From: Caldivirga maquilingensis IC-167
Lineage (GTDB): Archaea > Thermoproteota > Thermoprotei > Thermoproteales > Thermocladiaceae
Direction of reading: 5' to 3'
Assembly: GCF_000018305.1 (NCBI RefSeq)
Contig: NC_009954.1
Span: forward strand, 570,001-602,000
DNA length: 32,000 nucleotides
This document shows positions 1 through 32,000 of this stretch, piece by piece. Under the pieces are notes generated by a model, which was not told where the DNA came from, made no database searches, and saw nothing but the letters and a program-made list of their open reading frames with translations. Both the position numbers and the translations under genes were made by a program. How positions within the stretch are numbered: position 1 is the stretch's first letter; every line of letters begins with the position of its first letter.

Positions 1-1
1 T

Positions 2-457
2 GAGGCTCAATTAGACAGATTCATGACTAGGATTTACTTAACTTACCCAAGCTTTGATGAGGAGGTTCAAATAAGCATAAACACTAACCTAGGTAGGGTT
101 GAGTTAGTTAGGCAAGTTATCTCAATTGAGGAGTTAAATAAATTGATTGACCAGGTTGATGGAGTTAAGTTAACGCGCCCAGTGGCTAATTATATAGTTA
201 ACGTGGTTAGGGCAACAAGGGAGTATAAGGGTGTTAGGCTTGGGGCCAGTACTAGGGCTATTCAAATGCTTAGTAGGTTAGCTAGGGCCTGGGCATTGAT
301 TCATGAGAGGAATTACGTAGTCCCAGAGGATGTAATTAAAGTTGCACCATACGTGCTAGCCCACAGGATCTTCTCCTCATCAGTTGATCCGGAGAAGGTT
401 ATTGAGGATGTTTTAAAGGGTGTTGAAACCCCTGAGGCTAGTTTAATAAGGAGGTAA
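2..457 (+). CDS. MoxR-family AAA+ ATPase, C-terminal part (5' end lies outside the window)
   Basis: The frame is open from the window edge (EAQLDRF then MTRIYLTYPS...). The sequence matches the MoxR/AAA_3 C-terminal lid region (LDRF, GASTRA, VVPEDV...APYVLAHRI). A DUF58 gene follows directly, as in MoxR operons. Confidence 0.8.
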   Translation, partial: EAQLDRFMTRIYLTYPSFDEEVQISINTNLGRVELVRQVISIEELNKLIDQVDGVKLTRPVANYIVNVVRATREYKGVRLGASTRAIQMLSRLARAWALIHERNYVVPEDVIKVAPYVLAHRIFSSSVDPEKVIEDVLKGVETPEASLIRR

Positions 458-472
458 GGTAGGTAAGTAACC

Positions 473-1543
473 GTGGTAAGTGCAGCAAGTAGGGTGAAGG
501 CAGTATTAAGGACATTAACCAGGCGACAGGTAATTGACCAGATTAGGGCTGTGGCTCAACCGCTGATAATGGTTGTTGTGTCCTACATCGGCTTCATTAA
601 TGGTTCACCTCAATTAACCATAGTAGCCTCCCTAGCCCTACTCTTCTACACATCCTACGCGCTCTCATGGTATGTGTCGCGTACAGTGGAGTTAAGGAGC
701 ATTAAGGTTGAGTTACCATCCCATGCAATACATAGGGGTGAGGGTATTAGGGTTAAGGCGCCTATTGGGGTTGAGGTTAAGCCTATTGTATCAAGGCACG
801 TGGTCGTTAAGGGTGATGAATTAATCTTTAAGTGGAGTGGTGTCGCTAGGCTGCTTGGCTTCCTATTAACCGCTTACGACTCCCTAACTGGGTTAACATT
901 ATCTAGGTTTCAGCAATTGAAATCAACAGTAATGGTTCTACCAGGGCCGTTGGAGGGGGCTGGGATTGGGGCCTCAAGGCTTCTTGAAACTGGGGCTGAG
1001 GAGTATAGGGGTCTTGTTGAGTATGATTACTCTAAGCCAGCCTCAAGGATTCACTGGCCATCCTCAGCTAAGGTTGATTCACTCATAGCTAAGGATTACA
1101 GTGAGGAGGCGGCTAGGTTAACCGTATCCATACCCGCCTTACCTGAATTATTAACTGGAGGTGATGTTAGGCCTATTGATAGGGTTCTCATGGTTCTTGA
1201 GGAATTGGCTAGGCAACATGGGTTAATTAGGGTTCTTTTAATTGGACCAGGTATATCGGAGAGTATTAACGTGAGCGTTAATGAAGTACCCATTATTGAG
1301 GGCTTACTTGTTGACGCCTACTCATGGGCTAGGGATGAGAATGAGGTTAGGCGGCTAAGTAGGTTAATTAATGCGCCAAGTGAGGAGGCTGCCTGGGTCG
1401 TGTACCCTAACCCTAAACCTAATGAGGAGGGGTGGGATTACTTCATAGTTAATGCCACAGGTCACTTAGCGATAATACCCGGTGAAGAGGCTAAATACGC
1501 TGTTCAATTAAGGAGGAGAGGTATTGAGACCCTGGTGGTTTAA
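473..1543 (+). CDS. DUF58-family protein (MoxR partner)
   Basis: GTG start 15 nt after the moxR stop. N-terminal hydrophobic segment. DUF58-like core EYRGLVEYDYSKPASRIHWPSSAK. Typical position downstream of MoxR. Confidence 0.65.
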   Translation: MVSAASRVKAVLRTLTRRQVIDQIRAVAQPLIMVVVSYIGFINGSPQLTIVASLALLFYTSYALSWYVSRTVELRSIKVELPSHAIHRGEGIRVKAPIGVEVKPIVSRHVVVKGDELIFKWSGVARLLGFLLTAYDSLTGLTLSRFQQLKSTVMVLPGPLEGAGIGASRLLETGAEEYRGLVEYDYSKPASRIHWPSSAKVDSLIAKDYSEEAARLTVSIPALPELLTGGDVRPIDRVLMVLEELARQHGLIRVLLIGPGISESINVSVNEVPIIEGLLVDAYSWARDENEVRRLSRLINAPSEEAAWVVYPNPKPNEEGWDYFIVNATGHLAIIPGEEAKYAVQLRRRGIETLVV

Positions 1544-1544
1544 C

Positions 1545-2042
1545 ATGGATTATTGTAGACTTACGTTAATTTTAATGATTATTACCGGTATGGCCTTAAT
1601 AATAACCACCGGTTACCTACCGTTAATACCATTAGCGGCATTACTACCGCTCCTACTCCTTATTAAGCCCAAGTACTGTGAATACACCACGCTTAGCCTA
1701 GCTGCATTACTACCCCTTGCCCTACTTCCCTCACAGGGCCCACTGCCCTTAAGCCTAGGCTTAATCGAGGAGTTACTCTACGCTTCACTGCTTATTACTA
1801 GGTTAACTAGGGCTGGTGAATTAACCATGATACTTAACATGGTCTTATCCATAGCCTTATTCACACTATACTACTTTACTGATGCCTGGAAACCGCTTGT
1901 GGATTACGTTGTTAGCCTAATACCCTTAACCAGTGGTCAAATTATAGGCATATCATTGCTAAACTCAATGATGTTAACCGTTGTGAGCATAATCATAATT
2001 GATTACGCATTATTAAGGGTGTGGCTTAAACGTACTATATAA
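1545..2042 (+). CDS. polytopic membrane protein, unknown function
   Basis: ATG at 1545, 1 nt after the DUF58 stop; the track start at 1524 is a TTG. The protein is highly hydrophobic (L/I/P-rich helices). It is the third gene of the MoxR-DUF58 unit. Confidence 0.5.
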   Translation: MDYCRLTLILMIITGMALIITTGYLPLIPLAALLPLLLLIKPKYCEYTTLSLAALLPLALLPSQGPLPLSLGLIEELLYASLLITRLTRAGELTMILNMVLSIALFTLYYFTDAWKPLVDYVVSLIPLTSGQIIGISLLNSMMLTVVSIIIIDYALLRVWLKRTI

Positions 2043-2074
2043 TGCTTAATCATTCACTAGCACATTACCTCCGC

Positions 2075-2656
2075 CTAACCGTAGTAACCAATCCATAGGG
2101 CTGTGGCCAATACATGATTCTTAATCATACTTACTAATTGAGCGTAAGTGTATTTACCATCCTTAACATTAATCGTTGAGTTTAATGCGTAAACTATTAT
2201 AATGTACATGTGCCTGCTGGGTGGGCAAGGTCCATTGAAGCCCACGTTACCGAAGTCATTAATCAACTGTTCACCGAAACTAGTGTTAAATGAGTGAGGT
2301 AGGTTAGGGGGTATTAATGATACTGGTGGCGCGTTTACTAGGGCCCAGTGTATGAACATGTTGGCGTCGACATCAATCATAACAACCATGAGTGACCTAG
2401 TGCCTGAGGGAATGTTACTTATGATTAAAGGGGGTGATGATGTGAAGTTAACCCCGTTGCAGGCGTATGAACTGGGTATTGTTGATTCATTACCGTAGAT
2501 AGGTACCTTAATGCTGAAGCCCCCTAAGCCTAGATTAGGCTCATATACAGTAACCCCACCACCAGAGCCCCCGCTAAGGGTCATTATTACTACTAACGCC
2601 ACCATTATTATCACCAGTATTACCGTAGTTATTATATACGAGGGCTTTATCCTCAT
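2075..2656 (-). CDS. PEBP / YbhB-YbcL family protein with N-terminal membrane anchor
   Basis: Motifs NGVNFTSSPPL, VVMIDVDA...FIHWALVN and GPCPPSRHMYIIIVYAL match the PEBP fold signature. The N-terminal segment IITTVILVIIMVALVVIM is a TM helix. Confidence 0.75.
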   Translation of the reverse strand: MRIKPSYIITTVILVIIMVALVVIMTLSGGSGGGVTVYEPNLGLGGFSIKVPIYGNESTIPSSYACNGVNFTSSPPLIISNIPSGTRSLMVVMIDVDANMFIHWALVNAPPVSLIPPNLPHSFNTSFGEQLINDFGNVGFNGPCPPSRHMYIIIVYALNSTINVKDGKYTYAQLVSMIKNHVLATALWIGYYG

Positions 2657-2733
2657 CCTAATCTTTAACCCGGTGCTGTTTTTAATACCTTATCCTAGAA
2701 CGATTTATTAATCCCCACAGTAATCAGTAATGC

Positions 2734-3864
2734 GTGAAGGAGGCTGAGCTACAGCGCAACTTAAGTGGAGGAGTAGTAATGTGTACTGCATGTGCTAGGC
2801 GGTGTAGGCTTAATGATGGACAAGTAGGATTCTGTGGAGTTAGGGCTAACTTCGGTGGTAGATTATTCCTTGTTGTTTACGGTAAATTATCAGCCATAGC
2901 TGTTGATCCAATTGAGAAGAAGCCCCTCTTCCACTTTAACCCAGGCTCAAGCGTCTTATCAATGTCCACCTACGGCTGCTCCTGGGCCTGTCAATTCTGC
3001 CAAAACTTCGATATTAGTCAAAGACGCCTATGGGAGGGTTTCGAGGTGACGCCTGAGCTTATTATTGAATTAGCTGAGAGTTACGGGGTACAGGGCTTAA
3101 CCTATACTTACAATGAACCCTCAGTCTTCGCCGAGTTCGCGCATGACGTTGGCTTATTAGCTAAGAAGAAGGGATTATTCAACACATTCGTCACCAACGG
3201 TTACTTAACTGATGAGACTGTGGACTACTTATCAAAGTTCCTTGACGCAGCCACGGTTGACATTAAGGGTAATGCGAATAAGGAGTTCCTGAGGAAGTAC
3301 TCAATGGTTCCTGACCCTGAGCCAATATTCCAATCGATCAAGGAGATGAGGGATAAGGGGATTCACGTGGAGATAACTGACTTAGTTGTCCCAGAGATTG
3401 GGGATAGGCTGGAGGACGCTGAGGTAATGCTTAAGAGAATCATGGATTACCTAGGACCCGACGTATCAATACACTTCCTCAGATTCCACCCAGACTACAA
3501 GCTCAGTAACCTACCTCCAACACCTGTTAAGACTCTTGAGAAGCATGCTGAGTTAGCGAGGAGGATGGGGTTCAGGTACGTTTACCTAGGTAATGTCCCC
3601 GGGCATAAGCTTGAGAACACCTACTGCCCTAACTGCGGTAACGTGGTTATCAGGAGGTATGGATTCCAGATACTTGAGGTTAACTTAACTGAGGATAATA
3701 GGTGCAGGTTCTGTGGGGCTAAGATCAACATTGATGGTAAAGTTTGGCCAACGTGGAGGGAGGATAGATTCGCCTACGTCCCAATCCACTTATTCACAAA
3801 GTACACTAAGGTTACTAAATCAGACGTGGAGGCTATTAGAGGTAGGTTAAGGCAGGGTGAGTAG
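2734..3864 (+). CDS. AmmeMemoRadiSam-system radical SAM enzyme (PFL-activase-like)
   Basis: N-terminal Cys cluster CTACARRC...[20 protein letters not shown], and the CX3CX2C motif [17 protein letters not shown]-terminal zinc ribbon CPNCG...CRFCG. Start is GTG 2734; ATG 2779 is an alternative. Confidence 0.85.
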
Positions 3865-3871
3865 CTTACCG

Positions 3872-4093
3872 CTACTGCCTAAGCTTAATGTAGTACCTGT
3901 ACTTCCTATCAGTGCTAACGGTCACTAGGCCATTTAACTCAAGCCTCATAAGCACCTTAAGTACCTCACCCTCATCCACATTATCGTAACCGAACGCCTT
4001 TAAAGCCTGCATCAGGTCCTTAATTGATGACTCCTTCTTCATCTTAAGGTACTGGTATATAACGTAGTGAAGCGGGAATGATGGCTTACTCAT
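3872..4093 (-). CDS. small hypothetical protein, possible winged-helix fold
   Basis: 73-aa ORF 42 nt downstream of cdc48 on the same strand. The helix-turn-helix-like pattern SIKDLMQALK...VLKVLMRLELNGLVTV is the only support; no family was recognised. Confidence 0.4.
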   Translation of the reverse strand: MSKPSFPLHYVIYQYLKMKKESSIKDLMQALKAFGYDNVDEGEVLKVLMRLELNGLVTVSTDRKYRYYIKLRQ

Positions 4094-4135
4094 TCATGCT
4101 AGTGGAAAATAAGGCCTTATTAAAGGTTTTGCAGA

Positions 4136-6343
4136 TTAAATGAATATTTCAGCCTTCCTCTGCTCCCTAGCCCTAACTTGACTAGTCTTAAACCTATCCC
4201 ACCATGACTCATAGAACTTAATCATCTCAGGGGTTAAAGTAGCCCTAATCTTATTCATTGCCTTGGAGAAGTCCTCCATGGTAACCTCGGTTGCATTAGG
4301 GTTCTCTCTAAGAGCCGTTAACGCCGCCTCCCTAACCAGTAGTTCAATGTCGGCTCCAGTGTAGTACTCAAGTAAGTCAGCTAACCTCCATAGGTCAACA
4401 TCCTTAGCTAAGGGCACATTCCTAGTATGCACCTTAAGTATCTCAAACCTACTGGGCTTATCCGGTGGTGGTACGTATATTATTCTGTCGAATCTTCCTG
4501 GTCTTAGTAATGCTGGGTCAAGCATATCAGGCCTATTGGTGGCGCCTATAACAACAACATTCTCCAACGCCGCTATTCCATCCATCTCAGCCAATAATTG
4601 AGCCACAATCCTATCCATCGCAGATGTATCCAACGTATATCCTCTTGCTGGTGCTATTGCGTCTATTTCGTCGAAGAATACTACGCATGGTGCTGCCATT
4701 CTGGCTTTCTTGAATATTTCCCTAATAGCCTTCTCACTCTCACCAAACCACTTACTCAGTATTTCAGGGCCGCGGACGGCTATGAAGTTTGCACCACTCT
4801 CATTGGCAACAGCCTTAGCCAAGAGAGTCTTACCAGTACCAGGAGGACCAAACAACAAAATACCCTTAGGCGGCCTAATGCCCATTATCTTAAACCTATT
4901 CGGGTACTTGAGAGGCCACTCAACAGCCTCCCTAAGCTCCTGCTTAGCCTCCTCTAATCCGCCAACATCACTCCAGCGAACCTTAGGAACCTCAATGTAA
5001 ATCTCCCTCAGGGCACTTGGTATTATCTCACGCATAGCATCCATGAAGTCCTGCATAGTAACCTTTATTCTACTCAGGTTCTCATCAGTGAAGGTGTTAG
5101 GGTCATCTGGGTTAATTATGCCTTGTTGAAGAGCTCTACGTAAAGCCTTCATTGCGGCCTCCCTGGCTAATGCAGCTATGTCGGCTCCAGTGTAGCCGTA
5201 CGTTATCTCAGCGAGCTTCCTTAAGTCGACATCCTTCTCAAGGGGCATATTCCTAGTGTGGACGAGCAGTATCTCATACCTACCCCTAGTGTCAGGTGGG
5301 TTAATCCAAATCTCTCTGTCGAATCTTCCTGGTCTTCTTAATGCTGGGTCCACTGCATCCGGCCTATTCGTTGCTCCTATAACAACTACTTGACCCCTCT
5401 CCTGTAAACCATCCATTAGTGTTAGTAATTGGGCCACTATGCGCTTCTCCACCTCACCGGTTACTTCCTCGCGTTTTGGTGCTATGCTGTCTATTTCATC
5501 AATGAATATTATTGCTGGTGCATTACGCTTAGCCTCATCGAAAATCTCCCTCAACCTAGCCTCAGACTCACCGTAATACTTACTAACAATCTCAGGACCA
5601 TTAATGGAGACGAAGTACGCATCAGCCTCATTAGCAACAGCCTTAGCCAAGAGAGTCTTACCAGTACCAGGAGGACCAATTAGTAAAACACCCTTAGGGG
5701 GCTCAATACCAAGATGCCTAAACAACTCAGGATGCTTAAGAGGCAACTCCACAAGCTCACGAATCTTCTGCTTAGCCTCCTCCAAATCACCAATATCCTC
5801 CCAAGTAACACGAGGTATCCTAATATTCTCCACAGGCTTCTCAAGCACCTTAACCTGGGTCTCATCATCAACAATAACCGGTGTATTACTTGGCTTAACT
5901 TGAATAGCCTGGAATATTAGGGACTGCCCAAGCACCAGTATTTGTATTAAATCACCCTCCATTAGCACGTAGTCTTTAAGCCTCTGCTTAACGTAATTCT
6001 CGAAGTTCTGCTCAATTGATAACGTCATTGAGACTGGGGCTAGTTTAACCAATTGAGCCTGCTTAGCTTCAGTTACCTTAACCTTAACAGTATCATTAAC
6101 GCTAACGTCGGCGTTCTTCCTAATGATTGAATTCATCCTAATAACCCCTCTACCATCATCCTCAGGTAAACCATACATTACCTTAGCTGCCGTTAGCCTC
6201 TTACCCTTAATGTAAACCACGGTACCTGGCTCAATACCGTAATCCCTCATAATAGTTGGGTCAATGCGAACAATGGGTCTACCAGCATCCCTCTGCTTAG
6301 CCTCAGCCACCCGAAGCTCAATCCAACCCTCCTCACCGGACAT
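4136..6343 (-). CDS. cdc48: CDC48/VCP-type AAA+ ATPase (two ATPase domains)
   Basis: Two Walker A motifs [17 protein letters not shown], two Walker B motifs ([16 protein letters not shown]), an N-terminal CDC48 double-psi barrel region, and the second-region-of-homology motif PGRFDR twice. Confidence 0.95.
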
Positions 6344-6364
6344 AGGTGAGAATTAAACTATGGG

Positions 6365-6373
6365 TTTATAAAA
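6365..6373 (-). promoter_or_regulatory. TATA-like box for cdc48 (leaderless arrangement)
   Basis: tttataaaa is centred about 26 nt upstream of the cdc48 ATG (6343). Confidence 0.4.
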
Positions 6374-6442
6374 CTTTTAATGCCCCGCAACCTTAGGCAT
6401 GAGGCTGCAAAGGCTAATCCAAGGCTAGGGCTGGTTGTGTTT

Positions 6443-6718
6443 TTAGAAGCTAACCCTGGTGAAGTACTCGAGCTCAATGCCTCCAATGTCCTCTATCTGG
6501 GATAGTATGTTCTCAATCTCATCACTAGTGTACTCATCGGACTCAGGCGTAACTATGTGTATTTTCAAGGCCTTAATACCGAAACCAATCTCCTCCTCCT
6601 CAATACCCTTAACAGGGTACTTCGGCTCAAGCTTACCCTTAATAACCTGCTTAAGCTTCTCGTAGTCAACATCCTCCCTACTTGGGGTAACCCTGTACAC
6701 GTAGTATATTTGAGCCAT
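6443..6718 (-). CDS. ef1b: translation elongation factor aEF-1 beta
   Basis: 91 aa. MAQIYYVYRVTP...IGFGIKALKIHIVTPE...IEDIGGIE is typical of aEF-1beta in length and motifs. Confidence 0.9.
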   Translation of the reverse strand: MAQIYYVYRVTPSREDVDYEKLKQVIKGKLEPKYPVKGIEEEEIGFGIKALKIHIVTPESDEYTSDEIENILSQIEDIGGIELEYFTRVSF

Positions 6719-6791
6719 TTAATTCACCATGTCCCCTAAAATACGCATTATATAAAATTTACTGTACCAGTTAATTAAAACAGGAGCCACA

Positions 6792-7660
6792 TTTCAGCCT
6801 ATTTACAGCTGAAAGCCTCGCCTTTTCAAGGTGGGGATACAAGGGGAAAACAGTTCTACGCTACGTGCCTAAGGTGCCTCAGGAAGGTAAGCATAAGGAA
6901 GTATAGGGGTGAGTGAGGGTTCCAAAGCCTGTGAAAGTAGAGCCTATAGGTTGTTCTAGCCGTGGACATTAACGAGAGGTATATCTACTTTGGCAACTCA
7001 GCATTGTTAAAAGAGTTGAAACAACTGTGGATAGAGCCATGCACTACAGGTTACTTGCCGAGAAGCTCATGAAGAAGTACTCTCATGGAAAGTACAGACC
7101 ATGGATGCGCAGGAAGAGAATACATGAGCGTATAAGGTACTTCCACAGAAAGGCTAGAAACATTGCCGAGTACTGGGCGAAGAAGACGGCTCTAAAGATA
7201 GATCTCGAAGCTAAGCGAAACAGCTTAGCTGTAGCCAGAGAGGACTTGAAAGGGTTAGTGGAAGCTCTAAGAGAGCTACCAAAGACACACAGAGTAAGAA
7301 TGATAGTGCTCTCCTATAGAAGACTCATCTACTGGATTGACTGGCAGGCAGAAAAGCATGGTGTAAAAGTAGTTGCTGTAGAGCCTAAGGGAACATCGAC
7401 AACGTGCCCTAGGTGCGGAAACAGGCTTGTTGCAAACGGCTATAAGGCATTAAAGTATTCTACATGCGGATTCGAAGACAATAGAGATGTAATAGCCTTG
7501 CTGAATATTTAGAAGAGAATTCTAGTCAAAATGGGAGGAGCTTCTGACCCCCCTCGACTGCCCCACGGATGAAAGATATAGCCCGAATAGATGCGGGGAA
7601 CCAATGAACCACCCTAAAGGAACCCTCACCCTTTAGGGCGGGGAGGAGGTCAGTTCATTA
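6792..7660 (+). mobile_element. decayed IS200/IS605-family (IS1341-like, tnpB-only) element relic
   Basis: It contains a frameshifted and 5'-deleted tnpB. Subterminal hairpins lie at 6792-6814 (tttcagc/gctgaaa) and 7612-7638 (ccctaaagg/cctttaggg). No tnpA is present. Confidence 0.7.
6919..7512 (+). pseudogene. tnpB: tnpB (OrfB, RuvC-like nuclease) pseudogene
   Basis: The RuvC-I motif VLAVDINE (6956-6976) is in frame 2. The preceding VPKPVKVEPIG and the following ORF 7027-7512 are in frame 1; that ORF carries RuvC-II AREDLKGL, zinc finger TSTTCPRCG...STCGF and RuvC-III NRDVIALLNI. About 190 aa of the expected N-terminus are missing and one zinc-finger Cys is lost. The C-terminal tail continues past the stop in another frame (PNRCGEPMNHPKGTLTL*GGEEVS, up to 7654). 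Confidence 0.75.
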
Positions 7661-7819
7661 ATCCACGGCATTAAAAATGCGTAAAGAAGTAATAATAGCA
7701 CTGGGTAAGTCTGGTTTTTAATTTCATGGGGAACCCATAATTAAGCCTCCTTTGATTCTAACCAGGATCCACTTAATTTAATATTGAGGTTAAGCGGGAA
7801 GTAATATTTAGACACTTAA

Positions 7820-8035
7820 TTAGGGGCCCTCAAAGCCGCAGACCGGGCACTTGTAGGTATTTCCCTCCCTCCTACAGCGTTCGCACCTCCAAATCTCATA
7901 TTTACCGCAGTTTGGGCATAGGAAGTGGGTTGCCCTCTTAAATGGCGCAATTGGGCTACCGCATGATGTACAGTAGTAAACCTCTGGTCCATAAAGCTTC
8001 GGCCTCGGCCTAGAGCGTGCACTTACTGCCGCCAT
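7820..8035 (-). CDS. small four-CxxC zinc-ribbon protein (HVO_2753 / COG2888 / DUF1610 type)
   Basis: 71 aa with the pattern CTSCG...FLCPNCG...IWRCERCR...[11 protein letters not shown], which matches this family. The overlapping ORF 7816-8022 has no such signal. Confidence 0.85.
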
Positions 8036-8112
8036 TACCAGCCACTAATTTAAGTGTTTTTAAGGATTTAGCGGACTTAGGGTTACTTCATTGCGCCTCA
8101 GAATAGTGGAAT

Positions 8113-9627
8113 ATGAAAAACCTTATTAACAACTACTCATTTACTCAACACATGAAGTGGAGGTACCTGGCCTTAATAGCCGTAGCAGCACTGGTGGTTA
8201 GTGTTATTGCGGTTCACTCACTTACCCAGAAACCAACGGCCTCAAGTGACCCTCCAGTTAATTACACTATTACCGTTAACTCATCATTAACCTGCACTGC
8301 AGCCAGCGTCAACATGATGATAGCCCAGGAATTATACATTAAGGTACTCATAATAGCCAACGCCACTGGTGAGTATTCAATAATTAATACTGACCTACTG
8401 AATGCTTCCCAACTCTTAAGTGAGGCTAATGAAACACTTAACCTTGGTGAATGCATTAAGTCCCTCAACTACATCCAGCAGGCAGTGGGCTATGAGGAGG
8501 AGACGTATGTTACCTTAATGAGTAGGCTGAGTCATGAAGGGACTATTAACTACACGTGCCTACAAATAATAGACTTAATTAAGGCTAAGGTTAATGCAGC
8601 TGCGGAGTTAAGCCTAAGACTTGGCAATACGACGGCTTATAATGAGACTCAATCCATACTTAAACTCCTGAACTCAAGTAACTTAACATGCAGTGAACTT
8701 AACAATATAATGAATGAGGCATCAGTATTATTAAACAGCCTTAAGCATGAGGAGGAGGCGGCATTAGCCAATAGCCTTTACGCTAGGGTTAAGGCCCTGA
8801 CGGTTACGTACATTAAGGGTGGTGAGTATGGTCGCCTAGCTCAATTAGCGGCGATACGTAATGGCACTTATGGTTCATTCATTAGGGAGGCCTTAATCAA
8901 TGCACTTAATCAATACGCTAATGAGGTTAATCAAACCATTAATGAATTATTAACTAAGGGTGATTTAATGGGCTTACTATCAATGAACAATACAATTAGT
9001 AAGCTTGGCGAGGTTTTAAACATCTTTAAGTCACATGAATTATACTGCATCAACGCCTCCTACGTATACCTGAATACAACAGTGACCCTGGCTAGGGTAA
9101 GTTCAATATACCGTGAATTAGGGTATAATGCAACCGAATTAAGCCTAATAGGTCGCATTACTTCCCAGGTTAAGTTAAGTTACCTAAACGGTACATTAGG
9201 TTTACTTATCTCAAACATTTATACTGAATACAATGTAAGTGATACATTAAGCATAATGAAGTATATTAATCATACGATTAATAATTATGAAGCGAAAGGC
9301 ATACTTAAATGGGGTAATGGTGGATACATGGTGGGTATTAGGATGCCTAAGAGCATTGCAAGACTCCTTAACCTAACTTTAAGCAACTTCACGTTATCAA
9401 TATATGAGTTAAACCAATGCATATCAACATACTCATTAATTAATAACACAATGATTAACATTATTAGGGTTAAGGGCCTCAACAGTACCCTACTCCTAGA
9501 CCTCGCCCTTAAACTATACTCAATGAGGATTTACTGCCCCATGGCCTTCATGCACGCTAAGTTAGCTAAGCAATCACTGAACTACTTCACCATGTACTTC
9601 AATAATTCAACAGGTGTAAGTCACTAA
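8113..9627 (+). CDS. hypothetical N-terminally anchored extracellular protein, very rich in N-glycosylation sequons
   Basis: Signal-anchor helix YLALIAVAALVVSVIAV. A hand count gives about 25 N-x-S/T sequons after the anchor. The sequence is Asn/Leu-rich and probably helical. No family was recognised. Confidence 0.6.
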   Translation: MKNLINNYSFTQHMKWRYLALIAVAALVVSVIAVHSLTQKPTASSDPPVNYTITVNSSLTCTAASVNMMIAQELYIKVLIIANATGEYSIINTDLLNASQLLSEANETLNLGECIKSLNYIQQAVGYEEETYVTLMSRLSHEGTINYTCLQIIDLIKAKVNAAAELSLRLGNTTAYNETQSILKLLNSSNLTCSELNNIMNEASVLLNSLKHEEEAALANSLYARVKALTVTYIKGGEYGRLAQLAAIRNGTYGSFIREALINALNQYANEVNQTINELLTKGDLMGLLSMNNTISKLGEVLNIFKSHELYCINASYVYLNTTVTLARVSSIYRELGYNATELSLIGRITSQVKLSYLNGTLGLLISNIYTEYNVSDTLSIMKYINHTINNYEAKGILKWGNGGYMVGIRMPKSIARLLNLTLSNFTLSIYELNQCISTYSLINNTMINIIRVKGLNSTLLLDLALKLYSMRIYCPMAFMHAKLAKQSLNYFTMYFNNSTGVSH

Positions 9628-9945
9628 CCTCCTCTCCCTAGGTGGTTTATTGGTTTGTGGTTTACCGTCTTCATTCTCACTGCTTCACCGCTAGTGGAGG
9701 ATTCCCCTCCACCCCGCTCCACTCATCCAACAGTGAACCTTTAGGCCTGCGTTAATTACCTTCCCCATGCGAGGACACTTAAACAAACCACGATAAACCC
9801 CCATGAGGGTTAATTCCCCACATAGGGTAATACTCCCCATTCACCATTTACAATAAAGTATTCGAACTTTACCCTGCCTTAAAAGGTAAGGCTTGTTGTT
9901 CTTTTGCAATGGCTGCCTTAAGACTAGTCTTAATTAATGTACAGG
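9620..9945 (-). mobile_element. second, more decayed tnpB 3'-end relic (zinc-finger, RuvC-III and tail region), not present in the ORF track
   Basis: The minus strand matches relic 1. Minus tac cct atg tgg gga (plus 9815-9832 region) aligns with tgc cct agg tgc gga (7405-7419). FKCPRMGKVINAGLKV aligns with the C..CG..RDVxAxxNI region. aaccaatAaaccacc (9641-9655) aligns with aaccaatGaaccacc (7599-7613). tagggagaggaggttagt (9623-9640) aligns with tagggcggggaggaggtcagt (7634-7654). Multiple stops and frameshifts are present. The upstream limit (about 9870-9945) is uncertain. Confidence 0.6.
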
Positions 9946-9975
9946 GGTTAAGTTTTAGAAGGTTCCGTTAGTTCA

Positions 9976-10953
9976 GTGAATGGGAGGATTATAGTGAGTA
10001 GGGTAATTGTGACTGGTGGGGCAGGTTTCATAGGAAGCCACCTTGTGGATAGGCTTGTGAGGGATGGTTATGAGGTCACTGTATTGGATAATTTCAGTAG
10101 TGGGGATGTAAGTAACCTTAAGGAGTCGTTGAGTACAGGTAGGGTTAATGTTGTTAAGGCTGATCTTAAGTATTGGGGGGACTGGGTTAGTGAGTTTAAG
10201 GGTGCATACGCCGTATTCCACCTAGCCGCTAACCCTGAGGTTAGGGTATCCTCAGTAGAGCCTAGGAGCCACTTCGATAATAACCTGGTTGCAACATTTA
10301 ATGTGGCTGAGGCGGCTAGGGTGAGTGATGTTAAGTACATTGTCTTCGCCAGTAGTAGTACAGTGTATGGTGATGCTAAGGTTTTACCAACACCTGAGGA
10401 TCACCCAATAATACCCATAAGCGTCTACGGCGCCACTAAGGCCGCTGGGGAAATTATACTGGATACGTATTCTAGGCTTTACGGTATTAGGGTTGTTAAC
10501 TTAAGGTACGCTAACATTGTTGGACCCAGGTCAAGGCACGGTGTAATATATGACTTCTACATTAAACTCACCAGGAATCCCAGGGAACTTGAGGTTCTTG
10601 GTGACGGTAGCCAGAGGAAGAGTTACCTATATGTTGATGATGCTGTTGATGCATCATTATTCCTATTCAATAAACTAATTAATGGTAGTCTTCAGGAACA
10701 GGCCTTTAATGTGGGTAATAAGGATTGGGTTACTGTAATGGATATAGCTAGGATTGTTATTGAGGAACTTGGGTTAAGGAACGTTAACATAGTTACCAGG
10801 GCCATGACCCCTGATGGTAGGGGTTGGTTAGGTGATGTTAAGTACATGCTTCTTGATGTTGATAAGTTAAGTAAACTGGGTTGGTCCCCAAGGTACAGTA
10901 GCGCGGATGCGGTTAGGTTAACCATTAGGTGGCTTAAGGGGAACGCCCCCTAA
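9976..10953 (+). CDS. NAD-dependent nucleotide-sugar epimerase/dehydratase (GalE-like SDR)
   Basis: Rossmann motif VIVTGGAGFIGSHLVDRL, LDNFSSG, catalytic YGATKAAGE (YxxxK). A likely alternative start is GTG 9994, preceded by ggagg. Confidence 0.85.
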   Translation: MNGRIIVSRVIVTGGAGFIGSHLVDRLVRDGYEVTVLDNFSSGDVSNLKESLSTGRVNVVKADLKYWGDWVSEFKGAYAVFHLAANPEVRVSSVEPRSHFDNNLVATFNVAEAARVSDVKYIVFASSSTVYGDAKVLPTPEDHPIIPISVYGATKAAGEIILDTYSRLYGIRVVNLRYANIVGPRSRHGVIYDFYIKLTRNPRELEVLGDGSQRKSYLYVDDAVDASLFLFNKLINGSLQEQAFNVGNKDWVTVMDIARIVIEELGLRNVNIVTRAMTPDGRGWLGDVKYMLLDVDKLSKLGWSPRYSSADAVRLTIRWLKGNAP

Positions 10954-11464
10954 CCTTAATCCTATACGCCTTAGCAACCTTAAAATTAGTAACCAACTCA
11001 ATCGCATCCTCCTTGGGTAAAATAACCAAGTCACCCACAGTGGGTTCATTAATCATGCTACCCTTACTGGTCTTAATACTGAAGTAGCTTGAAGTGAACC
11101 TAACTATCATAACCCTACTAGGCGCCTTAAGGGCGCTTGGCTTAAGCAGACGCTCCAAGTCCTCTAATACTGAGACTAATTTAGTCTCCTCAACCATAAG
11201 GTTACCCCTGGGTACATTACCCTCTGAGGCTTGGTCAAGTATCTTAAGTAACCTAGCCCTAAGTAATGCAATCAGCAGGTCCTTAACCATGCCTAAGTAC
11301 GTTAATGTTAATGTATTCTCCAATGCCCCACCAAACTTAACATTACCCACCAGTCTACTAATTAACTCCCTATAGGACCTGTAGGGTAACTTCACAAGCT
11401 CCTTACTCTCCTGCTCCATCTTAACCAGGTCCCTTAATCTATTTAATTCCTGTTGATCCATCAC
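10934..11464 (-). CDS. possible GINS subunit (Gins15/51-like)
   Basis: The N-terminal helical domain has a GINS-like opening (EQESKELVKLPYRSYRELISRL ... RARLLKIL). The C-terminal small beta domain is VMIVRF...GDLVILPKEDAIELVTNFKVAKAY. The call rests on pattern recognition only. Confidence 0.45.
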   Translation of the reverse strand: MMDQQELNRLRDLVKMEQESKELVKLPYRSYRELISRLVGNVKFGGALENTLTLTYLGMVKDLLIALLRARLLKILDQASEGNVPRGNLMVEETKLVSVLEDLERLLKPSALKAPSRVMIVRFTSSYFSIKTSKGSMINEPTVGDLVILPKEDAIELVTNFKVAKAYRIKVRGRSP

Positions 11465-11465
11465 G

Positions 11466-11774
11466 CTACAGGGCTAATTCATCAAGCCTATTTAAAACCT
11501 CACTGTACTTACTAATCCTCCTAAGTTCATTAACCTCACCCTTCTCATACTTATAAACAACATCAGCCTTGCTGGGTTCAAAATCCCATGGAGCAACGAT
11601 TAAATAATCCCCAATCCTAATCCACATCCTCTTCCTATACTTACCTGGAATCCTAGCTATCCTGACGTTACCATCCTCGCAAACAACCTTAACTCTATCA
11701 TCCCCAACTATGTCAGTAACCTTAGCAAGCATCTCCCCCTCATCCGGAACCCTAACCTTAGACTCTGCACTCAC
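11466..11774 (-). CDS. eif1A: translation initiation factor aIF-1A
   Basis: S1/OB-fold signature EGEMLAKVTDIVGDDRVKVVCEDGNVRIARIPGKYRKRMWIRIGDYLIVAPWDF. GTG start. Confidence 0.9.
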   Translation of the reverse strand: MSAESKVRVPDEGEMLAKVTDIVGDDRVKVVCEDGNVRIARIPGKYRKRMWIRIGDYLIVAPWDFEPSKADVVYKYEKGEVNELRRISKYSEVLNRLDELAL

Positions 11775-11834
11775 AGGAACCCAGCCCCAGGACTCTTAAT
11801 AAACCTCCCGTCAATCAATATAATTAACCCTACT

Positions 11835-11866
11835 CTACACGTATACGTGTAGTATACGTATACGTG
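11835..11866. promoter_or_regulatory. tandem palindromes (candidate operator) in a divergent intergenic region
   Basis: An 18-bp perfect palindrome ctacacgtatacgtgtag lies at 11835-11852. A second copy of the 10-bp palindrome acgtatacgt lies at 11856-11865; the first copy is at 11839-11848. Confidence 0.35.
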
Positions 11867-11925
11867 ACTCTGAGAGAGTAACTAAGCAAACTTAATAAGC
11901 ATCAGTTTAATAAGGATCATGAGTA

Positions 11926-12144
11926 GTGGTCATTACGTTCAGGGTAATGGTTCTGGATAATTGCATTGGATGCGGAATATGCTGGGCAATATGCCCTAAG
12001 GGTGTATTAATTGGTAAACTAAGAGCTAAGGCTGTGGTTGCCTCAGAGGAGCAATGCATGGGTTGCTTCTCATGCCAATACAACTGCCCCTTCAATGCAA
12101 TAATCGTTAAGGTTAACCCTAAGGAGGTTAAGAGGTTATCTTAA
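11926..12144 (+). CDS. 2x[4Fe-4S] ferredoxin
   Basis: Two cluster motifs: CIGCGICWAICP and CMGCFSCQYNCP. Confidence 0.8.
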   Translation: MVITFRVMVLDNCIGCGICWAICPKGVLIGKLRAKAVVASEEQCMGCFSCQYNCPFNAIIVKVNPKEVKRLS

Positions 12145-13108
12145 ATCTAATCCAAGTGTTTAATTCACCATTACCCTGAATCTCATAGGCCGTCCCAGCC
12201 TTAACCTGTCCAGCCAGTCCAGTGGCTGGCCAACTGGTGGCTAATTCAATTGAAGCTGCGTAAATCCTACTGAACCACGGGTAATTTAATCCACCACCCA
12301 GTGGTCTCCAAAGCCACATTGACCTGAACACTGATGAATCCCAATTAGCCTCAAGGGTAATACCTAAATCCTCATTAATTAACCTAAACCAATTACCATT
12401 AACATTAGGCACATAAACTAAGTCATTAGTGTTAATACCCCTTGGGAACCTTGATAAATCAATCATCCCCCCATCCTTAGATTTAACCATTGGGAAGAAG
12501 CCCCTGTAACCAGGTTCAAGTATTGATGAATCACCGTTAAGGTACTTATCAACCTCAACCTCAGTACCCTCAGGTAACTCAAGTGTAGTGCATTCGCTCA
12601 GTAAGTCACCGCCGAAGTTTGGGTGATGCAGCCATGAGAATTTTAAATTCTGTCCACTTAAGTTAATTAACCTCTCCTTAACTAAAACCTCATTACTGTT
12701 AATTAACCTAATTCGCCTATACAGTTTAAGCGGATACTTCCTCAAGGTCACAATCATGAGCATTGAGTACTCGTCAACCTCCTCATCATACTCAACCCTC
12801 CATGGTAAGTAAGGAGTCTCATCATGTAGACCAAAGAATACGCCAGCGTACTTTGAGGCATAGCCGGCGTTGGGAATCACCTCAAACCAACCACCGAAGA
12901 AGACTACATTATAGAAGTCCTCTGGTGTTAGGCCTTCTCTAAAATACTCAATGGGTTCAGGATCCTTATGATGGTGAAGCAGCTCATTACCATTGTACCT
13001 AATGCTCCAAATTAAGCCACCGAGTTCAGGGATAACAGTGACCTCAAGTTCATTCCTACTAATCTTAATCACCCTCAACCCATTCACAGACCATTCATCA
13101 TTAATCAC
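12128..13108 (-). CDS. aldose 1-epimerase / mutarotase-like (DUF4432-like) protein
   Basis: N-terminal pattern LEVTVIPELGGLIWSIRYNGNELLH plus WLHHPNFGG are typical of the galactose-mutarotase-like superfamily. Confidence 0.55.
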   Translation of the reverse strand: MINDEWSVNGLRVIKISRNELEVTVIPELGGLIWSIRYNGNELLHHHKDPEPIEYFREGLTPEDFYNVVFFGGWFEVIPNAGYASKYAGVFFGLHDETPYLPWRVEYDEEVDEYSMLMIVTLRKYPLKLYRRIRLINSNEVLVKERLINLSGQNLKFSWLHHPNFGGDLLSECTTLELPEGTEVEVDKYLNGDSSILEPGYRGFFPMVKSKDGGMIDLSRFPRGINTNDLVYVPNVNGNWFRLINEDLGITLEANWDSSVFRSMWLWRPLGGGLNYPWFSRIYAASIELATSWPATGLAGQVKAGTAYEIQGNGELNTWIRFKITS

Positions 13109-13223
13109 ACGGATCCCTAAGTTTAATTCAATACACTATATTTTATAACTATTTATTCAATACCTTGGAGAATAACTATAAACCTAATGAATTTAACTCT
13201 ACATGCTTCTAAAAGCGTGAAGA

Positions 13224-13988
13224 TTAAGGAGTGAAGCGAAGTGTTTCATCATCTAATGGATTGAATTCATCATTAATTATAATGTTCAGCACCCTCTTAA
13301 TTACTCTACTTAAATTCCTGGATAATGTTGATTCACTCACACCCAATTCCTTAGCCAACTGCCTTACCGTTATCCTCCTCGGCGTATCAAATAACCCATT
13401 CTCATGAGCTATCCTTAACAACTTCTCCTCATCACTACTCAACAGTACCTTAACCTTACTCCTCACTATGGCTGCCACCACATCCTCAGGATTCACCGCA
13501 CTCTCCCTTACTCTACCCACCTCACCATTACCACTAATAATCCCTATAAACATGTCAACAGCCTTACTACTCGGGAACAGGAAGACCCAATGCTCAACAC
13601 CACCACTGGTACTGTACCCTATCTCTAAACCACCAAGAATGTGAGCCTTAAACCTAGTGGAGTCCGCGTAATCACCCCTAACAACCATTCTAATTAACCT
13701 AGGGTAAGTGGAGTTAATGGGTTTAACATCATCAATACTTAAGACATTCCTATGACTATTCAAGGTCTTAAGGAAATTCTTAAAGTCAAGCCTACTACCA
13801 ACCCTCACCAGAGCATACTCCACTATGAATGGTGAAGAGGAGTCAACGAAACTGCTTAAAACCCTATACTCAAGGTTAAGTTCAGAAACCTTAACAGTCC
13901 AGTCTGAGTAATGATAGTAATCTAGGTAAACTAACCTAGGTGAGTTAAGTAAACCATTAAGTAACATTAATGCCTCAGTGTCATACAT
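13224..13988 (-). CDS. transcription regulator with C-terminal HTH_10 (bacterio-opsin-activator-type) domain
   Basis: The C-terminal sequence FDTPRRITVRQLAKELGVSESTLSRNLSRVIKRVL matches the HTH_10 pattern. The N-terminal sensor part is unassigned. Confidence 0.6.
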   Translation of the reverse strand: MYDTEALMLLNGLLNSPRLVYLDYYHYSDWTVKVSELNLEYRVLSSFVDSSSPFIVEYALVRVGSRLDFKNFLKTLNSHRNVLSIDDVKPINSTYPRLIRMVVRGDYADSTRFKAHILGGLEIGYSTSGGVEHWVFLFPSSKAVDMFIGIISGNGEVGRVRESAVNPEDVVAAIVRSKVKVLLSSDEEKLLRIAHENGLFDTPRRITVRQLAKELGVSESTLSRNLSRVIKRVLNIIINDEFNPLDDETLRFTP

Positions 13989-14148
13989 AATTTAATTACT
14001 TCTAAGGGTCTCTTATTAATTTTTTACTACAGCATGCGGTTCCTAGGGTATGCATAATAGTATACTGAAAATTAACAAGAAACAGCATCTCTATGCAGTA
14101 TTAATGAGCTAGGTGATTTTATAAGGGAGAGCAATAATAAGTTGAACT

Positions 14149-16515
14149 ATGGGTAAAACACTCATATACATACTAGTAACTACGGTAGTACTCATAGTAG
14201 TTGCAGCATATAGTGTGGCTATAGTTCAAGCTCAACAGAAGCCTCAAATAATAGGAGGCGCCCCTGTCACAATAATATTAACACCAGGTTCACCCATGTG
14301 GAATCCCTATGCGCCAAGTAACATGATTGGTAATACATGGGATTACTTACCATTAGCGGCGTTTAACCCATTGACTGGCCAATGGTGGCCTATTCTAGCT
14401 GAGAATTGGACTGCTGAGGTTTTGCCTAATGGTAGTGGTATTTTAACGATTTACCTTAGGCCTGGCTTATACTGGTATAATGGTTCTGCTACATTGCCTT
14501 TCACAGCATGGGATGTTTATGCTGAATTCTATATTGGTATGAAGGCTTTTGGTTGGTATGTGCCTTGGATTAACCAATCACTCGTTGATGAGGATATTAG
14601 AGTATTAAATAATTACACAATACAATTCCTATTCCAAATCTGGACACCGTACATACCATATTGGCTATTAACAAGTTGGATTGATGTACCATACGCCGCA
14701 TGGAAACCAATAGTAGATGCATTAAAAACAATGAACGTGACACAAGCAACAAAATACTCAACAAATATTACTGAGTTTGTTGCACCATATTATGGTCTAT
14801 ATCCATATTACGTAAGTTACGTTAGCACAACATATACCCACTTCACCCTTGAGCCGCCTAACTTATTGTCATCATGGTATAAGGTCTTCCCCTTCGCATC
14901 ATGGGGGTACTATGATCCAACGGCAATAGTGTGGGAGACTGGCGGCAATACACAGGCCTTAAGCGGTATGTTAGCTGGGAAAATAACATATGATTGGATC
15001 GGTTTATCTGAATCCCAGCTTAAGGTTATTAATAGCACACCAGGCTGGTCTTCATTCGCCTTACCAGTATTCGCAACGATGGGTATTGCCATTAATCCTC
15101 ATGATTATCCTTGGAATATTCCTCAGGTCAGGGAGGCTTTATGCGATGTTATTAATAGGACTGAGGTTGCTGCAGCATGGGGCTTAGCCATCAGTAAACC
15201 AGACTACTACCCTGAGCCAGTACCCACTGAAGCCATTGATACTTATCCGCCAAGTGTTAGGCAGTTCATTATACCGTGCTCCTACAACTGGACCAAGGCC
15301 GAACAACTCCTTGAAAGCCTAGGATTCAAGAAGATTAACGGATACTGGTACACACCAAACGGAACAGAATTAACGCTCTATATTTATGGGACTAGTGGTT
15401 GGACTGACTGGATGACTATGACTAGTGATGCGATATCTCAATTACAGGAATTCGGTATTAATGGCAAGTTAATTGGGCAGGATGTTGGAGTATTCTGGAG
15501 CACTATAATACCTAATAGTGAGTATGAGGGTGCTACCACGTGGATTATTTTTACTAATGGACTATATAGTAGTATATGGGCGTTCTTAAATGATCCTTGG
15601 TGGACTACTGGAGTAGCCATTCAGGCATGGCATAAGGGTAGTGAAGTTTGGCCATTCCAGTGGCCTAATGGTACATGCAGCCCAGTTATCTTACCCACTC
15701 AGCCACCTGTCTTCACTAATGGTACCATAGTGTGGTGTGTCAACTCAACATACGGCTACATTAACATAACCAACTGGCAGATGCTTGAGAATATCGCTGC
15801 TCCAGGAACACCTCAATATGACTTAATGCTGAAGATAATATTCGCATGGTACTACTACTTCGTTCCAATAGTGCCGCTTTATGATAAGCTTGAGCCGTAT
15901 GAATACATGACATCTGTAATGGATCCAAACTGGTTATTCCAGCCATGCATAATCAATAAGTACCCAATATTAACATATGAACTAGAAGCCATGCCATGGG
16001 GCTACGGTAACTCATTCTTCAGTAACCTACATATAATAATCGCATGGGGTCTTGTTGCACCAAAAGGTGTTGTTCCTCCTGTTGCTCAAGCTATAGCTAA
16101 TGGTTCATTGTGGACTAAGTATCCTCAGTATGCTGCATTCCTAGGTATTCCTAATCCTGATCCAAGTCTACAGCAGTGTGTTGCATCGTACTTCCATATA
16201 CCGTATACACCAGTTACTACAACCACTACTTCAACGACTACTACATCGACAACCACTACACCAGTGACTACTACTTCAACGACTACTGCCACAACCACTA
16301 CTACTGCTACAACAACCACTACGGCTGTTAGTACTGTTACAAGCACAGTAACCAGTACAGCTGTAAGCACTGTAACATCAACAGCAACCACAACAGCAGT
16401 ATCAACCGTAACCGTGACTAAACCAGTAATAAGCACAGCATTAATAGCAGGAATAGTAATCATAGTAATAGTCATAGCAGCAGTAGCAGCAATAATAGCA
16501 TTAAGAAGAAGATAA
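14149..16515 (+). CDS. ABC-transporter substrate-binding protein, family 5 (Opp/Dpp-like; sugar-binding class of crenarchaea) with Thr-rich linker and C-terminal TM anchor
   Basis: N-terminal signal peptide (LIVVAAYSVAIVQAQ), a large W/Y-rich SBP_bac_5-like body, a Thr/Ser-rich stretch, then the hydrophobic anchor ALIAGIVIIVIVIAAVAAIIAL followed by RRR. Confidence 0.8.
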   Translation: MGKTLIYILVTTVVLIVVAAYSVAIVQAQQKPQIIGGAPVTIILTPGSPMWNPYAPSNMIGNTWDYLPLAAFNPLTGQWWPILAENWTAEVLPNGSGILTIYLRPGLYWYNGSATLPFTAWDVYAEFYIGMKAFGWYVPWINQSLVDEDIRVLNNYTIQFLFQIWTPYIPYWLLTSWIDVPYAAWKPIVDALKTMNVTQATKYSTNITEFVAPYYGLYPYYVSYVSTTYTHFTLEPPNLLSSWYKVFPFASWGYYDPTAIVWETGGNTQALSGMLAGKITYDWIGLSESQLKVINSTPGWSSFALPVFATMGIAINPHDYPWNIPQVREALCDVINRTEVAAAWGLAISKPDYYPEPVPTEAIDTYPPSVRQFIIPCSYNWTKAEQLLESLGFKKINGYWYTPNGTELTLYIYGTSGWTDWMTMTSDAISQLQEFGINGKLIGQDVGVFWSTIIPNSEYEGATTWIIFTNGLYSSIWAFLNDPWWTTGVAIQAWHKGSEVWPFQWPNGTCSPVILPTQPPVFTNGTIVWCVNSTYGYINITNWQMLENIAAPGTPQYDLMLKIIFAWYYYFVPIVPLYDKLEPYEYMTSVMDPNWLFQPCIINKYPILTYELEAMPWGYGNSFFSNLHIIIAWGLVAPKGVVPPVAQAIANGSLWTKYPQYAAFLGIPNPDPSLQQCVASYFHIPYTPVTTTTTSTTTTSTTTTPVTTTSTTTATTTTTATTTTTAVSTVTSTVTSTAVSTVTSTATTTAVSTVTVTKPVISTALIAGIVIIVIVIAAVAAIIALRRR
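16211..16419 (+). repeat. low-complexity Thr/Ser/Val-coding repeat (linker of the binding protein)
   Basis: PVTTTTTSTTTTSTTTTPVTTTSTTTATTTTTATTTTTAVSTVTSTVTSTAVSTVTSTATTTAVSTVTVT, with iterated ACN/AGY/GTN codons and repeated AVSTVTST units. Confidence 0.8.
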
Positions 16516-16567
16516 GAAGATAAGCAAATAAAAATATTAAATCAAATTATTAGGTATTTTTGATGTT

Positions 16568-17809
16568 TTATTGCTTTAAACTTAAGTATTTCTCCACAGT
16601 GTATTTTATGGTGTTATGAGTGTTCACTAGGTCCTTTATGGTTACGTATTCATCATAAGTGTGTGCTAATGTTAATTCACCTGGTCCGTAAATCACCGTT
16701 GGTATGCCTCTTAGTCTCAAGTACCTTCCGTCGGTTGCCCCAGTCATTATTATTGGCTTAGCCTCAGCTCCTTGTCTACTAATGCCTTCACGTATTAATT
16801 GAATTATCCTCTCATTGGAGGGTGTGTAGTTTGGTTCACTGGTGTCTAATACCTCCACTTCAGCTAATTCACTTAAGCCGTTCCTTAACCTATCAATAAC
16901 GGCACTTGGTGAGACACCGGGTGGTACCCTCATGTCTAATTCCAGTTCCGCGTAGTCTGGAACCATGTTAACCTTGGATCCACCCTTAATTACGCCTGGA
17001 TTGAAGGATACTGAGCCTATTACGCGTTTAAAATCATCCTCACTTAACCTTAGGCCGCTCCTTAAAGCCCCCTCCAGGTAGACCTTTGCTGAATTATTAA
17101 CGGCTTCGATTAAATCCTGGGGTAGCTTAATATCCCTGTTCACTTCATTAATAATGCCCTGGGCCTTATCAATAGCCTTGAACAGCTTCATTATTGCATT
17201 ATCACCAAGTAGAGGCAGGCTACCGTGGGCTGGCCTACCCCTGGTGATTAACTTCACTTGGCTTAACCCCTTCTCAGCTATGCAGTACTTATCGAAGCCT
17301 GTTGGTTCAGCAACTATGGCTGCATCACCCACTAGTAAATTATCCTTAACTAAGGCCTCAACACCGGCATGACCACCAACTTCCTCATCAGCTGTGGCGG
17401 AGAAGACTAATGAACCAGCACCCTCCTTCTCAATTAATGGCCCTAACTTAGCGAAAACCATCATTATGACGGCTACCCCACCCTTCATGTCTGTTGAACC
17501 CCTCCCGTAAACCCTTCCTTCAATAACCCTACCTGAGAAGGGTGGGTGGGTCCATTTATCTGGGTCACCTGGTGGTACGACGTCAGTGTGCCCATTCAGT
17601 ATGATTATAGGCTTACCCTTACCTACCCTGGCTATTAAATTGGGCTTACCCTTAACGTACTCGTAAATACTGCTTGAGAATCCCCTTTCACTGAGCCAAT
17701 TCCTAATGAATTCAACAACCCCGGTTACATCACCAGGTGGATTAACGCTATTTATTTGAACTAGACGTGAGGTTAATTCAGCCAACTGATCCCCCAGTTC
17801 ACTAACCAT
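16568..17809 (-). CDS. M20-family metallopeptidase (ArgE/DapE/CPG2-like deacylase)
   Basis: Motifs LNGHTDVVPPGD, RGSTDMKGG, ADEEVGG and the C-terminal GATDGR are characteristic of M20. Confidence 0.85.
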   Translation of the reverse strand: MVSELGDQLAELTSRLVQINSVNPPGDVTGVVEFIRNWLSERGFSSSIYEYVKGKPNLIARVGKGKPIIILNGHTDVVPPGDPDKWTHPPFSGRVIEGRVYGRGSTDMKGGVAVIMMVFAKLGPLIEKEGAGSLVFSATADEEVGGHAGVEALVKDNLLVGDAAIVAEPTGFDKYCIAEKGLSQVKLITRGRPAHGSLPLLGDNAIMKLFKAIDKAQGIINEVNRDIKLPQDLIEAVNNSAKVYLEGALRSGLRLSEDDFKRVIGSVSFNPGVIKGGSKVNMVPDYAELELDMRVPPGVSPSAVIDRLRNGLSELAEVEVLDTSEPNYTPSNERIIQLIREGISRQGAEAKPIIMTGATDGRYLRLRGIPTVIYGPGELTLAHTYDEYVTIKDLVNTHNTIKYTVEKYLSLKQ

Positions 17810-17882
17810 TATTAACTATTAAATAGGGGAAATTTAAGTATTGCTAGGTAATGCTTTAAAGTGTGGAGGAGTATGACATAAT

Positions 17883-18095
17883 ATGGCTATGAATTCAAAG
17901 AATCTAATAAAAGTAATACTACTAATAATAGTGCCGTGGATCTTCATAGCGTTCCTTGCACCACTTTACAATAGGTCATCCCCCGAGTTGGGTGGTTGGC
18001 CGTTCCTATGGTGGTACCTTTTTGCCTGGGTTTTCATACAACCCATCATAACCTACATAGTTTACCGCATAATAGATAAGGGTGGTGAATCATGA
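17883..18095 (+). CDS. small two-TM membrane protein, SSS-symporter-associated small subunit (DUF3311-like)
   Basis: 70 aa with two hydrophobic helices. It overlaps the symporter gene by 4 nt (ATGA), suggesting translational coupling. Confidence 0.6.
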   Translation: MAMNSKNLIKVILLIIVPWIFIAFLAPLYNRSSPELGGWPFLWWYLFAWVFIQPIITYIVYRIIDKGGES

Positions 18096-19558
18096 TTTTC
18101 GCAGCCATTGATTACGCAGTATTCTTCACCCTTATTGGATTAGCAGTGGTGGCTGGATTCCTTGGTAGTAAGTGGAGGGCGCCTGACTTCACTAGGATAG
18201 CTGAATGGAGTCTAGGCGGTATGAGGTTTGGGGCATTCATAGTATGGTTCCTAATGGGTGCTGACATATATACGGCCTACTCATTAATATCAATACCCGG
18301 TGCAGCCTACTCACTGGGTGGTTTCATTCTCTATGCCGTTGTTTACGGTTCAATATCCTACCCATTCCTATACATTGTTGCAACAAAGTTCTACAGGGTA
18401 GCTAAACGCCGTGGTTACATTACGGCTGGTGATTACGTTAGGGATAGGTTTAATAGTGGTGTATTATCATTATTAATATCCTTAACCGGTATAATAGCCA
18501 TGCTCCCTTACATTGCCTTACAGATAGTTGGTATTAGGTATGTGTTAGATGCCATGGGTTTCCCAGTTATTCCAAGTTTCATAATAGCTTACATAATAGT
18601 GGCCTTATTCGTAGCTGTAAGTGGGTTAAGGGGACCTGCCTTGAGTTCACTGATTAAGGATGCTATACTATGGGGTGTAATACTTACTGTGGTTATTGCA
18701 TTAGGCATACGCTTCAATGGCTTCGGTCCAATATTCACTCAACTCGGTCCATCCCATTACCTAATACCCAGTAAGCTGATGATTGGGTACATTACCTTAG
18801 CCCTCGGTAGTGGTATATCATGGTTACTCTTCCCCAACCTCCTAGTTGGGATATTAGGCTCCAAGAGTGAGGACGTTATCAGGAAGAACTCAGTCTTCCT
18901 GCCGCTTTACCAAGTTTGGTTAATATTACTGGCATTAATGGGTTTAGTAGCCTTAGCCAAGAACCTAGTCCCAAGTGGGGTCTCAAGCTTAGCCTTCCCC
19001 TCAGTCCTAAACGCCTACTTCCCAAGCACCTTCGTGGCAGTGGCCTTTGCAGGTATTGTGATAGGGAGTATGGTTCCGGCTGGGTTGCAAAGCCTGGGTG
19101 CAGCCAATTTAATAACCAGGAACATTTACTTAGACTTCATAAACAGGAAAGCCACGGAGAGGCAGCAGGTCCTATGGGGTAGGGTGGCCGTCTTCATAAT
19201 GGTTATAGCATCCTTAATATTCGCCCTAGTTCCAGCAGCCAGTGGCCTAATATTCTACCTATTAACCTTCTCCTACGCATGGCTTCTTCAAACCCTCCCA
19301 GCCATAATACTATCAATGTATTGGTACGACTTGGATAAGTATAGTGTGGCTGCCGGGTGGGCTGTGGGCACTGGTTTAGTGACCTATGGCCTAGTGACCG
19401 TGGGTTTCTCCTCCTCACTACTACCCTGGTTCTACGACATCTACGTTGGCCTACTGGGCTTAATAGTGAACTTAATCGTAATGCTTGTGGTTTACGCAAT
19501 TGTTAAGGCGCTTAAAGTTAAGGTAAGTAGTAGGCTTAATCCACAGGAGTTGCTTTAA
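18092..19558 (+). CDS. sodium:solute symporter (SSS) family transporter
   Basis: 488 aa, polytopic (about 12-13 helices), with an SSS-like pattern (GGMRFGAFIVWFLMGADIYTAYSLISIPG). Confidence 0.85.
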   Translation: MIFAAIDYAVFFTLIGLAVVAGFLGSKWRAPDFTRIAEWSLGGMRFGAFIVWFLMGADIYTAYSLISIPGAAYSLGGFILYAVVYGSISYPFLYIVATKFYRVAKRRGYITAGDYVRDRFNSGVLSLLISLTGIIAMLPYIALQIVGIRYVLDAMGFPVIPSFIIAYIIVALFVAVSGLRGPALSSLIKDAILWGVILTVVIALGIRFNGFGPIFTQLGPSHYLIPSKLMIGYITLALGSGISWLLFPNLLVGILGSKSEDVIRKNSVFLPLYQVWLILLALMGLVALAKNLVPSGVSSLAFPSVLNAYFPSTFVAVAFAGIVIGSMVPAGLQSLGAANLITRNIYLDFINRKATERQQVLWGRVAVFIMVIASLIFALVPAASGLIFYLLTFSYAWLLQTLPAIILSMYWYDLDKYSVAAGWAVGTGLVTYGLVTVGFSSSLLPWFYDIYVGLLGLIVNLIVMLVVYAIVKALKVKVSSRLNPQELL

Positions 19559-19692
19559 TCCATCATCATCTCCCCTCTTTTAAAACACACCATTATTTAT
19601 CCCTGATTCTTAAGTGGGTTTTGTATTCGCATCCATGGTGCTTAACTTAAGGAGCAGCTTACCTTTAAATCTCCCTGAGGCGACTTAGTGAA

Positions 19693-20913
19693 GTGGACTT
19701 TAACCTCAGTCAGGAGGAGGAGTTATTCAGGAGGAGTGTGGTTGAGTTTGCTGAGAGGTATGTTAAACCAAATTGGGTTCTCGTGGATGATGGGAAATAC
19801 CCCTTAATCAACATTGTTAAGAGAATGAGTGAGTCAGGCCTACTGGGTGTGCCCTTTAATTCAAGGTACGGTGGGCAAGATGGCTCATTCACCATGAGTG
19901 CCATAGCCACTGAGGAATTAGCCTACGCAGACCCCTCCTTAGCAACCCCAGTCTTCTACCTACTTAACACCGCCTGGCCCTTCATTGTTCAAAGGTATGG
20001 GAGGGAGGAGGTTAAGGAGGAGGCTTTACCCAGGGTGGTTAAGGGTGTCGGCTTCATTGGGATAGCCTCCACTGAACCCCAGGGTGGTAGTGATGTGGCC
20101 TCCACTAGGCTTGAGGCCAGGAGGAGTGATGATTCATGGAGCCTCTACGGTGAGAAGAACATTGTCACCGGGGTCTCATTAATAATCAACGACATGGATT
20201 ACGGGGGCTTCGTCACAATAGCTAGGACTGCTCCCCCTGAGACTAGGCATAGGGGTTTAACCACCCTGCTAGCCTTAGTGAAGAAGGATGGTGTAGTGCT
20301 TAACGGCTTCGATTACGGTAGTTATGAGGATATTGGGAGAAGGGGACTTGCCACTAATTACATTAGGTTCAATGGGTTAACAGTTAAGGAATCCTACACC
20401 CTCGGTGAGGTTAATGCTGGTTTCAAGATACTGATGGAGGGTTTCGACATTGCCAGGGTACTCATAGCAGCAGCATCAATTGGGGTCACTAGGTGGCTTC
20501 TTGATCAATCAAGGGATTGGATTAAGTCCAGGGTTGTTTTCAATAAGCCAATAGCCTCATACCAGTCAATAAGCTTCAAGTACGCTGAATTAGCCACTAG
20601 GCTTGAGCAGGCTAGGTTACTTACCTATAAGGCCGCTTGGTTAACCGACAGATACTTCATACTCAATGACTCCTCAGTCGACATACTTACCGTAGCCACC
20701 TTTAACGCCATGGCTAAGATGACTGCGGTTGAATTAGCCGTTGAAACTGCCCTAGAGGCAATGAGATGGTTCGGTGGGGCCAGTTACTTCAAGGAATCTA
20801 ACATTGCCAGGGCACTCCTTGGTGCATTAAGCTACTACGTTGGCGCCGAGGGTACTGGTAATATTATGAGGCTTATAGTGGCTAGGAACCTAATAGGCAG
20901 GGAGGTTACTTGA
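19693..20913 (+). CDS. acyl-CoA dehydrogenase family protein
   Basis: GTG start. Motifs GIASTEPQGGSDVAS and YGEKNIVTG, a C-terminal helical domain with GAEGTGNIMRLIVAR, and a TATA-like cctttaaatc about 25-30 nt upstream. Confidence 0.85.
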   Translation: MDFNLSQEEELFRRSVVEFAERYVKPNWVLVDDGKYPLINIVKRMSESGLLGVPFNSRYGGQDGSFTMSAIATEELAYADPSLATPVFYLLNTAWPFIVQRYGREEVKEEALPRVVKGVGFIGIASTEPQGGSDVASTRLEARRSDDSWSLYGEKNIVTGVSLIINDMDYGGFVTIARTAPPETRHRGLTTLLALVKKDGVVLNGFDYGSYEDIGRRGLATNYIRFNGLTVKESYTLGEVNAGFKILMEGFDIARVLIAAASIGVTRWLLDQSRDWIKSRVVFNKPIASYQSISFKYAELATRLEQARLLTYKAAWLTDRYFILNDSSVDILTVATFNAMAKMTAVELAVETALEAMRWFGGASYFKESNIARALLGALSYYVGAEGTGNIMRLIVARNLIGREVT

Positions 20914-21021
20914 TTTTAATTATTTACAACATTAAATTCATACATCTATATATTCAATTTAATTAAGCAGTTAACATATTTAGCCTAACATTTATTAGTT
21001 ACCTAAGGAGCTAGACTTAAA

Positions 21022-22809
21022 ATGGGTGGAATATTCGGTCTCGTATCCAATATTAGGCCAGTTGCCCCTGTGATTAGGATTGGCCTTGAAAGACTAATGC
21101 ATAGGGGTATTGATGGAGCAGGCATAGCCACTGTGTATAATAGTGTTATTCACATTAAGAAGGATGCCGGTAAGGTAACCGACGTACACAGTAAGCTTAA
21201 CTTAGATGACTTACCAGGCTACGTGGGTATTGGACACGTTAGGTCAGCTACACACGGTAGGCCCGTTTACGAAAACACTCACCCTGTCCAAGACTGCACT
21301 GGTGGTGTTGCATTAGTTATGGATGGGGTGGTCTCGGATTATGATGAAATTAGGAGGAGGCTTAGTAGGAGGCATAAGTTGGTGTCTAGGACTGATGCTG
21401 AGGCATTAGCCCACATTATTGAGGATGAGTTGAAGGATGGTAAGTCAATGAGGGAGGCATTATCCTCAGTAACAAGGCAGGTTAAGGGCTACTACACCAT
21501 TGCCGTCCTCAATAAGGATGAGGAGAGGATTTACGCACTAAGCATGGGTAACCCACTGGTTATAGGTGTCAGTGACCGGGAGTACTTTGTATCCTCTGAG
21601 GAGCAGGCGATACCGGTTAAGTTAAGGTTAGTTTACTTCATGGAGCCTAATCAAATGGTGGTGATGAGTAAGGATGGTGTGGAGTTCTATGATGCATCAT
21701 CAATGAGTAAGGTTGAGCCATCACCCCAATTAGCATCACAGACAACGGTGGAGGTGGTTAAGGGGTCTTTTCAACACTACATGATTAAGGAAATTTACGA
21801 GGAACCTGAGGTATTGGCTAGGGCTGTTAACGTGCTTCAGAGGGAATACCTTGATGATGCAGCCTCAATAGTGGCTAAGGCTAAGAACATAATATTCACT
21901 GGTTCAGGAACCTCCTACTACGCCTCACTAATCGGTAAGTATTACTTAGAGGAGTTAGGTGGGGTTAAGGCTGATGCGATACCAGCCGGTGAATTCCCCT
22001 ACCTGGGTGTTAGATATGTTGAACCAGGCACATTAATAATAGCTATTAGTCAATCAGGTGAATCAACAGACATAATTAGGACTATTAGGTGGGCTAAGAG
22101 GAAGGGTGCCATAGTGCTTAGTATTGTTAATAGACTCGGCTCAGCCTTAATGAGGGAATCTAACGTATACCTACCAATGGGTGCTGGACCAGAGTTAGCT
22201 GTACCTGCGACGAAATCCTTCGTGGCTTCAATAGCCATAATGCTGCAATTAGCCTACGCAGTTAAGGGGAATGTTAATGATGCTAGGAGCCTAATTAATA
22301 AGGCAATAATCATGCTTAATAATCAAATAAACAAGGTGAGGGATGATGTTAGGCGCATTGCTAAACTGGTGTCAAACTACAATAATGCGTACATAATATC
22401 AGGCGGGCCAATTGGTTTACCATTAGCCATGGAGGCTGCATTGAAGCTTAAGGAGGCAGCCCAGGTTCACTCAGAGGCCTTCAGCTTCAGGGAGTTTAAA
22501 CATGGCCCAATAACCCTAATATCCAAGGAATTCCCCACAATAGCCATAATGCCCGGTAATGATGTTGATGATGAAATAATTAACGTTATTTCAGAGGTAT
22601 GGTCCCGTGGAGGATACACAGTAGTTATCACGCAGGAGGGTAAGGAGGTTACTGGGGATCAAGTCATTTACCTGGAGCGTATGGGTAATAGGCTAATAAT
22701 ACCCTTAGTGTATCCCGCAGTGATTCAATTACTAGCCTACGAAATCGGGGTTGCTAGAGGAATTGACGTTGATAATCCACATAACTTAAGTAAAGTAGTG
22801 ACGACTTGA
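21022..22809 (+). CDS. GlmS-like protein (GATase-2 domain plus two SIS domains) lacking the catalytic N-terminal Cys
   Basis: The protein is colinear with GlmS: the isomerase motifs GSGTSYYAS, SQSGESTD and the C-terminus DVDNPHNLSKVVTT are intact. The N-terminus is MGGIFG rather than MCGI, and HNGIIEN is replaced by MDGVVSD. An in-frame stop lies 18 nt upstream of the ATG. Confidence 0.85.
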   Translation: MGGIFGLVSNIRPVAPVIRIGLERLMHRGIDGAGIATVYNSVIHIKKDAGKVTDVHSKLNLDDLPGYVGIGHVRSATHGRPVYENTHPVQDCTGGVALVMDGVVSDYDEIRRRLSRRHKLVSRTDAEALAHIIEDELKDGKSMREALSSVTRQVKGYYTIAVLNKDEERIYALSMGNPLVIGVSDREYFVSSEEQAIPVKLRLVYFMEPNQMVVMSKDGVEFYDASSMSKVEPSPQLASQTTVEVVKGSFQHYMIKEIYEEPEVLARAVNVLQREYLDDAASIVAKAKNIIFTGSGTSYYASLIGKYYLEELGGVKADAIPAGEFPYLGVRYVEPGTLIIAISQSGESTDIIRTIRWAKRKGAIVLSIVNRLGSALMRESNVYLPMGAGPELAVPATKSFVASIAIMLQLAYAVKGNVNDARSLINKAIIMLNNQINKVRDDVRRIAKLVSNYNNAYIISGGPIGLPLAMEAALKLKEAAQVHSEAFSFREFKHGPITLISKEFPTIAIMPGNDVDDEIINVISEVWSRGGYTVVITQEGKEVTGDQVIYLERMGNRLIIPLVYPAVIQLLAYEIGVARGIDVDNPHNLSKVVTT

Positions 22810-23027
22810 TGCTAAGGTAAAGTGCATCAATACCATAGATTACCCCCATTTAGACTCATTGCATCCTTACCTACTCCTTAACCTTCATCACCACATCAGG
22901 TGGGTAAAGGATGAGGACCCATGTAGTTGAGTTTCGACTAATAAGGTGAAGCAATATTTAAATAACTTTAATACTCTTTGGTTTAAAAGGCAAGGTTTTA
23001 AGTATAGGTTGTAACCACCTATAATTC

Positions 23028-23516
23028 ATGAACTGCCCTTACTGGGTTATTAAGGGTAAGTTAGCTGGTTCCTGTGCTCCAAGGGGTGTTAAGGATATTG
23101 AGGCGTGGGGTAGAATGGGTATTAAGGCTGTTGTATCACTGATTGAGGAGTTTGAGTTCAATGAAATAGGCTTCCCTTTCAATAATTATGTTGATGCCTT
23201 AAGAAGATTCAACATTAGGCTACTTTACTCACCCACTAAGGATGGTGAATCACCACCCCTTGATGAGTTCATGGCCATACTAAGGTGGATTGATGAAAGG
23301 ATTCATGAAAATGAGCCTGTTCTGGTCCACTGCAATGCTGGTGTTGGTCGTTCCCCCACGGTAATAATTGGTTACCTAATGTATAAGGGTTATAGTTTAA
23401 AGGAGGCCTATAGATTTGTATCAAACGTGAATGATAAGGTATCCCTCAGCTTTACTCAAGCATTAGCGTTAGAGGAGCTTGAGAAGCTCATAAGCAGGAG
23501 GAGCCTTGTACTTTAA
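23028..23516 (+). CDS. dual-specificity / tyrosine protein phosphatase (CX5R)
   Basis: Active-site loop VLVHCNAGVGRSPTVIIGYLM. Confidence 0.8.
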   Translation: MNCPYWVIKGKLAGSCAPRGVKDIEAWGRMGIKAVVSLIEEFEFNEIGFPFNNYVDALRRFNIRLLYSPTKDGESPPLDEFMAILRWIDERIHENEPVLVHCNAGVGRSPTVIIGYLMYKGYSLKEAYRFVSNVNDKVSLSFTQALALEELEKLISRRSLVL

Positions 23517-23552
23517 TACAGGTATAATGATCCTTAGGGATTACTGTTGCGT

Positions 23553-23849
23553 ATGTTTTTTAAATTCATGAGGATACTAAGGGTAGTGGGTAGGAATAGG
23601 CTTAGGGATATTTTCAATAGGATAATTTGGACTAACGTAAGGAATGAATATGAGGTGGTTATATTATCAAGGGGTGAACCAGGTGACGTTAAGGTGTTGC
23701 CACTGGAGGGTTTAGTTAAGGCTAGTAAGGATGGTATAGTGATAGGGATTAATGGAGTTGAATCCTTCATACCGTATCACAGGATTCTACTGGTAAGGAG
23801 GAGTAATGGGGCTGTGGTTTATAGGAAGGGTATGAAGTTTAATAGTTAA
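23553..23849 (+). CDS. DUF504 (UPF0248) family small protein
   Basis: LRDIFNRIIW near the N-terminus and the FIPYHRI motif. The start is uncertain (TTG 23547, ATG 23553 or ATG 23568). gtataat at 23522-23528 could be its TATA box. Confidence 0.6.
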   Translation: MFFKFMRILRVVGRNRLRDIFNRIIWTNVRNEYEVVILSRGEPGDVKVLPLEGLVKASKDGIVIGINGVESFIPYHRILLVRRSNGAVVYRKGMKFNS

Positions 23850-25038
23850 GCCAATTACCCAGAACATTCTTAGCCTCATTAAGCATACCCTCACTTACCT
23901 CAACACCAGCCTCCCTCAGTTTCCTCATTAACTCACTGGTGCTTGAGGATAGGGTGAGCCCCATTAGGGTTAAGGCTACGGCAACTTTAACGCCATTAAA
24001 CCCACCCACCTTCGCCAAGGCCTTAGTCTCCAGGTAAAGCCTAATCTGCCCCTCATTGATACTTAACTCATTAACCACCCCCCTTAACCCTAGGCTCTTA
24101 ATCGCGTTTATTAAGCCCTCAAAGCCACCGTACCTCTGGCTTACTAGCCAGTCAATGTGAATTATTGTTGCTGTTAAATACTTCATGAATAATCTCCCCT
24201 TATCCTCATCACTACTGGTTAATTGAAGTGCCGAACCGTAGGCTGCCTTAGCCTCCTCAGCCACCTCAGGCTCCTCCTGGGTTATATTAAGCAGCATGTC
24301 ACCAGCCTCCTCGTAGTAAACTGGGTTACTGTCCTCAATGGCGTCTATCAACCTAGCCATGGCGCTGCACCTAGTGGCTTCAATCAAATGCCCCTCACTC
24401 CACCTAGCCGCTGAGGAGCATTGAAGGTATGTTGACCTAGCGTTATCTAAGTCACCGTGGGTTAAGTAATACTTAGCTAATTCAATTAGGCCCGTTAACC
24501 TAACCTCAAGGGCATTATTCAGTTCCCCCAAGTCCTCGTAATGCCTATACGCCTCTGAGAAGTGGCTCATGGCTTCATTAATTAACCTAAACTCAGCATC
24601 ATGATTACCTCTACTATGCTCAACACTGGAGGATTCAAGGTTCATGAATCCTTGACACAATTCCATAAGCACCCTTAACCTAAGTGAATTCTCCCCAACC
24701 GCATTATTTACTCTACCTTTAAGCAGCTCCATGGCCTTACTAAACCTACCCCTCTCCATTAGTGTCTCAGTTAATTTAATTAATAAGTTAATGCTACTTA
24801 TATTACCTGGGTCAACACCACTGATTAGGGACACTGCCTTATCACTTAACTCAATGCTGAGCAGTAATTCCACATCACTCTCCTTTAACTCTCTACCAGT
24901 CTCCTCAAGGAGGCCATCTGGGAGTTCATTAATGTGCCTAAGTAATGCCCCCTTACTCCTAGGTAGTTCCCTAATCTCCTTAATAACCCTAGTCTTAATG
25001 CAGTCTAAGTTCCATAGGCATTCCTCAGCCAGACTCAT
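23839..25038 (-). CDS. hypothetical protein, mostly alpha-helical (TPR-like middle part)
   Basis: 399-aa ORF in which the opposite-strand ORFs look spurious. No family was recognised. Its 3' end overlaps the DUF504 gene convergently by 11 nt. Confidence 0.5.
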   Translation of the reverse strand: MSLAEECLWNLDCIKTRVIKEIRELPRSKGALLRHINELPDGLLEETGRELKESDVELLLSIELSDKAVSLISGVDPGNISSINLLIKLTETLMERGRFSKAMELLKGRVNNAVGENSLRLRVLMELCQGFMNLESSSVEHSRGNHDAEFRLINEAMSHFSEAYRHYEDLGELNNALEVRLTGLIELAKYYLTHGDLDNARSTYLQCSSAARWSEGHLIEATRCSAMARLIDAIEDSNPVYYEEAGDMLLNITQEEPEVAEEAKAAYGSALQLTSSDEDKGRLFMKYLTATIIHIDWLVSQRYGGFEGLINAIKSLGLRGVVNELSINEGQIRLYLETKALAKVGGFNGVKVAVALTLMGLTLSSSTSELMRKLREAGVEVSEGMLNEAKNVLGNWLNY

Positions 25039-25195
25039 TTCATTAATCTTAGTGAAGCCTAATTTTTAAACCAAATGCCCTTAATTCAAGTATTGAAGTT
25101 GATTGATTCCCATGCGTGGTATTTAACTTAGTTTAATGAGTCTTAATGCTTTGTAGTGTTAAATGTTTATTAATTGGATTCCTACCTAGTAATAT

Positions 25196-26290
25196 ATGGT
25201 TGATGTAATTATACTGGCAGGGGGATACGCCACAAGGCTTAGGCCCCTTACATTCACTAAGCCTAAGCCCCTGCTCCCAATACTTAATAAGGCTGTCATA
25301 GATTGGATCCTTGAATCAGTCACTAAAGTTAAGCCTAGTGATGTCTTCCTATCAGTCAGGTACATGAGTGAGCTTATTGAGAAGCACGTTAACCATAGGT
25401 GGGCTTCATTAAGAGATATCGTTAACATAATTAAGGAGGATAAGCCCCTTGGTGACGGTGGCCCCGTCTCATACATAGCCAGTATGCGGGAGTTGGATGA
25501 TATAGTGGTGGTCTTTAACGGTGATATATTCACTAAGATTGACCTGGAGGATGCAATTAATGAGCATGTTAGTAAGGGGGCTTTAGCCACAATATGCTTA
25601 ACCCAGGTCAATGATGTGTCACAGTACGGTGTGGTCACGCTTGGTAGAGATAATCTAGTAACGGGCTTCGTTGAGAAGCCTGAGCCGGGTAAGGCACCAT
25701 CAAACCTTATTAACGCAGGCGTATACATATTCAGTAAGGATGCGCTCAAGTACTTCCCTAAGCCTGGTACATTCGGTAAGTTGGCTATTGACATATTGCC
25801 TAAAATGATTAAGGATCATAAGGTATACGGCTACATACTAAAGGGGTATTGGTATGATATAGGAACGATCACATCATACTTAGACGCTAACTTCAGGGCC
25901 CTTGATGAGTACTGTAGGGATTGCCCAGCGCCTAATAATGAAGCTTTAATTAAGCCTCCCGCTTTCATAGGGGAGAACGTTACAATAGAGCCTGGGGCTG
26001 AGGTGGGGCCTTATGTGGTTGTGTTGAATAATTCAAGGATCGGCGCCCACAGTAGGGTTAAGTACTCAGTCATAATGGATAACACAACTATTGAGAATGG
26101 TGCATACGTTGACTTAACAGTATTGGGGTCTGATGTATTCGTGGGTAAGTGGGCTAGGATTGAGAAGGGTGTTGTGGTTGGTGATGGAAGCTACATTGGT
26201 GACCATGTTTTAATAAATAGGGATTCAATAATTGGGCCCTTCAGGGAGGTTAACCAGAGCATATATGAGATTGGTAAGATACTTCTTTAA
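25196..26290 (+). CDS. sugar-1-phosphate nucleotidyltransferase with C-terminal left-handed beta-helix domain
   Basis: The sequence VIILAGGYATRLRPLTFTKPKPLLPI contains the GxGTRLxPLT-type motif. The C-terminus has hexapeptide-like repeats (IGENVTIEPGAEVGPYVVV...IGAHSRV...). Confidence 0.85.
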   Translation: MVDVIILAGGYATRLRPLTFTKPKPLLPILNKAVIDWILESVTKVKPSDVFLSVRYMSELIEKHVNHRWASLRDIVNIIKEDKPLGDGGPVSYIASMRELDDIVVVFNGDIFTKIDLEDAINEHVSKGALATICLTQVNDVSQYGVVTLGRDNLVTGFVEKPEPGKAPSNLINAGVYIFSKDALKYFPKPGTFGKLAIDILPKMIKDHKVYGYILKGYWYDIGTITSYLDANFRALDEYCRDCPAPNNEALIKPPAFIGENVTIEPGAEVGPYVVVLNNSRIGAHSRVKYSVIMDNTTIENGAYVDLTVLGSDVFVGKWARIEKGVVVGDGSYIGDHVLINRDSIIGPFREVNQSIYEIGKILL

Positions 26291-26568
26291 TGAACATTAA
26301 GTATTATAGCTATTATTAATAGAACCCAACCTATTGCAATTAAAACCCCCAGAATCTTCTTGAAGGCCGCTATGAATACTAGTAGTAGGTATAGTGCGGT
26401 TAATGATATTAACAGGGCTATGGCATTACCGTAAGTGTTAGCTAAGGCTGGGTTAGCTTTAAAGATTGTTTCCTGAAGAATATACTGAAGCAGGTTAACT
26501 AAACCATTGTAGGCATATACGAAGAGCTTAAAAGCCTCATTCATCACCACTGCAACGCTTATACTCAT
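26287..26568 (-). CDS. small membrane protein, unknown function
   Basis: The preferred start is ATG 26568 (MSISVAVV...), with ttataagt at 26591-26598 about 25 nt upstream. The track start at 26634 would overlap the upstream gene. There are two C-terminal TM helices. Confidence 0.5.
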   Translation of the reverse strand: MSISVAVVMNEAFKLFVYAYNGLVNLLQYILQETIFKANPALANTYGNAIALLISLTALYLLLVFIAAFKKILGVLIAIGWVLLIIAIILNVH

Positions 26569-26626
26569 ATATCTGAGTCTTAGTCTTAGTTTATAAGTAT
26601 TGCATACGTACGGGAAACAGTTTAGG

Positions 26627-27355
26627 CTACTCAATAGTGTATATTACGTCTAACACTACTCCACTTACCTTACTCCTAATAGCCTTTGCAACATCCTTAC
26701 TGGCAGCCACAAGTATAGATACTCCCACTATGCTTGCCCCTGATTGCCTTATTATGCTTAGTAATGCATCCATTGTTCTCCCTGATCTAACAATATCATC
26801 AATGAGTATTACTGAGTCATCCTTAGTTAGTAATGGCTTAGGTATGTATAAGTTAACCTTCCTGGGCGGTGAGTCAACCATGTAAGTAGCCTCATAGTAC
26901 TGCTCAAAACCGGCATCCATGTACTGCTTAGCTATTGTTAATTCAGCGTTTAAGGCGTATGACGCCGCCATGGCTAATGGTATACCATCCACAGCTGCGG
27001 TAAGTACCTTAGTAACCCTTAACCCAGAGAAGGTCTCGAGAACATGCTTCTCGTAAAGCCTAAGCACCATTGGTTCAAGGACTATGGAACTTAAGTCAAT
27101 GTAATTACCATTAACCTTAATCAACTTAGAGACAACACTCCTAATATCAGCCATGGGTTTAAGAACCTTAACAATACTCTCCGCAACCTTAGCTGAGGGT
27201 AAAACCTCCATGTTAGCGTAACGGCATAGTGTGGATTCAGGTATATTGAGCATGCTTGATAGTTGCTTAAAGGATAGTGAGTAAACCCTCTTAACTGCAT
27301 TAATGTAGAACACGGCATCCAATTGTAGACCAACCTTCTCCCTCCTCCTCATCAT
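26627..27355 (-). CDS. HTH-domain plus phosphoribosyltransferase-domain protein (PyrE-like regulator, COG0856/GfcR type)
   Basis: N-terminal HTH SFKQLSSMLNIPESTLCRYAN. C-terminal type-I PRTase PRPP loop VILIDDIVRSGRTMDAL. Confidence 0.75.
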   Translation of the reverse strand: MMRRREKVGLQLDAVFYINAVKRVYSLSFKQLSSMLNIPESTLCRYANMEVLPSAKVAESIVKVLKPMADIRSVVSKLIKVNGNYIDLSSIVLEPMVLRLYEKHVLETFSGLRVTKVLTAAVDGIPLAMAASYALNAELTIAKQYMDAGFEQYYEATYMVDSPPRKVNLYIPKPLLTKDDSVILIDDIVRSGRTMDALLSIIRQSGASIVGVSILVAASKDVAKAIRSKVSGVVLDVIYTIE

Positions 27356-27398
27356 TAAATCAGTTGAGTAAAGGGATTATTAAACCTAACTGATTTAA
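27355..27398. promoter_or_regulatory. 11-bp perfect inverted repeat bracketing the regulator promoter
   Basis: ttaaatcagtt (27355-27365) and aactgatttaa (27388-27398) are separated by 22 nt. The spacer contains the A/T box attattaaa, about 25 nt upstream of ATG 27355. Confidence 0.35.
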
Positions 27399-27410
27399 TG
27401 GACTGAAATG

Positions 27411-27418
27411 TTTAAAAA
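27411..27418 (+). promoter_or_regulatory. TATA box of the tRNA-fragment gene
   Basis: tttaaaaa lies about 25-30 nt upstream of the start of the GC-rich segment at about 27440. Confidence 0.5.
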
Positions 27419-27440
27419 CCAAAACAAACACCTAATATTG

Positions 27441-27509
27441 GTGATCGGCGCCGGCTGAGGTGGGCCTTTCGAGCCCGTGACCCGGGTTCAAATCCCGGCC
27501 GGGGCACCA
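27441..27509 (+). tRNA. tRNA-Glu(UUC) 3' fragment with GC-rich leader (candidate split-tRNA 3' gene): leader 27441-27460, tRNA-homologous part 27461-27509
   Basis: Anticodon arm tgggc/CTTTCGA/gcccg with anticodon TTC at 27468-27470. 4-nt variable loop tgac. T arm ccggg/TTCAAAT/cccgg. 3' acceptor strand ccggggc, discriminator A, encoded CCA. There is no D arm and no exact 5' acceptor strand upstream. Confidence 0.8.
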
Positions 27510-27729
27510 GATAATGTATCTTTCTGCATCTACATTCTGATTCTAAGAATTAGACCTGAGGATGCAGGATTAATAATTCATGTATACGTTAGTTCGCTTA
27601 CGGGTCAACAATCAGGATTACAGTAAGTGGTTTAAGGTTACTGCTTTAGTGTTGTAACTTATGTATTAATATGCGTATTAATATGCGCATCAGTGTTTAG
27701 GATGGGGATTGCCCTTAATTCCCTTTTTA

Positions 27730-28698
27730 CTATCCAGGCTGGAGTCGCCTTAATTCATTAATTATTCTATACACAACTAATGGGCCCTCCATTGCGAAGC
27801 CTGTCACTAAACCTATTAAGTCAGCTTCAGCTTTAATGCCTTTAATAATATCAATACCCCTCATGAATCCACCTAGGCCAATTATTAAGCCTCCGTAGCC
27901 TATTCTTCGTGTTAATTTAATTAGATTAATTACGATTCCTAGTAATGGTTTACCGCTTAAGCCTCCGTAACCCATGGGTAAGTCAGCCTTTATACTGAGG
28001 GTGTTTGCTATGGTTAGGCCAAATGGGTTATGGTTAATGATTAATTTAATGAGCTTAACCTCATCATTAATACTACTCAATAAGGGTAGTTTAATTACTA
28101 GTTTATCGTAACCCTTAAGTGAATTAAGTAATTCATTAAGCCTATGAGGCTCTGTCCATGATCCACCGTAGGTTGGGCTGCTTACGTTAATTTCAATGAA
28201 ATCCACGCAATCCATGTATGGTGTCAATGAGTCCAGTAGTAGTTTAAACTCAGTCTCACTGAAGCCTGCCACACTAACACCAAGTAGTTTACTCCTCGGC
28301 CACCTGACGCATTCATTGTTTAAAATACCCTTAAGGAAGTCCACTCCCCTTGAGGGTAATCCCATTGCATTAACCATGGCGTCTAACCCAGGGTACCTCC
28401 TCATCCTTGGCTTAGGGTTGCCTCGCCTCGGCTTCAATGTTACGGAACCCACTATGTGGAATCCAATGGGTAACCTACTCATAAGGCTGATTAGTAAGCC
28501 ATCCTTATCTATGCCTGCCCCAATACCTATTGGTGAATCAATAACCCTGTTAAGCAACCTCAACCTATACGGTAATGCACCCGTTAACCTAGTTAAAGTA
28601 CCTATTAACACCTTAACTGGGTAAGTCCTGAGTATGAGGTGGGTAACATCGTGGGTTAAGTCAGGTGGTAAGTAGCCTAGTAGTTTACTGGGTTGCAT
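27730..28698 (-). CDS. pyrD: dihydroorotate dehydrogenase
   Basis: Motifs GIGAGIDKDG, RRGNPKPRMRR, VNAMGLPSRG, NVSSPTYGG (Ser-type catalytic loop) and the C-terminal GLGGFMRG. The start overlaps the pyrE 3' end by 14 nt. Confidence 0.8.
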   Translation of the reverse strand: MQPSKLLGYLPPDLTHDVTHLILRTYPVKVLIGTLTRLTGALPYRLRLLNRVIDSPIGIGAGIDKDGLLISLMSRLPIGFHIVGSVTLKPRRGNPKPRMRRYPGLDAMVNAMGLPSRGVDFLKGILNNECVRWPRSKLLGVSVAGFSETEFKLLLDSLTPYMDCVDFIEINVSSPTYGGSWTEPHRLNELLNSLKGYDKLVIKLPLLSSINDEVKLIKLIINHNPFGLTIANTLSIKADLPMGYGGLSGKPLLGIVINLIKLTRRIGYGGLIIGLGGFMRGIDIIKGIKAEADLIGLVTGFAMEGPLVVYRIINELRRLQPG

Positions 28699-29230
28699 TA
28701 CTGATTCCCATGGCGTTAAATAGATCCTTAACCGTTAATAGTGACCAAGCCCTATACCCACTTCTCCTAATTGCGTCAAGTCCTCCCTCAAGCCTATCAA
28801 CAATGACAGCAACCTCAATGACCCTTAATCCATTTTCCTCAAGAACCCTTATTGAGTCAAGTATTGTGCCACCGGTGGTTACTACATCATCAATAAGAAG
28901 TACCCCTTCACCACCCTTATAGTAACCCTCAATCCTCCTCCTGGTGCCGTGACTCTTATCAGCCTTCCTAACGTATAATGTACCCTTACTTAACCTATAG
29001 GCTAGCATTGATGCCCAGGGTATGCTACCACTCTCAATCCCAGCAATTAAATCAATCCCGCCTCCAATCCTTAAGGCTAACTCCTCAATTATGGGCTTAT
29101 AGACCTCTGGTATTGATATAGCCATCCTCATGTCAACGTAGTACTTACTCTTAACACCACTTGATAGTGTGAAGTCACCGAACTTAACCACACCGTACTT
29201 AACCAATAACCTAGCCAGCTCAATGCTCAT
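28685..29230 (-). CDS. pyrE: orotate phosphoribosyltransferase
   Basis: FGDFTLSSGVKSKYYVD and the PRPP loop VLLIDDVVTTGGTILDSI. The ATG directly abuts the pyrI stop. Confidence 0.9.
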   Translation of the reverse strand: MSIELARLLVKYGVVKFGDFTLSSGVKSKYYVDMRMAISIPEVYKPIIEELALRIGGGIDLIAGIESGSIPWASMLAYRLSKGTLYVRKADKSHGTRRRIEGYYKGGEGVLLIDDVVTTGGTILDSIRVLEENGLRVIEVAVIVDRLEGGLDAIRRSGYRAWSLLTVKDLFNAMGISNATQ

Positions 29231-29722
29231 TCATCGTTCACCAGTTAATTGAGCATTAATATCATCAATCGTTAAGTATGTTCCACAGTATTGGCATTGG
29301 AGAATGGGTTGATCCAGGTGAAGCACCCTGAAGGTTGGTACAGCATCCTCCCTAGGCTGGTTAGTTATGCACTTAGGGTTCCTGCACTTGACAACACCCT
29401 TAACGGTTTCAGGGAGCTTAACTTGAAACTTCTTAATAACTGAGTAATCCCTAATTATGTTTATTGTGGCCGTTGGGGCTATTAGGGATACTAGGTTTAA
29501 TTCATCATTACTAAGCTCCTTACCCTCAATCTTCACTATGTCCTTCCTCCCTAATCTACGGCTATCCGCATTCATAACTAAGGCAACCCTTCCCTCCCCA
29601 CCCTTTAGTTTAAGCACTCTAAGAACTATTAAGGCTCTACCAGCCGGTATATGATCAATAACTATACCATCCTTAATCTTACTAACTATTAAGTCCCTCT
29701 CCTGAACCTTACTGGACATCAT
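29231..29722 (-). CDS. pyrI: aspartate carbamoyltransferase regulatory subunit
   Basis: [13 protein letters not shown] at the N-terminus and the C-terminal zinc domain CRNPKCITN...CQYCG. Confidence 0.9.
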
Positions 29723-29809
29723 TACTCAGTGGTGTGGGTGCTAATTAATTTTTCGTTTAAAGGCATTTAAACATGTTTTAATTTAATTTAAATCAACCAC
29801 TGCGGTTAA

Positions 29810-30163
29810 TTATGCTGAGATTGGGTTACCAGTAATGCCGTACTTCTGCTTCCACTCCTCAAATATCTTCTGCTCCTCCGGTGTCAACTGCCTAGTTAAC
29901 CTATACCACTCATTCTTAGCCTTAGACTCAGCTGGAGCCTCACTGCTCTTCCATATGCAGTTCACTGGGCAAACTGGAATGCACTCGAAGTCATCCTTAC
30001 AGAAGTCCCATATTAACCTCGCCTTACCATTCTCATTCAATTCAAGGGCATTGTACGGGCAAACCGAGATGCATGCACCACAGCCTATACAGGTATCCAT
30101 ATCAACCACAACCCTCTGGTACTTGGCTAGTTCAGGTCCTGTTACTGTGGACATACTTATCAC
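29810..30163 (-). CDS. 4Fe-4S dicluster-domain ferredoxin-like protein with C-terminal extension
   Basis: CIGCGACISVCP plus the second motif CIPVCPVNC. A roughly 45-aa lysine/glutamate-rich tail follows. Confidence 0.75.
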   Translation of the reverse strand: MISMSTVTGPELAKYQRVVVDMDTCIGCGACISVCPYNALELNENGKARLIWDFCKDDFECIPVCPVNCIWKSSEAPAESKAKNEWYRLTRQLTPEEQKIFEEWKQKYGITGNPISA

Positions 30164-30361
30164 TCTGGGGGCTATCTACGCGTAAATAACGTTTAGCTTA
30201 TAGACTCCTAAGTGGTTTAACTCATTGAAGTCCACGGTTGATTTATATTTAGTTGACAAACGCAATATCAATTAGCTATATAATGGGTTAAATATTTTCA
30301 AAATAATAAACCACACTAACTGAGTTAAGCCACCGCCACCCTGATTACTTAAGCACCACTG

Positions 30362-30673
30362 CTATTGCAGTAACACTACTTGAATATACTTGTCTCCACG
30401 TCTCTTAACCCTATACTTGTGCGTTGACCCATCCTTAAGAATAACCAACTCCCCCCTAATCCCCTTCTTAACAGCCCTCCAGCTTGTTGAGAAGTAGAAC
30501 TCCCCCTCAGCGTACTTGGATCTGGCTATTGGGTATGCTGCATTATTATATATTATAACGCCCACACTCCAATCAGGAGCCTTCCTAGCAACCTCCTTAA
30601 CATCTAATTCCTCCTCTCCCCCCTCCTCTTCCTCCTCGTCTCTCTCTGGATGTTCCTCGTCCTCAGCCACCAT
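30362..30673 (-). CDS. hypothetical small protein with poly-acidic N-terminus
   Basis: 103-aa ORF. The N-terminal segment EDEEHPERDEEEEEGGEEE is followed by a basic, beta-rich domain. No family was recognised. Confidence 0.45.
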   Translation of the reverse strand: MVAEDEEHPERDEEEEEGGEEELDVKEVARKAPDWSVGVIIYNNAAYPIARSKYAEGEFYFSTSWRAVKKGIRGELVILKDGSTHKYRVKRRGDKYIQVVLLQ

Positions 30674-30754
30674 TAAGTCTCACCTGGCTTATTTATAAAA
30701 CATACGTCTACTTAAGCGAGAAGGATTTTTAACACCGCACTTATCCAGTGAACT

Positions 30755-31201
30755 ATGAAGCTTAGTGGTCAAAAGCCCTGGGGTGTTGGTGTCAATGTTG
30801 AGAACCTGTGGCAGTTAATTGAAAATAATACAATAGCCTTAGTTAAATGCGTACCAGATACCAGTGACATTAAGCAGATTGGGCCCCAGGAGTTTGAGTT
30901 CAAGATAATGGTACGCATGGGTCCAGTTAGTGGAACATTTAACTCTAGGGTTAAGATAGAGAGTATTGATAAGGCCTCTGGGAAAGTCGCCATGACCTTG
31001 AACTCTAAGGGACCTGGTGCAGTTATGAATGCCTCAATAACAGCCACTATAAGTCAAACAGGGGTATCCTATGATGCTGATGTTAATCTAAGTGGTTTAC
31101 TTGCAGCTGTTGGTGAGAGGTTAATTAGGAATTACATTGATGGTAAACTTAATGAATTCCTCACAAACCTAGTTAAACTTGCTAAAACCGGTCAATGTTA
31201 G
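30755..31201 (+). CDS. CoxG / SRPBCC-fold protein (carbon monoxide dehydrogenase subunit G-like)
   Basis: MKLSG start, VKCVPD...MVRMGPVSGTFNSRVKI, LSGLLAAVGERLI; the length and pattern fit the CoxG family. Confidence 0.75.
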   Translation: MKLSGQKPWGVGVNVENLWQLIENNTIALVKCVPDTSDIKQIGPQEFEFKIMVRMGPVSGTFNSRVKIESIDKASGKVAMTLNSKGPGAVMNASITATISQTGVSYDADVNLSGLLAAVGERLIRNYIDGKLNEFLTNLVKLAKTGQC

Positions 31202-31214
31202 GGCATGAATTAAG

Positions 31215-32000
31215 TCATCTCCTTAGCCTTGGGTTTATTGCCTCATCTATACCGTAAGCTAGTTCTATGAGACTAACCATGAATAAAGTGACGAATAATG
31301 TTGGGAAAAGGAAGTACCATATTGCCGACGAGCCATACGCTGCACCAAGCGATAATGCATTATTTATCATGTATCCCCAATTAGTTGGGTTAAATGGTAG
31401 AAGACCCAGGTAGTATAGGCCAACAGCAGCATACAGTGAACCCTCCATGTTCAATATTAGGTTAATCCAAATATAGGGCATTATTGTTGGTAAAATCTCC
31501 CTAAACAAAATATAACCCCACCCAAGGCCAAGGACCCTGGAAACCTCAACGTAAGGATATTCCTTAGATGACAATACCTGCGACCTAACGGACCTAGCTA
31601 ACCCAGTCCACCCAGTTATACTCAATACACCAGCCAACACAAGTGGATTAGCCGTATGAATCATTACAGCTATTATGACCGTTATGAGTAGGCTTGGTAT
31701 CGTTAATAATGCATCATTGAACAACATTATGATTGTATCAACAATACCACCAAAGTACCCTGAAACTAAACCCACCACTAATCCTATTACAGTCGTATAT
31801 AGTCCTGCCGGAAAACTAATCTCTAATATGAAGGGTGCACCGTTGGCTATATCCACTAGTACTGGTTCACCAATGTTATCTGTGCCGAACCATTATATGG
31901 GTGGCCAAAGCCTAGGTGGCTTAAGCGCCATGGCTGGATTTGTTCTATAATTATAGGGCAGGAGTATAGGGCCAACTACAGCCAATATAATGTAGAATAC
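31215..32000 (-). pseudogene. ABC transporter permease (DppC/OppC type) interrupted by an in-frame TAA; 5' end lies outside the window
   Basis: The same frame reads ...VFYIILAVVGPILLPYNYRTNPAMALKPPRLWPPI * WFGTDNIGEPVLVDIANGAPF..., with the stop at 31893-31895. The GTDxxG motif and TM1 lie on opposite sides of the stop. The downstream part has the permease core (SRVLGLGWGYILFREILPTIMPYI). Confidence 0.7.

Follow-up and report, generated by a model that had tools for sequence, protein, structure and literature searches.

The 3' piece of the probable split tRNA-Glu(UUC) gene of Caldivirga maquilingensis and its counterparts in related lineages

Between two housekeeping genes of Caldivirga maquilingensis lies a tRNA-Glu(UUC) that begins at its anticodon arm. 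Is it a working part of a tRNA assembled from separate transcripts or the remnant of a gene that was broken? Split tRNA genes are central to the debate over whether tRNAs were separate halves at first or were fragmented later. They are also rare; a count published in 2014 gave about 29 gene pieces in seven hyperthermophilic archaea (PMC4033280). We analyzed the locus within a stretch of 32,000 nucleotides, called the window here, and compared it with the corresponding sites of related lineages. The parts of the locus are given below; they were read directly from the sequence, and any further source is named.

26627 to 27355, minus strand: phosphoribosyltransferase (PRTase) gene, the divergent neighbor and syntenic anchor (Pfam PF00156)
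27411 to 27418, plus strand: TATA box tttaaaaa, promoter of the fragment
27419 to 27439, plus strand: A/C-rich spacer of 21 nt from the TATA box to the predicted transcription start
27440 to 27459, plus strand: GC-rich leader of 20 nt, GGUGAUCGGCGCCGGCUGAG (GGTGATCGGCGCCGGCTGAG)
27460 to 27506, plus strand: tRNA-Glu(UUC) exon, positions 26 to 73, from G26 to the discriminator A (also Rfam)
27460, plus strand: G26
27461 to 27465 and 27473 to 27477, plus strand: anticodon stem UGGGC/GCCCG
27466 to 27472, plus strand: anticodon loop CUUUCGA, with U33 and G37 present
27468 to 27470, plus strand: anticodon UUC (the homologue in a more distant relative, L128 below, is tRNA-Glu(ttc) according to ARAGORN)
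27478 to 27481, plus strand: variable region of 4 nt
27482 to 27498, plus strand: T arm CCGGG-UUCAAAU-CCCGG
27499 to 27505, plus strand: acceptor 3' strand CCGGGGC
27506, plus strand: discriminator A
27507 to 27509, plus strand: genome-encoded CCA (kept in the relatives L123, L228, and L128 below)
27520 to 27525, plus strand: ctttct, the first pyrimidine/T-rich stretch past the CCA
27730 to 28698, minus strand: pyrD, dihydroorotate dehydrogenase, the downstream neighbor (Pfam PF01180; product 100% identical to the C. maquilingensis protein at NCBI)

The sequence-only reading had described a stand-alone 3' fragment running from position 26 to the CCA, with the 5' acceptor strand and the D arm missing, and direct reading bears it out on both counts: the 32 kb of the window contain neither GCCCCGG nor a D arm, whether upstream of the fragment or at any other place, ARAGORN calls no tRNA in them, and no other tRNA is present. 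Its claim of a promoter at the right distance also stands, since the box at 27411 to 27418 and its spacing are common to four relatives. The GC-rich leader of 20 nt is there as well, but the interval assigned to it, 27441 to 27460, includes G26; the leader proper spans ∼27440 to 27459. This leader has 70% G+C, against 40 to 43% in the surrounding region. A BRE-like, purine-rich stretch (∼27404 to 27410) lies just upstream of the TATA box, and the spacing would place the transcription start at ∼27440. The ctttct stretch is a possible transcription stop; a consensus terminator scan gave nothing at 27520 to 27525, and the region is not kept in relatives. A scan for bacterial-type promoters and terminators was uninformative and is not relevant to an archaeon.

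The Rfam tRNA model finds the fragment barely over its threshold (29.4 bits; gathering score, 29; E = 0.023), and this alignment is reached only with the D arm deleted and the leader bases GCGCCGG paired to the acceptor 3' strand, with one G-G mismatch. Folding of the leader-plus-exon transcript alone is no better than that of shuffled sequences (z = −0.31), a neutral result. Chance does not explain the match: at the syntenic site, the relative L128 has an intact tRNA-Glu(UUC) (62.5 bits), and the fragment shares 48 of 50 bases with its 3' part.

We conclude with high confidence that 27440 to 27509 is the gene for the 3' part of the split (trans-spliced) C. maquilingensis tRNA-Glu(UUC). The split tRNAs of this organism are treated in reviews, two of them written by the discoverers. 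This tRNA is stated to be split at 25/26 (PMC4090602, Yoshihisa 2014, citing Fujishima et al. 2009) and is listed among four C. maquilingensis split tRNAs made from combined halves (PMC4390854, Kanai 2015, citing the same work); a third review counts ten primary transcripts that give rise to six split or tri-split tRNAs in C. maquilingensis (PMC4033280, Fujishima and Kanai 2014). The fragment starts exactly at position 26 and is therefore the 3' piece of the published 25/26 split tRNA. Thus, the locus is almost certainly the gene piece of Fujishima et al. 2009 (PNAS 106:2683), already known and not a novel type of system; that a 5' piece exists and is joined at 25/26 is taken from those reviews. 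The sequence-only reading, which was made from the letters alone, had put the split 5' of the anticodon stem rather than at 37/38, in agreement with the boundary given in the reviews (PMC4090602), and had named C. maquilingensis as an analogue, which turned out to be the source organism itself, with tRNA-Glu(UUC) on its list of split tRNAs. The locus has the makeup of a split gene. It encodes only positions 26 to 76, with a defined internal end and the remainder non-adjacent; at the sequence level it has its own promoter, with the TATA box 21 nt before the leader; and beside the exon is a GC-rich leader under selection across four lineages.

The comparison covers four relatives with a tRNA-Glu(UUC) or a piece of it at this site (percentages are identities of the neighboring protein).

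Caldivirga sp. UBA161 (L123): pyrD 83%; same leader and fragment
Logan assembly SRR25522552 (L129): PRTase 81%; same leader and fragment
Caldivirga sp. GCA_049973695.1 (L228): pyrD 73%; same leader and fragment, plus an intron at 37/38
ENA metagenome contig from a more distant relative (L128): PRTase 65%; intact, intron-less tRNA-Glu(UUC)

PRTase orthologues adjoin the fragment in L123, L129, and L228 and adjoin the intact tRNA in L128. The neighboring proteins of the first three are 73 to 83% identical to those of C. maquilingensis, and the leader is common to these four Caldivirga lineages, with changes only at A27444G (L129), G27457A (L123, L129, and L228), and G27459A (L228). The exon is identical in L123 and, apart from the intron, in L228; in L129 it is identical over the available part, the contig ending in the T arm. 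Against the intact tRNA-Glu(UUC) of L128, it has two differences, at positions 44 and 45. A TAAAAAC-type box stands at equal distance in L123, L129, and L128, and ttataaac takes its place in L228. The spacer at 27419 to 27439 is homologous to the one before the intact L128 tRNA; it is strongly diverged in L129 (∼8 of 21 positions identical, ∼60% different), while the adjacent leader is kept. Past the CCA, the sequence is unalignable in every pair of lineages. The conserved footprint thus runs from the predicted transcription start to the CCA and is that of a functional RNA in which the leader is important, and the comparison fits a leader and exon that are transcribed and functional. Each of the three leader changes is a purine transition, so that pairing with U in a partner strand would persist; such purine-only changes are consistent with, and no proof of, a leader-trailer duplex.

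Outside this footprint, the 55 nt from the PRTase start codon to the TATA box (27356 to 27410) hardly vary among C. maquilingensis, UBA161, L129, and L228 and are more conserved than the PRTase coding sequence, which suggests a constrained divergent promoter or a PRTase 5' untranslated region.

In L228, the orthologous fragment lies at 13991 to 14081 on the minus strand, and the leader there reads GGTGATCGGCGCCGGCTAAA. Its insertion of 21 nt sits at the canonical 37/38 site, cga|tggggtttaacccagaagtga|gcccg, with a boundary ambiguous by one A, and can form a bulge-helix-bulge of its own. This gene piece thus appears to be both split and intron containing, a combination for tRNA-Glu of which no mention was found in the split-tRNA literature surveyed.

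The same genome carries a block of ∼3 kb (11087 to 13860) between pyrD and the tRNA fragment that is absent from C. maquilingensis and UBA161. It holds an encapsulin-like gene (Linocin_M18), a Polbeta-nucleotidyltransferase/HepT toxin-antitoxin pair, and a clear homologue of the Sso133 sRNA (12557 to 12620; 54.2 bits against a gathering score of 44). The 3' side of the tRNA piece is thus a rearrangement point.

In SRR25522552, the upstream contig ends 30 nt after G26, equivalent to 27489. This sample would then hold another sequence that is identical from G26 on, UUC included, and has a different last leader base; it could be a second copy of the fragment, an intact gene, or a co-occurring strain.

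Contig ends also bear on the copy number of the UUC anticodon arm in C. maquilingensis itself. At the ends that were checked, Logan contigs from two read sets of C. maquilingensis are identical to the window. The upstream contig ends at 27498 in both sets (SRR253096 and SRR9435971), and the downstream contig begins at 27480, as seen in SRR9435971 and in SRR9435970, a sibling run. Assuming the behavior of a k = 31 assembly (31-mers with 30-nt overlaps), these ends define a repeat unitig at exactly 27469 to 27509 on the plus strand, 41 nt that correspond to tRNA positions 35 to 76 and are bounded by anticodon base 34. A second copy thus shares positions 35 to 76 and differs at base 34 and after the CCA, as would be expected of a tRNA-Glu(CUC) gene; most likely, the second genomic copy is that gene. 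K-mers containing U34 are unique, which implies, by this reading of the assembly graph, that the genome has no second UUC anticodon arm of this sequence, although an intact copy with a different arm sequence would be missed. GAA codons need a UUC anticodon. With no second UUC arm of this sequence according to the assembly graph, the fragment has to be used.

These findings weigh against the fallback of the sequence-only reading, a truncated pseudogene, which is now disfavored. The fragment would be dead, its first 25 nt lost by a small deletion or substitution and its GC-rich 20-mer without function. ARAGORN indeed calls no tRNA, the L128 comparison shows that nucleotides 1 to 25 were replaced in situ, and the partner was found neither in the window nor in the fetched loci or the collection scans. 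But the exon, the CCA, the leader, and the TATA box are nearly invariant over four lineages, in contrast to the diverging spacer and 3' flank; within the fragment, L228 retains an intron of 21 nt at 37/38 that is well formed; and, judged by the contig ends, the genome has no other UUC anticodon arm of this sequence. Two reviews also report the mature split tRNA (PMC4090602, PMC4390854). We consider a dead gene very improbable.

[quoted passage not shown] Such integrations leave 3' tRNA repeats (PMC3293823), and 27462 to 27509 matches attP segments in the integrase genes of Aeropyrum globular virus 1, SSV3, SSV4, and SSV-K1 with 93 to 98% identity; in tRNA numbering the viral segments start at 28, only two bases away from where the fragment starts. 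Synteny, however, largely refutes this origin. What lies upstream is the ancestral tRNA promoter and spacer beside the PRTase gene, as in L128, and is not viral, and a direct repeat would be expected at the opposite end of the element. The neighboring genes are housekeeping genes (PRTase, NTP-transferase, and pyrD/E/I), with no integrase or viral gene over ∼3.5 kb upstream and 2.2 kb downstream and no other tRNA in the window. The contig ends point to no second UUC-anticodon copy of this sequence in the genome, and the leader is conserved in four lineages. An attachment-site remnant is therefore most improbable.

Other fuselloviruses also carry tRNA-Glu attP-type segments that match 27462 to 27509.

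The least probable alternative, and one to which we give hardly any credence, is a tRNA-Glu(UUC) that lacks a D arm and needs no 5' partner, in which an 8-nt leader would be removed, GCGCCGG (27448 to 27454) would pair with the acceptor 3' strand, and a connector of 5 to 6 nt would replace the D arm: the Rfam tRNA model aligns this way here (29.4 bits) and in L123 (29.7 bits), and GCGCCGG is invariant in four lineages, but the score is at the threshold, the acceptor helix has 6 of 7 pairs with a G3-G70 mismatch, and 27440 to 27447, which would be discarded, is conserved at 7 to 8 of its 8 positions, unlike the spacer before it. We know of no archaeal tRNA that lacks the D arm and would hardly expect one in a hyperthermophile; if true, this would be the first armless tRNA both in Archaea and in a hyperthermophile. 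The 25/26 junction with a 5' fragment described in the literature (PMC4090602) argues against it as well.

As the 3' piece of a split tRNA, the fragment would mature together with a 5' piece encoded elsewhere. The TATA box at 27411 to 27418 would drive a transcript of ∼70 nt that consists of the 20-nt leader and tRNA positions 26 to 76. A separately encoded 5' piece (positions 1 to 25 plus a 3' trailer) would anneal to the leader, the junction would fold into a bulge-helix-bulge motif, the archaeal splicing endonuclease would cut after U25 and before G26, and an RNA ligase would join the exons into the full tRNA. We infer that the leader pairs with the trailer of an unlinked 5' fragment, its last two bases (27458 and 27459) lying in a bulge. 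Assuming an exon 1 like that of L128, the predicted pairing starts with a helix of AAGG (20b to 23) with CCUU (31 to 34), followed by a predicted bulge of 3 nt (A24-U25 and the first trailer base), a predicted central helix of 4 bp between the trailer bases YCCA and U27 to G30, a second bulge on the 3' splice site side (27458, 27459, and G26), and a long helix of leader bases 27440 to 27457 with the trailer. The trailer would read N-YCCA-YAGCCGGCGCCGATCACC, and the 5' fragment, GCCCCGG plus a D arm, would be close to GCCCCGGTCGTCCAGCCCGGTCAAGGAT. With a model partner built from L128 exon 1 and a hypothetical trailer, so that only the exon side is real, the hBHBh' structure is the minimum-energy fold at 85°C.

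We looked for this partner in several collections. The 32-kb window has no complement of the leader and no suitable acceptor start of the GYYYYGGY type, and neither the window nor any fetched Caldivirga locus has a 5' fragment with a trailer complementary to 27440 to 27457. A scan of genome contigs with GCCCCGGTNNNNNAN{8,36}CGGCGCCGATC, a GC-rich pattern, gave GC-rich bacterial chance matches and no Caldivirga among the at least 120 matches listed. A metagenome scan with GCCCCGGTCGTCCAGN{11,30}CGGCGCCG returned 55 matches, all GC-rich bacterial and without tRNA context, and two scans of viral collections for the 5' fragment gave 0 matches and 40 chance matches, respectively. A text search of the literature for the leader, trailer, or exon sequences returned nothing relevant.

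How the split arose is best seen in L128. Its intact, intron-less tRNA-Glu(UUC) (62.5 bits; Glu-ttc according to ARAGORN) lies ∼85 nt from the PRTase start, behind a homologous TAAAAAC box and A/C-rich spacer. An intact syntenic gene behind a homologous promoter indicates that the split is derived. Homology between C. maquilingensis and L128 stops at about tRNA position +1 and resumes at G26; thus, nucleotides 1 to 25 (28 bases) were swapped in place for the 20-nt leader, with the ancestral promoter kept. By this comparison, the TATA box at 27411 to 27418 is the ancestral tRNA promoter, and the fragment is the original gene, still at its old site, with nucleotides 1 to 25 replaced. The series from intact (L128) to split (C. 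maquilingensis, UBA161, and L129) to split with an additional intron (L228) indicates that the split originated at this site, either in the Caldivirga lineage or shortly before it. The syntenic sites of Thermocladium (L127) and Vulcanisaeta distributa (L130) have no tRNA and are uninformative about an ancestral intron at 25/26. The locus is a clean, datable case of a derived split that kept the ancestral promoter, and for tRNA-Glu(UUC) it speaks in favor of the "split-late" view. The series itself is a modest gain, made up of an intact gene in a relative, a leader conserved in four lineages, and one extra intron.

We also asked whether the leader is a decayed copy of tRNA nucleotides 1 to 25; the best ungapped match covers 11 of 20 positions (P = 0.11 by shuffling), which gives this idea no support.

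One idea links splitting to viral integration, either as a protection against it or as its result. The split boundary at this locus falls within two bases of the attP core of tRNA-Glu viruses, which hints at such a link.

Elsewhere in the window, in the gap between the open reading frames at 7027 to 7512 and 8113 to 9627, there is a subthreshold match to HgcC, a family of archaeal GC-rich noncoding RNAs (7534 to 7666, plus strand; 33.7 bits; gathering score, 50; E = 2.5e-4 over the window as a whole). Alignment is good in the 3' part of the model (CCCUUUAGGG...GGAGGAGGUCAG), and the match is possibly an unannotated small RNA.

Among known systems, the split tRNAs of Nanoarchaeum equitans (Randau et al. 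2005) are of the same type, with separate genes for the pieces, GC-rich complementary leader and trailer sequences, and promoters of their own (PMC4033280, PMC4390854). In N. equitans the junction is a bulge-helix-bulge cut by the splicing endonuclease, a structure that is predicted for the locus studied here. The N. equitans tRNA-Glu(UUC/CUC), however, is split at 37/38 and has its anticodon on the 5' half, whereas the split here is at 25/26 and the anticodon is on the 3' piece. One 3' half of N. equitans serves two isoacceptors; the Glu sequence shared in C. maquilingensis (positions 35 to 76) is a genomic repeat and not a shared transcript. Other archaeal split tRNAs resemble this locus in that they were shown to be derived by means of intact orthologues in relatives, have a promoter 20 to 25 nt upstream of a GC-rich leader, and give low tRNAscan or Infernal scores for their fragments. 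They differ in being split at 37/38 or 30/31 with halves 0.1 to 4.5 kb apart, whereas no partner lies in the window here, which covers 27 kb upstream and 4.5 kb downstream of the fragment. The SSV-type tRNA-Glu attachment sites share the same tRNA stretch, from ∼position 28 to the 3' end, as the attP/attB core; unlike them, the locus has a native promoter upstream and lacks an integrase, an element, and a direct-repeat partner.

Closest are the split tRNAs of C. maquilingensis itself. The tri-split tRNA-Gly is encoded by the same genome and has one of its junctions at 25/26 as well (PMC4090602); it is assembled from three transcripts with swappable anticodon pieces, whereas tRNA-Glu(UUC) is made from two (PMC4033280, PMC4390854). 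From the published C. maquilingensis tRNA-Glu(UUC), with the same organism, the same isoacceptor, the same 25/26 split, and a GC-rich leader behind its own promoter, nothing essential differs. What our comparison adds to the literature is the conservation of the gene piece in three further Caldivirga lineages, an intact orthologue at the same locus, and an extra 37/38 intron in one lineage.
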